From: Myxococcales bacterium
GTDB lineage: Bacteria > Myxococcota_A > UBA9042 > JABWCM01 > BTVJ01
Length of the DNA: 64,000 nucleotides
Assembly (NCBI GenBank): GCA_045863395.1
Contig: BTVJ01000013.1
Location: 32,001-96,000 of the forward strand
Direction of reading: 5' to 3'
In this document: piece by piece, positions 1 through 64,000 of the stretch
Position numbering within the stretch: the first letter of the stretch is position 1
Layout: every line of letters starts with the position of its first letter
Translations under genes and position numbers: made by a program
Notes under the pieces: generated by a model
Seen by the model: the letters and a program-made list of their open reading frames with translations, nothing else
Told to the model about the DNA's origin: nothing
The model's database searches: none

Positions 1-16
1 CCCTGGAGGCGACACT

Positions 17-1018
17 GTGAGCACTCACGAGGGACCGGACGCGCGGCGCGTCTTGATCACGGGCGCATCGGGCAGCGTCGGCCGGCGGCTGGTCGAGGCC
101 ATGGCCCAGCGCATGGGGGAGCAGGCGCGCGGGGCCGACGGGCCGACGCTCGGCTTCGTCCTGGCGACCGATATTCGCGACGTGAACCCCTCGTCGCGCC
201 TGCCCGGGATCGAGTATCACACCCTGGACGTGTGCGGCCCGGAGCTGGCGGCCGCGCTGCGAGGGCACCGCATCGACACCGTCGTGCACCTCGCCGCCAT
301 CGTGACGCCGCGGCCCGGCGACACGCGGGAGCACCAGTACGCCGTGGACGTGGTCGGCACGGCCAACGTCGTCGCCGCGTGCCTCGAGGCGGGGGTGCGG
401 CGCTTCGTCTACACGAGCAGCGGCGCCGCCTACGGCTACCACGGAGACAACGCGGCGCTGCTGGACGAGGGCGCTCCGCTGCGCGGCAACGACGCCTTCG
501 CCTACGCGGCGCACAAGCGCATCGTGGAGGAGCAGCTCGCCGACGTCCGCCGGGAGCACCCGGAGCTCGCACAGCTCGTGCTGCGGGTCTCGACGGTGCT
601 CGGGCCCGCCGTGCACAACCAGATCACGGCGCTGTTCGAGCGGCCGGTCGTCGTCGGCATCGCGGGAGTGGACTCGCCGTTCTGCTTCGTCTCCCAAGAG
701 GACGTGGCCGACTGCCTGCTGCACGGGGTGCTCGGCGACCGGGCCGGCATCTACAACCTGACCGGCGACGGGGTGATGACCCTGCGGGAGATCGCCCACG
801 CCATGGGCCGCCCCTACGTGCCGGTGCCTGAGGCGCTGCTGCACGGGGCGCTCGACCTGCTCCACAAGGCTGGCGTAGCGGCGACGGGCGGGGAGCAGCT
901 CCTGTTCCTGCGGCACCGCCCGGTGCTCTCCAACGAGCGGCTCAAACGGGAGCTGGGCTATGTCCCGCGCCAGACGAGCCGCGAGGTCTTCGAGACCTAC
1001 CGCCAGCGGCGGGCCTGA
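17..1018 (+). CDS. NAD-dependent epimerase/dehydratase (extended SDR)
   Basis: GTG start after GGAGG; ITGASGSVG Rossmann motif, VVHLAA, YTSSGAAYG, YAAHK (YxxxK). Confidence 0.88.
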   Translation: MSTHEGPDARRVLITGASGSVGRRLVEAMAQRMGEQARGADGPTLGFVLATDIRDVNPSSRLPGIEYHTLDVCGPELAAALRGHRIDTVVHLAAIVTPRPGDTREHQYAVDVVGTANVVAACLEAGVRRFVYTSSGAAYGYHGDNAALLDEGAPLRGNDAFAYAAHKRIVEEQLADVRREHPELAQLVLRVSTVLGPAVHNQITALFERPVVVGIAGVDSPFCFVSQEDVADCLLHGVLGDRAGIYNLTGDGVMTLREIAHAMGRPYVPVPEALLHGALDLLHKAGVAATGGEQLLFLRHRPVLSNERLKRELGYVPRQTSREVFETYRQRRA

Positions 1019-1019
1019 G

Positions 1020-1844
1020 GTGGCGCGGAGCGTCGTGATCACCGGCGGCGGGGGCGGGCTCGGGCGCGCCATGGCGCTCGCGTTCGCCCGGACCGGCGAC
1101 CGGGTGACCCTGCTGGACCAGGACCCGGCGCTGCTCGCCGAGGCGGCCGCAGAGCTGGGCAGCGCCGGGCACCACGTCGCCACCGTGGTGTGCGACGTCA
1201 CGGACCCGACCACCTGCGAGGCCGCCATGGGCGCCGTGGAGCGGGCGGAGGGGGGCATCGACGTGCTCGTGAACAACGCGGGCGTCACGCACCGGAGCCT
1301 GTTCGCGGACACGGACACCGCCGTGCTGCGCAAGGTCATGGAGGTCAACCTCTTCGGCGCCGTGCACTGCACCCGGGCGGCGCTGCCGGCGCTGCTCCAG
1401 TCCCGGGGCGTCATCGTGGTCCTCTCGAGCGTCGCCGGGTTCGCTCCGCTGCTCGGCCGCACGGGCTACGCGGCGAGCAAGCACGCGCTGCACGGGTTCT
1501 TCGGCTCCCTGCGCACGGAGCTGGTCGGCGCGGGGGTCTCCGTGCTGCTGGTCTGCCCCTCGTTCGTCGACACGCCGCTGGACCGGCGCGCCATGGCGGG
1601 CGACGGCGCCCCGATCACCGGCCCCCGCGCCCTGGCAGGCCGCCCCCTGCGCCCCGACCAGGTCGCCGAGGCGGTCCTGCGCGCCGTATCCCGACGCCGA
1701 CGCCTGCTGCCGGTCTCGCCGGTCGCCTGGGCATCGCTCTGGTTGAGCCGGCTCCTGCCGGCTGTCTACGACCGCGTCATGCTCCGCTCCCAGCGGGGGG
1801 AGTTCGAGGCGCGTTCCCGCGTCAGGGACCGCGCCAACCTCTGA
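1020..1844 (+). CDS. Short-chain dehydrogenase/reductase (classical SDR)
   Basis: GTG at 1020 just after the previous stop; TGGGGGLG, LVNNAG, YAASK motifs. Confidence 0.9.
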   Translation: MARSVVITGGGGGLGRAMALAFARTGDRVTLLDQDPALLAEAAAELGSAGHHVATVVCDVTDPTTCEAAMGAVERAEGGIDVLVNNAGVTHRSLFADTDTAVLRKVMEVNLFGAVHCTRAALPALLQSRGVIVVLSSVAGFAPLLGRTGYAASKHALHGFFGSLRTELVGAGVSVLLVCPSFVDTPLDRRAMAGDGAPITGPRALAGRPLRPDQVAEAVLRAVSRRRRLLPVSPVAWASLWLSRLLPAVYDRVMLRSQRGEFEARSRVRDRANL

Positions 1845-1987
1845 CAGACGCCTGGCGACGTCCCAGGGACTCCTCCGGCGGGCCCGCGCTCGACCCCTGC
1901 TCGAGCGGAACGGGGTTGCGCCGCAACGCGAGGTCGCGCACCATCGCGAGCTGCGGAACGTGAGCCACGCTACGAGAGGAGGCACCC

Positions 1988-2686
1988 ATGGTCGACATCG
2001 TGATGGACGCACCGGGCAAGAACGCCCTCGGCACCGGGCTCATGACCTGGCTCCTCGGCCAGATCCGCGGAGCGGGCGACGAGCCCATCCTGCTGACGGG
2101 GACGGGTGACGCCTTCTCGGCGGGCCTGAACCTCCGCGAGGTCTCCGCGCTGGAGGCCGACGGGATGCACGCCTTCCTCGACACACTGGAGGAGCTGTGC
2201 GTGGTCCTCTACACCCACCCGGCGCCCGTGGTGGCGGCGGTCAACGGCCACGCCATCGCCGGTGGGGCGGTGATCGCCGCGTGCTGCGACGTGCGGGTGT
2301 GTACCACGTCACCGCGGGCGCGCATCGGGCTCAACGAGGTGGCGCTGGGGCTGCGGTTCCCTCCCGCCATCCTGCGCATCGTGCGCGCCAGGGTTGCCCC
2401 CCGGCACCTGGAGGAGGTGCTGCTCGGCGCGGCCCTGTACGACCCGGAGGGCGCCGCCCGGGTGGGGCTCGTGGACGCGGTGGCTGCGGACCCGGTGGCG
2501 GTGGGGAGGGAGCGCCTCGCCGCGCTGGCCGCCCTGCCGCGACACGCCTACGCCGTCACAAAAGCGGACCTGCGGGGCGACGTGTCGTCTACGGCCGACG
2601 AGAAGCGGCGCTTCGCGGAGGACGTGCTGCCGCTGTGGACCTCCGAGGAGCTGCGGGCGCGCATCCGGGCCATCCTGTCGCGCTAG
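1988..2686 (+). CDS. Enoyl-CoA hydratase/isomerase (crotonase family)
   Basis: GAGGAGG RBS; AFSAGLNL, PVVAAVNGHAIAGG, GLNEV motifs. Confidence 0.9.
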   Translation: MVDIVMDAPGKNALGTGLMTWLLGQIRGAGDEPILLTGTGDAFSAGLNLREVSALEADGMHAFLDTLEELCVVLYTHPAPVVAAVNGHAIAGGAVIAACCDVRVCTTSPRARIGLNEVALGLRFPPAILRIVRARVAPRHLEEVLLGAALYDPEGAARVGLVDAVAADPVAVGRERLAALAALPRHAYAVTKADLRGDVSSTADEKRRFAEDVLPLWTSEELRARIRAILSR

Positions 2687-2753
2687 TAGGGCGTCGCACA
2701 AATGATGATGCAATCCGGAGGGTCGAGGCGCCCCGCCAGGCGCTCGGGCCACG

Positions 2754-2885
2754 CCGGATACCGCGCCGGATACCGCGCCGGATACCGCGCCGGATACCGC
2801 GCCGGATACCGCGCCGGACGCCGCACCGGACGCCGCGCCGGACGTCGCGCCGGACGTCGCGCCGGACGTCGCGCCGGACGCCGGC
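2754..2885 (+). repeat. 12-bp tandem repeat (CCGGAYRYCGCR-like, 11 units) encoding PDTA/PDAA/PDVA
   Basis: Five exact CCGGATACCGCG units followed by six variants; in frame with the Cys-rich ORF at 2931. Confidence 0.92.
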
Positions 2886-2930
2886 AACGACGCCGCACCA
2901 GACGCCGAGGCCGACGCAGGCACTCCCGAC

Positions 2931-4838
2931 GTGACCACATCCCCCGACGCCTCGCCCTGCTCGCCCAGCTCCTGCGACGACGGCGACCCGTGCACCTCCG
3001 ACTCGTGCGCTGGCGGCACGTGCACCCACGCCGCAGTGACCTGCGAGGATGGCGACGCCTGCACCGTGGACGCCTGCCTCCCCGGGCCGGGATGCACCGC
3101 CCTCCCCCTCGACTGCGACGATGGCGATCCCTGCACGACCGACGCCTGCGACCCCGCCTCCGGGTGCTCCACGCTGCCGGTCCTCTGCGACGATGGTGAC
3201 CCGTGCACCGAAGACTCGTGTGCCGCCGGGTGCGCGTACGTCCCCCGGTCTGGCTGCCAGAGCTGCTCCGCGTCCTTCGAGTGCACTGACGGCGACCCCT
3301 GCACCGGCGACGTCTGCCAGGACGGAGCCTGTGCCCACGCGCCATCCCTGTGCGACGACGGAAACCCCTGCTCCGACGATCCCTGTGATCCGCTGGCGGG
3401 CTGCACGTCGGTGCCCGTCTCCTGCGACGACGACGACGCATGCACGTCCGACTCCTGCGACCCGGCCATCGGGTGTGCCCATGCCCCCATCTCCTGCGGC
3501 GACGGGGATGCCTGCACGGTGGACTCGTGCGACCCGAGACCCGGGTGCGCTCACGCCCCCCTCTCCTGTGACGATGACGATGCCTGCACCGCCGACGGGT
3601 GCGCGCCGAGCCTGGGATGCACGCACGCTCAAGAGGGCTGCGACGATCTGGATGACTGCACCTCCGATGCCTGTGAACCCACCGCCGGCTGCCTCCACAC
3701 CCCGGTCTTCTGCGACGATGGCGACCCCTGCACCGCGGACGCCTGCCTGCCGTGGGTGGGCTGCTCGCACGTTCCCCAGGCCTGCGACGACGCCGATCCC
3801 TGCACGGTCGACTCCTGTGCTCCGCCTCTCGGGTGCACCAACGCCCCCGGTTCGTGCGACGACGACGACCCGTGCACTGCGGATGGCTGCGTGGCCGGAG
3901 GCTGCACACACGCGCCCTCCTCGTGCGACGACGGTGACGCCTGCACCCTCGACTCCTGCGCCGCCCCGCTCGGCTGCGCCCACGCCGCCGTCCGAGGCTG
4001 TGTGCACTGTACGTCGGCGGCCGACTGCAACGACGGGGACGCGTGCACCCTCGACGCCTGCGACCCGGACTCCGGGCTCTGCGCCCACGTCCTCGCCTCC
4101 TGCGACGACGGTGACGCCTGCACCGCAGACTCGTGCGACGCGGACCTCGGATGCACGCACGCCCTGGAGCCCTGCGACGACGGCGACCCGTGCACGGCCG
4201 ACGTCTGCGACGGTGGCTGCGCCCACCTGCCGCCGCCCTGCGGCGACGACGACCCGTGCACCATCGACTCCTGCCACCCTTTGACCGGCGCGTGCGACCA
4301 CGAGCCGCTCTCCCCGTGCACGGGCTGCCAGACCAGCGACGACTGCAGCGACGGCGACGCGTGCACCCTCGACCTGTGCGACCCGCTCACCGAGGGGTGC
4401 GTCCACGCCCCCCGGGACTGCGGCGACGGGAACCCCTGCACCGCCGACGCCTGCGCAACCGCCGGGAACTGCATGCACGAGCCGACTCCGGGCTGTACCG
4501 GGTGCGCCTCGCACGCCGACTGCGGCGATGGGGACCCGTGTACGGCAGACACCTGCGACCTGGGCGCAGCCAAGTGCGTCCACCCCGCGCAGCCGGCCTG
4601 CACGCCGTGTACGCGAGATGCGGACTGCGGCGCGGGGCTGTGCACCGACGGCGCCTGCCTGGCGCCCGGGGTGTGCGGCGCCCCGTCCTGCGACGACGGG
4701 GACGCATGCACCCTCGACGGCTGCGATCCAACCATCGGTTGCGTCCATGCCCCGTTCGACTGCAAGGACGACGACCCGTGCACCATCGACTCCTGCGACC
4801 CGACAGCGGGCTGCACCTATGAACCCGCGTGCCCGTGA
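2931..4838 (+). CDS. Cys-rich repeat protein (many CDDGDxCTxDxC units; myxobacterial/Dictyostelium-type); 5' end uncertain
   Basis: More than 20 repeats of about 24 aa, CDDGD(P/A)CTxDxC...GC; open frame extends upstream to 2709 without a start codon. Confidence 0.82.
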   Translation: MTTSPDASPCSPSSCDDGDPCTSDSCAGGTCTHAAVTCEDGDACTVDACLPGPGCTALPLDCDDGDPCTTDACDPASGCSTLPVLCDDGDPCTEDSCAAGCAYVPRSGCQSCSASFECTDGDPCTGDVCQDGACAHAPSLCDDGNPCSDDPCDPLAGCTSVPVSCDDDDACTSDSCDPAIGCAHAPISCGDGDACTVDSCDPRPGCAHAPLSCDDDDACTADGCAPSLGCTHAQEGCDDLDDCTSDACEPTAGCLHTPVFCDDGDPCTADACLPWVGCSHVPQACDDADPCTVDSCAPPLGCTNAPGSCDDDDPCTADGCVAGGCTHAPSSCDDGDACTLDSCAAPLGCAHAAVRGCVHCTSAADCNDGDACTLDACDPDSGLCAHVLASCDDGDACTADSCDADLGCTHALEPCDDGDPCTADVCDGGCAHLPPPCGDDDPCTIDSCHPLTGACDHEPLSPCTGCQTSDDCSDGDACTLDLCDPLTEGCVHAPRDCGDGNPCTADACATAGNCMHEPTPGCTGCASHADCGDGDPCTADTCDLGAAKCVHPAQPACTPCTRDADCGAGLCTDGACLAPGVCGAPSCDDGDACTLDGCDPTIGCVHAPFDCKDDDPCTIDSCDPTAGCTYEPACP

Positions 4839-4857
4839 AGCGGGATGTGGAGGCCCC

Positions 4858-7800
4858 ATGCGCAGCGCTGCCCTAGCCCTCCTGGTCTTCCTGGTCCCGC
4901 ACCTCGCCACCGCAAACGTCCCCCCGGTGCTCTCCGTGCAGGGCGTGCTGCGAACGTCGAGCGGTGCGCCCGCTGGCGGGGACTACACCCTCGCCGTCTC
5001 CCTGTGGAGCGCGCAGAGTGGGGGCACCAAGCTCTGGGACAGCGTGGCCCCGGACGTGCCCGCGGAGGCCGGCGTCTTCGACCTCGAGCTTGGCCCGTTC
5101 AACGGGGCATCCGCATCGCTCTTTGCGACCAACGCCGACGTGTGGCTCCAGGTTGGCGTGGAGGGCGAGCCTCCGCTGCCGCGGCGCCGCGTCACCACCT
5201 CGGCCTACGCCTTCCAGGCGCGCAACGCGGACACCGCCGCCGACGTGGTGTGCACTGGCTGCGTCCAGTCCGCGGACACGGGCTTCTCCTGGGCGCAGGG
5301 CGCCTCCAAGGGCGGGGCCGCGGCGGACCTGGAGTGCAGCGGCTGCGTGCAAGGAGGCGAGCTCGCCGATGGCGCCGTATCTGGCGCCAAGATCGCCGAC
5401 GGCAGCGTGGGGAGCGCCGACCTGGGCTTTGCCTATGCGGGTTCGGCGATCAAGGGTGGCGCCGCCATGGATCTTGCCTGCTCCGGCTGCGTGGGGGGGG
5501 CCGAGCTCGAGGCGAACCTCATCTTGAGCGGCGACGTGACCGTCACGGGGAGCCTGACCGCTTGCACAACCGGCGGCACGTGCCGCCTCGGGGTCTCCGG
5601 CGCCGGCGGACTGAGCGCGGGCGGCTCTGGCTGGCTCCACCTGCTGTCTCCCGCTGGCGTCCGGGTCCGCTCCGACGACGGCTCTGCCTGGCAGCAGCTC
5701 CAGACTGGCCCACTGACTGCCACCGCAGCGACGATCCAGGGGTCCCTGACTCTGGGCACGGCCATCCTGTCCTCGCAAACGACTCTCCAGCCCTTCGTGG
5801 AGGGCGCAGCGGGGACGCGACTGCTCCTGCGAGGCACGGCGTCAGGCAAGAGCGCCGCCCTCGCCTCGGACGCGACCATCGGCTTCGAGACCCACGGCGC
5901 CGTGCGCTTGAACCACGTCGGGGCGACCGGCCTCGCCGCCGACTCGGGGGCCGCGGCGGACGAGGGGCGGGTGCGGCTGTTGGGCGGCGGGGCCAACGGG
6001 GCCGCGCTGTCCTGGCGCCCCCCGCAGGCATCGTCTCGCCCCCGCTCCCTCGCCCTGGAGACGGCCGACGGCTCCGGCGTTCTCTCGCCGCGACTCGTGG
6101 TCCTGTCCGATGGCCGCGTCGGTGTGGGCACGGAGTCCCCCGCCCAGAAGCTCGACGTGGCGGGGACCATCGCGGCCAGCGGGGAGCTGCACATCGGCGC
6201 CGGCGGCCTGCGCTACAACGCGTCGTCGGGCAAGCTGGAGTTCAGCCACGACCGCGAGACGTGGGCTGAGTTGGGGACGGGGGGCGGGAGCGGGAGCGGG
6301 GGCGGAGACGGCCCCTCGCCCTTCGGCACGGGCGGCGAGGGGGCTCTCGTGGCGGCGGGCACCGTCTACACCGACACCGTGCGCACCGCCGTCGTCGGCG
6401 CGAACCCTGCGGGCGGGGCGACACTGTCCGTGGCGAGCGCCAGCGGCTTCGCGCCGGGAGACGAGGTGCTGATCATCACGATGCAGGATGCCGCGAGCGC
6501 GGGCGCCCTGACCGGCCAGATGGACACGCGCACGGTCGCGTCGGTGAACGGCTCGCAGCTCACGTTCACCGAGCCCCTGTCGCGCACGTTCACCCAGACG
6601 TCCGCCGTGCGGCACCAGGCCATCCGCATCCCCCACTGGACCGACGTCACGGTCTCGGGGACCCTCACCTGCCACTCGTGGGACGGCTCCACCGGAGGCG
6701 TCCTCGCCTTCCGCGCCAGCGGGACCGTCTCCAAGACGGGGAGCGGGCGCATCGACGCCAGCGGCACGGGCTACCGCGGCCTGCCGACGGTCAACCTGAG
6801 CGGGCAGCAGTGGGGCGCGCTGGGCGAAGGAGTCGCGGGCGGCTACGGTCTCACGGACTACAAGCCGACCGCGGGCAACAACGGCGGCGGCGGAGGGGGC
6901 CTGAACTCCGCGGGCTCGGAGGGCGGTGGCGGGGGCGGTGGGAGCCTCGTGGTCGCTGGTGGCACGGGCAACGTCTGGTGTGGCCAGCCAGCCGGCGCGA
7001 CCCATGGCCAGCCCGGCAACACGGTGTCTCCGTCACCGAGTCGCCCCTTGATGGGCGGGGCAGGGGGGCGCGGCACCACGGGAGCCGGAGACTGCGGGAC
7101 GGTCGGCGGTGGCGGAAACGGCGGTGGAGTCGCCCTAATCTGGGCATGGTACTTCAACCCCATAGAGATTCGCTCCAACGGGGTGGCAGGCGGTTGCAGC
7201 GGCCAGAGCCTCTGCGGAGACTACGGCATCGGTGGTGGCGGCGGCGGGGCCGGCGGCTCCATCGTCGTCAAGTGCGGGAGCGGCTGCTGGAACGTCACTC
7301 CGCAGGCGACGGGCGGGGCGGGCGGCATCAGTGGCCACTGCGACTCGACCTGCGCGGCCGGTGGAATCGGCGGCAACGGGTACGTGAGCCTGACCTCTCC
7401 GCCCTCTGGCCAGGGCTCGGACCCCAACTGGGGCTCGGGCGCAGACGGGAGTGTCATCGTCAACGGGACGGTCTACACCGACGCCGTGCGCTCCCCCGTC
7501 GCCGGCAACAACGGCGCGGGTGCGATGGTGATCGGCGTCGCCAGCGCCACGGGCTTCCAGGCGGGCGACGAGGTCCTGATCATCACGATGCTCGATGGAG
7601 CTGCCAACGGCGCCCTCGTCGGCCAGTACGAGACCCGAACCCTGGCCGGAGTCAGCGGGAGCAGCCTGACCCTCACCCAGGCGCTCCAGAACACCTACAA
7701 TCAAAGCTCGACCCGCAGGCACCAGGTCATCCGCATTCCCCACTGGGAGGACGTGACCCTGGCGGGCGGCGTCCTGACGGCCCATGCGTGGGACGGAGAC

Positions 7801-8514
7801 TCGGGCGGTGTGGTCGCCTTCCGCGTCAACGGCACCCTCAGCGCAACGGGCGGCGGTCGCGTCTCCGCCGATTCCATCGGCTACCGCGGCGCCACGGGCG
7901 GCGATCTCAACGGACAGCAGTGGGGGCGCATCGGCGAGGGGGTCTCTGGTGGCTGGAACACACAGAACTACGCGCCGCCTGCGGGCAGCAACGGCGGCGG
8001 CGGGGGCGGCCTCAACTCCGCGGGCTCCGAGGGAGGTGGCGGAGGCGGCGGCAGCCTGGGCACTGCCGGAGCCTGGGGCAATGTCTGGTGCGGCAATCCC
8101 GCAGGGTCGACCCGGGGCCAGTCAGGAGCCACCGCCCAGGTCACGGCCACACGCTGGGTCATGGGGGGCGGAGGCGGCGCTGGCTCCACCGGCGCGGGAG
8201 ACTGCGGCCACGTCTACGACGCCGGCGCGGGCGGTGGCATCGTGGCAGCCTTCGTCAAGACCGTGGCGACGGTGCCCCTCCACGCCCGCGGCGCCAACGG
8301 CGGCTGTGGTGGCACGAACCTCTGCGGCGACTACGGAATCGGAGGCTCGGGCGGCGGGGCGGGCGGCACGGTCTACCTCCTGGCGGGCTCGGGCGCGGGC
8401 TCCGCGAGCATCGCCCTCGGCGGCGGCACGGGCGGCCTGGGAGGCCACTGCGACTCGACGTGCGCCTCCGCGGGAGACGGCGGCACGGGAGTCTCCATCA
8501 TCGCGGCTCCCTGA
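4858..8514 (+). CDS. Large secreted mosaic adhesin/fibre-like protein with two tandem AgmC-N-like + Gly-rich modules
   Basis: GGAGG RBS and signal peptide; VPPVLSVQGVL N-domain, three D(L/V)xCxGCV motifs, AKIADG repeats, GRVGVGTESPAQKLDVAG fibre motif, duplicated GFxxGDEVLIITM...QxIRIPHW...WDGxxGGVxAF domain. Confidence 0.75.
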   Translation: MRSAALALLVFLVPHLATANVPPVLSVQGVLRTSSGAPAGGDYTLAVSLWSAQSGGTKLWDSVAPDVPAEAGVFDLELGPFNGASASLFATNADVWLQVGVEGEPPLPRRRVTTSAYAFQARNADTAADVVCTGCVQSADTGFSWAQGASKGGAAADLECSGCVQGGELADGAVSGAKIADGSVGSADLGFAYAGSAIKGGAAMDLACSGCVGGAELEANLILSGDVTVTGSLTACTTGGTCRLGVSGAGGLSAGGSGWLHLLSPAGVRVRSDDGSAWQQLQTGPLTATAATIQGSLTLGTAILSSQTTLQPFVEGAAGTRLLLRGTASGKSAALASDATIGFETHGAVRLNHVGATGLAADSGAAADEGRVRLLGGGANGAALSWRPPQASSRPRSLALETADGSGVLSPRLVVLSDGRVGVGTESPAQKLDVAGTIAASGELHIGAGGLRYNASSGKLEFSHDRETWAELGTGGGSGSGGGDGPSPFGTGGEGALVAAGTVYTDTVRTAVVGANPAGGATLSVASASGFAPGDEVLIITMQDAASAGALTGQMDTRTVASVNGSQLTFTEPLSRTFTQTSAVRHQAIRIPHWTDVTVSGTLTCHSWDGSTGGVLAFRASGTVSKTGSGRIDASGTGYRGLPTVNLSGQQWGALGEGVAGGYGLTDYKPTAGNNGGGGGGLNSAGSEGGGGGGGSLVVAGGTGNVWCGQPAGATHGQPGNTVSPSPSRPLMGGAGGRGTTGAGDCGTVGGGGNGGGVALIWAWYFNPIEIRSNGVAGGCSGQSLCGDYGIGGGGGGAGGSIVVKCGSGCWNVTPQATGGAGGISGHCDSTCAAGGIGGNGYVSLTSPPSGQGSDPNWGSGADGSVIVNGTVYTDAVRSPVAGNNGAGAMVIGVASATGFQAGDEVLIITMLDGAANGALVGQYETRTLAGVSGSSLTLTQALQNTYNQSSTRRHQVIRIPHWEDVTLAGGVLTAHAWDGDSGGVVAFRVNGTLSATGGGRVSADSIGYRGATGGDLNGQQWGRIGEGVSGGWNTQNYAPPAGSNGGGGGGLNSAGSEGGGGGGGSLGTAGAWGNVWCGNPAGSTRGQSGATAQVTATRWVMGGGGGAGSTGAGDCGHVYDAGAGGGIVAAFVKTVATVPLHARGANGGCGGTNLCGDYGIGGSGGGAGGTVYLLAGSGAGSASIALGGGTGGLGGHCDSTCASAGDGGTGVSIIAAP

Positions 8515-8533
8515 ATCACTCCTCGCCTGTGAC

Positions 8534-10075
8534 TCACCGCTCGCCATGGCTCTCCTTGAGCCCCAGCCGCCGCGCCGTGCGGTGCAGATTCCCCCGATCG
8601 AGCCCCAGCCGCCGCGCCGCCTCGGCCCAGTTTCCGCCGGACGACTCCACCGCCCGCAGGATCAGGTCGCGCTGGAAGGTCGCCGTGGCGTCGGCGAGCC
8701 CGAGTCCGACGAGGGGGGCCGCCACGGGCGTCTCCGGCGCTGGTGCCGCCCCGTCGAGGCCCAGGTGGCTGACGTCGATCAGGGCGTCCGCCCGCCTCCT
8801 GCCCCCCGACGCCCGCAGCGCCGCGCGCATGATGACGTGCTCCAGCTCCCGCACGTTGCCGGGCCAGGAGTAGCGAGCCAGCGCCTCCCGCGCCGCGCGT
8901 CCGAGCCGCGCCGACCCGAGCCCGAGCTGGACCCGCGCCCGGTCGAGGAACAGCCCCGCCAGGAGCGCCACGTCGCCCTCCCGCTCCCGGAGCGGCGGCA
9001 CCCGCACCGGGTACACCGACAGCCGGTGGTAGAGGTCGGCCCGGAACCGCCCGGCGGCCACCTCCACCGTCAGCTCGCGGTTGGTGGCGGCGACCACCCG
9101 CACGTCCACCCGCACGTCGCGATCCGCTCCCACGCGCTGGATCTCCCCCGACTGGAGCGCCCGCAGCAGCTTCGCCTGGATGGACGGCGCAAGCTCCCCC
9201 ACCTCGTCGAGGAACAGCGTCCCGCCATCAGCCAGCTCGAACTTGCCCGCCCTGTCCTCCACGGCCCCGGTGAAGGCCCCCCGCACGTGCCCGAACAGCT
9301 CGCTCTCGGCGATGGACTCGGGCAGCGCCGCGCAGTTGACGTAGACCAGGGCCTGACGGGACCGCCGTGAGCCGGCGTGGAGCGTGCGCGCCACCAGCTC
9401 CTTGCCGACCCCGGTCTCCCCAGTGACCAGCACCGTGAGCTCCGATGCCGCGATCACCTCCAGCTCGGCGCGCAGGGTGCGCATCGCCTCGCTCTGCCCG
9501 ACCAGCTCCCCGCCCTGCCTCAGCAACGCCGTCGTCACCAGGTGCTCCGCCACCCTCCCCTTTCGCTCCACCGCGCGCTCCAGCGCCTCGATGAGCCCGG
9601 CCGTGCGCATGGTCGCGGCGGCCAGCGCGGCGAAGGCGGCGAAGGTCCGATCAGCCACCCGGTCGAAGGCGCCGGGCTCCATGGCGTCCACCGTGAGCAC
9701 CCCCACGAGCTCGTCGCCCACGTGCAGGGAGCTGCCCATGCACGAGTGGACGTGGGTCAGGTGGTCGGGCGACGCCGACACGTAGCCGTCGTAGGGGTCC
9801 GCCCGCGGATCGTCCGCGCGGAAGCGCACAGGCTCCCGTGACGCGACGATGGCGGCGAGCCGCGGGTGCTCCGCCGGGACGAAGCGGCGCCCCAGGGTCT
9901 CCGGCGTCAGGCCCGCCACCACCACGGGGACGAGCACGCCCCCCTCGTTGCGCATGAGCGCGGACGCGTCGCAGGGCACGACGGCGCGCACGGCCGCGAG
10001 CAGCCGCTGGTAGCGCTCCTGCGTAGAGAGGCTGGCGGTCAGGTCCAGGGCGATGTCCAGCAAGGCGTCGATCAT
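8534..10075 (-). CDS. norR: Nitric oxide-responsive sigma54-dependent transcriptional activator NorR
   Basis: GAF domain (DPYDG...HSCMG), AAA+ GETGVGKE, GAFTGA, WPGNVRELE, C-terminal HTH (GNWAEAARRLGLDRGNLHR); divergent from qNor. Confidence 0.93.
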   Translation of the reverse strand: MIDALLDIALDLTASLSTQERYQRLLAAVRAVVPCDASALMRNEGGVLVPVVVAGLTPETLGRRFVPAEHPRLAAIVASREPVRFRADDPRADPYDGYVSASPDHLTHVHSCMGSSLHVGDELVGVLTVDAMEPGAFDRVADRTFAAFAALAAATMRTAGLIEALERAVERKGRVAEHLVTTALLRQGGELVGQSEAMRTLRAELEVIAASELTVLVTGETGVGKELVARTLHAGSRRSRQALVYVNCAALPESIAESELFGHVRGAFTGAVEDRAGKFELADGGTLFLDEVGELAPSIQAKLLRALQSGEIQRVGADRDVRVDVRVVAATNRELTVEVAAGRFRADLYHRLSVYPVRVPPLREREGDVALLAGLFLDRARVQLGLGSARLGRAAREALARYSWPGNVRELEHVIMRAALRASGGRRRADALIDVSHLGLDGAAPAPETPVAAPLVGLGLADATATFQRDLILRAVESSGGNWAEAARRLGLDRGNLHRTARRLGLKESHGER

Positions 10076-10095
10076 TGGGGGCTCCAGTCGTGCGT

Positions 10096-10150
10096 GTGCT
10101 CTCGACAACACGTTGTCCATCGCACAACCAAACGACGATGTCAATCGGAC
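10096..10150. promoter_or_regulatory. Three NorR binding boxes (GT-N7-AC)
   Basis: GTGCTCTCGAC 10096-10106, GTCCATCGCAC 10115-10125 (flanked TT..AA), GTCAATCGGAC 10140-10150. Confidence 0.82.
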
Positions 10151-10194
10151 CACACAAACATACCTGCTCGTTCTGAATCAACCACTTGCGGCGA

Positions 10195-10210
10195 TGGCAC
10201 GGCGCCTGCT
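10195..10210 (+). promoter_or_regulatory. Sigma54 (-24/-12) promoter of qNor
   Basis: TGGCAC-GGCGC-CTGCT matches TGGCAC-N5-TTGCW; downstream of the NorR boxes. Confidence 0.85.
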
Positions 10211-10275
10211 TGGGGCCGCGCCCAACGGACTGGCGCGCCACGGTGGCCGCCCCGCACAGACGCAGGAAGTGGACG

Positions 10276-12552
10276 ATGAAGAACAAAGGACTGTGGATCG
10301 CCCTGGCCGTCGTGACGGTCGGCTCCTTCACGGTGCTCGGCCTCTTGGGGCGCGAGATCTACCGGGAGGCGCCACCCATCCCCGAGCGCGTGGTCACCGC
10401 CGATGGCGACGTGCTGTATACCCGCGCCCAGATCGACGCCGGAAAGAGCTCCTGGCAGACCATGGGCGGCCAGCAGATAGGCTCCATCTGGGGGCACGGC
10501 GCCTACCAGGCACCGGACTGGTCGGCCGACTGGCTGCACCGGGAGGCGACGGGCCTCCTCGACGTCTGGGCTCGCGCCGAGGGAGCAGACGCCTACGCCG
10601 CCCTGAGCGCCGAGCACCAGGCCGCCCTCCGCGAGCGCTTGCGGGGTGAGCTGCGCACCAACACCTATGACGCCGAGACGGGGACGCTGACGGTGTCAGC
10701 GGAGCGGGCGCAGGTCATCCGCTCGGTCGCCGCCCACTACGACGGGCTGTTCGGCAGTGACCCGGCGCTCGCGGACCTGCGGGACGCCTACGCCATCCCG
10801 CCGAACACCCTGGCCGACCCAGAGCGCCGCACGACGCTGACCGCCTTCTTCTTCTGGACGGCCTGGGCCTGCGGCACCAACCGCCCCGACGCGGACATCA
10901 CCTACACCAACAACTGGCCCGCCGAGCCGCTCATCGGCAACGCGCCCACCGAGGCGAGCGTCCTGTGGTCCATCCTCAGCGTGGTGCTCCTCCTCGCGGG
11001 AGTCGGCGCCCTGGTCTGGTACATGGCGGCCAAACGCAAGGAGGAGCCCCTGCTCCGCGTGCCTGATCGGGATCCGCTGCTCGGCCTCGTACCCACGCCG
11101 TCCATGCAGGCGACGAAGAAGTACTTCTGGACGGTCATCGGGCTCATGCTCGCCCAGGTCACCCTCGGCGGCATCACGGCCCACTACGGAGTCGAGGGCC
11201 AGGGCTTCTACGGAATTCCCCTCGCCGAGTATCTGCCCTACACGGTGGCCCGCACCTGGCACACCCAGCTCGGCATCTTCTGGATAGCGACCGCCTGGGT
11301 GGCCACGGGCCTCTACATCGCACCGGCCGTATCTGGCTACGAGCCGCCATTCCAGCGCCTGCTCGTCAATGTCCTCTACGTGTGCCTGCTCGTCATCGTC
11401 GTCGGCTCCATGGCCGGAGAGTGGCTCGCCGTCCAGCAGAAGATGGGCACCGACCTGTCGTTCTGGTTCGGTCACCAGGGATTCGAGTACGTGGACCTGG
11501 GGCGGTTCTGGCAGATCTTCCTGTTCGTCGGGCTCCTGCTCTGGCTCGTCATGGTCGGCCGCGCGCTCCTGCCGGCGCTCCGCCGCAAGGACGAGCACCG
11601 GGAGATCACGCTGCTCCTGTTCCTCTCCACCATCGCCATCGGCCTCTTCTACGGCGCCGGTCTGATGTGGGGCAAGGGCACGCACCTGGCGGTCGCCGAG
11701 TACTGGCGCTGGTGGGTGGTCCACCTCTGGGTGGAGGGCTTCTTCGAGGTCTTCGCCACGGCGGTCATCGCGTTCCTGTTCTCGCGCCTCGGGCTGGTCC
11801 GTACCTCTACGGCAACCTCCGCCGTCCTCTTCTCCACGGTGATCTTCCTCGCGGGCGGCATCATCGGCACGGCGCACCACCTCTACTTCACCGGCACGCC
11901 GGTCTCGGTGCTGGCGCTCGGCGCGGTGTTCTCGGCCCTCGAGATCGTCCCCCTCGTGCTCATCGGCTTCGAGGCCTTCGAGACCTTCCGCCACGCCTCG
12001 GCGCGCCCCTGGGTGGCCGCCTACCGCTGGCCGATCCTCTTCTTCGTGGCCGTCGCCTTCTGGAACCTGGTCGGCGCCGGAGTCTTCGGGTTCATGATCA
12101 ACCCGCCCGTCGCCCTCTACTACATGCAGGGCCTCAACACGACCGCCGTCCACGGCCACACGGCCCTCTTCGGAGTCTACGGGATGCTCGGGATCGGCCT
12201 CATGCTCTTCAGCCTGCGGGGCCTCATGAGCCGCGACGCCTGGTCCGACCGCCTGCTGCGAGTCTCCTTCTGGTCTTTCAACGGCGGCCTCGTGGCCATG
12301 GTCGTGCTGTCTCTCCTTCCCATCGGGCTCATCCAGACGAGCGCCAGCATCTCCGAGGGGCTCTGGTACGCCCGCTCGGCGGACCTCCTGCAGCAGCCGT
12401 ACATGGACACGCTGCGCTGGCTGCGGGCCCCGGGTGACGTCCTCTTCAGCGCGGGCGTGGGCGGCCTCGCAGTCTTCGCCGTCCGCCTGTGGTGGCGCTC
12501 CCGCGCCAAGAGCCGCGCCGCGGCGCCCGCCCCCGTCAGGCAGGCCGCCTGA
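10276..12552 (+). CDS. norB: Quinol-dependent nitric oxide reductase (qNor, single subunit)
   Basis: GSIWGHGAYQAPDWSADWLHRE, SYTNNWP-like TYTNNWP, RTWHTQL, WWVVHLWVEGFFEVF, GTAHHLYF, HGHTALFGVYG. Confidence 0.95.
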   Translation: MKNKGLWIALAVVTVGSFTVLGLLGREIYREAPPIPERVVTADGDVLYTRAQIDAGKSSWQTMGGQQIGSIWGHGAYQAPDWSADWLHREATGLLDVWARAEGADAYAALSAEHQAALRERLRGELRTNTYDAETGTLTVSAERAQVIRSVAAHYDGLFGSDPALADLRDAYAIPPNTLADPERRTTLTAFFFWTAWACGTNRPDADITYTNNWPAEPLIGNAPTEASVLWSILSVVLLLAGVGALVWYMAAKRKEEPLLRVPDRDPLLGLVPTPSMQATKKYFWTVIGLMLAQVTLGGITAHYGVEGQGFYGIPLAEYLPYTVARTWHTQLGIFWIATAWVATGLYIAPAVSGYEPPFQRLLVNVLYVCLLVIVVGSMAGEWLAVQQKMGTDLSFWFGHQGFEYVDLGRFWQIFLFVGLLLWLVMVGRALLPALRRKDEHREITLLLFLSTIAIGLFYGAGLMWGKGTHLAVAEYWRWWVVHLWVEGFFEVFATAVIAFLFSRLGLVRTSTATSAVLFSTVIFLAGGIIGTAHHLYFTGTPVSVLALGAVFSALEIVPLVLIGFEAFETFRHASARPWVAAYRWPILFFVAVAFWNLVGAGVFGFMINPPVALYYMQGLNTTAVHGHTALFGVYGMLGIGLMLFSLRGLMSRDAWSDRLLRVSFWSFNGGLVAMVVLSLLPIGLIQTSASISEGLWYARSADLLQQPYMDTLRWLRAPGDVLFSAGVGGLAVFAVRLWWRSRAKSRAAAPAPVRQAA

Positions 12553-13915
12553 GCTCGGGCCGAATGATCCGCTCCTCCAGCTCCCTCCGAAATTCCTCGT
12601 AGTCGTCAGGCTCGGGGGTCACCACGATGAACCGCGTCTTCCCCTGGATCGGGTTGTGTCCCCGTGGCAGCACGCCGAGCCGCTGCTCGGCGATGTGCTC
12701 CGGGTCGGCCAGGTCTCCGAGACGCCGCGCGATCTCCTCATACGGAATCCCCGGCTCGCCGAAGTCGAACCACGGGCTGTTGGACACACCGACGGACTGC
12801 CCCGTCGCCTCCTCCGCCCAGAGCTTGACCATGGCCGCGCCAGTATTGGACGACGGCCGCAGCCCCGGGTCGTAGATCACGATGCTCCCGTCCTCCCGCT
12901 CGAAGTAGTCGCACATCACGAAGCCAAAAGAGCCGGGGCAGTGCTCTCGGATTCCCCGCACCAGATCGAGGATCGCCGGCGCCACGACGGCCAGCCTCTC
13001 CGCCGTGACGGGGTGATTGATGCTGCCCGCGTACTTCTTGCCGTCGGCCGCCACGAGCTGGTCGGTCAGCGCCACGACGGGGATGGGTGCCGCCTCGTCC
13101 TTGTCCAGGAAGATCTGGAAGCTCTTGTTGACCCCCCTGACCTCCGGCTGAATCACCACGATGGGGTTGAGCCCGTAGGCCCTGGTGCGCTCGCGAATCC
13201 CCTCCATCTCCGCACGGAACTCCTCCAGCGACGAGACGGGAAACACTCCCTCACCTGCGTTCTCCGTGTTGCACGTCTTGATGTAGACCTTGTGCCCGGG
13301 CGACCAGGCCGCGTGAAAGTCTGCGTCTCCCACGTCGAACATATCCTTCCGGACTTCGGGGGCAGCGAACCGCGACAGCAGGGTCACCGTCTCCTTGGAG
13401 TTGACCATCTGCATGTTGCGCAGCGAGTTCGCGGTGATGTCGTCCGCCCCCTCGCCGAAGTCGTCGATGGAGTAGACCGGGCGCCCGGCTCGCCTCGCCA
13501 TGGGAACAATCTCGTCCACGCCCTTGTGAATCAGCGCCTCACCGAGAAAGCCGACGCTCTGCAGGTAGGTGATGAGCGTCCTGTCGGTCCCCTCGGGCAG
13601 GTAGACGCGATTCGCGCCGGGCGTGCAGAGGTAGGCCCCGGCGGTGGGCATGATCAGGTTCATCCCGGGCCCGAGGAGCGCGCCATAGTCCTTGCGGAAG
13701 GCGCTGCGGGGATCGTTCGGGTCGGCGGTCTGGTTGAACAGCAGGTTGATGTCGTAGGGAGACACCCGCCGGCAGAGATCGGTGTAGGAGGCGCGCACGA
13801 GCTGCGCGAAGGGGTGACCGGGAGGAAACAGGGGCTCGGTGCCCCCCCGGGACGCCGCCCGCTCCGCACACCGCACGGTCTGGGCGACGGCCCCGCCGGC
13901 TCCGCTGTCGTTCAT
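12536..13915 (-). CDS. Orphan ATP-grasp fold protein (putative amide/peptide ligase)
   Basis: AAGGAGG RBS before ATG 13915; VNSK, YIKTCNTENAGEGV, VVIQPEV, GFVMCDYF...IYDPGLRPSSNT pattern typical of ATP-grasp domains. Confidence 0.65.
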   Translation of the reverse strand: MNDSGAGGAVAQTVRCAERAASRGGTEPLFPPGHPFAQLVRASYTDLCRRVSPYDINLLFNQTADPNDPRSAFRKDYGALLGPGMNLIMPTAGAYLCTPGANRVYLPEGTDRTLITYLQSVGFLGEALIHKGVDEIVPMARRAGRPVYSIDDFGEGADDITANSLRNMQMVNSKETVTLLSRFAAPEVRKDMFDVGDADFHAAWSPGHKVYIKTCNTENAGEGVFPVSSLEEFRAEMEGIRERTRAYGLNPIVVIQPEVRGVNKSFQIFLDKDEAAPIPVVALTDQLVAADGKKYAGSINHPVTAERLAVVAPAILDLVRGIREHCPGSFGFVMCDYFEREDGSIVIYDPGLRPSSNTGAAMVKLWAEEATGQSVGVSNSPWFDFGEPGIPYEEIARRLGDLADPEHIAEQRLGVLPRGHNPIQGKTRFIVVTPEPDDYEEFRRELEERIIRPELRRPA

Positions 13916-14032
13916 GCTGACCTCCTTGTGGTGTCGTGAGCCCACGAGCATACCGCAGAGAGGGAGCGATGCAACGCCTGCGAAGGGAACGCGGCGCACG
14001 TGCCCGGCGCCGGACCGTCGTCGCGCGACCGG

Positions 14033-16435
14033 CTATGGACCGGCGGGCACCAGGAAGGACTCGGTCCACTCGGGGCGCGCGGGGACGGGCCCCTGGATGA
14101 GCATCTGCTCCCAGTCGCTGTCCGCGAGGCGCTTGATCTCGGGCACGTCCACCTCGTAGTAGCTGAACACCGGGCCCACGTAGGCCTCCGGGCCGTCGCA
14201 GGTGTCGCTGGTCAGGACCATGAGGTTCACGTTGCCCGTCGCCACATGCAGGACGTTGGGGCCGGGCAGCGGGCCCGAGTTCGGGTTGGTGTGGACGTCC
14301 GCGATGGTCGGGTCCCACTCTCCCGTCTTGTCGCTGTAGGGGTAGAACAGCGTCGGGTACCACCCGCTGAAGATCGGGGCGCCGCACCCCATGTCACCCA
14401 TGACCGTGGTCTTCAGGTACAGCACGTCGTCGTCCGTGAACGCCTCCCCGGCCAGCTCCTTCTCCGCGAGGGCCTTGAGCGACCCCATGTGCTTCTCCCA
14501 GTTGGCGAAGAAGGCGTCCAGGCTGTTGCCCACGCCGGGCACCTGGGCCGCGGCGATGCGCGCCCGCGCGTCGGCGCCCAGCGCCCCGAGGGCCTCGTAC
14601 AGCTCGGGGTAGGGCTCCACGTAGCCGTCCGGGTGCTCGCAGCTCACGCCACCCGTGTAGGACTGCTTGGCGTAGAGGATCGTGTCGTGGCGGAGCTGCG
14701 CCCACGACGCTAGCTGCGTGTTCAGGATCCGGTCCCGCCACGCGGGGGTCCGCATGGGCTCCGGGAACATCTCGTGGGTGGTCGGCGCGTTGAGGGTCCG
14801 CAGCGCCGTCAGCCACCGGTTGTAGAGGTTGCCGCCCCAGAAGGACGCGTCGTACCAGTCCACGAGGAAGCGCAGCGAGTGCAGGTTGCCCTGGTAGGGG
14901 AACTCGTCGAGCATGGGCACGAGGTGCGGGATCACCTGGTCGTTGCCCAGGACGAACAGCGCGTCCAGCGGGTCGGGCAGCACGCGCGGCACCTTGGCCC
15001 CCTTGAAGACCACCGTGTCGTAGACCACGTTCGCGAAGACGTAGCTGTCGACCACGAAGCGCTGCCCGAAGTATGCGAAGGACGGGGGCAGCGGCGTGGG
15101 CTCGCTGCTGAAGGGGTTGGTCTCCAGCCAGTGGCTGTTGATCTTCTGTGCGCCGTACTTGCCGCCGAGCAGGTCGACCGTCAGCGCCTCCCGCGTCTCG
15201 TCGGTCATGCCGGTGATGTCGGTGAGCGCCGCGAATCCGTAGTCCACGGCCAGCAGCCGCACCCCGTCGAGGGTGATGTAGTCCTGGTCGCCCACCATGA
15301 GGCCGATGAGCGAGTCCGCCTTCTGCCAGTCGGGGACCGCGCCGGCGGCGTCCGTGGCGGACGCGAGCAGCCAGGCGGCGGCGAGCTGCCGCACGTGGAA
15401 GGACCACTGCCCGCTGAACGGGTCGAGCTCCATGAACCGGAGGTCAGCGCGCCCGAGCCAGATCATGGCGCGGAAGTAGCGCTCCAGCTCCGGGTCCCCC
15501 TCGTAGTGGCCTCGCGGCTTGAACTGGCTGAAGTCCATCTTCCGCTGGACCCCGAACAAGGTGATGTCGACCATCTGCTCGGCCTTCACCAGATCGAGGA
15601 GCTTCGCCACGTCGGCGTCCACCCCGGTCTTCGACGCCACGGTCTGCCCTGCGAGCAGACTCCGCGCCACGGACAGGAAGAGGTCGGCGTCGCCCTTGGC
15701 CGCGTCGGCCAGCTCGTCCCCAGTCGCAAACCCCACGACCGCGTCGTGGGTGCCGGCGAGCACGCCGTCGATGGCGCCGATGAGGAACTGCTTCTCCAGG
15801 GTCTTGAGGATCTCGTCGTAGCTCGAGTGCAGCGCGTGCAGGATCATGTCCGACGTGACCAGCACCGGCAGGTCCTCTTGATAGATGTGCAGGAGCGCGT
15901 GCCCGAAGCTCTCGTACTGGAGCCGCTCGCTGACCACGAAGCCGTTGTCTTCCACCCGCGCGATCTCCGCCGGGGTCAGCGACAGCGCATTGGCGATGCC
16001 GTCGAAGTACGCGGACGCCGTCGGGTCATAGGTCAGCGCGAAGGGCTGCGGCATGTCGGCCGGGGTGTACTTCGCGACGAAGTCCTCGACGGTCAGCTCG
16101 GCGGCCTCGTCGAGCACCTGGGTCAGCGCCCCTTGGAACTGGGCGTCGGTGGGGCCGACGCGGGGGCCGGGATCCACCGGGATGGTGCCACCGTCGGGCT
16201 GGGGGGCTTGCACGTCGGGTCCGCCAGGCCCGGGGCCCGGACCGGCGTCATCCCCGCCGGGCAGCACGTCCGCTGCGCCCGGCGTGACGTCGGGACCAGC
16301 AAGGCTCGTGTCCGGTGCCCCTGCCTGGGTATCTGCACCGCCCCCTTGGGGGTCGCCCGCCGCGCCCCCGTCAGAGGCTCCCTCGCACCCTGCGCCCACC
16401 AGCGCCACGGCACACGCGATTGCTCTCCACTTCAT
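14033..16435 (-). CDS. DUF3160 family lipoprotein
   Basis: Lipobox GAGC; PVLVTSDMILHALH, DFSQFKPRGHY, YFRAMIWLG, LASWAQLRHDTILYAKQSY, GYVEP, YVGPVFSYYE. Confidence 0.88.
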   Translation of the reverse strand: MKWRAIACAVALVGAGCEGASDGGAAGDPQGGGADTQAGAPDTSLAGPDVTPGAADVLPGGDDAGPGPGPGGPDVQAPQPDGGTIPVDPGPRVGPTDAQFQGALTQVLDEAAELTVEDFVAKYTPADMPQPFALTYDPTASAYFDGIANALSLTPAEIARVEDNGFVVSERLQYESFGHALLHIYQEDLPVLVTSDMILHALHSSYDEILKTLEKQFLIGAIDGVLAGTHDAVVGFATGDELADAAKGDADLFLSVARSLLAGQTVASKTGVDADVAKLLDLVKAEQMVDITLFGVQRKMDFSQFKPRGHYEGDPELERYFRAMIWLGRADLRFMELDPFSGQWSFHVRQLAAAWLLASATDAAGAVPDWQKADSLIGLMVGDQDYITLDGVRLLAVDYGFAALTDITGMTDETREALTVDLLGGKYGAQKINSHWLETNPFSSEPTPLPPSFAYFGQRFVVDSYVFANVVYDTVVFKGAKVPRVLPDPLDALFVLGNDQVIPHLVPMLDEFPYQGNLHSLRFLVDWYDASFWGGNLYNRWLTALRTLNAPTTHEMFPEPMRTPAWRDRILNTQLASWAQLRHDTILYAKQSYTGGVSCEHPDGYVEPYPELYEALGALGADARARIAAAQVPGVGNSLDAFFANWEKHMGSLKALAEKELAGEAFTDDDVLYLKTTVMGDMGCGAPIFSGWYPTLFYPYSDKTGEWDPTIADVHTNPNSGPLPGPNVLHVATGNVNLMVLTSDTCDGPEAYVGPVFSYYEVDVPEIKRLADSDWEQMLIQGPVPARPEWTESFLVPAGP

Positions 16436-16473
16436 GACCTTCCCTCATCGGCAGATGTCTGAGGGCCCGGCGC

Positions 16474-16489
16474 TGCAATGACCGTGCCC
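16474..16489 (-). promoter_or_regulatory. Sigma54 promoter upstream of the DUF3160 gene
   Basis: Minus strand reads GGGCAC-GGTCA-TTGCA, about 40 bp upstream of the ATG at 16435. Confidence 0.7.
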
Positions 16490-16565
16490 GCGCAACTGGC
16501 CGAGAATTGGGGCCAACCCAACCTCGTGTGTGCACTATGTCTACACAGAGAGAAGATACGACCCG

Positions 16566-17210
16566 TCAGCTCCGCAGGATCCAGGCCGCGATCAGGGGCA
16601 GGAGGAACCCCGCCACGAGGAGGATGCCCCCGCGCCCCCGCAGCCCGTGCCGTCCGCGGACGATCAGCGCCCCGGAGACCCCGAGGAAGATCAGGGCGAC
16701 GGCATAGCCGTCCGCGATCCAGGTCCAGGCGCCGCGCCCCTCGTTGAGGTGGAGGAAGTTGAAGTCCCGCAGGAGGGGCCGATCCCGACTCACGACGTGC
16801 TCCGCCGCCCCAGTCGACAGGGTGTACTCCACCACGTCGCGCTCGCCGGTCTCGAAGTGCATGCTCAGGTGGTCCGGCCCCCGCCAGAACAGGTTCTTGG
16901 GCGGCGCCTTCCGGCCCAGCGCCTGCCCGACCCGCTCGGCGAGCACCGCGACCTCCGGGTCGGAGACGCTCTTGGGGTCCGCCCTGAGCGCCGAGAGACG
17001 CGCGGGAGCCAGGTCGGAGAGCAGCTCGGCGGGACCGCCCACCGTCACGACCTCCACCGACGTGCTCCGGTTGTAGTCCCAGTCCTGCCGGTGGTTCACG
17101 GCGATGCCGCTGACCGCGTAGACCAGCGTGAGGCCGACGGCGAGGAACCCCACGTCGCGGTGGAGCCAGGCGAGGGTCGCCCGCCACCGCCGCCGCCGCA
17201 CCTCGGTCAT
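16566..17210 (-). CDS. PepSY-associated TM helix domain protein
   Basis: WLHRDVGFL...YAVSGIAVNH and NFLHLN...WTWIADGYA...SG helices; ATG at 17210. Confidence 0.85.
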   Translation of the reverse strand: MTEVRRRRWRATLAWLHRDVGFLAVGLTLVYAVSGIAVNHRQDWDYNRSTSVEVVTVGGPAELLSDLAPARLSALRADPKSVSDPEVAVLAERVGQALGRKAPPKNLFWRGPDHLSMHFETGERDVVEYTLSTGAAEHVVSRDRPLLRDFNFLHLNEGRGAWTWIADGYAVALIFLGVSGALIVRGRHGLRGRGGILLVAGFLLPLIAAWILRS

Positions 17211-17214
17211 GGCG

Positions 17215-17928
17215 CTACCGGTACTCGGCGCCCGTGGCGCGCACGATGACCTGCTTGACGGGCGCGTCGCCCTGGATGGCCGACGGGTCGCCCACCCGGT
17301 AGTCCTTCGCGTAGTGCCGGGCCGCTGCCGCCGGCAGATCGACCAGCTCGGCGACGCCCTCGGTGACCACCTTCCGCCCGACGGACCCAGCCGGCACCAG
17401 GAAGGTCGGCGCCGCGATGACGCGCACCACCGCACCGGAGCGGTCCCCGTCGTCCACCACCCCGAACCAGCCGCGCTTGTGGTGGCACATGGCCGAGACG
17501 TTGCCCTCCAGGCGCACGGTCTTGCCCGCCCACGCCTCCGGGTCCTCGATGAGGTCCTTCACGCGGACGACCTCGGCACCGGCGAGGGCCAGCCCCGCGC
17601 CGGTGACCGTCGCGCCGGTGTCCGGGTCCGTCGTAGTGCGCTCGTCGGGGTGCTGGATGGGCTTGCCCGCGAACTCACCGCACGTGCCCGGAGCAGCCTG
17701 CCCACACCCTTCGCCGCTCGACGAGCCCTGGGTTGCGGGGGCCTGGGCCGCTGCCACGGGGGTGACCTCCGCGACCACCGGCGCCGCCTGGGCGGGCGCG
17801 GGTTGTACTCCCTGGGCGGGCGCAGGCTGCACTGCCTGCGCCACCGCTGCACCCTGCGCTCCCTGGACCGGGGCACCCTGCCCGCCACACGCCGTGCCGA
17901 GCACCACGAACACCAACCACCGCTTCAT
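17215..17928 (-). CDS. DUF4920-like OB-fold lipoprotein
   Basis: Lipobox GTAC, Ala/Gln/Pro linker, GKTVRLEGNVSAMCHHKRGWF...FLVP...ATGA. Confidence 0.7.
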   Translation of the reverse strand: MKRWLVFVVLGTACGGQGAPVQGAQGAAVAQAVQPAPAQGVQPAPAQAAPVVAEVTPVAAAQAPATQGSSSGEGCGQAAPGTCGEFAGKPIQHPDERTTTDPDTGATVTGAGLALAGAEVVRVKDLIEDPEAWAGKTVRLEGNVSAMCHHKRGWFGVVDDGDRSGAVVRVIAAPTFLVPAGSVGRKVVTEGVAELVDLPAAAARHYAKDYRVGDPSAIQGDAPVKQVIVRATGAEYR

Positions 17929-18110
17929 GTGATCACCTCAGAGAGTGGGCGGACCCGGACAGGAGCTGCCCCCGGACACGGGCCACCGTGAGACCGCCGG
18001 CGTCGAGCCGACGCGGACAGAGCCTCCTGCCACACCATGAGGTGCACAATCAAGGGCATGTCGACCTGGCTGGACTTCGCGAGGCGGGTGGCGCGGAGGG
18101 GAAGCGGAGG

Positions 18111-19403
18111 TCAGGGGGCCTTGCTGCACACGTTGGTGGTGCCGCAGCCGCCACCGCAGCCGCCGTTCGGGTCACAGAAGTCCCAGCAGATCCACTGCTG
18201 GGTGCAGACGGCGCCCGGCCCGCAGTCCATGTCCGACTTGCACTCATTCGGAGGATTGCACCCTGGCCAGTCGATGACGCCGTCGCCATCGTTGTCGATC
18301 CCGTCACAGACCTCGATGTCGGCGGGCGGCACGCACATGCCGTAGGCGACGAAGCAAGGCGCGCAGGGCTTGTTCGGCTCGCAGGGCGGGCAGGCGCCGC
18401 CGCCGCCCGTGTAGTCGCAGGTCCACCCGGCGGGGCAGTCGTAGTCGCTCATGCACTCCGCGCCACCGCAGACCCCGCCCTCGTCCACCTGCCCGTCCCC
18501 GTCGTTGTCGAGGCCATCGCAGATCTCGTTGGCGTAGCCCACGCACACGCCGTAGGGCGGCATGCACGGCGGGCAGATGCCGTTGTCGCAGGGCGGACAG
18601 TAGTAGTCGCTGGCGGCGTAATCGCACCACGTCCCGGCCGGGCACTCCCAGTCGTTCCAGCACTGCTGGTTCAGGGGCTGGCAGGTGCCGCCCTGGTACA
18701 AGCACGGAGCGCAGGTGCCGTTGGGATCGCAGGGCGGGCACGCGCCGCCGCCGGCCTCTCCGTCACAGTACCAGCCGGCGGGGCAGTCCCCGTCGCTCCA
18801 GCACTCGGAGCCGCAGACGCCGTCCTCGTCCACCCAGCCGTCGCCGTCGTTGTCGAGGCCGTCGCAGATCTCGGCGCTCGAAGCCACGCAGATCCCCATC
18901 CAGGGGGCGCCACAGGGCTCGCAGGGCTTGCCGGCCTCGCAGGGCGGGCACCAGATTAGCGCGTCACTGGCCCCGCCCGCGTACTGGCACGTCATGCCCT
19001 TGGGGCAGTCGTAGTCCGACCAGCACTCGGTGGACGTGTTGTCTACGCAGATGCCGGTACACACCGCGAGGCAATCGAAGCTGCCGCCGCAGCCTGGGTC
19101 AGGGCCGCACGCGCCGTCATCCACGGTGCAGTGCTTGCCGGGACCACACTGGGAGGAGCTGTAGCAGACGTCGGCCGGGGGCTCGTCGCACACCCACTGG
19201 CACCCGGCGTCCACGCACGCCCACCCTCCGTCGCAGGCGACGTCGGCGGGCGCGGGACCGCCGCACTCGGAGTCCTTCTCGCAGATCAGCTCCTTCGGAG
19301 TGGGGACGCACTGCTTGGACTTGGCAGCGATCAGGAGCAGCGCCGCCCCGGCAAGGAGCAGCGGGACGACACGCGCGGCGCGGGACGCTCTCTTGGACGA
19401 CAT
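18111..19403 (-). CDS. Secreted Cys-rich protein with EICDGLDNDGDG putative metal-binding (MopE-related) repeats and CPPC/CxxC motifs
   Basis: GGAGG RBS, hydrophobic signal; three E(I/V)CDG(L/I)DNDGDG repeats alternating with ECWSDxDCPxG..C and CPPC...CxPC units. Confidence 0.8.
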   Translation of the reverse strand: MSSKRASRAARVVPLLLAGAALLLIAAKSKQCVPTPKELICEKDSECGGPAPADVACDGGWACVDAGCQWVCDEPPADVCYSSSQCGPGKHCTVDDGACGPDPGCGGSFDCLAVCTGICVDNTSTECWSDYDCPKGMTCQYAGGASDALIWCPPCEAGKPCEPCGAPWMGICVASSAEICDGLDNDGDGWVDEDGVCGSECWSDGDCPAGWYCDGEAGGGACPPCDPNGTCAPCLYQGGTCQPLNQQCWNDWECPAGTWCDYAASDYYCPPCDNGICPPCMPPYGVCVGYANEICDGLDNDGDGQVDEGGVCGGAECMSDYDCPAGWTCDYTGGGGACPPCEPNKPCAPCFVAYGMCVPPADIEVCDGIDNDGDGVIDWPGCNPPNECKSDMDCGPGAVCTQQWICWDFCDPNGGCGGGCGTTNVCSKAP

Positions 19404-19453
19404 GGGGGGACCTCCTGGGTGCACATCGGGTTGTACCATCGCGGTGGGCGTCG

Positions 19454-19469
19454 AGCAACATGCGTGCCA
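19454..19469 (-). promoter_or_regulatory. Sigma54 promoter (consensus) upstream of the Cys-rich gene
   Basis: Minus strand reads TGGCAC-GCATG-TTGCT. Confidence 0.85.
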
Positions 19470-19576
19470 GACGTGGCGGCAGAACTCCGAGGGCACAGGT
19501 GGCGGCCAGGCGTGACGGCCCCCGCGAGGGGGCCCCTCAAGCCACGGGCCACGCACGGGCATCTCATCGCCACATG

Positions 19577-19597
19577 GTGTAGCGAAACTCGCCACAC
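19577..19597. promoter_or_regulatory. Inverted repeat, candidate enhancer-binding-protein site
   Basis: GTGTAGCGA-AAC-TCGCCACAC, about 110 bp upstream of the -24 element at 19469. Confidence 0.5.
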
Positions 19598-19675
19598 CCC
19601 CACTTGGCGCCGACAGGGCACGCTGTGCTATCCTGCCGGGCGCCGCGGCATCCAGCACCAGGAGGCACATCGCTC

Positions 19676-21418
19676 GTGAGACGGTATCGCATGGTGGTCG
19701 CGCTGACCTGGCTCGGTCTGGCGGCGTGCAACGACGGGGGATCCTCCGACCAGGGCAACGGTGGCATCGTCGACTCGGGAGCCGCCCAGGATGCGGCGAC
19801 CGATCTCGCCGCCGACGTCCCGACAGGCGGGGAGGACACCTCCGGACCGGACGCGAGCGACGAGGACGCCGGCGAGCTGCCGGACGCGGCCCCGGACGCG
19901 GCCCCCGACACGGCGGATGCAGCGCCCGACGTCGCGGCGGACACCGGCCCCGACCCGACCTCCTGCGTGGTCCTCGGGTGCGACACCAGCCAGGACACCG
20001 CCTGCCGCACCGCCAAGTGCGTCCCCGAGACCGGCAAGTGCATCCAGGCCTTCGAGCCGAGCGGCAAGCCGTGCAACGACGGGGACCCGGGCACAGAGAA
20101 CGACGCCTGCTACGACGGGGTGTGCAAGGGCCAGGTCGCAACGTGCGTCTGCAACGTGGACGCAGACTGCAAGAGCTACGACGACGGCAACCTGTGCAAC
20201 GGCATCTTCGTGTGCTCCGCGTGCAAGTGCGTTGTAGACCCGGGCTCCATCGTGGCCTGCGACACGTCCAGCGACGACCAGTGCAACGCGACGGTCTGCA
20301 AGCCGGCCACGGGCAAGTGCGAGAAGGCGCCGGCCCTCAATGGCACGTCGTGCGACGACGGCGACGTCTGCTCCAAGGGCGACAAGTGCACCGGAGGAGT
20401 GTGCGGGGGCAGCCTGCCAGCCGACCACTGCGCCTCCGACGCCGAGTGCGCCGCCTTCGACGACGGGGACGTCTGCAACGGCGTGTGGACCTGCCAGACG
20501 GACGGGCTCGGCTGCGGCCACTGCCTCTATGCGCCCGAGACGCTGGTGACCTGCGACACGGCGGGCCTCCCCCCGTGCGTCAAGGCCGAGTGCATCCCCG
20601 CGACCGGCGAGTGCGAGCAGCAGCCCGTGTTCAACGGCGCCTTCTGCAAGCTCGGCGATGGGAGCACGGGCAACTGCCTGAACGGGACGTGCCTGTCCAA
20701 GGCGCCCCCGTGCGTCTGCGAGTACCCGGGCGCGTGCGACGACGGAGACCCCTGCACTGCCGACACCTGCACCGGCTGCGCCTGCACGCACACGGCCATC
20801 GCCGGCTGCTGCACGTCGGACGCGAGCTGCGACGACCTGGATCCATGCACGACCGACCACTGCACCCCGTCGGGCTGCGCCTCCACGCCCGTCGCCTGCT
20901 ACATGACGGACCCGAGCTGTCCGAGCGCGACGGACATCGATCCCCTGTGCTGCGACGCCGTCGCGCAATGCGAGGACGGCCTGCCCTCGACCGCACACAC
21001 GTGTGTCGACCACCGCTGCGACGACTCGCTCGTCGAGTGTACCTGCACGACCGACCTCGACTGCGACGACGGGAACCTCTGCACCACCGAGACCTGCAAC
21101 GGCTGCGTGTGCGAGGTGGCCCCCATCGCTGGGTGCTGTGCGGGCGACGGCGACTGCGACGACGGCGACCCCTGCACGGTGGACGCCTGCGAGGCGGACA
21201 GCACGTGCTCACACACTCCGAGCGGCGTCCCCCTGTGCTGCGCCACCTCCTCGGACTGCGGGGGCACGCTCGTGTGCTGGGCCGGCACCTGCGCGCTGAA
21301 GCCGAGCTGCGCCGACGGGTGCAAGACGCCCGCCGACTGCAACGACGGCGACCCCTGGACCCTGGACACCTGCGCGACCGGACCCCAGGGCTGTGGCGTG
21401 TGCCACCACACCAAGTAG
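19676..21418 (+). CDS. Cys-rich repeat lipoprotein
   Basis: GGAGG then GTG; lipobox LAAC, PDA-rich stalk, repeated CDDGxxCTxDxC/CC units. Confidence 0.82.
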   Translation: MRRYRMVVALTWLGLAACNDGGSSDQGNGGIVDSGAAQDAATDLAADVPTGGEDTSGPDASDEDAGELPDAAPDAAPDTADAAPDVAADTGPDPTSCVVLGCDTSQDTACRTAKCVPETGKCIQAFEPSGKPCNDGDPGTENDACYDGVCKGQVATCVCNVDADCKSYDDGNLCNGIFVCSACKCVVDPGSIVACDTSSDDQCNATVCKPATGKCEKAPALNGTSCDDGDVCSKGDKCTGGVCGGSLPADHCASDAECAAFDDGDVCNGVWTCQTDGLGCGHCLYAPETLVTCDTAGLPPCVKAECIPATGECEQQPVFNGAFCKLGDGSTGNCLNGTCLSKAPPCVCEYPGACDDGDPCTADTCTGCACTHTAIAGCCTSDASCDDLDPCTTDHCTPSGCASTPVACYMTDPSCPSATDIDPLCCDAVAQCEDGLPSTAHTCVDHRCDDSLVECTCTTDLDCDDGNLCTTETCNGCVCEVAPIAGCCAGDGDCDDGDPCTVDACEADSTCSHTPSGVPLCCATSSDCGGTLVCWAGTCALKPSCADGCKTPADCNDGDPWTLDTCATGPQGCGVCHHTK

Positions 21419-21526
21419 CCTGAGCGCTTCGGAGCCGGAGCTCGCGAGGCGATCTGGGAGAGCGACGCGGTTGCGGCCGCCCCCCGTTCGCGGAACCCTT
21501 GGCCGGCCGACTCTCCGGAGGGCGAC

Positions 21527-23599
21527 ATGAGCACGAAGACCACCTACCTCTGCCCGCACTGCAACCTGTCCTTCGACCTGGCAGACGGAGAGCCGGAGCG
21601 CTGCCCCAAGTGCCTGCGCCGGAGCGGGGTGGCCCCGGTCAGCGCCCTCGCGGACGGACCCTCCCGGCCCCGGCGAATCGGCGGGCGCCAGGTCGTGGTC
21701 CTGACCCTGGTCGTGGGCGCCTTGATCGCGGGCCTCGTCGTGTTCCTCGTGGGGCGAGGCAAGAAGGGCGCCCCCCTGCACGCGCTGGCAGGGGACAGCG
21801 GCCTCTCGGCGGAGCTGGCAGCGGCGGGCATCGCCCCGGACGCCGCGCCGGACCCGCTGGCGGCCGGGGAGGCGGTGCGGGCCCTCGCGGCATCCCTGGA
21901 CGCCGAGGGCAGCGACCACCGCGCACGAGCCGAGAGCCTCCTCGCATCGGTCCGTGGCCTGACGCGGAGCGGCGCCCTCACTCTGGAGCCCTTCGGAGAC
22001 CGGCCGCCAGCGAGCGCCCCCACCACCGCCGAGGAGCTGGCCGCGACGAAGGGCGCCGCCGACCCGTGGGAGATGGCGGCGCTCTTCCACGCAGTGGCCC
22101 GCGCCAAGGGCATCGACGTGCGCCTCGCCGAGCGGACCACGACGCGCAACGCCGCGACCAGCATCCGGCGGAAGGAGCTCGGCGTCCTGGCGGGCCCCGA
22201 AGGCGATGCTCGCTTCCTGGACCCGTGGAACGGCGTCACGGATCAGGCAGCCGGCGCGCGCCCGCTGACACCGGGACAGTTCGTGGCCTACGGGCTCGGC
22301 CTGCGGGCCCTGTGGGCGCAGGGGCGGGGCGACAAGGCGGCGGCCGCGGAGGACGCCGCGAACGCCCTCAAGCTCTTCCCGGACAGCCCGGCGATCCTCT
22401 TCTTGAAGGGGCAGCTCGAGCTGGAGGCAGGGGGCGGCGACATCGGCCTCCAGAGCATGGAGAAGGCCGTCTCGAGCGCCCCGGACGGCCTCGGGTGGTA
22501 CAACCTCGGCGCCGCCTACGCCAGAAATGAGAGCAACTTCAAGGCGTTCCAGGCGTTTCAGCGAGCGGTGGAGGTGGACCCGCGCTACGCCCCGGCCCAC
22601 CTGGCCATCGGCAACATGGAGCTGATCCGCGCGGCCCAGGCGCCCGAGGATCAGGTGGCGGAGCGCCTCAAGGGCGCCGAGGACGCCTTCACCAAGGCGA
22701 AGGAGGCCGACCCCAACGTCTCGGGCCTGGCGGTGTCCGAGGCGCAGCTCCTCCTGATGCGCGAGAAGCCCGAGGAGGCCCAAGCGCGCCTCCGGAAGGC
22801 CATCGAGGAGCAGCCCAAGGAGCCGGATCCCTATGTGATGCTGGGGCAGATGCTCTTCGACGGGGACGAGCGGGAGGAGGGGCTGACCCTCATCGAGAGG
22901 GGCGCGCTGCTCGCCCCGGAGCGCCCTGAGCTGCGCCACGTGCTCCCCGGCGCCTACGCGACCACCCAGGACTGGAAGCGCGCCGTGCAGACGTGGCGCT
23001 CGCTGCTCGCGGCCGCCCCGGAGGCCCGGGACGTGCGGCTCCACCTGGCGACGGCGCTGCGGGAAAGCGGCGACCGCACCGCGTCGCGCACCATCCTGGA
23101 AGAGCAGGTCCAGCGGTTCCCCGACGACACCCTGTCCAAGTCGCTGCTGGCGCAGCTCCTGCTGAACGCGAAGGAGCTCCAGCCTGCCATCGCCCTGCTG
23201 CGGGACGTGACGGCGCGCGAGGGCAGCCTGGAGGCGCGCATCCTCCTCTACTACGCACTCCGGCAGGCGGGCGAGGCGGACGCCGACGCCGTGCTCGACC
23301 AGATCGCCGCGAGGCACGAGGACGGGCGCCTCGTGACCGCCCAGGTGCTGCTGGAGCAGGGGGCCGTGCCCCTCGCCATCGACGTGCTGCGCGGCGCCCT
23401 GGAGAAGGACGCCGCCGACCACCGGCCCGCAGTCATGCTGGCGACGGCGCTGCGCGCGACGGGAAAGGCCGACGAGGCCGCCAGGGTGCGAGCCGACGCC
23501 GTCGCCCGCGCCCCGGAGGACAAGCGCGCGGCCATCGAGGGGGAGTTCGATGAGGCGTTCCAGCAGATCGACGCCATGACGCGGCCGGAGTCGCCGTGA
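21527..23599 (+). CDS. Zinc-ribbon + TM + TPR repeat protein
   Basis: CPHC...CPKC N-terminus, one TM helix, multiple TPR-like helices (WYNLGAAY, AHLAIGNM, YVMLGQML). Confidence 0.8.
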   Translation: MSTKTTYLCPHCNLSFDLADGEPERCPKCLRRSGVAPVSALADGPSRPRRIGGRQVVVLTLVVGALIAGLVVFLVGRGKKGAPLHALAGDSGLSAELAAAGIAPDAAPDPLAAGEAVRALAASLDAEGSDHRARAESLLASVRGLTRSGALTLEPFGDRPPASAPTTAEELAATKGAADPWEMAALFHAVARAKGIDVRLAERTTTRNAATSIRRKELGVLAGPEGDARFLDPWNGVTDQAAGARPLTPGQFVAYGLGLRALWAQGRGDKAAAAEDAANALKLFPDSPAILFLKGQLELEAGGGDIGLQSMEKAVSSAPDGLGWYNLGAAYARNESNFKAFQAFQRAVEVDPRYAPAHLAIGNMELIRAAQAPEDQVAERLKGAEDAFTKAKEADPNVSGLAVSEAQLLLMREKPEEAQARLRKAIEEQPKEPDPYVMLGQMLFDGDEREEGLTLIERGALLAPERPELRHVLPGAYATTQDWKRAVQTWRSLLAAAPEARDVRLHLATALRESGDRTASRTILEEQVQRFPDDTLSKSLLAQLLLNAKELQPAIALLRDVTAREGSLEARILLYYALRQAGEADADAVLDQIAARHEDGRLVTAQVLLEQGAVPLAIDVLRGALEKDAADHRPAVMLATALRATGKADEAARVRADAVARAPEDKRAAIEGEFDEAFQQIDAMTRPESP

Positions 23600-24225
23600 A
23601 CGACTTCCGCGCGGCCGTCGCGGACGGCGCCGCCGCCCTGGGCGTGCCCGTGGACGCCGCCGCGCTCGACCGCATGGCGATCCATCAGGTGACCCTCGCG
23701 CGGTGGGCTCCCCGGGTGAACCTGGTGGCCGACGCGAGCCCGGCGGCGACGGCCGAGCGCCACTTCGTCGACTCCCTGGCGCTGCTCCGCCTGCTCGACC
23801 ACCTGGACGCGCCGATCACGGACATCGGGGCGGGCGCGGGCTTCCCGGGCCTCGTCCTGGCGGCTGCGCGCCCGAGGCCGGTGACCCTCGTCGAGCCCCT
23901 CCAGAGGCGGTCCGCCTTCCTTGCGACGGCCGCGGCCGCCATGGGCCTGCGGGTCCGGGTGCGCACCGAGCGCCTGGAGGCCCTGCCCGACGCCTCGGAG
24001 ACGCTGCTCGTGTCTCGGGCCACCCTGCCCCACCGGGAGTGGCTCGTCGCCGCAGCGCGGGTCGTGGCGCCTGGGGGCTGGGTGGTGTGGATGGGCACTC
24101 CGGGGGCGGACGCGCCGGAGCCGGGCCCCGACCTGGCCGAGGCGGCGCGGGACACCTTCAGCCTCCCGAGCGGCGCGCCCCGGCTGAACGTGCTTTACCG
24201 GTCGTTGCGACCCGCACGGGGCTGA
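23596..24225 (+). CDS. rsmG: 16S rRNA m7G527 methyltransferase
   Basis: VNLV...ERHFVDSL, DIGAGAGFPG, LVEP..RR.AFL, VSRA motifs; GTGA overlap with the upstream stop. Confidence 0.88.
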   Translation: MNDFRAAVADGAAALGVPVDAAALDRMAIHQVTLARWAPRVNLVADASPAATAERHFVDSLALLRLLDHLDAPITDIGAGAGFPGLVLAAARPRPVTLVEPLQRRSAFLATAAAAMGLRVRVRTERLEALPDASETLLVSRATLPHREWLVAAARVVAPGGWVVWMGTPGADAPEPGPDLAEAARDTFSLPSGAPRLNVLYRSLRPARG

Positions 24226-24272
24226 TCTATCCTTCGGCTCGCAGAGCGCAGACACGAGGACGGGCGAGGCGC

Positions 24273-25223
24273 ATGGCGGACAACCTCCACAAGTTCCTGG
24301 GAGCCTACTCCATCCTGAACACCATCGCCGAGGGGGGCATGGGCTCGGTGTTCCTGGCCGAGCAGCACGGGGCGATGGGCTTCTCCAAGACGGTCGCCAT
24401 CAAGATGGTGCTGAAGGACCTGGTGGACGACCCCATGTTCCGGGATCTGTTCGTCAGCGAGGCCAAGCTGACGGCCGACCTGATCCACGAGAACATCACC
24501 CAGGTCTACCAGCTCATCGACATGGCCGGGTCGCTGGCAATCGTCATGGAGTACGTGCACGGCGTCACGCTGGACGACATCAACGACCGCCTGGACGAGG
24601 TGGACGACTACCTGCCGCCGGACATCGCCGCCTTCCTGGTCAGCCGGGTCGCCCGCGCCCTGGCCTACGCCCACACGAAGACCAGCCGCGACGGCCGCCC
24701 GCTCGGGGTCGTCCACCGGGACGTGACGCCTCCCAACATCCTGGTCAACTGGCAGGGGGTGGTGAAGCTGTCGGACTTCGGCATCGCCAAGGCGGCCACG
24801 CGTCGCGGCCCCGACGAGCGGAGCCACCTGATCGGCAAGATCCCGTACCTGTCGCCGGAGCAGGCGCGCATGGAGGGCGCTGACGCCCGCAGCGACATCT
24901 ACGCGCTCGGGCTCGTCTTCTACGAGGCGCTCACCGGGCGCGCCGCCTTCAACGCCGAGACGGTGGAGGAGGTGGTCGGCATGCACGAGCGCAACGTGAT
25001 CACCAGCGTGCGCAAGTACAACCCGGACATCCCGAAGCAGCTCGAAGACATCCTGCTCCGGATGCTCGCCTACCACCCGCGGAACCGCTACCAGACGGCG
25101 GCGGAGGTCACGCTGTCGCTGGAGACCTACCTCTACCACGACCGCTACGGGCCGACCAACGAGAAGCTCCGCGACTACCTGGCAGGGCTCTTCCCCGAGA
25201 AGGACCGCGCTCGCATCGTGTAG
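24273..25223 (+). CDS. Hanks-type Ser/Thr protein kinase (cytoplasmic, kinase domain only)
   Basis: IAEGGMGSV, VAIK, HRDVTPPN, DFG, YLSPEQ, SDIYALG all intact. Confidence 0.93.
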   Translation: MADNLHKFLGAYSILNTIAEGGMGSVFLAEQHGAMGFSKTVAIKMVLKDLVDDPMFRDLFVSEAKLTADLIHENITQVYQLIDMAGSLAIVMEYVHGVTLDDINDRLDEVDDYLPPDIAAFLVSRVARALAYAHTKTSRDGRPLGVVHRDVTPPNILVNWQGVVKLSDFGIAKAATRRGPDERSHLIGKIPYLSPEQARMEGADARSDIYALGLVFYEALTGRAAFNAETVEEVVGMHERNVITSVRKYNPDIPKQLEDILLRMLAYHPRNRYQTAAEVTLSLETYLYHDRYGPTNEKLRDYLAGLFPEKDRARIV

Positions 25224-26740
25224 AGCATGAGCAGGACGACGATGGCGGCCGATCCCCACAGGAAGACGTCGCCGAACTGCCTGTAGAAGCTCCAGACCGA
25301 GCGGATCTCTACTGAACCGCGCAAGATGGCCATCTCATAGACGCCCGTGCGCCCCGTGATCTCGCCCGTCGCGTCCACGAAGGCGCTGACGCCGCTGTTG
25401 GTGGAGCGGATGAGCGGGATGCGCTGCTCCACGGCGCGGGTCACCTGGACCATGAGGTGCAGCTCGGGCGCGGCGGTGCGGCCGAACCACACGTCGTTGG
25501 TCAGGTTCAGGATGGCGTCGGCCCGCGGCTCCACGTTGGCGGCGTCGCGCACGAAGCCGGGGAAGATCGCCTCGTAGCAGATGGTGGGCAGCAGCGACCG
25601 GCCAGCCACCACGAAGGGCACGTGCCGCTCGCCGGCCACGAAGTCGCTGACGTTCTTCACGGCGTTTCGCAGCGAGGGGAAGGTGTCTGACAGGGGCATG
25701 AACTCGCCGAAGGGCACGAGCCGGCGCTTGTCATAGATGAGCGGCGGACCGCGATCCACGAAGACGGCCGCGTTGCGCACCCGGTCGTCGTCGCCCACCA
25801 TCAGCGAGCCGAAGACCACGGGTACCCCGGAGCTGCGAATCTCGTGCATGAAGCGGCGCCCGAAGTGGATCTTGATCGGCTCCCCCTCGGCCGGCGCGAT
25901 GCGCTCAACGTTCGGCACGAAGTAGAACGGGAAGCCCCCCTCCGGCAGCACGACCAGGTCCAGCGGCTCGCCCCGCACCTCCCGCAGCAGGTTCACCGAT
26001 TTGTCGTACAGCACCTGCCGGGCCATGCCCTTGAGGTCGCCCTTCTCCTCGCCGGTCATGAAGGGCTGGAGCAGCGCGACCCGCAGGGTGGCCTCGGGAG
26101 CGCTGCCGCGGATCGACGCGATGCGCCACGCGCCGTAGCCCGCGACCGCGACCATCACGCCCGCCAGGACGGCGACGGGGGGAAGTGCGGCGCGCCACCC
26201 CCGGTCCCGGCGGCGCACCGACGCGTCGACCAGGGCTGCAGCGGCGCCGTAGCACAGGGCCGACAGGCCGTAGATGCCGATCAGGTCCGCCACCTGCGTC
26301 AACGTGATGGTGCGGTAGAGCGCGTTGCCCAGGTACCAGGGAAACAAGTGCGGGAACAGGGCCTCGACCACCGCCGCCGTGATGGCGACCGCGAAGGGCC
26401 AGGCGCGCCCCGTATGGAGACGGACCGGCTCCACGGCCAGCGCGATGAAGCCCTGGCAGAGCCCGTGGGCGAGAGAGAACGCGAGGAGCACCAGCGCCGC
26501 GAGCCACGGGGGCAGGCTGCTCATGATGCGCGCCGTGTCGTAGATCCAGGTGTAGACGCCTGCGTGCAGCACGAAGCCGGCGAGCCAGCCTGCGAAGAAG
26601 CGGTCCCGAGGTCGCCTGTCGCGGAGGACCAGGAACAGCGGCACGTAGGCCACGAGGGCGAGCGGCCAGAGCGAGAACTCCGGGAAGGCCAGGGTGCCGA
26701 GGGTTCCGGTGAGCGCGGCGGCGAGCAGGATGCGTCCCAT
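25175..26740 (-). CDS. lnt: Apolipoprotein N-acyltransferase
   Basis: N-terminal TMs, VLPE, YDKRRLVPFGEFMP, ICYEAIF, LTNDVWFG, RSTNSGVS. Confidence 0.93.
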   Translation of the reverse strand: MGRILLAAALTGTLGTLAFPEFSLWPLALVAYVPLFLVLRDRRPRDRFFAGWLAGFVLHAGVYTWIYDTARIMSSLPPWLAALVLLAFSLAHGLCQGFIALAVEPVRLHTGRAWPFAVAITAAVVEALFPHLFPWYLGNALYRTITLTQVADLIGIYGLSALCYGAAAALVDASVRRRDRGWRAALPPVAVLAGVMVAVAGYGAWRIASIRGSAPEATLRVALLQPFMTGEEKGDLKGMARQVLYDKSVNLLREVRGEPLDLVVLPEGGFPFYFVPNVERIAPAEGEPIKIHFGRRFMHEIRSSGVPVVFGSLMVGDDDRVRNAAVFVDRGPPLIYDKRRLVPFGEFMPLSDTFPSLRNAVKNVSDFVAGERHVPFVVAGRSLLPTICYEAIFPGFVRDAANVEPRADAILNLTNDVWFGRTAAPELHLMVQVTRAVEQRIPLIRSTNSGVSAFVDATGEITGRTGVYEMAILRGSVEIRSVWSFYRQFGDVFLWGSAAIVVLLMLYTMRARSFSGKSPAR

Positions 26741-26813
26741 GGGCGCAACCCACTATCAGATTTCGCCACGCGGGACCATTGCCAGCGGAGCGGAACGGCG
26801 CGATGCTCCCCGA

Positions 26814-26842
26814 TTGACTTGCTGCGGGGGCCGAAGTAGGTT
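26814..26842 (+). promoter_or_regulatory. Sigma70-type promoter of pgk-tpiA-secG
   Basis: TTGACT-17 bp-TAGGTT. Confidence 0.65.
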
Positions 26843-26905
26843 ACGCGCCCTTTCGTCTGCTTCGGGACCACCGTGCGTGACGGGGCGCAACGAGGAGGTG
26901 CGACG

Positions 26906-28117
26906 ATGAGCCGGCCGTTCAAGACCATCGACGACATCGAGGTCGAGGGGAAGCGCGTGTTCGTGCGGGTGGACTTCAACGTCCCTCTCGACGGGGACCG
27001 CACCATCACGGACGACTCGCGCATCCAGGCGTCGCTCCCCACGCTGCGGCAGCTCCGTGACCGCGGGGCGCGGCTGGTGCTGGCGAGCCACCTGGGGCGC
27101 CCGAAGGGCAAGCGCAAGCCCGAGCTGAGCCTGGAGCCGGCGGGGGCCCGCCTCGCAGAGCTCATGGACCAGGAGGTCCTGTTCCCCGACGACTGCATCG
27201 GGGACGGACCCAAGAAGCTCGTCCAGAACCTGCGTGACGGCCAGATCCTGCTGCTCGAGAACCTCCGCTTCCACCCGGAGGAGGAGGCCGGCGACGACAC
27301 CTTCGCTCGCCACCTGGCGTCCTTCGCCGACCTCTACGTCAACGATGCCTTCGGCACCGCGCACAGGGCGCATGCGTCGGTCACCGGCGTGCCCAAGCAC
27401 CTGCCGGACAAGGCGGCGGGGCTGCTGATGGCCCGGGAGCTGGACTACCTGTCCCGCCTGCTGAAGGGCCCCGAGGCGCCCTTCGTGCTGGTGCTCGGCG
27501 GCGCCAAGGTCAGCGACAAGATCGGGGTGCTCGAGAACATGCTGTCGCGGGTCCAGGCCATCGTGGTCGGTGGCGCCATGAGCTACACGTTCCTCGCGGC
27601 GCGAGGCGTGGCGCTGGGGGCCTCGCGGGTCGAGGTGGACAAGGTGCAGCTCGCCGAGCGCATCCTCCACAAGGCGGAGGCGCGCGGAATTCCGCTCGTG
27701 CTGCCGGTGGACCACCTGGTCGTCAAGGTGGTGGACGCCGCGTCCCCGGCCCGCGTGGTCAAGAACGGCGAGCTGGAGCCGGACGACATCGCGGTGGACA
27801 TCGGCCCCGCCACGGCCGCGGCGTTCTGCGACCACATCGGCGCTGCCCGGACCATCTTCTGGAACGGCCCCATGGGCATCTTCGAGATGGACGCCTTCGC
27901 CAAGGGCACGGAGACGGTCGCTCACGCCATCGCCAAGGGCAACGCGCTGAGCGTGGTGGGCGGCGGCGACAGCGTGGCCGCCGTGCGCAAGACGGGCGTC
28001 ACGCCGTTCATCAGCCACATCTCGACGGGGGGCGGCGCCTCCCTGGAGCTGCTGGAGGGCCAGGACCTCCCGGGCGTGGCGGCGCTGCGCATCGGCCGCC
28101 ACGGGCAGGAGGGCTGA
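26906..28117 (+). CDS. pgk: Phosphoglycerate kinase
   Basis: RVDFNVP, SHLGRP, LLENLRF, NDAFGTAHRAHAS, GGAKVSDK, HISTGGGASLE. Confidence 0.98.
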   Translation: MSRPFKTIDDIEVEGKRVFVRVDFNVPLDGDRTITDDSRIQASLPTLRQLRDRGARLVLASHLGRPKGKRKPELSLEPAGARLAELMDQEVLFPDDCIGDGPKKLVQNLRDGQILLLENLRFHPEEEAGDDTFARHLASFADLYVNDAFGTAHRAHASVTGVPKHLPDKAAGLLMARELDYLSRLLKGPEAPFVLVLGGAKVSDKIGVLENMLSRVQAIVVGGAMSYTFLAARGVALGASRVEVDKVQLAERILHKAEARGIPLVLPVDHLVVKVVDAASPARVVKNGELEPDDIAVDIGPATAAAFCDHIGAARTIFWNGPMGIFEMDAFAKGTETVAHAIAKGNALSVVGGGDSVAAVRKTGVTPFISHISTGGGASLELLEGQDLPGVAALRIGRHGQEG

Positions 28118-28120
28118 CGG

Positions 28121-28873
<753 letters not shown>

Positions 28874-28913
28874 AAGACAGCGACCCGACAGTGGGCGCCC
28901 CGGAGGACCAAGC

Positions 28914-29363
28914 ATGTTCTACACGTTCATCGTCATCGTGCACATCGGCGTGTGCGCCTTCCTGATCCTCACCGTGCTGCTCCAGGCCGGCAAGGGCGGC
29001 GGCATGGGGGCGCTCGGCGGCGGCGGCAGCGCCACCGTCTTCGGCGGCCGCGGCGCGAGCACCTTCCTCAGCAAGCTCACGTCTGCCTCTGCGGCGACGT
29101 TCATGGTGCTGGCCATCGTCCTCGCGCGTATGAGCCTCGACACCAGCGCCATCGACGTCGACAAGGCCAACGTCACCGAGACGGTCGGCGAAGGCGCAGA
29201 AGGCGCAGCGGGAGCGGCACCAGCAGAGGGGGCGCCCGCCGAGGGAGCACCCGCCGAGGCGCCGACCCCCGCGCCCACCGAGGCGGCCCCGACCCCCGCG
29301 CCCACCGAGGCGGCCCCGACCCTCGCGCCCACCGAGGCGGCGCCCACGCCTCCGTCCGAGTAG
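28914..29363 (+). CDS. secG: Preprotein translocase subunit SecG with Ala/Pro/Thr-rich tail
   Basis: VLLQAGKGGGMG...FGGRGA..FLSKLT; conserved position after tpiA. Confidence 0.93.
   Translation: MFYTFIVIVHIGVCAFLILTVLLQAGKGGGMGALGGGGSATVFGGRGASTFLSKLTSASAATFMVLAIVLARMSLDTSAIDVDKANVTETVGEGAEGAAGAAPAEGAPAEGAPAEAPTPAPTEAAPTPAPTEAAPTLAPTEAAPTPPSE
29262..29342 (+). repeat. 27-bp tandem repeat x3 in the secG tail (PTPAPTEAA)
   Basis: CCGACCCCCGCGCCCACCGAGGCGGCC repeated with minor variants. Confidence 0.85.
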
Positions 29364-29431
29364 GGCGCCTCATGCCGCACCGCGGCGCATCCCCGACGCT
29401 GCGCCGGTGGCCTGCACGATGAGAGTTTCTG

Positions 29432-29460
29432 TTGACAAGGCGCATGATGCGACCTATAAA
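29432..29460 (+). promoter_or_regulatory. Near-consensus sigma70 promoter of tRNA-Leu
   Basis: TTGACA-17 bp-TATAAA. Confidence 0.85.
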
Positions 29461-29485
29461 CCGGGCACTTCCGGGCGTCCGGACT

Positions 29486-29573
29486 GCGAGAATGGTGAAA
29501 TTGGTAGACACGCAAGGTTGAGGGCCTTGTGGCCATTGCGGCCGTGGGGGTTCGAGTCCCCCTTCTCGCACCA
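29486..29573 (+). tRNA. tRNA-Leu (anticodon GAG)
   Basis: Acceptor GCGAGAA/TTCTCGC + A-CCA; D-loop AAATTGGTAGA; anticodon stem CAAGG/CCTTG with loop TTGAGGG; long variable arm; T-arm GGGGG-TTCGAGT-CCCCC. Confidence 0.96.
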
Positions 29574-30003
29574 GCTCCTCCTCTCCATCTCCCTCTCTCT
29601 GTCACTCCTCGCGTGCTCCCAGAGCCCGAGCGAGTCGCTGCAGGCGACGTTCCAGGCTGCCGGCGACGGCGACTTCGACGCGTTCCGGGACGGCTTCACG
29701 CGCCGCTCCGGGAACTTCCTGGCGGGCCTCGACGCGGCCGCCGCACAGGGTCACGCTGCGTTCTCCTTCCACGCCATGAGGGGCACACCCACCATCCTGG
29801 CGGAGCAGCCCATCGGCCAGGTGGTTGTCGTTCAGGCCCGGCTAGGCAACGTCACGCTGCCGTTCCCCATGGTGGAGGAGCGCGGGCGGTGGCGCATCGA
29901 CCTGCGCACCGCGGTCGAGCTGTGGTACCGCTTCGGGTCCGGCCCCTTTGCGCCGGCGCTCCCCGACTCGCCTGGACGCTTCGGGGGGCCGGAGGTACAG
30001 TAG
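29536..30003 (+). CDS. Small lipoprotein, NTF2/DUF4878-like, paralogue 1; start uncertain and overlapping the tRNA
   Basis: Lipobox LLAC (Cys at 29614), SPSES...GDFDAFRDGFTRRS...MVEERGRWRID; in-frame starts only at TTG 29518/29527/29536 or ATG/GTG 29419/29407. Confidence 0.7.
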   Translation: MRPWGFESPFSHQLLLSISLSLSLLACSQSPSESLQATFQAAGDGDFDAFRDGFTRRSGNFLAGLDAAAAQGHAAFSFHAMRGTPTILAEQPIGQVVVVQARLGNVTLPFPMVEERGRWRIDLRTAVELWYRFGSGPFAPALPDSPGRFGGPEVQ

Positions 30004-30008
30004 GCGCC

Positions 30009-30404
30009 GTGGGCCTGCGACCAACCATCTACGCGCTCCTGCTCGTGCTCCTCGTGTCGGCGTGCGCCGAGACGCCCTCCGAGGCGTACGTCCGCGCTCG
30101 CACCACCGCCGAGGCCAAGGACGAGGACGCCTTCCTCGCGCACATGACCAGGCGCTCCGCCGCGCTGCTCCGCTCCCTGGAGGCGACGCGCAAGGACACG
30201 GCCGGTCGCCTTGCGTGGCTGTCGTCGCCCTTCGACGTCCACGCCTTCGGCGAGGTCGTCTCGGAGGAGCGCTTCGACGAGGCGGCGGTGCTCGTCGTGG
30301 AGGGGCGCGGGCGGAGGGAGCGGGTGCTGATGCGCCTGGAGCGCGGGAGCTGGAAGATCGACGCCCTGGAGCTGGCGAGCTTCTGGCGACCCCTGGAGCG
30401 ATAG
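30009..30404 (+). CDS. Small lipoprotein, NTF2/DUF4878-like, paralogue 2
   Basis: GTG start, lipobox VSAC, TPSEAY...DEDAFLAHMTRRS...MRLERGSWKID. Confidence 0.75.
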   Translation: MGLRPTIYALLLVLLVSACAETPSEAYVRARTTAEAKDEDAFLAHMTRRSAALLRSLEATRKDTAGRLAWLSSPFDVHAFGEVVSEERFDEAAVLVVEGRGRRERVLMRLERGSWKIDALELASFWRPLER

Positions 30405-30412
30405 GAGCGCCC

Positions 30413-30823
30413 ATGAAGAAGCTGCTCGTGGTGCTCATCCTGGCGGCGCTGGTCGCTGGCGGCTGGTGGGCGTGGGACCGCTGGTTCCGCGGCGGCTCCC
30501 CCTCCGACGCCTACCGGCGCATGGTCAACGCTGCGCGGCTCGGCGATGAGGACACCTTCCTGGAGGGCTTCACCGAGAAGAGCCGCCCCCTCGTCAAGGC
30601 GCTCATCGCGCTCTCCCGCGACTACGAGGTGGTGCGCGAGGATCCCTACGAGCGCATCGTGCTCTCCGATGTGGTGGGCGAGACGGTGGAGGGGGACCGC
30701 GCGACCATCGTGACGGAGCAGGGCCGCAAGACGCGCGAGATCCGCATGACGAAGGTCGATGGGCGCTGGCAGATAGACGCCTTCGACCTGGACGAGGACT
30801 GGAGCCGCCCGGGCGCCCCGTGA
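30413..30823 (+). CDS. Membrane-anchored NTF2/DUF4878-like protein, paralogue 3
   Basis: AGGAG RBS, N-terminal TM, SPSDAY...DEDTFLEGFTEKS...MTKVDGRWQID. Confidence 0.8.
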   Translation: MKKLLVVLILAALVAGGWWAWDRWFRGGSPSDAYRRMVNAARLGDEDTFLEGFTEKSRPLVKALIALSRDYEVVREDPYERIVLSDVVGETVEGDRATIVTEQGRKTREIRMTKVDGRWQIDAFDLDEDWSRPGAP

Positions 30824-30857
30824 CCCACCGTTGGGCTACAACGAGCGAGGAGGACCG

Positions 30858-31097
30858 ATGGCAGAGGTGCTTCGACGAGTGACCGTGGACCGCATCGAGG
30901 GGAGCATTGCGGTGCTCCTCGACGGCGACTCCCAGGTGGACGTGCCGGTCGCGTGGCTCCCGAGCGGGACCGGCGAGGGCGCCGCGCTCACCGTGACCCT
31001 GGCGCTGGACGCCGAGAGCGAGGACGCCCTGCGCGCCCGGATCAAGGCCACGCAGCAGCGCCTGGTGAGCGGCGGCGACGACGAGATCGACCTCTGA
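30858..31097 (+). CDS. DUF3006-like small protein
   Basis: GAGGAGG RBS; TVDRIEGSIAVLL...VPVAWLPSGTGEG pattern. Confidence 0.75.
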   Translation: MAEVLRRVTVDRIEGSIAVLLDGDSQVDVPVAWLPSGTGEGAALTVTLALDAESEDALRARIKATQQRLVSGGDDEIDL

Positions 31098-32131
31098 CCC
31101 TGCGCCTGGTCCAGGCGAGCCCGCTGCACCGGCTCCTGGCGGACGGACCGGCGGACGCACCGCTCCTGGTCACGCGCTTGATGCCCCCGCTGCCCGGGCT
31201 CGGGGTCCAAAGCGCCCTGGAGGTGGCAAGCGACTTCGCCGCGCGACGGCCATCGCACCCCGCGCTCCCGCCAATCCTCACCGTTCGAGCCGGCCCAGGC
31301 GGCAGCGCCGAGTGGGTGGAGCCCATGCCCCACGGGGTCAGCCTCGCCGCGTTGCTCGAGGACGGCCCCCTGCCCCCTTCATCGGCGCTCCCCCTGCTGG
31401 GTCGGATCGCTGACGCCCTGGCCGCCATGCACGGTGCGGGCCTCTCCCAGCTCTGCATCTTGCCGGAGCGCGTCGTCATCGGCGCCGGCGGACAGGTCAC
31501 CCTGGTCGGCGCCGGCCTCGTGGACGCCTTGCGGACGCTCTCCCCCGGGATCCGCTTCCCGGGGGCGCAGTGGGAGCACCTGCACCCCGTGCCGGCCCTC
31601 ACTTCCCCGGAGCTCCTCCAGGGCGAGTCGGGCGAGCGGGTGGACGTGTTCGCCCTGGCCGCCCTCGCCTTCCTGTGCCTCACAGGGGGCCTCCCGTTCG
31701 TCGGCGGCGCCCTGGCCGTGTGGCGTGCCAGCCAGAGGGGCGAGGCCAGAGAGGCGAGCGATGTCTGCCCCGCGGTGAGCCGGGCCCTGTCGACGGCGCT
31801 GCGCCAGGGGCTCGGCGCGCACCCGTCACAGCGCCCGGAGAGCCCCCACGCGCTCCTCGACCTCCTGCGCATCGCGGCGGGCTCGCCCCGGGACGCGGCC
31901 GTCCATCTCGGACGACACCACCCGACCTGGTGGGACGCCCGACTCCCCACCGTGTCGGTCGACCCGGGCGACGACCCGTCGGGGAGCCTCCGCACGGCCC
32001 AGGCGGTGCTGGAGCAGCTCCACACCGCGGTGCGGGAGCGCAAGGGAGAGCCCCACCGGTGGCGGGGGCTGGTTCTCCTGGTGGCGGCGCTCCTGCTCCT
32101 CCTGCTCCTGCTGCCGCTGCTCCCCCCGTGA
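31094..32131 (+). CDS. Protein kinase-like pseudokinase with C-terminal TM (start uncertain: CTG 31094, TTG 31178 or ATG 31181)
   Basis: Kinase C-lobe remnants (GVSLAALL.DGPLP, IADALAAMH, SPELL, DVFALA, GLPF, PSQRP) but no HRD or DFG. Confidence 0.65.
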   Translation: MTLRLVQASPLHRLLADGPADAPLLVTRLMPPLPGLGVQSALEVASDFAARRPSHPALPPILTVRAGPGGSAEWVEPMPHGVSLAALLEDGPLPPSSALPLLGRIADALAAMHGAGLSQLCILPERVVIGAGGQVTLVGAGLVDALRTLSPGIRFPGAQWEHLHPVPALTSPELLQGESGERVDVFALAALAFLCLTGGLPFVGGALAVWRASQRGEAREASDVCPAVSRALSTALRQGLGAHPSQRPESPHALLDLLRIAAGSPRDAAVHLGRHHPTWWDARLPTVSVDPGDDPSGSLRTAQAVLEQLHTAVRERKGEPHRWRGLVLLVAALLLLLLLLPLLPP

Positions 32132-32154
32132 GCGACCCCTCACCCGGCACCGCC

Positions 32155-32184
32155 TTGACACACGCCAGGGGCTCGGGTAGCAAT
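32155..32184 (+). promoter_or_regulatory. Sigma70-type promoter of hrcA-grpE
   Basis: TTGACA-17 bp-TAGCAAT. Confidence 0.5.
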
Positions 32185-32216
32185 GGTGCGGGGGTTCTCG
32201 GGGAGACGCGCCGACC

Positions 32217-33281
32217 ATGTCCGCTTCCCATCAGAGCGCAGATCGCCAGGAGCTGACGGACCGCCAGCGCGAGGTGCTGCGCGCCCTCGTCGAGCTGCAC
32301 TTGGGTGACTCGCGGCCCGTCGGGTCCAGCGCCCTTGCACGCCGGCTGGGTGAGCGCTGGTCCTCGGCGACCCTTCGCGCCGACATGGCCGAGCTGGCCG
32401 AGCGCGGCTACCTGTCACAGCCACACACCTCTGCGGGGCGAGTCCCCACGAGCCTCGCGTGGCGCGCCTATGCAGAGGAGATCGCCTCGCGCCGCCCCCC
32501 GGCTGCCCAGGCAGGGTTTCGCGCAGCCCTGCGGAGCCCCGCGGACCGGACGACGCTCATGGCGCGAGCCTGCCGGGCGCTGGCGGAGCGAGTGCCCTAC
32601 GTGAGCGTAGTGGTGGCGCCGCCAGCGGAGGCTGCGGTGCTGACGCGCCTGGAGTTCGTCCCGCTGGAGCCGCGCAAGGTCCTGGCGGTCCTGATCACGC
32701 GGGGCGGCCGGGTCCACCACCGGGCAGTGACGCTGGACTTCGAGGTGACCCGGGCGGACCTGGAGCAGTTCCACAACCACCTCAACACCTGGATGACGGG
32801 CCTGACGCTGACGCAGATCCGCGACCGCATCGAGGAGGAGCTGGTGCGGGACCGTGCCCACGCGGACCGGGTCGTCCGAGGCGCCCTGCTCACCGGGAGG
32901 CGCGCCCTGGAGGAGGGGCTGGACGAGGGCGAGGTGGTGATCGAGGGCGGCACCCGCTTCCTGGCGATGGAGGGCTTCGGTTCGCTGGACCGGGTGCGCC
33001 CCGTCCTTCTCGCACTGGAGCGCAAGCAGAGCTGGCTGCGGCTCCTGGATCGCAGCATCCTGGCGCCCGCAGTGGGCGCCCGCCTCCACATCGACGCGCG
33101 CACCATCGACGGAGGCCTCGAGGAGTGCAGCGTGATCACGGCCCGCTGGAGCTGGGCGGGGGAGGCCGGAGCGCTGGGCGTCGTGGGCCCGGTGCGCATG
33201 GACTACGGGCGGGTGATCCCGCTCGTGCAGATCGCGGCCGCCACTCTGAGCGACGTGCTCGTACACGGAGCCCACGCCTGA
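32217..33281 (+). CDS. hrcA: Heat-inducible transcription repressor HrcA
   Basis: LTDRQREVL, PVGS, SSATLR, QPHTSAGRVPT, LGVVGPVRMDY. Confidence 0.93.
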   Translation: MSASHQSADRQELTDRQREVLRALVELHLGDSRPVGSSALARRLGERWSSATLRADMAELAERGYLSQPHTSAGRVPTSLAWRAYAEEIASRRPPAAQAGFRAALRSPADRTTLMARACRALAERVPYVSVVVAPPAEAAVLTRLEFVPLEPRKVLAVLITRGGRVHHRAVTLDFEVTRADLEQFHNHLNTWMTGLTLTQIRDRIEEELVRDRAHADRVVRGALLTGRRALEEGLDEGEVVIEGGTRFLAMEGFGSLDRVRPVLLALERKQSWLRLLDRSILAPAVGARLHIDARTIDGGLEECSVITARWSWAGEAGALGVVGPVRMDYGRVIPLVQIAAATLSDVLVHGAHA

Positions 33282-33298
33282 GGGGGCAAGGGGGACAC

Positions 33299-34006
33299 AT
33301 GACGAAGCTGGGACATGGAGCAGGACAGGGTGCGGCGGGGCGGTCGAACACGGTCGTGCCCAGCGAGCACGTCCTGATCGGCGACGACGACCTGGGCCTG
33401 GGGGCGGCGCTGCTGCAGGCGCTTCAGCACTTCGACGAGGGTCCCGCGGCGCCGCCGCCGACTCCGGCGCTGCCCGCTCCGACACCGGCTCCCGATCCGG
33501 CTGTCCACCAGGAGCTGGAGACTACCCGCCAGCGCCTCGACAAGGCCAACGGCCGCATCGAGGACCTGCGCCGGCAGGCGGACCGGCAGAGGGGCGAGTC
33601 GGAGCGCTTCGGCAACGAGCGGCTGCTCCGAGCGCTCCTCCCGTCCGTGGACAACCTGGAGCGGGCCATCGAGGCCGCCAGCCGCGGGTCCGGCGAGGCC
33701 CGGGCCCTCCTGGAGGGCGTGCGCATGGTCCACCGCCAGATCCTCCAGGATTTGGCGCAGTTCGGACTCACGTCCTTCGACTCCGTGGGCGAGCCCTTCG
33801 ACCCGGCGCGCCACGAGGCGGTCCAGCAGGTCAGTAATGATCGGTATCCGCCCGGCGTCGTCGTGGCGGAGTTCAGCCGAGGCTACCTGCTCCACGACCG
33901 GCTGCTGCGCCCTGCCCGCGTCGCCGTCAACGCCGGCGCTCCGGTTCGCCCTGTGCCACCGGACCACCAGCTCCCGGAGGGCTTCGAACCCGTCCTGGAC
34001 CCCTGA
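33299..34006 (+). CDS. grpE: Nucleotide exchange factor GrpE
   Basis: LLPSVDNLERA, GEPFDPARHEAV, GYLLHDRLLRPARVAV. Confidence 0.93.
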   Translation: MTKLGHGAGQGAAGRSNTVVPSEHVLIGDDDLGLGAALLQALQHFDEGPAAPPPTPALPAPTPAPDPAVHQELETTRQRLDKANGRIEDLRRQADRQRGESERFGNERLLRALLPSVDNLERAIEAASRGSGEARALLEGVRMVHRQILQDLAQFGLTSFDSVGEPFDPARHEAVQQVSNDRYPPGVVVAEFSRGYLLHDRLLRPARVAVNAGAPVRPVPPDHQLPEGFEPVLDP

Positions 34007-34021
34007 CCCCCCCCCGGGCTG

Positions 34022-35455
34022 TCAGAACCCGAAGTCGGCCTGGATCAGGACGTTGACGTCCGCCACCGTGCCGTAGGCGAGCCCGCTGCCGGCGAGGGAG
34101 CCCCGGGCGGGCGCCTCCAGGGGCACCTGCACCGCGACGCCCGGGCGCACCCCGGCGAAGTGGAACCTCAAGCCCCCCGTGAAGGCGTGGACCCCGAAGG
34201 CGAGGGCGTCGTGGACGTTCACGATGCCGGAGAACTCCGCCGAGAGGCTGATGATGTCCCCCGGCGTCCCGATGATCGACGCCGAGTAGCCGTAGTAGAC
34301 GCTGGTCGAGGGGCGCGGGTCATCCCGCACGCCGGCGAGGATCGAGAGCTGGTGAGAGGTCTGGATCAGCACGAACTCCAGGTCGACGCCTGCGACCAGG
34401 TAGGGCGTGATGCCCAGGTAGCTGTGCAGGAAGCGGCGCGCGTCCAGGGGGCTCGTCAGGGCGAGGGCGTCGGCCCGCTCGGTCCCTGACGGGAGCGCCA
34501 GCTCGACGCCATAGCCGAAGCCCACGGCCGGCCAGTCCCCGAAGTGGTGGCCGAAGCGCAGGTCCAGCGTGACGTTGCCCACCTCGAAGTTGGTCTCCCC
34601 GCCCAGCCTGAACCCGGCCAGCGGCACGGTCGCGATGATGGTCAGCAGGTCCAGGTTGACGGCGAACCAGGGCTCCAGGCTGAAGGTGATCGCCTCCTCC
34701 GGGTCCGAGACGATGCTGATCAGGGCGTCGAGGGAGCTCTGGTGCGCGGCAAAGTCGAAGGACTCGACGGCGGCCCGCTCGTCGGCGGTCAGCCCGGGCA
34801 CAGCCAGGAACAGCTCGCGCCGCTGGTCGGGGCTCGCGGCGGCCAGGGCGGTCAGATCGACGTCCTGCGCCAGGTCGACCAGGGGGACGACGTCTGGGTT
34901 CTGCGCCTTGTAGTCGTCGAGGACCTGCTTGGCGACCGCGCGCACCGGCGCGATCTGAAAGTGGATGCCGAACGCGATGGTCTCCACGTCCGTGGACGGC
35001 TTGATGAACGGGGAAGAGAACAGCCGCCCCAGCTCGAAGGCCCGGTCCTCGGGCTCCTCCGGCTCATCGGGCCTGGTCTGGTCGCCTGGGGCGACATCCG
35101 GCGCGTGGGGCGGCTTCAGCGGAGCGCCCGTCTGCGTATCATAGAGGCTCGGCGGCAGAAGCGACGGGTCCACGGGCGGCCCGGAGGGGCCCGGCGGCCC
35201 CGGGGGAGCCGGGTCCCCAATCGGGGTGGAGGTTCCCGGCGCCTGAGCACCTGGGGGAGCCTGCGCTTCGGGCGCCTGTGGCTCGGGCAGGGGGACGGGG
35301 GGCCCCGTCGGCTCGGCCGGCGGCGCGGGCGGTGAGCGGGGCGCCTCGTCCCCGAGGCGCTCGCGCAGGAAGGCCGGGAGCTCCTCGTCTTCCGGCGGGG
35401 TCTGCGCGACCGCGAGGCCAGGCAGCAGGAGCAGCAGTGCGATGCGGACCCTCAC
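34022..35455 (-). CDS. Secreted / probable outer-membrane protein with Pro-rich N-terminal region
   Basis: GGAGGT then GTG; signal peptide; amphipathic beta strands (GNVTLDLRF, LALPSG), ends in ADFGF (C-terminal Phe). Confidence 0.65.
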   Translation of the reverse strand: MRVRIALLLLLPGLAVAQTPPEDEELPAFLRERLGDEAPRSPPAPPAEPTGPPVPLPEPQAPEAQAPPGAQAPGTSTPIGDPAPPGPPGPSGPPVDPSLLPPSLYDTQTGAPLKPPHAPDVAPGDQTRPDEPEEPEDRAFELGRLFSSPFIKPSTDVETIAFGIHFQIAPVRAVAKQVLDDYKAQNPDVVPLVDLAQDVDLTALAAASPDQRRELFLAVPGLTADERAAVESFDFAAHQSSLDALISIVSDPEEAITFSLEPWFAVNLDLLTIIATVPLAGFRLGGETNFEVGNVTLDLRFGHHFGDWPAVGFGYGVELALPSGTERADALALTSPLDARRFLHSYLGITPYLVAGVDLEFVLIQTSHQLSILAGVRDDPRPSTSVYYGYSASIIGTPGDIISLSAEFSGIVNVHDALAFGVHAFTGGLRFHFAGVRPGVAVQVPLEAPARGSLAGSGLAYGTVADVNVLIQADFGF

Positions 35456-35637
35456 GGACCACCTCCGGCGCCCAGAGTAGCAGATCCGGCCTGGCCGCGT
35501 CGCCGGTCCCGATGACAGGCGCGCCGGTGGACCCGGGCGAGCGGGGCCGGCGAGGGCGCCGCAGCCGCGCCTCAAGGGGCGCCGCCATGACAAGTAGCGG
35601 TTGACACCGCTGGGGCGCAATGGTTGATTGGCACCCG

Positions 35638-36534
35638 ATGAACCGGCGCAACATCGACGGCGGACACATCCGCCTGACGGTCCTCCGCGGTGTGCCGCGC
35701 GGCTCCGTGCGCAGCCGCTGGACCATCCCTGTCCTGTCCGCCGTGACCTTCCTCGTGGCTGTCGGCGCCATCGCCCTCTACTGGGTCGAGGTCTTCGGAC
35801 CCATCTTCGACAAGCCCATGGACCCGAAGGCAAAGGCCGCCTACCTGGAGTGGATGCGGGAGCTGGGCGAGAAGGCGCGCGTGGAGGCCGAGATAGGCGA
35901 GCCCGGCCCCGTGCAGCTCGCAATCCTGGGGGCGGCACGGCGCGAGGTGGAGCGGGGCGTCACGTACTCGGACAAGTACTACACCATCGCCTTCCCTGGC
36001 GGTGACGTTCCGGCGGAGATCGGCGCCTCGACGGACCTGGTGGTGCGCGCGCTGCGCAGCGTGGGCCTCGACCTTCAGGCGGCCATCCACGAGGACCGCA
36101 AGCTGAACCCGGACCGCTACCCCACGCAGCGCAAGCGGCGAGTCGCCCTGGACCCGAGCATCGACCACAGGCGTGTGGCCAACGTCTTCGTGTGGCTCAA
36201 GAACCACGCCCAGGAGCTGACCACCCGCACGGACCCGGAGTCCCTGCGGCGCTATCACCCCGGGGACCTGATCCTATGGGGCTTGGACGGCAACCGCTTC
36301 CCCGTCCACCTGGGCGTGGTGTCCGACAAGCGCAACAAGGATGGCGTCCCCTATGCGGTGGACCTGAACCGGAAGGACGGCACCGCCTCCGAGACCCATC
36401 TGGTGACGGACTGGTACGTGAGCGCCCACTTCCGCATCACGGAGGTGCCCGCCGTCGCCCAGGCGCAGCCCGCAGCGAAGACGCTGCCCGGCGGGGCCGG
36501 CGCGCCGGAGGGCGGCACCCCGCGGCCCCGCTGA
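35638..36534 (+). CDS. DUF1287 family membrane-anchored protein
   Basis: TM helix then FPGGDVP, VVRALRSVGLDLQ..IHED, IDHRRVAN, PGDLILW, HLGVVSD. Alternative start at 35620. Confidence 0.85.
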   Translation: MNRRNIDGGHIRLTVLRGVPRGSVRSRWTIPVLSAVTFLVAVGAIALYWVEVFGPIFDKPMDPKAKAAYLEWMRELGEKARVEAEIGEPGPVQLAILGAARREVERGVTYSDKYYTIAFPGGDVPAEIGASTDLVVRALRSVGLDLQAAIHEDRKLNPDRYPTQRKRRVALDPSIDHRRVANVFVWLKNHAQELTTRTDPESLRRYHPGDLILWGLDGNRFPVHLGVVSDKRNKDGVPYAVDLNRKDGTASETHLVTDWYVSAHFRITEVPAVAQAQPAAKTLPGGAGAPEGGTPRPR

Positions 36535-36544
36535 TCGTGCTCCG

Positions 36545-37726
36545 CTAGGGAAGTGGCACTCCCCGCGCCCCCACCGCGACCCGCCACAGCCGCCCCTGGA
36601 AGAGCTCCGTGACGTAGAGCGAGCACGGGTCGAAGCCGTCCGCCGCACCGAAGGCGAGGCTCGCCGGGTTCTTGACGTCGCCGTTGAGCACCGTCGGGCC
36701 GCCCAGGCCATCTCCGCGGACGCGCACGATCTGCCCCGCGAAGTTGGCGGCCACGTAGACCCGGTCGTGCTCGTCCACGGCGAGGCCGTCCGGCAGGGCG
36801 GTGCCCCCGAGCGTCGCGATGACCTGGCGAGGGGCACCGCTCGGGAGGCCGTCGGCGCCCACGGGGACACGGGTCACCTCGCCGTCGGCGGTGAAGGTGG
36901 ACGCCACGTACAGAGCCGCACCGTCCGGGGAGTAGCCGAGGCCGTTGGGCGAGCCGATGTCGTCCAGGGCCACGGTCACCGCCCCGCCGGGCGCGACCAG
37001 GAACACGCGCGTGTCGAAGTCGTCGGAGACCAGCGTCGCGCCGTCCGGCGTGGAGACCACGAAGTTCGGGCTGGCCATGGGGTCGCTCACCTTGGTCACG
37101 ACGCCGGCCGGATCCACGTGCCAGAGCGCGCCGTCAAGCACGTCCACCTTGGTGCTCTCGCCCAGGTCCGCCACGAGGAGGCCGCCGTCGGGGGCTGGCG
37201 CGAGCCCCAAGGCGCGAGGGATGATCGCGAAGGGCTCGGCGGTGCCGTCCGCCTGGATCCGCCAGATCTGTCCCGTCTTCTGCTGGGAGACGTAGAGCGC
37301 GCTGCCGGGGCCGAAGGCGATGCCCTCCACGCCGCCGTCGAAGGCCTCGTGGAAGACCTGCCCCTCGCCCACCGCCAGGTCGTCCCAACACTCGTCGGGG
37401 ATGGGCGTCTCGGCGATGTCCACAGCGACCTCGCCCGTGTCCGGTGCCGAGACGTCCGCCGTGATTGCGTCCGCCGTAGTTGCGTCCGCCATGGTCGCGT
37501 CGGCCGCTGAGTCGGCCCCGCCTGCGCCGTCACCGCCCGACAGGTCGGGGGTGGTCGGGGCATCACCCACGTCGCCCATCGGCGCATCCTGGGCGGCCAC
37601 ATCCCCTCCCGGCGCATCCTGGCTCATGGAGGCGTCTTCGCTCCCACCATCTGCTCCGGACGGTGGCGGGCTCTCCGAGCCGCAGGACACGCACAGCGCC
37701 GCCGCGCACAGCCACCGCCGAACCAT
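36545..37726 (-). CDS. SMP-30/gluconolactonase/LRE family lipoprotein
   Basis: Lipobox, Asp-rich stalk, EGIAFGP, SPNGLGYSPDG, PDGLAVD, NPASLAFG. Confidence 0.85.
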   Translation of the reverse strand: MVRRWLCAAALCVSCGSESPPPSGADGGSEDASMSQDAPGGDVAAQDAPMGDVGDAPTTPDLSGGDGAGGADSAADATMADATTADAITADVSAPDTGEVAVDIAETPIPDECWDDLAVGEGQVFHEAFDGGVEGIAFGPGSALYVSQQKTGQIWRIQADGTAEPFAIIPRALGLAPAPDGGLLVADLGESTKVDVLDGALWHVDPAGVVTKVSDPMASPNFVVSTPDGATLVSDDFDTRVFLVAPGGAVTVALDDIGSPNGLGYSPDGAALYVASTFTADGEVTRVPVGADGLPSGAPRQVIATLGGTALPDGLAVDEHDRVYVAANFAGQIVRVRGDGLGGPTVLNGDVKNPASLAFGAADGFDPCSLYVTELFQGRLWRVAVGARGVPLP

Positions 37727-37742
37727 GGTCGCGCCTCCTGGG

Positions 37743-39020
37743 TCAGAGCTCGTGGGGGTTCTCGCCAGTCTCGGGCGTCGACAGCGGCACTACGGTCAAG
37801 AGGTCGAGCTGCCGCCGCACGTAGTCGCGTTTGGCCGGGTCTCCGCTCTGGTAGAGATCCACCAGGGCGTCGATGCGCGCCTGGACCACGTCGTCGAAGC
37901 GCTGGATCCACGGCCACACCGGGCCCTCGTCGTGGCAGCCGGCCAGCCGATCCGCCATGTCGCAGTAGAGCCGCAGGTGGAAGTGCTCGGCGTGGGGCGA
38001 GCTGTTGTGCGGCTGCTGGAGCGCCTGGTCGGCGCGCACGATGAGGTCCGGGTCCGCCCCGGACCGGATGGCATAGTCGAGGAGCAGCTCCTTGAGCCAG
38101 TCCGCGACGAAGATGTACTGGACCTGCACGGCGGGGTCCGTGAGCAGGGCCTCCACGAAGGCCCAGTTGCGAGGAGAGTCCAGATAGACCGGGGGGGTGC
38201 GTCCAACGCTGACCCCGTCGGCGTCGAAGGTGACGTAGTCGTCGCCCGGCGGTGGCAGCGGGCGCCCCATGCGGTCGCAGAGGTAGAAGCCCAGGTCCGC
38301 GTCGCGTCCCGTGTTGTGGCTGACGCTGGGCGGGATGTCGCCCCCGCTCTGGCGGCTCAGGTTCCCGATGAGGAGCTGGCTCCCCTTCCACCGCTTGGCC
38401 ACGGCGGCGCCCGCGCGGGTGAGCGCCCCGACCAGGCCGTCGGTGCCGTAGTGGAAGCCGCGCGAGAGGGTCACACCACGCACCCGCCAGCCGTCCCCCT
38501 CCCGGGGCACGGGCTTTCCGTTGACGAGGATCCCGGTGGTCGCGTTGCCGACGGACACGCTGGCGTCCGGGTTGCCGGAGCGATCCTCGGGGATGTGGCG
38601 CCACTTCTCGGAGCCGCCGCGTGCCGGGACTGCGTCCCGCGCTCTGCGGATGGCCGCCGCGACCGTGTTTGCGTCCGGGATGACCAGCTCCGAATAGGAT
38701 GCCTCGTCGGGAGCGTCCAGCGGGGCGACGCCCAGCTCTCCGCCGGGAGCGGCCAGCGCCGCGAGCACGGCGTCCGTGGCGGCGGGCGCGGCGGGCGCGG
38801 CGGGCACGGCGAGTGCAGCGGGCGCAACTCCCTCCGCGCCCGATCCCGGCGCGCTCCCAGAGGGCGAGCGCGGAGGCACCGAGGGGCGGGCCAGGGCGGG
38901 CAGGGGCGCCAGGCTCGCCGCGAGGACCACCTCGGCCGCGCTGGCGGCGCCAGGGCCGGCGTCACGACAGGCGCAGAGCAGGCACAGGGCGGTGGCAAGG
39001 AGAGCCTTCACGGCGAGCAT
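37743..39020 (-). CDS. Penicillin-insensitive murein endopeptidase (MepA-like) lipoprotein
   Basis: SVG...G.L.NG, YGT, IGNLSRQSGG, SHNTGRDAD, HAEHFHLRLYC (LAS-type Zn ligands). Confidence 0.85.
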   Translation of the reverse strand: MLAVKALLATALCLLCACRDAGPGAASAAEVVLAASLAPLPALARPSVPPRSPSGSAPGSGAEGVAPAALAVPAAPAAPAATDAVLAALAAPGGELGVAPLDAPDEASYSELVIPDANTVAAAIRRARDAVPARGGSEKWRHIPEDRSGNPDASVSVGNATTGILVNGKPVPREGDGWRVRGVTLSRGFHYGTDGLVGALTRAGAAVAKRWKGSQLLIGNLSRQSGGDIPPSVSHNTGRDADLGFYLCDRMGRPLPPPGDDYVTFDADGVSVGRTPPVYLDSPRNWAFVEALLTDPAVQVQYIFVADWLKELLLDYAIRSGADPDLIVRADQALQQPHNSSPHAEHFHLRLYCDMADRLAGCHDEGPVWPWIQRFDDVVQARIDALVDLYQSGDPAKRDYVRRQLDLLTVVPLSTPETGENPHEL

Positions 39021-39124
39021 GGTCCTGGATAGCGCCGCGCCGGTCAAGGTCACGTTCCACGGGGCCGTAGCGGCGGACGCCGACGTCGTGTATGCTGCCG
39101 CGCCCCTAGACGAGGAGGGCTGCG

Positions 39125-40528
39125 ATGCGACAGGCGCTCTGCCTGATGTTGGTGCTGGCCGCGTGCGACCGTGGGACCATCGAGGCGGACGCCGAGGCAG
39201 GCCAGGACGTGGTGGCATCACCCGACACGGGGGCCGCGGATACGGCCGCGACGGAAGACGCACCGGCAGAGGACGACGCGGGTGCGGACGGCGCGACGTC
39301 GAGCCCCGACGCGGCCCCAGACACAGGCACGGACGCTGGCTCCCCCGACGTGGGTACCGGCTCCCCCGACGCAGGCAGCGGGTGCCCCGAGCCAACGGGA
39401 GAGCGCCCCCAGGCCATGGGGGAGCTGGACGGCGTGGTCGACGAGGCCCGCGGGCGCTTGGTGATGTTCGGTGGGGACGTCGGCTTCCCGGTCCAGTGCC
39501 AGTCGAAGCCGGACTACAACGACCAGACCTGGGAGCTGGACCTCCAGTGCATGCAGTGGCACCGCCTGAACACGCTGGACGAGCCGGAGCCGCGCGGGAG
39601 GCACCTGGCGGTGCTCGACGAGGAGAAGGGGCGCATGCTGATCTTCGGCGGGCGCTGGCGCAAGAAGGACACGTCGGGGGACTACACGCTCTTCCAGGAC
39701 GTGTGGGCCTTCGACCTGGCTGCTCACACCTGGACCGACGTGACGCCCAAGACCGCCGGACCCAAGGCGCGGTGGGGTACGACGGGCGCCTTCGATGCCA
39801 AGCGGCGCCGCCTGATCGTGTTTGCCGGCAACACGGGGCCGAGCGGCGCCATCTACCAGCCCACCAGCGACACGTGGGCCCTCGACGTGGACAAGGGCAC
39901 CTGGTCCAAGGTGGACGGGGCCGGTCCCCCCGCCCGCCTCTTCGCGGACGCGGTGATCGACGCGGACGGCGACCGCATGATCGTGTTCGGGGGCACGGCC
40001 GACTTCTTCGGGCCCTTCTTGAACGACACGTGGGCGCTCGATCTCGCCACGGACACCTGGACCGAGCTGCACGGCGGCGGCAAGTCGGCGCCGGAGCCGC
40101 GGATCCGGCCAGAGCTGGTCATCGACGCGGAGCGGGGGCGCCTCGTCCTCTTCGCGGGTCACGACGACGGCGCCGTCGGGAACCGCAACGACGTCTGGAC
40201 CTTCAACCTTCAGAGCGCGATCTGGACCCGCAGGTCGGCCGGTGACGAGCAGGACCCGACCGCCCCGGCCGCCGCGTTCTGCGAGTTCCCCCCCAACTTC
40301 GTGGTCACGGATCGCGACGCCCCGGAGCGCAGGGAGGCCCACTCCATGCTCGGCTGGGCAGGGGGCGACGCGGCGGTCGTGTTCGGGGGCAAGACGGACT
40401 GCGGCATCATCGACGACCTGTGGACCCTGTCCTTGGCGGACCTGTCATGGACGGAGCAGATCGAGGCGACCGTGGGGGAGTCCTGCATTCGGGCCGGAGG
40501 CGAGGGATGTCACGACTTGTGCTTCTGA
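39125..40528 (+). CDS. Kelch-repeat beta-propeller lipoprotein
   Basis: Lipobox LAAC; repeated (L/M)xxFGG...DxWxxDL...W blades. Confidence 0.85.
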   Translation: MRQALCLMLVLAACDRGTIEADAEAGQDVVASPDTGAADTAATEDAPAEDDAGADGATSSPDAAPDTGTDAGSPDVGTGSPDAGSGCPEPTGERPQAMGELDGVVDEARGRLVMFGGDVGFPVQCQSKPDYNDQTWELDLQCMQWHRLNTLDEPEPRGRHLAVLDEEKGRMLIFGGRWRKKDTSGDYTLFQDVWAFDLAAHTWTDVTPKTAGPKARWGTTGAFDAKRRRLIVFAGNTGPSGAIYQPTSDTWALDVDKGTWSKVDGAGPPARLFADAVIDADGDRMIVFGGTADFFGPFLNDTWALDLATDTWTELHGGGKSAPEPRIRPELVIDAERGRLVLFAGHDDGAVGNRNDVWTFNLQSAIWTRRSAGDEQDPTAPAAAFCEFPPNFVVTDRDAPERREAHSMLGWAGGDAAVVFGGKTDCGIIDDLWTLSLADLSWTEQIEATVGESCIRAGGEGCHDLCF

Positions 40529-41097
40529 TCGCGCTGGCCCTCGGTGCGTGCGAGCGGGGCGTGATCCCCGAGGACGCCGGCGCGCAGGCGGGCTCGACGG
40601 GTCAGGGGCTGGGGGGAGACACCAGCGACCCCGAGGGCGACGGCGCAGGCGGCGCGGACACCGTGGTCGGCGAGGACGCCCCGGTGGACGCCGCAGCGCC
40701 CGAGGCCGCCTTGGAGGTCGGCACCAACGTCACGGGCAAGAACACTCCCTCGGCCTTCACGCCGCTCCCCGAGGGGGCGGACATCCAGGTCGAGCTGGGC
40801 TTCCAGGGCGCCTACATGGTCGTGCTCGCGTTCCGCTCCAGGGGCTACCCCACCAAGAAGCTGACCGTCCGGGGGAGCGTGGGAGCGAGCGGAAAGACCC
40901 TCGGAGCCATCGCGCTGAAGGGCAAGACGACCATGAAGGCGCCCGACGGGTGGTCCTACTTCTACAACCTGTTCGTGATCACGGAGGGCTGGGAGGAGCT
41001 GATCGACGGGCCCGCCACGGCCACCGTCACCCTGGAGGACGGGGACGGCGCCGTGCTGGTGAGCCGGTCGGTGAAGGGGACCCTCAGGGGTCCGTAG
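40507..41097 (+). CDS. Hypothetical lipoprotein
   Basis: Lipobox LGAC, acidic stalk, LEVGT...FTPLPEG..I.VELGFQG; overlaps the Kelch gene end. Confidence 0.7.
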   Translation: MSRLVLLIALALGACERGVIPEDAGAQAGSTGQGLGGDTSDPEGDGAGGADTVVGEDAPVDAAAPEAALEVGTNVTGKNTPSAFTPLPEGADIQVELGFQGAYMVVLAFRSRGYPTKKLTVRGSVGASGKTLGAIALKGKTTMKAPDGWSYFYNLFVITEGWEELIDGPATATVTLEDGDGAVLVSRSVKGTLRGP

Positions 41098-42232
41098 GCG
41101 CGGGCTCACCCCTGTCCGCCGGGAACGCACGGTCCACGTCGTCGCCCTCCGCCTCGCGCATCAGGCGCTCCATCTCCCTCTGGCGGGTCTCCACGTCGTA
41201 CTGGCTCCGCTTCGCCCGCTCCATGTACTTGATGAACGACGGTACGGCCACCGCCGCCAGGACCCCGATGATCGGGATGGCTGCCGTCGCGCCCTCCAGG
41301 TCGAAGCGCGCCTCCAGGTGCCGCCCGCTGCGCTCCAGCACGAGCTTGCTGCGCAGGTCCTTGACCGCCTGGTTCGACAGGATGGCCATGAGGGCCTCGC
41401 CCGTGTCGCCGGACCTCTTGAGGGCCTCCTTCTGGGACTCGACGAGGCCGAGACCCGTGGCGATGAGGTCCTCCAGCTTCTTATTGAGTGAGTCCAGCGC
41501 CTGGGGCTCCCCCTGCACGATGAAGCGCCAGCGGCCCTCCGAGTCCACGGCGACGGCGACGCCCTCCAGCGCCTCGCCGAGCGTCACCGCCGCGTAGGCC
41601 TCCGCGGGCACCCGCGAGAGGTCCGCGGTGAACGAGAGCGGCGCCGCCCCAATGGCACCCAGCAGCTCGCCATGGCGCTTGGCGGGCAGACCGCTGCTCT
41701 TGGCTACCGACTCGGCGGTCCCCTTGTGGACGTCGATGACCCGGCGCACGCCCCGGTCGTTCCCGATGATGACCTTGCCGTCCAGCACGGCGTAGCCGAC
41801 CGGCCCGACCTCGTAGATGGTCACGCCCTCGTAGGTGTCGCCCTCCCCCTTCGGGGCCCCGACCAGGTCTGCGTCGAGGATCGCCGCCACTGCCTCGTCC
41901 GCCATGGACGCGAAGCCCGTCACGCGGCGCACCTCGTGGACGTGGAAGCCGACCCGGTCGAGCAACAGCTCCTTGACCTCGGCCTCCACGGCGGGGTCGC
42001 CCCAGAGCCCACCCTTCGGCCACTCCTCGAAGGCGTCGCCCAGCCACGGCTGCATGAAGAGGCGCCTCATGGGGCCCACGTCCACGCGGACCATCATCTC
42101 CGCGTCCCCGGGGACGAGCGCGTCCGCGAAGGTCGCGCCGCGCGAGCCGCAGGATGAGCGCAGCCCGAGGGCGAAGACGACGACCGTCAAGACCAGGAAG
42201 CCGCCGACGACCAACCAACCCTTCCGTTCCAT
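41084..42232 (-). CDS. Membrane protein with C-terminal type IV pilin-like helix
   Basis: N-terminal TM, soluble domain, then AIPIIGVLAAVAVPSFIKYMERAK; start codon overlaps the permease stop codon. Confidence 0.7.
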   Translation of the reverse strand: MERKGWLVVGGFLVLTVVVFALGLRSSCGSRGATFADALVPGDAEMMVRVDVGPMRRLFMQPWLGDAFEEWPKGGLWGDPAVEAEVKELLLDRVGFHVHEVRRVTGFASMADEAVAAILDADLVGAPKGEGDTYEGVTIYEVGPVGYAVLDGKVIIGNDRGVRRVIDVHKGTAESVAKSSGLPAKRHGELLGAIGAAPLSFTADLSRVPAEAYAAVTLGEALEGVAVAVDSEGRWRFIVQGEPQALDSLNKKLEDLIATGLGLVESQKEALKRSGDTGEALMAILSNQAVKDLRSKLVLERSGRHLEARFDLEGATAAIPIIGVLAAVAVPSFIKYMERAKRSQYDVETRQREMERLMREAEGDDVDRAFPADRGEPAPTDP

Positions 42233-44226
42233 CAGTCCTCCAATGGGGCACGCCACACGAGGGCCAGCCCCGACAGGAGCAGCGCGACGCCCGCCACGAT
42301 GGCGAGAGGAGCCGGCATGCCGCTCGCGGGGTCGACCATACCCCATTCCGGGGCGAGCTGCGATGCCAGAAGCAGGGTGCCGTTGCTCGCGAAGTGGAAG
42401 AGCACCGGGGGCGCGAGGGAGCGGGAGCGGACGGCGAGGACGCCCGCGATGAGGCCGAGGGCGAAAGTGCCGGCGAAGCGGTACAGGGACAGGTGGAGCA
42501 CGCCGAAGAGCAGCGCGGAGACGACCACCGCCCCAGCGCGAGGCCGGGTGCCCCCGAAGCCGCTCAGGATGAAGCCGCGGAACGCGACCTCCTCGCACAC
42601 CGCCGGGGTGAATGCGAGGACGAAGACCAGGACCGCGGCGCCGAGGGGGCCCTTGGGGACGTCCAGCAGGCCCTCCAGCGTCTCGACCAGCTCCTTCGGG
42701 ACCGGGAAGAAGCGCGACTGGAGCGGCACGACCAGAGCCGACACCACGGCCCAGGCCCCCAGCCCGCAGAGCAGGGCGGCGAGCAAGGCGCGGGGGCTCG
42801 GGCGGCGCAGGCGGAGGGTGGTGCGCAGGTCCACGCGGGCGGTGACGGCGAAGAGGACCGTGGCCGGGAGGAGCAGGCCCCACAGGGTCGCGGCGACACC
42901 GCCGAGCAGGTGGAGCTGCTGGAGCAAAGAGCCCACGTAGTAGAGGAGTACGAACAGCACCGCGAACAGGGCCAAGGCCTCGGCGGCGGACGGGGTGGGC
43001 CGCATGGGGGCGCGCTCCCGGCTGAACAGCGGGCGGAGCCCCACGGTCTCGCCCAGCAGGACCGGCGCGCTCCGAAACAGGCGGGCGGCCAAGGCGAGCA
43101 CCAATGCGGTATAGAGGGCGGTCGAGGCGAGGACGAGGAACACCGCGTCCGGCGAGACGCGCCCCTGGAGGAGCCCCTTGGCGAGCAGCGCCAGGTTGAC
43201 GGCGGGGACCAGGGCCGCGGCGGCGCTCAGCTCCATTCCGGGGAGCTGGGCCAGCATGGCGGGCACGACGCAGGCGAGGTACAGCGGCGTCAGCAGGTGC
43301 TGCGCCTCCTTGTAGCTCCTGGCCAGCACGGCGACGGTCATCATCAGGGCGCTGAAGAACAGGCCCATGGCGACGACGGTCAGGAACAGGAGCGCCAGGG
43401 TGCCCGCCGAGAGAGAGAGCTCCAGACCGCCAACCATGGCGGTCGCCTGGCCAAAGACCAGCCCGATGGAGCCGATGTTGACCGCCCCGGCGAGCAGCGC
43501 CATGACGCACACGGCCAGGAACTTGCCGGCGACGATGTCGGTGGAGCGGATGGGCGCGGTCAGCAGCGTCTGGAGGGTCCCCCGCTCTTTCTCACCGGCG
43601 GTCAGGTCCACCGCGGGGTGGAAGGCGCCCAGGATCACCGTGAGGATCAGCAGCAGCGGCAACACCTGGCTGAGCACGAACGCGCCCATCTGCGCCGGGA
43701 GAGCGGCGTTTCGGACCGTGACCTCCAGCGGGCGGGCGAAGGTGGGTGGGAGGCCCCGGAGGGTGAGGCGTCTTTCAAGGATATCGGTGCGCCAGGATCG
43801 GAGCGCCTCGTCGACCCGCTCCTGGGCCAGGCGCGAGAGGTCTCGGGTCTCGTCCACCACGAGGGTCGCCGGGGCGGTGCCGTCGACCAGCGCAGCAGAG
43901 AAGCCGGGCTCCAGCACGAGCACCACGTCCGCCTCTTCGGCAGCCAGGATGGCCTCCGGTGTGCCCTCTGGAGGAGACACACTCTCCAGCCCCTCCACGG
44001 CACCCAGGGCCTCCACCAGGCCCTGCGGCGGCGGCTCGCCGAGGAGCGCGACCCGGGCGGTGCGCGACTCCAGCTCCGCCTTCTGGGCCCCGGCCACCTG
44101 GACGACGAGCAGCAGCAGCGCCGGGTAGAGCACCACGGGCAGCAGCACCATCAGCGCGACGGAGCGGCGGTCGCGCAGCGTCTCCCGGAGCTCTTTGGCG
44201 AGGATGATCCGGGCGAGGCGGCTCAC
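42232..44226 (-). CDS. ABC-2 permease (NatB-like) fused to CPBP/Abi intramembrane protease
   Basis: KELRETLRDRRS, DLTAGEKERGTLQTLL, GKFLAV; C-terminal PAVCEEVAFRG, FGVLH, FHFASN. Confidence 0.9.
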   Translation of the reverse strand: MSRLARIILAKELRETLRDRRSVALMVLLPVVLYPALLLLVVQVAGAQKAELESRTARVALLGEPPPQGLVEALGAVEGLESVSPPEGTPEAILAAEEADVVLVLEPGFSAALVDGTAPATLVVDETRDLSRLAQERVDEALRSWRTDILERRLTLRGLPPTFARPLEVTVRNAALPAQMGAFVLSQVLPLLLILTVILGAFHPAVDLTAGEKERGTLQTLLTAPIRSTDIVAGKFLAVCVMALLAGAVNIGSIGLVFGQATAMVGGLELSLSAGTLALLFLTVVAMGLFFSALMMTVAVLARSYKEAQHLLTPLYLACVVPAMLAQLPGMELSAAAALVPAVNLALLAKGLLQGRVSPDAVFLVLASTALYTALVLALAARLFRSAPVLLGETVGLRPLFSRERAPMRPTPSAAEALALFAVLFVLLYYVGSLLQQLHLLGGVAATLWGLLLPATVLFAVTARVDLRTTLRLRRPSPRALLAALLCGLGAWAVVSALVVPLQSRFFPVPKELVETLEGLLDVPKGPLGAAVLVFVLAFTPAVCEEVAFRGFILSGFGGTRPRAGAVVVSALLFGVLHLSLYRFAGTFALGLIAGVLAVRSRSLAPPVLFHFASNGTLLLASQLAPEWGMVDPASGMPAPLAIVAGVALLLSGLALVWRAPLED

Positions 44227-44945
44227 GGCGCCACCGCCCGCAAGAACGCCTCGGTGAGGGAGCGGGCCCCCGTGGGGGCGAGCAGCTCATCCAGGGTGCC
44301 CGTCGCCAGGAGCCGCCCCTCGTGGAGGATGCCGATGCGGTCGCAGAGCAGCTCCGCCTCCGCCATGACGTGGGTGGAGAACAAGATCGCCTTGCCCCGG
44401 TCGCGCTCCGCCCGCAGCAGGTCGAGGATGTACTGGGCGGACAGGATGTCGAGGCCGCTGGTCGGCTCGTCGAGCACGAGCACCGGCGGGTCGTGGACCA
44501 GCGCCCGCGCGATGGACACCCGCTGCTGCTGCCCCGTGGACAGCTTGCCGCAGTGGCGGTCGCGGAACGAGCCCATGTCCAACGTCGCCACCAGCGCGTC
44601 GATGCGTGCCTCCAAGCGCGCCCGGGGCATTGCGTGGAGCTCCCCGAAGAAGCGCAGCAGCTCCGCCGGGGTCAGGCGCGCGTAGAGGCCGGTGTCGCCG
44701 GTCAGGTAGCCCAAGGAGCGGCGCACGTCGAGCGGGGAGGCGACGACGTCGTGGCCAGCGACGCGTGCGTGGCCGGCGGTCGGCGCGATCAGCGTCGCGA
44801 GCACCCGCAGCGCCGTGGTCTTGCCCGCGCCGTTCGGGCCGAGGAGGCCGAAGATCTGCCCCGCGGGGACCTGGAAGCTCAGATCGCGGACCGCGACGAC
44901 CTCTCCGAAGGTGCGCAGCAGGCCGTTGACCTCGATGCCCATCAT
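44223..44945 (-). CDS. ABC transporter ATP-binding protein (NatA-like)
   Basis: GPNGAGKTT, LSTGQQQR, LDEPTSGLD, STH. Confidence 0.92.
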   Translation of the reverse strand: MMGIEVNGLLRTFGEVVAVRDLSFQVPAGQIFGLLGPNGAGKTTALRVLATLIAPTAGHARVAGHDVVASPLDVRRSLGYLTGDTGLYARLTPAELLRFFGELHAMPRARLEARIDALVATLDMGSFRDRHCGKLSTGQQQRVSIARALVHDPPVLVLDEPTSGLDILSAQYILDLLRAERDRGKAILFSTHVMAEAELLCDRIGILHEGRLLATGTLDELLAPTGARSLTEAFLRAVAP

Positions 44946-45034
44946 GCGCGCATGGTGGGCGGCGGGTGGGGGGATCGTCAAGTCGCGCCAGGATTTGGCG
45001 CCGGACCTGGACCTTGCGGTAGACTCGCCCCGCC

Positions 45035-47131
45035 ATGGCTGCACACCGCGTCCGCCCAGCGCTCCTCATCGCCCTCGCCGTCGCGGCGGGCATCGCCGCC
45101 CTCGTGGTGTGGCTCGCCCCGGGAGGGATGCGGTCGACGGGGGCCCCTCCGCGTCGCGTGGCGCACGCGGAGCCCGAGGACGCCGGTGCCGTGGAGGAGA
45201 CGGTCCCCGTGCTGGTGGGCCGGGTGGTCGCCGCGCCGACCAACCGGGGCGTGCCCGGGGCGACGGTCCTGCTCGACGGCCTCGAGGTGGCGGTCACGGA
45301 CGCCGAGGGGCGCTTCACGGTCGTCGATGCCACCGAGGGGCGTTACGTCCTCACCGCCCGCGCCGATGGCTACGTGGGTCCGCCCCCTACCGGGGCTCCC
45401 CCGCTGGAGGTGCGCATCGAGCCGGGCCTGACCGTCAGCGGCGTGCGTGTCACCCTCTACTCTGGAGCGTCCATCGGCGGGCGCGTGGTCGCGGCGGGCA
45501 AGCCCGTGGCGGGGGCGGCGCTGTCGCTCTACTACGACGCCGCCCCCGGCGCCCGAGAGCCCTTCGTCACCGAGGCGACCGCGCGCACGGACGCGAGCGG
45601 CGGCTTCACCCTCTGGCCGGTGCACCCGGGGCGCGTGCGCGTGCTGGCCGAGGCGGACGGCTGGTCCATGGGGGAGAGCGACGAGGTGGTGGCCGAGTCG
45701 GGCGACCCGGTGACCGACGTCCTCATCGATCTCGGCGCGTCCGCGGCGCTGGCTGGGGTGGTGCTCGACGTTCAGGGGCGCCCGATCACCGGAGCCGAGG
45801 TGTGGGTGACCTCCACGAGGACCGGGCGGCGGAACACGACGACGGACGGCTCGGGGCGGTTCGAGCTGCGCGCCCTGCCGGCGGGGGCCGCCGAGGTCCA
45901 CGCCCGGGCCAGCGGGTACGAGGACGCCCCGGTCCAGGCGCTGGAGCTCGGCGCCAACGAGGAGACGCGGGTGGAGCTGCGCCTGGCACAGGCGCCGGGC
46001 TTCGGCGGGCTGGTCGTGTCGCCGGGGGGGCAGCCCGTCGCCGAGGCGGTGGTCACCTGGATGCCGGAGTCCTCGGCCGCCATGCACCGCCGCCCGGGAG
46101 GCCTGGCGGGGATGAGGGCGGTCACCGACGCCAAGGGGCGCTTCTGGGTGCGCCAGGTGCCGACGGAGCCCGTCGTCATGGTCGCCACCCACCGGGAGTA
46201 CGCGGCCTCGGAGGAGCGCACCGTCCCCCTCGGCGTCCGCGAGGTCACCCTCACCCTGAGCCCCGGCGGGTCGCTGTCGGGGCGGGTCATCGACGCGGTG
46301 GGGCGGCGCCCGGTCACCACCTACGAGGTGGCCATGGTGTCCTTCAAGTCACGAGACGGCGCGGTGCAGGGGGGCGGCGGCTTCGAGCGCCTGACCGTGG
46401 CGGACCCGGACGGCCGCTTCCAGTTCACGGGCCTGACGCCGGGCACCTACGCCATCTCGGTGCTGGCAGACGGGTTCCGCGCGGAGCGCGTGGACAACAT
46501 CGAGGTGTGGGCCGGCCAGGAGACGTCGGACGTGGAGGTGCGGCTCCACAGGGGGGGCGCAGTGACCGGGCTGATCGTGGACGCGGTGTCCGGGGCGCCG
46601 ATCCCCCAGGCCTACGTCACCGTCACGACGCTCTACGAGCAAGGCTACCGGCGCGGAGGCCCGGGAGCGCTCACGAACGGTGAGGGCCGCTTCCGCATGG
46701 AGGGGCTGCCGGAGGGGCCACGCTCCCTCAACGTCCGTGCGCGCGGCTACGAGAGCCTGATCTCCAGCGGCCACGTGGTGCCCTCGGACGGCGAGCGGGA
46801 CATCGGCGTGATCCGGCTCGCGCCCGAGAAGCCCGGGGAGCGCGGCGTCACGAAGTTCAGCGGCATCGGCACGGTGCTCCGCGAGCAGGACGGCCGCATC
46901 TACGCCGCACGAATCATCGAGGACAGCCCGGCGGCGGCCATGGGCCTCGAGACCGACACGGAGATCCTGTCCGTGGACGGCCGCGACCTGTCGAGCATGA
47001 CCATGACGGAGGCAGTGGAGCGCATCCGGGGCCAGGAGGGCTCCGACGTCACGCTCATGGTGCTGCGCCCCGGCGCCGCGGTACCGGAGCGGATCCTGAT
47101 CACCCGCGGCCAGGTCACGATGCAGCGGTGA
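45035..47131 (+). CDS. Carboxypeptidase-regulatory-like repeat protein with C-terminal PDZ domain
   Basis: Repeated GRVV...PVxGA.V...TDxxGRF units; FSGIG...DSPAA...ILSVDG...IRGQEGSDV PDZ. Confidence 0.88.
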   Translation: MAAHRVRPALLIALAVAAGIAALVVWLAPGGMRSTGAPPRRVAHAEPEDAGAVEETVPVLVGRVVAAPTNRGVPGATVLLDGLEVAVTDAEGRFTVVDATEGRYVLTARADGYVGPPPTGAPPLEVRIEPGLTVSGVRVTLYSGASIGGRVVAAGKPVAGAALSLYYDAAPGAREPFVTEATARTDASGGFTLWPVHPGRVRVLAEADGWSMGESDEVVAESGDPVTDVLIDLGASAALAGVVLDVQGRPITGAEVWVTSTRTGRRNTTTDGSGRFELRALPAGAAEVHARASGYEDAPVQALELGANEETRVELRLAQAPGFGGLVVSPGGQPVAEAVVTWMPESSAAMHRRPGGLAGMRAVTDAKGRFWVRQVPTEPVVMVATHREYAASEERTVPLGVREVTLTLSPGGSLSGRVIDAVGRRPVTTYEVAMVSFKSRDGAVQGGGGFERLTVADPDGRFQFTGLTPGTYAISVLADGFRAERVDNIEVWAGQETSDVEVRLHRGGAVTGLIVDAVSGAPIPQAYVTVTTLYEQGYRRGGPGALTNGEGRFRMEGLPEGPRSLNVRARGYESLISSGHVVPSDGERDIGVIRLAPEKPGERGVTKFSGIGTVLREQDGRIYAARIIEDSPAAAMGLETDTEILSVDGRDLSSMTMTEAVERIRGQEGSDVTLMVLRPGAAVPERILITRGQVTMQR

Positions 47132-47189
47132 CACGGCAGCGTGCAAAGAAAGTTGGCAGCGCCCGGGGATGCGGCCATACTCGGCGGCC

Positions 47190-49529
47190 ATGCGACGTGG
47201 CGACAGATCTCGGCATGTGGAGTGCATCTGGGCGAGCGTAGCGATGATTCTCGTCGTCGCGCTTTTCCAATCGAAGCCTGCGCACGCAGGTCAAGTGAAC
47301 CCGCCCCGTTCCGACCACTACGACCTCACGCCGCTGTTTCTTCGGGACGCGCTGACGGAGCAGGCCTACCGAGCGTGGAGGGCGGGCGACCGGACGAGCG
47401 CGCGCGAGACGCTCGGGCAGTGGCTCGACGCGCACGGGTCGGACCCTGACGCCCCGGCGCTCCGCTTCCTGGCGGCGCGCATCGCGATGGAGGACGGCGC
47501 GGAGGACGACGCCATCGCCGACCTGGAGGCCATCGCCACCTGGGGGCCGCTGCGGAGCGTGGTCGCGATGCAGCTCGGCGAGGCGTACCGGGCGCGTGGG
47601 CACCTGGAGCGGGCGCTGCAAGCCTACGAGATGGTCCGCCCGGACAGCACCCAGTACCCGCTCGCGGCGCTGGCGGCGGCGGGGATCCACCGGGAGCAGG
47701 GGGCGCTCGCCGACGCGCGTGCCCACGTAGAGGCAGCGCTCGTGTCGACGGCGGACCCGGCGGTCGAGGACCAGGCGCGGCTCCTTCTGGCCAGGGTGCT
47801 GTCGGAGCAGGGCGACCTGGACGGCGCAAGAGGCCACCTGCAGCGCCTCTGGTGGGGGAGGCGCAAGGTCGCCGGAGACGCGGCGCGAGCGTTGGAGCGG
47901 CTCGGGGCGCCGCCAACCGCCGTCGAGGACCTGATGCGCGAGGTGGACGCCGTCGGGACCCGCGACCTGGACGACGCCCGCAAGCGGCTCCGGCGGACCC
48001 TCGATGCGCGGTTCAAAGGGCCGAAGCACGCGGCCCTGCGCCTGTGGGTGGAGGCCGAGCTGCTCCGCCGCGACCGCAAGACTTGCGACAAGGCGACCCT
48101 GAAGTACGAAGCGGCCCTCGAGCTGGAGAGCGACGACCCGGTGCTGGCTCCGGCCATCCTGTACGGGCAGGCCATCGCGTTGCGCCGCCAGAACCGGGAT
48201 CTGGAGGCCGTCGAGCGCTACTTGCGCCTCGCAGACCGCTGGCCCGCCCACCGGCTGGCGCCCGCCGCGCTGTACGGGGCGGGCGATCTCCTGATCTACC
48301 GCGGCCTGCCTGTGGAGGCGGAGCGCCCGCTGCGAAGGCTCGCCACCGAGGCGCCGGACAGCGCGGAGCACGCGGCCGCGCTGTGGGAGCTGGGCTTCGG
48401 AGCGTGGCTGGCGGGGGACACGGCGGGGGCCATCCGCACGCTGGATCTGCTCGCGCGCACGGCCCCCATGCGGCGCACCCCGCAGGGGGCGACGTGGCCG
48501 GAGCGCGCGCTGTACTGGAAGGGGCGCGCCGAGGTCCGGGCAGGCCACCCGGATCGGGCCCTGGCGACGTGGCGCCACCTGGTGGAGCGCTTCCCGCTCA
48601 CCTACTACTCGACCCAGGCCTTCAACCGCATCGCCGAGCTGGACCCGGCGCTGGCGGACACCCTGCGGCAGCGGCGCCCGGCAGGGCCGGAGCGCGACCC
48701 GGAGCTGCTGGACCTGGCGCGATACACGGTGCGCCGCCGCCCGACCCTGGACGCCGCGGTGACCCTGGCGCGCGTCGGGCTCTTCGAGGACGCCCGCGAA
48801 GAGCTGGAGGCGCGCCTCGACAAGGGCACGCTCCACGCGGACGGCGTGCTGCTGCTCTCGTCGCTCCACCTGCGGGAGTCGAACCCGTGGAAGGCCGTGG
48901 CGGGCGTGCGCCGGACCATCCTGCTTGCGACCTACCCGGACTCCGAGAGCACGCCGCTGTGGCGCTATGCCTTCCCGGTCCCGTTCCTGGAGCTGGCGAC
49001 GCGGCACGCGACGGACAACGGTCTGTCGCCCCACCTGCTGATGGGCGTCATCCGCCACGAGTCGAGCTTCAACCCCGCGGCGGTCAGCCACGCCAACGCC
49101 ATCGGGCTCACGCAGGTGCTGCCGGAGACCGCGCGGACGGTGGCCACGCGCCTGCTGGGTGAGAAGGCGCCGGGCGTAGCGGACCTGAAGGACCCGGAGA
49201 CCAACCTGCGGGTGGGCACGCGTTTCCTGCGGGAGCTGCTCTCGCTCTTCCAGGGAAACCCGGTGCTTGCGCTCGCGGCCTACAACGCGGGCCCCTACGC
49301 GGTGAAGCGGTGGCTCAGCGAGAACGGCCACCTCCAGACCGACGAGCTGCTCGAGTGCATGCCCTACGACGTCACAGCGGCCTATGTGAAGGACATCCTG
49401 ACCAGCGCCTGCGCGTACCAGTATCTCTATGCGAGGCAAGACGATCCCGGCGCGCGTACCGTGCCCATCCCCCGCGACCTCCCCAGCGAGTACGGGCCCT
49501 TCCTGGAGCGGACCACGGCGAAGCGCTGA
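47190..49529 (+). CDS. Soluble lytic transglycosylase (TPR + SLT domain)
   Basis: Helical repeats, ALYWKGR, P.TYY, IRHESSFNP, AIGLTQV, LAAYNAGP. Confidence 0.9.
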   Translation: MRRGDRSRHVECIWASVAMILVVALFQSKPAHAGQVNPPRSDHYDLTPLFLRDALTEQAYRAWRAGDRTSARETLGQWLDAHGSDPDAPALRFLAARIAMEDGAEDDAIADLEAIATWGPLRSVVAMQLGEAYRARGHLERALQAYEMVRPDSTQYPLAALAAAGIHREQGALADARAHVEAALVSTADPAVEDQARLLLARVLSEQGDLDGARGHLQRLWWGRRKVAGDAARALERLGAPPTAVEDLMREVDAVGTRDLDDARKRLRRTLDARFKGPKHAALRLWVEAELLRRDRKTCDKATLKYEAALELESDDPVLAPAILYGQAIALRRQNRDLEAVERYLRLADRWPAHRLAPAALYGAGDLLIYRGLPVEAERPLRRLATEAPDSAEHAAALWELGFGAWLAGDTAGAIRTLDLLARTAPMRRTPQGATWPERALYWKGRAEVRAGHPDRALATWRHLVERFPLTYYSTQAFNRIAELDPALADTLRQRRPAGPERDPELLDLARYTVRRRPTLDAAVTLARVGLFEDAREELEARLDKGTLHADGVLLLSSLHLRESNPWKAVAGVRRTILLATYPDSESTPLWRYAFPVPFLELATRHATDNGLSPHLLMGVIRHESSFNPAAVSHANAIGLTQVLPETARTVATRLLGEKAPGVADLKDPETNLRVGTRFLRELLSLFQGNPVLALAAYNAGPYAVKRWLSENGHLQTDELLECMPYDVTAAYVKDILTSACAYQYLYARQDDPGARTVPIPRDLPSEYGPFLERTTAKR

Positions 49530-49601
49530 CCGGATCGCGGTGGTTGACTTCCAGGGCGCCTGGGCTCGAAGATCCGGGCACCCACCACCGCGCGGGCTGC
49601 C

Positions 49602-50932
49602 GTGACGGACCGCACGACGATCACCGAGAAGCTGGCGGGCGACGCCTCGGGGACGAGACCACTCCGGCCCGTGCTGATCCTCGCCCACGGCCCGGCTCCG
49701 GAGCGCATCGGCGAGCGAACCGCCCTCCCGCGCAGGGAGACGATCATCGGGCGGGGTGAGCCACGCTTCGAGACGGGGCCTCTCGACGACCCGCGCGTGT
49801 CCTCCCGCCACCTGGTCGTGACGCCGGGCGCGGCGGGCCTGGGCGTGCGGGACGTGGGCGGCAAGAGCGGGATCCTGGTGCACGGCAAGCGTGTGGACGC
49901 GGCGCGGCTCCAGCCTGGTGATCTGGTGCAGTGCGGGCGCACCTTCCTTCTCTATCGCGTCGAGCCCGCGTTCGACTGGCGCCCCGCGGAGTCGGCCCTG
50001 GCCGGCCTGAGCTATCTGCTCCACCTCGTGCGCCAGAGCGTGGAGCGCGCCGCAGCCCACGACCTGCCGGCGCTCATCACGGGCCCCTCGGGGGCGGGCA
50101 AGGAGCCGGCCGCGCGAGAGGTGCACCGCCTGAGCCGTCGCACGGGGCCCCTCGTGCCCGTCAACTGCGCCGCCTTGCCCGCGGAGCTGGTGGAGAGCGA
50201 GCTGTTCGGACACGTCGCCGGCGCCTTCACCGGGGCAGGACCGGCGAAAGAGGGGCTCTTCAGGAGGGCGCAGGGCGGGACGCTGTTCCTGGACGAGGTG
50301 GGCGCCATGCCGCTCGCGCGCCAGCCGAAGCTGCTGCGCGCCATCCAGGAGCGGAGGGTGCGGGCGGTCGGCGGGACCCGGGAGGTGGACGTGGACGTCC
50401 GAATCGTCGCCGCGACCAACGAGGACCTGCCCGCCCTGGTCCGCAGCGGCGGATTCCGGACGGACCTGTACGGGCGACTCTCGGGGGCGCTCATCGAGAT
50501 GCCCCCCTCGCGCAGCGGCGCGAGGACGTCGGCGCCCTGCTCCGCTGGTTCCTCCGCGGGCGCGACCTGGAGGTGGCGCCGGAGCTGCTCAGGGACCTCT
50601 TCGAGCACCCGTGGCCCCTCAACGTGCGCGCCCTGGAGCACCTCGTGATGGCGGCCGCGAGCACCGCGGTGGCGGTGCTCGGTCCCACGCCGGACACCCG
50701 GCGCCTGCTCGACACCCAGGGCTCACTCGGTGGTGAGGCCCGGGAGCGGCGTGCGCCGGGGGCCGAGGAGCTGGCGCGGCTCCTGGAGCACCACGGCGGA
50801 GTGGTCTCCAGGGTTGCCCTGGAGCTCGGCGTCCACCGCTACCAGGTCTACCGCTGGATGGCGGCGGCAGGCAGGGGGCGCACCGGGACCGCCCGGAGGA
50901 CTGACGAGTTCCGTGCGCAACGGTCACGGTGA
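49602..50932 (+). pseudogene. FHA + sigma54 AAA+ activator, frameshifted at C6 run 50502-50507
   Basis: FHA (IGRG...VSSRH), [19 protein letters not shown]; after IEMPP the expected LAQRREDV...WPLNVRAL...HTH continues in another frame. Confidence 0.8.
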
Positions 50933-51123
50933 GGCGCGGAGCCATGGGCGAGCCGCGCGAGGGGCGTCTCAGCGCCCCACTACCCACGGACTTCTGGTGC
51001 ATCCTGGCTCTGTGACCGCCAGTACCGTGTCGTCCGCGTATCGACGCACCGTGTCGCGCCTGCGGTGCGTGCAATTGTCGCCACCGTTACGCTAGAGTCG
51101 GCGCTTCGGAGGTTCGCTCGGCC

Positions 51124-52263
51124 GTGGACTCGCCATCGAACGGAACGCAGGAGTGGACGGAGGTGGTGGCCGCCCTGCGCGGACCGCGCTCCCGCGCCGA
51201 GTCGGAGGCGCGCGCGCTCCTGTCGTTCGCGTTCGGGATCGCGCTCCTGTTCCACGCCGGCTTCCTCATCGCGGCCTGGGCTGCGCCCGAGCGCCCGAAG
51301 GAGCGTGAGGAGACCCGCGAGCGCGTCATCGAGACCCTGCGCGTGACCGAGGTGCGGCGCGAGGAACCCGCACAGCGGGAGGTCCCGGAGTGGCGAGACC
51401 CACCTCCGCACTGGGCGTCGCACGACTCCACCGCCACGGCGCCAGCACCAGCGGACGTCCGGGACGTCACGGCCGCGGAGCCTCGCCCCAGTGGCGCGGC
51501 CGATGTGGCTGAGGCGCCGCCGGGGCTCCCCGTCGCGCCGGCCGACGAGAACCTGGCCCCCCCTGGGGGGCCCACCGCAGAGGTCGTGGAACGTTCCGCG
51601 CCCGACGAGCCCGCCTCAACAGGCGTGAGCCCCTCACCCAGCCCGCCGAAGGGTGTCGCGCCCGCCCCGAAGCCCCGGCCCGGGAAGCGCGGCGCGCGGG
51701 GCGCAGGGTCAGCCAAGCCGCGCCTCAAGAGCTCCGCGAAGCTTGCAGCGCTGCTCGACTCGGGCAACGGCTTCGGGACCCTCTCGGTCCTCAGCAGCAC
51801 CGCAGTGCCGGGCTCCATGTTCGACGAGCTGGAGGGCGGCACCGGCCTCGTTGGGAGGGGCACGGGCGCAGGGCCAGGGGCGGGGGTGGGCCAGCTCGCC
51901 ATCGGAGGCGCAAGCGCCGGCCTCGGGTCCAGCGTCAGCTCCGTCGCGAGCCCCGGCGGCAACATGGGAGGCGACCCCCTCGCCCAGTACATCAAGCTCG
52001 TCACGAGGGCGCTCCGCAAGGAGCTGGTCTACCCTCGATCCGCCTCCCGCCGTCGGCTGGAGGGCACGGTCCGTCTGGAGCTGACCATCGAGGCCGACGG
52101 GACGGTCGTGAAGCGCCGCGTGGTGGGGTCCTCGGGCCACGACGTCCTCGATGAGGCCGCCCTCGCGGCGGCTGAGCGCGTCACCAAGGTTCCGAAGCCG
52201 CCCGACGCGCTCGACTGGACGCGCCGCGCCATCCGCATCCCCCTGGTCTATCGCGTGCAGTGA
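51124..52263 (+). CDS. TonB C-terminal domain protein (TM + Pro/Gly-rich linker)
   Basis: TM ending in LFHAG; YPRSASRRRLEGTVRLELTI.ADG...SSGHDVLDEAAL. Confidence 0.85.
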   Translation: MDSPSNGTQEWTEVVAALRGPRSRAESEARALLSFAFGIALLFHAGFLIAAWAAPERPKEREETRERVIETLRVTEVRREEPAQREVPEWRDPPPHWASHDSTATAPAPADVRDVTAAEPRPSGAADVAEAPPGLPVAPADENLAPPGGPTAEVVERSAPDEPASTGVSPSPSPPKGVAPAPKPRPGKRGARGAGSAKPRLKSSAKLAALLDSGNGFGTLSVLSSTAVPGSMFDELEGGTGLVGRGTGAGPGAGVGQLAIGGASAGLGSSVSSVASPGGNMGGDPLAQYIKLVTRALRKELVYPRSASRRRLEGTVRLELTIEADGTVVKRRVVGSSGHDVLDEAALAAAERVTKVPKPPDALDWTRRAIRIPLVYRVQ

Positions 52264-52412
52264 GCGGCGCGTGGGTCGCCCTGCGGCCGAGCTGGCGCAT
52301 GCAGCCGGGCAGAACCTGAGGCCCAACGGGGTTGTCGTGCGTTGAGCCTTTGTTTCGACCGGCGCGACCCGTACAATGGGATTGGTTCACGACACAGGGA
52401 TGGAGGTGCTTC

Positions 52413-53762
52413 ATGCGCGCGACCTGGCTGGGTGTCATTGGAGCGGCGGGGGTGTTGGCGCTGGCGGCCTGTGAGCCGCCGGGGGACAGGGGAGAGGGGG
52501 TCTCCACCATCGAGGCGGAGCTGGTGGCCCAGGGCGACGAGGGGCTCGAGGCCGTAGCGCCCGTCGAGCTGGCGGACCCGGCGCTGCTCGCGGAGCCCGC
52601 GCCGGGCGCGCCGGCCTTGGAGGGGCGGGACCTGTTGGATCACGTCCGGTGGCTGGTCTCGCAGGAGCGGTACCCCGAGGCACGGGAGCTGCTCCAGGCG
52701 CAGGTGGAGGCGCAGCCGCAGGACGTGACCACGACGCTCGTGCTGGCGGGCGTGGATCTCCTCGACGAGTCCTACCGCTCGGCCTACGACCTGTCCGACG
52801 CCGCGCTGGCGGTCGCTCCCGGCGACGTCCGCCTGATGCAGACGCGGGCCCTGGCGAGCCTCCTCGACCTGGACGTGGCGACCGCGCTGGAGGACTACAA
52901 GGAGCTGGTCTCTGCCATGAAGCGCCTGGCCGAGGCGGAGGGCGCCACCGTGTGCCAGCCCATCAGCCAGTGCTGCGCGACGGCCCCCGAGGCGCTGGCC
53001 GACGCGCTCATCGGGCTCGCAACGGCCCACTACAACCTGGGTGACCTGGACGCGGCGACCGACCTGGCGGACACGGTCTTCGGGATGCGGGGCATCAACC
53101 CCGTCGGGGCCCACTTCGTGATGGCGCTGGTCCAGTCGAAGCGCGGCGACGACGCGGCGGCGCTGGCCTCCTACCAGACCATCCTGCAGACGCACCCCGG
53201 CAACCCCCTGGTGCTGAACAACGTCGGCGGCATCGCCTACCGGGCCAAGGACCTGGACGGGGCGGAGCGCCTCTTCGTGGCGACCGTAGAGAACGCGGGG
53301 GTCGACCGGCGCACCGCGGCCATCGCGTGGTCCAACCTGGGCGACGTGGCGCTCCTCCGCGGCGACTACAAGGCCGCCGAGGACAAGCTGCTGGAGGCGA
53401 CGTCCATCTCGCCCGGTTTCCCCGGCGCGTGGTTCAACCTGGCGGTCGTCTACGATCTGCTCGGTGACGACGTCCGCTCCAAGGCGCACCTCGTCGAGGG
53501 GCTCAACCGCGACGAGCAGGGCGTGTCGCGGTACAACTCGTCCCACTTCTCGCCGGAGTGGGAGGCCCACTTCGAGGGGCTGCTGGCCGAGCACGACGGG
53601 CGCGTCGGCGACGCGGTCAATCACTGGCAGGCCGTGGCCGCGGGGAACGTACCGGCGCTGCACGCCACCGCTGCACGCCACCTGGCGCGGCTCACGCCGG
53701 TGGGCGTGGAGGCTCCTGCGGGCCTCGTCTCCCCGGTCACGGGACGCATCTACATCTACTGA
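52413..53762 (+). CDS. TPR repeat lipoprotein
   Basis: GGAGG RBS, lipobox LAAC, TPR motifs (LNNVG, AWSNLG, AWFNLAVVY). Confidence 0.85.
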   Translation: MRATWLGVIGAAGVLALAACEPPGDRGEGVSTIEAELVAQGDEGLEAVAPVELADPALLAEPAPGAPALEGRDLLDHVRWLVSQERYPEARELLQAQVEAQPQDVTTTLVLAGVDLLDESYRSAYDLSDAALAVAPGDVRLMQTRALASLLDLDVATALEDYKELVSAMKRLAEAEGATVCQPISQCCATAPEALADALIGLATAHYNLGDLDAATDLADTVFGMRGINPVGAHFVMALVQSKRGDDAAALASYQTILQTHPGNPLVLNNVGGIAYRAKDLDGAERLFVATVENAGVDRRTAAIAWSNLGDVALLRGDYKAAEDKLLEATSISPGFPGAWFNLAVVYDLLGDDVRSKAHLVEGLNRDEQGVSRYNSSHFSPEWEAHFEGLLAEHDGRVGDAVNHWQAVAAGNVPALHATAARHLARLTPVGVEAPAGLVSPVTGRIYIY

Positions 53763-53810
53763 GCCTGACGCGGCCTCGGAGAGTTGCGTCCAGCCCCCGC
53801 ACGGGGGAAC

Positions 53811-55442
53811 ATGCCGCGGATGCGCGCTCCCCCCCGCCTCCCGGTCCTCGCCACCTGCGCCGCCGCCGCGGCCCTCGTGCTCTGGCCCCTGGCGACCCTG
53901 CCGTGGTTCGAGCAGCACGAGGGGACACGCTACTTCATCCGCCTCGTCGCCCTCGCTCGGAACCTGGTCGCTCAGGGAGGGCACCCCACCTGGATCCCAG
54001 AGCTGGCCGGCGGCCACGGCTATCCGCTCTTCGGCTTCTACAGCCCCGGCGTCCTCACCCTGGCGCTCCCGTTTCTCCCCCTCGGGCCGGTGGCGGCCAT
54101 CAAGGCGGTCCTCTTCCTCGCGCTGACCTTCGGCGCGTTCGGGCTCTACCTGCTGGGCGAGCGCCTGCACGGCCCTGCCGGCGGCACCCTGACCGCGGCG
54201 CTCGGGGTGGGTGCCCCCTACGCCATGGCGGACCTGTTCACCCGGGGCGACGTCGCGGAGTACGTGGCCCTCTGCGCGGCCCCCTGGCTGCTGCTGCTGG
54301 CCGTTCGCACAGTCGAGGAGGGGAGACGCCGCGACCACTGGCTCCTCGCCCTCGGCTACGGGCTGTTCGTCCCCCTGCACACCGTCTCGGCGCTGCTCTG
54401 GAGCGGTGTCCTCGTGGCCCTGCTCCTCGTGATGGCACTCGCGCGGCGCCAGGGTCCGCGGCGCATCGCGGCGTATGGTGGCGCGCTGGCGCTCGGGCTC
54501 GCCCTGTCTGCGTGGTACTGGCTCCCGGCCATGGCGGAGCGGGGCCTCATCCACCAGGAGGTGCTCCGCGAGGGGTACTTCGACTTCCGGCGCAACTTCC
54601 TCCCGTCGCCGCTCTTCGGACCGCAGAGCGTCTCCGAGCCGCCCATGTACCTGGGGTGGCCGCTGCTCTTGGGGGCGGCGGTGGGGCTCGCGGCGGCCCT
54701 GCGCTCCGAGCGCCGGGCAGACACCCTCGCTCTCGTCGCCCTCGGTGCGGTGCTCACGTGGCTGACCACAGAGTCGGCAGCCGCGGTCTGGGAGACGGCG
54801 CCGCTCCTGTCCTTCGCCCAGTTCCCGTGGCGACTCCTCGGGCCGGCCTCCGTGCTCCTCGCCCTCGCGGCCGCGGGCGCCGCCACGCCGATCCCATCGC
54901 GGCACGGCCGGATGCTCCCCCCCGCAGCGCTCCTCTTCGTCTTCGTGATGGCCCCCGACTCGCGGTTGCTGCGCCCCCTCCCCGTCGAGCCGAGCGAGCT
55001 GGACCTCGACCACCTTGCGCGCACCCGCGTGGAGCTCTTGGGCTACGGCGAGTACGCGCCCGCCACCATGCCGCTGGACTCGCCCCCCCCACCGGGGGAG
55101 CCGCTGGCGTGGCTGGCGGGTGAGGGGTCCGCAGACGCGAGCATGGACGGGGTCCGCGTACGGGTGGAGGTCCAGTCCGAGGGCACCACCCTGACCCTCT
55201 CGCAGCTCCACTTTCCCGGGTGGGTGGTGACCGTCGATGGCGCGGTGGTGCCTCACTCCCACGACGCGAAAGGGCGCATGGTGGTGGAGGTGCCCGCAGG
55301 GCGCCGCGTGGTGGAGGCGCGCTTCCGGGACACCCCGATTCGCGCCGCTGCGAAGTGGGTGTCTCTGCTGGCGGTGGGGGCTCTCGCATTCGGTGTCTGG
55401 CGAACCACGCGCGCCCACCGTCCTCGCCCGATTCAGGGGTGA
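53811..55442 (+). CDS. Polytopic GT-C-like membrane protein (PTPS-related membrane / YfhO-like)
   Basis: PTWIPELAGGHGYPLFGFYSP, APY..ADLFTRGDVAE, LSAWYWLPA, QFPWRLL, HFPGWVVTVDG. Confidence 0.78.
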   Translation: MPRMRAPPRLPVLATCAAAAALVLWPLATLPWFEQHEGTRYFIRLVALARNLVAQGGHPTWIPELAGGHGYPLFGFYSPGVLTLALPFLPLGPVAAIKAVLFLALTFGAFGLYLLGERLHGPAGGTLTAALGVGAPYAMADLFTRGDVAEYVALCAAPWLLLLAVRTVEEGRRRDHWLLALGYGLFVPLHTVSALLWSGVLVALLLVMALARRQGPRRIAAYGGALALGLALSAWYWLPAMAERGLIHQEVLREGYFDFRRNFLPSPLFGPQSVSEPPMYLGWPLLLGAAVGLAAALRSERRADTLALVALGAVLTWLTTESAAAVWETAPLLSFAQFPWRLLGPASVLLALAAAGAATPIPSRHGRMLPPAALLFVFVMAPDSRLLRPLPVEPSELDLDHLARTRVELLGYGEYAPATMPLDSPPPPGEPLAWLAGEGSADASMDGVRVRVEVQSEGTTLTLSQLHFPGWVVTVDGAVVPHSHDAKGRMVVEVPAGRRVVEARFRDTPIRAAAKWVSLLAVGALAFGVWRTTRAHRPRPIQG

Positions 55443-55502
55443 CAAACCGGGGCCCCCGGTGTAGTGGTTGCGGGGGGGCCACTGAGCCGGGAGGATACAG
55501 CA

Positions 55503-58500
55503 ATGAAGAGCGAGAGATTGGTGGCGCTGATCTGCGCGGTAGCGACCTTGTTGGCGGTTTCGTGTGGAGGCGGCCATGACGTGGCATCAGACATCACGAT
55601 ACCGTCTGACACGGGCTCAGGAGGCGATGGCGACACCCTGGGAGCCGATGCCACCGATGACTCCGGCGGCGCCGCGGGCGACGCGGCCATAGATGACACA
55701 GCGGACGCTACCTCCGCGGCAGACGCCGGAGACTCCACGCCGTCGCCAGATTCGGGCGACTCGGCAAACGCAGACACCGCCCAGCCGGGCTGCGGGTCGG
55801 ACGCAGACTGCCCGGCAACGCAGCACTGCGGCGCCGGCGCCTGCATCGACGATATCTGCGCTCAGGGCACGGTCGCCTGCAAGGACGGCGACATCTGGGA
55901 GTGCAACGCCAGCGGCAGCGGCGAGACCAAGGCCGCCGACTGCCAGGGGCTCGGCTGCGAGGACGCGGCGTGCCTGGGCCCTGCGTGGATTGAGATCGCG
56001 CCCCTGGGCACCGACATCGTGGCGGTCGGGCAGAGCCTGACGCTGACCGCAACCGCATGGGATCCCGCGGGCGCCCCCGTCTCCGTCCCGATCACCTGGG
56101 CGTCCAGCGACCCGACCATCCTCGACGCGACCGGGGCCGGCGTGGTCACGGGCCTCGTCGCGGGTGGCGGCGACAAGCTGGCGCCCGACGGGACTCTGGT
56201 GGTGACCGCCACGGCCGGCGGCACCACCGAGAGCATCGCCCTCCAGGTGGTGCAGCTCGACCAGGGCTCGGGGCTCCAGTTCGTGCAGGTGGCGTTGTCC
56301 GCCGACCCGGGCTCGGACGGCCGCGCCCACTACGACGGCGTCTACCAGACGAAGACGAGCCCCCCGGTCAACGCGTGCAACCCTTACGGCGCAGGGCCCT
56401 GCTCGTGGCACGTCGCCGATGCCCGCGTGTTTGCCGGCGCCGACATCGAGGTCCAGGCGCTCGGCGCAGGCAAGTGGTCCTCCTTCGGCAAGGGGCTCCT
56501 CGAGTACCCGGCCCTGGTCAACGCCGATGGGCTCGCCGTCGCCCCACCGGCACCTCGCCCCCTCGCGATCACGTGGAGCAGCAGCGATCCTGCCGTCGCC
56601 GTCGTCGAGGGTGGCTTCGTGCGCGGCGTCTCCCCGGGGGCGGCGACCATCGGCGCCACCATCGGGCCCCAGACGTGGACCCTGGACGTGGTGGTCTATG
56701 ATCAATACGGCTACCACCCCACCGACGGCTTCGTCTCGGGCGTGGATCCCGAGGACGGCCACCTCGTCCTGTTCAGCTCATCGGCGGGCGCGGCCATCGC
56801 GGGCACCCACGACGCCGTCCGCTACGTCGACCTGGCCGACTACCGCAACCTGGACTTCCGCCCGAGCCAGCACGGCCCGCAGGGTGTCCGGCTGGTGGAG
56901 CACCTGGGCGGCACCTTCGAGAAGCACCCCGGCTTCGGCTGCGGCATGGTCCAGGGGGCGGGCTCCGTCGTGTGGCTCTTCAACGGGTGGACGGCGATCC
57001 CCTTCGACACCGCCACGGCGACCCAGGTGGGCGGGCTGCACAAGGTCATGTGGCGCCCCGACGGGGCCGCGACGGGCGCCAACGCCGTGTGCAGCGGCGT
57101 GTTCGTGAAGGCTGGCGGGCGCGACTGGCTGATCGGCTTCGACGCCAAGCCGACCACCTACGCTGCCTTCGTGGCGGACGTCACCGATCTCGTCACGGGC
57201 GACGTGACCGCCATCGGTGTCGACGACGCGCTGTTCACCCAGAGCCCCGCGCTGGAGTTCTACAGCCCGACGCTGTGGGACGACGGGGCTGACCAGTGGC
57301 TCCTCTTCATGGAGCAGACGCCCAAGAACGACGCGACCAAGCCCAACAAGCTGCGCGCCGCGCGCCTCACGGCGAGCGGCGGGAGCCTCCTCGTCGAGCC
57401 GGACACGACGCGGACCATCGAGACGGCCCCTACGCCCAACGCCCCCGACGACCAGGGAGAGGCGCCGGCGCTGATCGTGGCCAGCGCGGGCGGTGCTCCC
57501 TTCGTGTTCGTCGGCAACAAGGATGGCGTCACGGTGATTGACGCCGTGGCCTGGGACATCGTCCACATGGGTCCGGCGGGCTCCATCGACCCGGCGCTCC
57601 AGGACCTGGACACGCGGCGCTTCGGCCAGAATATCAAGGCCTTCGCGCTCTCGCCGGACGGCGCAACGCTGTACGCGCTCCCCGAGACCTCCTACCCCGT
57701 GGCGCCCTTCTTCAACACCAAGGTGGAGTGGAAGAACGCGAACGGCGCCACCCAGTCCACGAACATGACCGTCCACCGCCTCGCCCTCATCGATCTCACG
57801 GGCGCGCTGCCCCGCCTGATGGTGGACCCGGCGACGGACCCGAGCGAGTGCTTCCTCGTCGCCGGGTGCACGGCGGAGCAGCGGCAGTACGGGTATGACC
57901 TGAACCTGCTCGCGCTCAAGCGGTGGATGCTCGACACCGGCTTCGCCCCGAGCACCGGCGCCATCCTGCCGCCCCAGGCGATGAACGTGCGTCAGCTCGC
58001 GGTCGGCGAGAACGCCGTGTTCCTCATCGGGCGCGACAACCCGGACGGCGTCGGCACGGCGCTCGGCAACCTGTCCGACGTGGCCGTCATCGATCTCGCG
58101 ACCGGGCGCATGCCGGTGTTCCGCGGGTGGCGCAGCGACCCGGGCAAGCTGCTCGGCCTGTCGGACCCCTTCGGCTTCCGGGTCGGCGAGGGGGACGCGC
58201 TGCTCGGCGACGCCCGCGTGAAGAACGCCGGAGTCCTCTATGTGGCCGGCCCCCCGCCGGCCGAGAAGGCGGGAGACGGCGCCCCCCACGGCGAGGACGC
58301 CCCCATGGAGCACACCGGGGCCTACGCCGACGCGCCGGCACCAGCGTCCGAGCCAGGTCACCTGCTGCTGCTGTCGTCCTCTCACCAGAAGGCGAGCGAC
58401 GGCACCCACGACGTCGTCCGGCGCCTCGATCTCTCCAAGGCCGACTGGCCGGAGCAGGACTTCGATCCGGCGACCGCAGGGGCTCAAGGCAAGGGGCTGA

Positions 58501-59759
58501 CCTACCACGTAAAGGGCGAGACCATCCCCTGGTCTGGCGGCTGCGGCGTGATCCGGGGCCTGGGCAGCGAGGTGTGGCTCTTCAACGGTGACGCAGCGGT
58601 GCGCTTCGACACGGCGACCCTGACGCAGGGCACGGGCCAGGTGACCTTCGACCCCGACCCTGCGAACCCCACGGCGCGTGTCTGCACGGGCGCGCTGGCG
58701 CAGGTGGGCGGCAAGACGCTCCTGTACGGGGTCAACGTGGATCTGAAGCCCACCCCGCTCCTCTTCGTGGCCGACGTGACGGGCCTCTCCGGGAACGTGG
58801 CGGCGGCTCCGGTCACCAGCCCCTTCTTCGCCCCGATGCCAGGCGCGGACCCTTACACCGTCCGGTACGTGCAGGCGCTCATCCACGACGGGGAGCTGTG
58901 GCTCCTCGAGCGCAACGACCCCTGGAACAACCTGCGCAACGCCGTCCACCGGGCCCCGATCGGCGCCGACGGGAGCCTGGCCTTCGACATGAGCCGCGCG
59001 TCGGACATCGTCGCAGGCTGGACCACCAGCGGAGACCCGGGGATGGTCCTCGCCCCCGTCCTCGGCACGCCCCACCTGTTCGTCGGCAACCAGGGGTCGA
59101 TCAGCGTCTTCGACGTGTCCGGGCCACCGGTGCGCCTCAACTACAACACGGACGGCGATGGCGTGCAGGACGACCTGGACACCGCCTGGTATGGCCGCGG
59201 CATCCAGGCCTTCGCGGTCTCGCCGGACGGGGCGCGGCTGTACGCGCTCCCCTGGGAGAAGAGCGGCGCGCTCCCCCATGCGACGTTCACGGTTCCCCTC
59301 GTGGGCGGGGGCAAGGCCAAGACCACCGCGGACCGCTACCGGGCGGTGGTCATCGATCTGACCAAGGCGCTGCCCGTGCCCGACCCGGCGGTCAACAACG
59401 GCAACGGCGTCGATCTCAACTGGTACTGGTTCAAGCAGCTCATCGCGGCGTCGGGCGCCTCACCGCTGCCGCCCATGTTCCCGACCTACCGCCGGCAGCT
59501 CGCGGCGTCGGCGAAGTCGCTGTTCCTGGTCGGCTTCGACAACGACGACGGCGCCGGCTCTGCGCTGGCCAACGGGGCGGACGTCGCGACCTTCGACCTG
59601 GCCACCGGCAAGGGGCACCTCTGGCGCGGCTACGAGTACCAGGGCATCTCCAACGCCGCGGGCCTGTGGGGCTATGACCTGGGCGTGAGCGGCGGCGTGG
59701 ACGACGCGAACCTCAAGGGCGGGCGTGCGAAGAACGCGGGGGTGCTGTTCGTGCCGTAG
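55503..59759 (+). CDS. Large surface lipoprotein with Big_2-like domains and an internally duplicated ~480-aa beta-rich domain
   Basis: Lipobox AVSC, Asp-rich stalk, Cys-rich segment, two ITWxSSDP Ig-like units, repeated GHL...GTHD...GCG...WLFNG...FDTAT...SPDG..LYALP...KNAGVL. Confidence 0.8.
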   Translation: MKSERLVALICAVATLLAVSCGGGHDVASDITIPSDTGSGGDGDTLGADATDDSGGAAGDAAIDDTADATSAADAGDSTPSPDSGDSANADTAQPGCGSDADCPATQHCGAGACIDDICAQGTVACKDGDIWECNASGSGETKAADCQGLGCEDAACLGPAWIEIAPLGTDIVAVGQSLTLTATAWDPAGAPVSVPITWASSDPTILDATGAGVVTGLVAGGGDKLAPDGTLVVTATAGGTTESIALQVVQLDQGSGLQFVQVALSADPGSDGRAHYDGVYQTKTSPPVNACNPYGAGPCSWHVADARVFAGADIEVQALGAGKWSSFGKGLLEYPALVNADGLAVAPPAPRPLAITWSSSDPAVAVVEGGFVRGVSPGAATIGATIGPQTWTLDVVVYDQYGYHPTDGFVSGVDPEDGHLVLFSSSAGAAIAGTHDAVRYVDLADYRNLDFRPSQHGPQGVRLVEHLGGTFEKHPGFGCGMVQGAGSVVWLFNGWTAIPFDTATATQVGGLHKVMWRPDGAATGANAVCSGVFVKAGGRDWLIGFDAKPTTYAAFVADVTDLVTGDVTAIGVDDALFTQSPALEFYSPTLWDDGADQWLLFMEQTPKNDATKPNKLRAARLTASGGSLLVEPDTTRTIETAPTPNAPDDQGEAPALIVASAGGAPFVFVGNKDGVTVIDAVAWDIVHMGPAGSIDPALQDLDTRRFGQNIKAFALSPDGATLYALPETSYPVAPFFNTKVEWKNANGATQSTNMTVHRLALIDLTGALPRLMVDPATDPSECFLVAGCTAEQRQYGYDLNLLALKRWMLDTGFAPSTGAILPPQAMNVRQLAVGENAVFLIGRDNPDGVGTALGNLSDVAVIDLATGRMPVFRGWRSDPGKLLGLSDPFGFRVGEGDALLGDARVKNAGVLYVAGPPPAEKAGDGAPHGEDAPMEHTGAYADAPAPASEPGHLLLLSSSHQKASDGTHDVVRRLDLSKADWPEQDFDPATAGAQGKGLTYHVKGETIPWSGGCGVIRGLGSEVWLFNGDAAVRFDTATLTQGTGQVTFDPDPANPTARVCTGALAQVGGKTLLYGVNVDLKPTPLLFVADVTGLSGNVAAAPVTSPFFAPMPGADPYTVRYVQALIHDGELWLLERNDPWNNLRNAVHRAPIGADGSLAFDMSRASDIVAGWTTSGDPGMVLAPVLGTPHLFVGNQGSISVFDVSGPPVRLNYNTDGDGVQDDLDTAWYGRGIQAFAVSPDGARLYALPWEKSGALPHATFTVPLVGGGKAKTTADRYRAVVIDLTKALPVPDPAVNNGNGVDLNWYWFKQLIAASGASPLPPMFPTYRRQLAASAKSLFLVGFDNDDGAGSALANGADVATFDLATGKGHLWRGYEYQGISNAAGLWGYDLGVSGGVDDANLKGGRAKNAGVLFVP

Positions 59760-59773
59760 GGCGCGAAGGGGGG

Positions 59774-60559
59774 TCAGGTGGGGTCCTCGATGCCGTGCTG
59801 GCGGAGCAACGCCAGGAGCCGCTCCGCCCGCTCGCGCTCCGCTTCCGCGCGCGCGTGCTCCGACTCGGCGCGCTCGCGCTCGGCCTCGGCGCGCGCGCGC
59901 TCGGCCTCGGCGCGCTCCGCCCCGGTCGGGACCGGCTCCCCGTCGAGGTGCCAGCGGAGCCAGCGGGCCCTCACGCCCTCGAAGGTGCCCTCCCAGGGGC
60001 GGAGCTCCAGCCCTACGTTCGGGAACACGAGCGGCGACATGGTCACGTACAGGTCGCCGCTCAGGCGGAAGCCGACGAGCTCCTCGGACAGGGCGATGAG
60101 CGCCGGGTCCCACACCACGTAGTAGGCGACCCGCATGCGCGCGTAGCCGCGGCGCCGCTTCTTGAGCTCGCCGCCCTTGCGGTTGGACACGACCTCGATG
60201 ACCACGTCCGGGGGCTTGCCCATCTCCCAGACGAAGTAGGTGTTGTGGCGTTTCTCGGCCGCGAAGTCGGGATTCACCGCCACATCGAGGCTGAGCATCG
60301 CGTCCGGCACCAGCGGGCGCTCGGCGGGCGAGGAAAACACCCCCACGTTGGCCATGGCCACGAAGGATCGACGCCCGCCCTCCTCGTCGAGGGGACCGGA
60401 CCACGAGGAGAAGAGGGGCTCGGTGAGCAGGCGCTGCTGCTTCTCGGAGTAGATCCCGTCCACGGGCTCGTCGTCCTCGATCTCGATGTGGCTGATGTCG
60501 GGCGGCTCGACGAGCGGCTCGTCCGGCGGTGGCTTCAGGTTGGCGAAGGGGTCGATCAT
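59774..60559 (-). CDS. Uma2/DUF820 family PD-(D/E)XK nuclease-like protein with coiled-coil tail
   Basis: EPVDGIYSEKQQRLL, VPDAML, GKPPDVVIEVVS, YYVVWDP, WLRW, AERAEAE heptads. Confidence 0.88.
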   Translation of the reverse strand: MIDPFANLKPPPDEPLVEPPDISHIEIEDDEPVDGIYSEKQQRLLTEPLFSSWSGPLDEEGGRRSFVAMANVGVFSSPAERPLVPDAMLSLDVAVNPDFAAEKRHNTYFVWEMGKPPDVVIEVVSNRKGGELKKRRRGYARMRVAYYVVWDPALIALSEELVGFRLSGDLYVTMSPLVFPNVGLELRPWEGTFEGVRARWLRWHLDGEPVPTGAERAEAERARAEAERERAESEHARAEAERERAERLLALLRQHGIEDPT

Positions 60560-60740
60560 GGGGACAGGATGGGAGAGTCCCGCGGGCGGGTCAAGGGTGA
60601 TCATGGCGACGGGAGGGGACCTCCACGCGGCCGCCCGCAGTTGCCTTCCGCTCCCTGGTCTGTATCATCGTGCAGGCCCGGCGCCGTCGGGACAAGCCAG
60701 ACAACCTGCGCCTCCCCGCGCCCCACCGATGGAGCTCCTC

Positions 60741-61769
60741 ATGCGGCTCGCTGCGCGCCTCGGCCTCGCCCTGGCACTCCTGGCATCCCCCGCGCTCGCC
60801 AACGACGGTGAGTTCTACGGTGCGGGAGCCACGGTCTACCCGGTCACGAACAGCGCCATCTCCATGGACACCGAGACGCTGGTCATCGAGCAGCGCGGCC
60901 CGCTGTCCACCTACGTGGACCACTGGCTGGTCAACGTGCGCTACGAGTTCGTCAACACGACGGACGCTCCGGTGACGGTCCAGATGGGCTTCCCCGAGCA
61001 CTGCCAGCGCACGGTGGATGACATGGACGTGGAGAGCCCGTCCTGCAAGAAGCCCGCGATTCGCGACTTTACGGCCCGCATCGACGAGCAGCCCGTCAAG
61101 GTCACCATCAAGACCCCGAAGAAGGAGGAGGCGGGCGCCCTGCCCGGCACCGTCTTCGACCGGGTCCACACCTTCCCCGTCAGCTTCAAGCCCAAGGAGC
61201 GGGTGGTCGTGGAGCACTCCTACACCCACCGGGGGCGCATCATCAGCCCCATGCACAGCGGCATCGACTACATCTTGCGCACCGGCGGGCTCTGGAAGGG
61301 GCCCATCCGCGACTTCGACATGCGCATCGTGCTCAAGGGCAAGTGGGGCGAGATCCTCGACGAGAACGAGGAGGGCAAGCGCCTCCCCAAGCCGACGTTC
61401 GAGGGGTGGCAGGGCGGCACCTACCAGATGCGCTGGCAGCTCAAGGACTTCACGCCGGCCGCCGACGTCGCCTTCCTGCTGCAGGAGCCCCTGGTCGTGA
61501 TGGCGCGAGAGGACGTGCTCCGGCCCGCCATGCTGGCGGCGGAGGAGGACCCGGCCTCCCTGGACGCCAGGTCTGCCGAGGAGCTGCGGCTCCTGCGGAA
61601 CCTGCCCTACGCCCTGCTGGGCTACACGTTCAAGGACGCCGGCCTGCGCGCCCACTTCGAGAAGCAGCCGTGGTATGCGGCGCGGGCGGACTTCGACGAC
61701 AAGTGGCTCGGCAAGGACGACCGCGCGTTCATCGAGCGCGTCAAGGCCGCGGAGAAGCGCAAGAAGTAA
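60741..61769 (+). CDS. DUF4424-like + YARHG-like secreted protein
   Basis: Signal ALAND, ISMDTETL, YEFVN...MGFP, YILRTGGLWKGPI; C-terminal ELRLLRN.PYA..GY.FK...HFEKQPWY. Confidence 0.78.
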   Translation: MRLAARLGLALALLASPALANDGEFYGAGATVYPVTNSAISMDTETLVIEQRGPLSTYVDHWLVNVRYEFVNTTDAPVTVQMGFPEHCQRTVDDMDVESPSCKKPAIRDFTARIDEQPVKVTIKTPKKEEAGALPGTVFDRVHTFPVSFKPKERVVVEHSYTHRGRIISPMHSGIDYILRTGGLWKGPIRDFDMRIVLKGKWGEILDENEEGKRLPKPTFEGWQGGTYQMRWQLKDFTPAADVAFLLQEPLVVMAREDVLRPAMLAAEEDPASLDARSAEELRLLRNLPYALLGYTFKDAGLRAHFEKQPWYAARADFDDKWLGKDDRAFIERVKAAEKRKK

Positions 61770-61778
61770 GGGGCTCGG

Positions 61779-63026
61779 CTACCCCGCCTCCACCACCACG
61801 GTCCCGATGAGCGTCCTCAGCGCCTGCTCCACCACCGCAGTGTCCGGGTGGCGGACGATGGCGTAGCCCTCCCCCTCGTAGCTCGTGCTGCGCTGCTGCC
61901 CGGCCAGCGGGAGCTTGGCCTCGACGACCAGGTGCCCCACCGCGCGCTGCGCCTCGTCCAAGCCCCGCACCGCGGCGATCCTGCTGCCGTGACCCTGGGC
62001 GCGGAAGAAGGCCACCCCCGCCGCGTACTTGCGCTCGGGCGGGGTGAAGCGCCCGAAGACGGCCAGCTCCGCCCAGACCCGGATGAAGTCCACGTCGTGG
62101 GCGTAGCTGTTGAGCGCCATGATCTGCGCCCCCGGCGGCCGCGCCGCCACCTCGCTGATCGCCACGGACCCGTCGGGGCGGCGGAACCACTCCATGTGGC
62201 TGATGCCGGTCTTCATGCCCAGCGCCGCGAGGGCCTTGTGCCCGTAGGGGCGGATCGCGCGGATCTCGTCGTTGTCCACCTCCCGGGGGAGGCTGACCGT
62301 CCACTGGATCCAGCCGTTCTCCAGCACCACGAGCGGCGGCGGCTCGTAGCGGGTCTGGGAGTCCCACACCGGCCGGCCGTCGATGCTGACGGTCTCGAAG
62401 GAGCGCTCCTGGCCGATGACCATCTCCTCGATGACCCACGGCGTCTGAGGGGTCGGGCGGGCGTGGCCGAGGACCCGCTCCAGCTCATCCATGCGGTTGA
62501 TGCGGCTCGTCGCCACGGAGCCCGCCCCGGCCAGCGGCTTGAACACCACCGGCAGCCCCAGCTCCGCCACGAAGCGCCGCGCGTCGTCCGGCGCCTCGAC
62601 GCGTGCGTGCCTCGCGCAAGGCAGGCCCGCCGCCCGCAGCACCTCCTTCATGCGCGCCTTGTCGCGGAAGTTGCGCGCCGCCTCCAGGCCCATGCCGCCT
62701 GCGCCGCCGGGCCCGGAGATGCCAAGGGCGTCGCGCACCGCGGCGATCTGCTCCTGGAGCTGCTCCAGGGTCCCGATCAGGCGCACCGTGTGCGGCTCGG
62801 CGCCGAGCTGCCCCGCCACGTGGCGCACCGCGCGGGCCAGCTCGTTCGCGTCCATGGCGTCGTGGACCCGATAGTGGCCGCGCAGGGCGCCCCGCAGCAC
62901 CGGCGGCAGGGACTCCAGCGCGTCCTGGCTGATCAGGCCGAGGCGCACGCCCGGCAGCCCCGCGACCGTGGCGACGAAGCGTGTGGTGGCCTCCAGGAAG
63001 AAGGGGGCGGCGAAGATCACGTTCAT
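61779..63026 (-). CDS. ATP-grasp domain protein (putative peptide/amide ligase)
   Basis: FRDKARMK, VVFKPLAGAGS, IEE, SHMEWF, SEVAARPPG. Confidence 0.88.
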   Translation of the reverse strand: MNVIFAAPFFLEATTRFVATVAGLPGVRLGLISQDALESLPPVLRGALRGHYRVHDAMDANELARAVRHVAGQLGAEPHTVRLIGTLEQLQEQIAAVRDALGISGPGGAGGMGLEAARNFRDKARMKEVLRAAGLPCARHARVEAPDDARRFVAELGLPVVFKPLAGAGSVATSRINRMDELERVLGHARPTPQTPWVIEEMVIGQERSFETVSIDGRPVWDSQTRYEPPPLVVLENGWIQWTVSLPREVDNDEIRAIRPYGHKALAALGMKTGISHMEWFRRPDGSVAISEVAARPPGAQIMALNSYAHDVDFIRVWAELAVFGRFTPPERKYAAGVAFFRAQGHGSRIAAVRGLDEAQRAVGHLVVEAKLPLAGQQRSTSYEGEGYAIVRHPDTAVVEQALRTLIGTVVVEAG

Positions 63027-63035
63027 GGGCGCTCC

Positions 63036-63764
63036 CTATGTGAGCTCGTTCAGGTAGTACGGCAGCATGACCCGCCAGGTGGGCCAGTCGTGGTCCCACT
63101 CGTGGCCCCACAGGATCACGCGGTTGGGCACCCCCCGGCTCCCGAGCGCGTTGGCGATGCCCCAGGCCTGGCCCGGGCTCTCCCAGCGCCCCTGGCCCGA
63201 GACCAGCAGGACGAAGCGGCGCCGGAGCTGCTCCAGGAGGGGGCCCTCCTCCATGTAGGGCAGGAAGTGCACCGGCGACGACACGTGGAAGTCGAAGGTG
63301 TGCTCGCCGTTGTTCCAGGGCGAGAGATCATAGGTGCCGCTCATGCCGATGGCCGTACAGAAGGCGTCCGGGTGGCGGCACAGCGCGGCGACTGCGTTGA
63401 AGGCGCCGAAGCTCGCGCCCGCGGTGATGATCTCGATGTCGTCGCTCTTGCAGTCGGTGCGGATGGCCGGCACCAGCTCCTGCGCCACGAACTCGTCGAA
63501 GCGGTTCTGCATCCACGCCTTGTGGGCGCCGGACGCGCCGCTGTCCACCCAGGTGCGGCCCGCCACGCTGTCACAGGAGTAGACCTTGATGCGCCCCGCC
63601 TCGATGAGCGGCCAGAGCGCCGCGATGAGGCGCATGCGCTCGGCCTCCTCGCAGTCGCCGCCGGCGGTGGGGAACAGCAGCACCGGGCGGCCGTAGGTGC
63701 CGTAGCGAACGACGCCCACCTCGCGCCCCACCCGGTTCGAGTACCAACCAGTCTTCAGCTTCAC
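63036..63764 (-). CDS. Putative esterase (alpha/beta hydrolase)
   Basis: AAGGAGG then GTG; YG.YGRPVLLFPT, GASFG nucleophile elbow, MSGTYD, HDWPTW. Confidence 0.85.
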   Translation of the reverse strand: MKLKTGWYSNRVGREVGVVRYGTYGRPVLLFPTAGGDCEEAERMRLIAALWPLIEAGRIKVYSCDSVAGRTWVDSGASGAHKAWMQNRFDEFVAQELVPAIRTDCKSDDIEIITAGASFGAFNAVAALCRHPDAFCTAIGMSGTYDLSPWNNGEHTFDFHVSSPVHFLPYMEEGPLLEQLRRRFVLLVSGQGRWESPGQAWGIANALGSRGVPNRVILWGHEWDHDWPTWRVMLPYYLNELT

Positions 63765-64000
63765 GCGCTCGCCTCCTTGGTGGCGGCGAGCCGGTCCGCC
63801 TCCGTCTTGCACCAGAACTGGATGAGCCCGAAGAAGTGGTCCGTGAAGGTCTCGACCTCGTGGGCGGGGTAGAGCGCCGCCACCTTGGCCCGGACGATGT
63901 CCTTGGCCTCGCCGGTCCGGAAGAACTCCAGGGCCACCTCGTTCAGGTGCGGCAGGTGCGTCCGGCAGAACTCGGCGAAGCGGTCCGCCTCCATGCGCTC
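63761..64000 (-). CDS. 3' end of an upstream gene (probably another ATP-grasp protein), truncated by the window edge
   Basis: Open frame to the window end; FxxFC..HL.HL.EV...FF...V...YP.HE...F..HF tail; overlaps the esterase start (GTGA). Confidence 0.55.
   Translation of the reverse strand, partial: ERMEADRFAEFCRTHLPHLNEVALEFFRTGEAKDIVRAKVAALYPAHEVETFTDHFFGLIQFWCKTEADRLAATKEASA

Follow-up and report, generated by a model that had tools for sequence, protein, structure and literature searches.

A probable translation start inside tRNA-Leu(GAG) for a lipoprotein gene in a Myxococcales bacterium and its relatives

Same-strand overlaps between tRNA genes and protein-coding genes have been described in bacteria for selC (tRNA-Sec), which is nested in or overlaps the 3' end of selB in Alphaproteobacteria, Dyella/Luteibacter and Nitrospirae (Mukai 2021, PMC8124441). 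The case is presented there as the first nested tRNA in bacteria and, on computational grounds, an either-or between tRNA processing and translation is proposed; there the ORF begins ahead of the tRNA, whose sequence supplies a C-terminal extension or the stop. In animal mitochondria, as summarised in the same paper, tRNA sequence also doubles as coding sequence. A second related system is the secG leuU operon of E. coli, in which secG is followed by a tRNA-Leu gene; the joint transcript is reported to be cleaved by RNase E/G and then processed by RNase P (PMC2241853). The locus described here shares with selB-selC the same-strand overlap of tRNA and ORF, a frame that is kept among relatives, a patchy distribution among them, a proposed exclusion between processing and translation, and a computational basis (PMC8124441). 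It differs in that a housekeeping tRNA would hold the start and the probable ribosome-binding site, and would encode the removable n-region of a functionally unrelated protein. Moreover, the ORF does not generally start upstream and read into the tRNA, since its frame is closed upstream in several lineages (see below). Unlike the compact organelle genomes, the host genome measures 8.8 Mb and uses Shine-Dalgarno-led initiation. Within the open-access literature, with subscription journals largely outside the scope, no published account of a bacterial tRNA with a start codon inside it came up. Such a start would be a variant of tRNA-ORF overlap not matched in that literature, the closest published case being tRNA-Sec in the end of selB.

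The window (the whole stretch of 64,000 nucleotides that was analysed) belongs to an assembly that is 97% complete. Its gene order around the locus is pgk, tpi (both of which we take to be such from their sequences), secG, tRNA-Leu(GAG), three small paralogues, a DUF3006 gene, a kinase-like gene and hrcA, and all features located below are on the plus strand. The upstream neighbour secG (28914..29363; Pfam SecG, E 2e-19) ends in a long Pro/Ala/Glu/Thr repeat built from ~30-nt tandem repeats (29200-29360), where contigs break in all four runs. A putative sigma-70-type promoter can be read from the sequence at 29432..29460, with TTGACA at 29432-29437, a 17-nt spacer and TATAAA at 29455-29460; a strict promoter scan did not pick it up. 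A TTGAC box is found 25-80 nt 5' of the tRNA in 61/66 class loci, and 29432..29460 is probably the promoter of the tRNA-lipoprotein unit. The tRNA-Leu(GAG) gene itself (29486..29573; ARAGORN; Rfam RF00005, 53.6 bits) has a cloverleaf, a long variable arm, the GAG anticodon, which is also that of E. coli leuU, and an encoded CCA (29571-29573). It is the sole credible Leu(GAG) gene in the assembly. ARAGORN makes one more Leu(gag) call, on the minus strand of contig C1 (17763-17853); it was rejected as spurious, as it has no canonical D or T loop and lies over a coding frame. From the single credible copy and the use of CTC (37 codons in three nearby genes), the host presumably needs this tRNA. 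In E. coli, a Rho-independent terminator follows leuU (PMC2241853), whereas here a scan of the window gave no terminator-like site between the tRNA and the first lipoprotein gene (gene A), and the tRNA has a conserved -35 box of its own. Gene A is followed by lipoprotein B (30009..30404, own GTG start), paralogue C (30413..30823, own ATG) and the DUF3006 gene (30858..31097; Pfam E 7e-14). Further downstream, a degenerate gene at 31100-32131 resembles kinases (Pfam Pkinase, E 0.015, which misses the cut-off), and its open frame after 31100 is without a clear nearby start.

The original prediction was that the start and the signal peptide of gene A are embedded in the tRNA gene. Translation of the ORF bears out that 29407-30003 is open through the entire tRNA, with in-frame TTG codons inside it at 29518, 29527 and 29536, with GTG 29407 and ATG 29419 in frame 5' of the -35 box, and with the Cys codon at 29614. 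Between the tRNA end and this Cys there is indeed no in-frame ATG, GTG or TTG, the first one lying ~200 nt past the tRNA, within the mature domain. The embedding applies to the start and to the n-region, for which the translation gives 16 tRNA-encoded codons (29527..29574), and not to the hydrophobic region and rule-based lipobox (29575..29616, Cys codon 29614-29616), which lie 3' of the tRNA and lead into the mature lipoprotein (29614..30003). Given that two of the three frames of tRNA-Leu(GAG) offer an NTG, its presence in frame is weak evidence by itself, and the support for an in-tRNA start comes from the relatives and not from the single locus. Among the 56 ARAGORN calls in the host genome, viewed by eye, no other tRNA has a coding frame whose first start is so far downstream.

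Which codon would be used was assessed with word counts and a weight matrix from the host genome, whose assembly contains no 16S gene. Ahead of its starts, no words are commoner than GGAG (493 of 1308) and GAGG (469), and TTG is the first codon in 22 of 332 single-candidate genes. The anticodon arm is purine-rich (29514..29523) and offers a candidate ribosome-binding site with AAGG at 29514-29517 and GAGG, the anticodon plus the next base, at 29520-29523. For the candidate TTG 29527 (29527..29529, tRNA position 41-43) the GAGG gap is 3 nt and the AAGG gap 9, each found in 2/332 genes; GAGG 5 nt before the start, the geometry of position 43, occurs in 31/332. By the weight matrix, the upstream context of TTG 29527 is at the 43rd percentile when set against true starts and at the 95th against internal NTGs; on the true-start scale, TTG 29518 is at the 18th percentile and position-43 sites from other genomes are at the 12th-20th. 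TTG 29527 is thus best-ranked among the candidates and the most likely start of gene A. TTG 29536, the start in the NCBI call (P0069), was rejected, its upstream context being at the 1st percentile of true starts. A predicted anticodon hairpin of 8-9 bp covers the start and the upstream purines in all covering folds but one, and RNA folding gave no significant alternative structure (z -0.17). Because this hairpin covers both candidate signals, initiation should be inefficient and may need nascent RNA. As a separate observation, GTG 29529 (position 43), whose GAGG spacing is the better one, does not share the frame of gene A; the frame it opens (29529-30404) has 291 codons and runs to the stop of gene B. 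The matching frame is closed in genome G002, so it is probably due to chance; it could compete for ribosomes.

Relatives were collected with a mature-domain profile, which matches 104/107 class genomes. Outside the class it matches 29 genomes, all but two with a single match, and 0/6 inspected had a tRNA-Leu nearby. With the close-relative alignment as query, metagenome contigs and genome contigs each yielded a single distant locus. The homologous proteins carry the source labels Myxococcota or Deltaproteobacteria, which would place the host there too. The tRNA-Leu(GAG/AAG) locus was gathered from 79 class genomes and scored by rule; a lipobox was detected in 68, which were scored, and 11 were dropped (10 without a lipobox ORF within 400 nt by rule and one without a tRNA call). 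By eye, and outside the counts, the dropped loci G038, G070 and G072 have own starts, as do G044, G018, G058, G007 and G003, which were viewed later. The junction of tRNA-Leu(GAG) and lipoprotein gene is class-wide. In 5 of the 31 loci with at least 700 nt of flank, secG was found upstream by a single-sequence SecG query, whose misses are not proof of absence. Genus g6 (L005, L010) carries at this locus a tRNA-Leu with the anticodon AAG instead of GAG, and AAG is uncommon in bacterial tRNA-Leu. At these two loci and at L085, a terminator-like inverted repeat seen by eye right after the tRNA overlaps signal-peptide codons and could add translation-coupled attenuation.

An alignment of related tRNA-Leu loci had been proposed as the check. 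With an own start defined as an ATG, GTG or TTG at least 14 codons before the Cys, 50 of the 68 scored genomes have a start downstream of the tRNA and 18 have none, a split that is the same for thresholds of 11-15 codons. In 16 of these 18, the overlap is present: a stop-free frame runs from tRNA position 41 (TTG or ATG) or 43 (GTG), closely following the anticodon, against 7.7 expected (P 1e-5; positions 41/43 and the lipobox rule were defined after data inspection). The in-frame codon at position 41 is TTG in G000, G005 and G013 and ATG in G002, and GTG at position 43 is in frame in 12 genomes of families f4, f8, f10 and f16. Counting any start in the tRNA 3' half, the figure is 16 against 9.7 expected (P 7e-4). 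The own-start genomes, serving as controls, are in frame with position 41/43 in 11/50 cases, against 10.3 expected. When kin are pooled the signal weakens: by genus, 10/12 are in frame (P 0.003; any start, P 0.03), and by family it is not significant (5/7, P 0.17; any start, P 0.45). A start codon at 41/43 is offered by 17 of the 18 tRNAs of the no-own-start set versus 26 of the 50 own-start tRNAs, and in family f7, where 17 of 18 scored tRNAs are without one, all 18 genes have an own start. All nine scorable no-own-start genes whose position 41 reads TAG use the position-43 frame, and eight of these are open. What is supported of the originally proposed dual-coding segment is the tRNA 3' half as mRNA start, by frame conservation in relatives; regulatory coupling is no part of that support. 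Families f4, f8, f10 and f16 each include both states, which would mean several changes of the trait, provided that the families are natural groupings.

Changes in spacer and tRNA length also bear on the frame. In f8, GTG 43 precedes the Cys by 84, 90, 102, 117 or 147 nt. Genus g39 of this family has a tRNA one nucleotide shorter, which puts its T arm and acceptor strand into another reading frame while the start is retained; these tRNAs make a start available in all three frames, and 6/6 database proteins of g39 type have their first codon at 43 and a further 11, 15 or 17 codons past the tRNA, one having just 11 between the tRNA and the Cys. Database starts are gene-caller output and show open frames only, and read in this way, 14 of the 20 homologues found with the f8 profile are called from inside the tRNA and six downstream. 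For the family of the window, the comparison is likewise one of protein records (P0002-P0005): the position-41 frame is preserved in P0002 (66% identity; 24 codons) and P0004 (64%; 22 codons), the window having 15, and downstream starts are called in P0003 (81% identical) and P0005. The position-41 frame is also kept in P0007, P0034 and P0050, with 25, 22 and 19 codons. As a control, the spacers of G029 and G034, of one genus and with an own ATG, differ by a 1-nt indel. At six loci (L074, L059, L020, L018, L123 and L124) the own start lies only 4-11 nt past tRNA position 73, too close for a ribosome-binding site to fit in between; from their layout, these are candidates for near-leaderless translation after tRNA processing. 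The lipoprotein genes at L004, L082, L076 and L002 probably start with CTG or ATC.

The mature part of gene A had been taken as real because of its paralogy to the next two genes, and this is upheld: identity is 30% to B and 27% to C (E 9e-9 each). Lipoprotein A has the hydrophobic region and the lipobox Cys, by a rule-based call and not a dedicated signal-peptide predictor, and this Cys is invariant in a 16-row alignment (cut at the same Cys); the third gene has an N-terminal membrane anchor and no lipobox. The charge of the n-region, which is located only inside the tRNA, is +1/-1 in the window gene and +1 to +5 in relatives. The model of mature A (pLDDT 83.9) aligns best with the NTF2-like structure 3b7c in VIA-align (Z 9.0, rmsd 3.3, 95 aligned), and its atlas neighbours are DUF4878-like (0.87-0.92). 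Foldseek gave no match to this model at E<=0.001, and with the DUF4878 profile (PF12870) gene A gave no match and gene C 13.3 bits (E 0.1) against a cut-off of 24.1. On the modelled structure, an NTF2-like fold is assigned to mature A with confidence. It would thus share fold and size with NTF2-like lipoproteins (DUF4878/DUF4864-like) and, unlike these, has no Pfam match above cut-off and occurs as three tandem paralogues, which we guess to form a periplasmic membrane-anchored trio. The mature domain is under purifying selection in relatives: dN/dS is 0.19, 0.25, 0.40, 0.19 and 0.31 in five congeneric pairs without own starts; for comparison, two pairs with own starts give 0.30 and 0.07, and a pair with one gene of each kind gives 0.21. 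None of these pairs includes the window's own gene. Codon use of gene A is coding-like (GC3 0.91, coding score 0.35), with slightly higher values in its neighbours (0.95-0.96 and 0.42-0.56).

We consider it likely that translation of lipoprotein A starts inside tRNA-Leu(GAG), with TTG 29527 as the candidate codon. The tRNA promoter would drive a single transcript carrying the tRNA and then lipoproteins A, B and C. Translation of A would begin within the tRNA, at TTG 29527 (position 41) here and at ATG 41 or GTG 43 in other lineages, where the purines of the anticodon arm would form the ribosome-binding site; ribosomes would probably reach it while the RNA is still being made, ahead of cloverleaf closure. 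The n-region of the signal peptide would then be encoded by the variable arm, T arm and acceptor strand. In the lipoprotein pathway, the signal peptide, n-region included, is removed from the mature protein. An n-region accepts almost any sequence, so the overlap would be cheap: the tRNA-encoded residues are removed after lipidation and the mature protein pays nothing for them. From the layout, tRNA processing would remove the start, and if the tRNA matures as in the secG leuU operon (PMC2241853), its 3' cleavage would separate the start from the ORF. Each transcript would thus serve one purpose, being either folded and trimmed into a tRNA, with the start lost, or translated, with the tRNA unfolded, and the output of lipoprotein A is likely low. 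The in-tRNA start state probably arises repeatedly through spacer erosion.

Other explanations account for parts of the data. Initiation could occur at a non-canonical codon (CTG, ATC, ATA, ATT or CTC) just 3' of the tRNA, possibly on near-leaderless RNA after tRNA 3' processing. Genomes G001 and G063, with long spacers and non-canonical candidates, have neither a canonical own start nor an in-frame tRNA start and require such a codon, so non-canonical starts do occur in the class. In addition, G004 and G068 have a CTG 19 codons before the Cys with a G-rich stretch upstream, CTG/ATH candidates are present in 12 of the 18 no-own-start genomes, and several own-start genes begin only 4-13 nt past tRNA position 73. 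However, the sole candidate in the window is an ATC 10 codons before the Cys, with no purine-rich site after the tRNA; the six genomes without any CTG/ATH alternative of at least 14 codons are all in frame with a tRNA start (3.0 expected); and the frame link to position 41/43 would be left unexplained, which makes this reading decidedly unlikely for gene A. Another alternative is an upstream start at GTG 29407 or ATG 29419 on secG read-through RNA, crossing the whole tRNA in a selB-selC-like manner. No stop interrupts the frame within the tRNA here or in G002 and G005, proteins P0050 and P0073 are called from an ATG just 5' of the tRNA, and one RNA-run contig covers 29312-30900, although RNA contigs tell nothing on ends, strand or single-transcript status. 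Against this, both codons lie 5' of the -35 box and were rejected as starts (11-12th percentile of true starts, in a stretch scoring as non-coding, -0.31), the signal would be 65-69 residues long, and a stop in the D arm closes the frame in the position-43 lineages, as it is closed upstream in G013. We regard an upstream start as highly improbable.

The two remaining alternatives assume that gene A is damaged or misread. It could have lost its start by deletion and be a recent, untranslated pseudogene in the window's lineage, which would fit the own starts of 50/68 orthologues, the structurally buried in-tRNA start, the GC3 and coding score slightly under those of the neighbours and the lack of an RNA contig over gene A in run X17 (a hole that proves nothing). 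Nevertheless, frame, lipobox and fold are intact, the frame persists, over spacers of different length, in relatives of 64-66% identity, and dN/dS is well under 1 in the five comparable pairs, so a pseudogene is improbable. Downstream starts in orthologues had been expected to imply truncation here; they are the majority state, yet truncation does not follow, since 16 genomes in seven families share an in-tRNA start and the proteins are under purifying selection. An assembly error, or loss of the 5' end at an integration site in the tRNA, is barely credible. The 3' ends of tRNA genes commonly serve as integration sites, but the last 14-30 nt of this one are single-copy in the assembly, with no displaced duplicate of the 3' end, and the junction is shared class-wide, which argues against the integration event initially suggested. 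Misassembly is contradicted by contigs of runs X3, X9 and X6 (two other studies, P3 and P4), which span ~29293-29332 to 30900 across the junction of tRNA and gene A with zero indels.

Returning to a start inside the tRNA, whether the arrangement is put to use is a separate matter. That removal of the start and its exclusion of translation are a selected form of regulation is unlikely, and tolerated compaction would account for repeated gain or loss just as well. A more specific and doubtful proposal is that the anticodon-loop GAG plus G37 (GAGG) constitutes a Shine-Dalgarno sequence for a start 3-5 nt on, captured several times in the class, and that selection has made a switch of the race that the ribosome runs against tRNA folding or processing, with tRNA-processing flux setting the output of the envelope lipoprotein. 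If gene A is translated as proposed, an essential, ordinary tRNA would, in a free-living organism with a large genome, provide a protein gene with its ribosome-binding site, start and first codons. Discarded signal n-regions would, if this is true, be a general reason why such overlaps arise cheaply, and annotation rules that bar overlaps between tRNA and CDS would truncate real genes. The natural variants found in the class (position 41, position 43, own start or none) are suited for tests of the ribosome versus tRNA folding and RNase P/E/Z.
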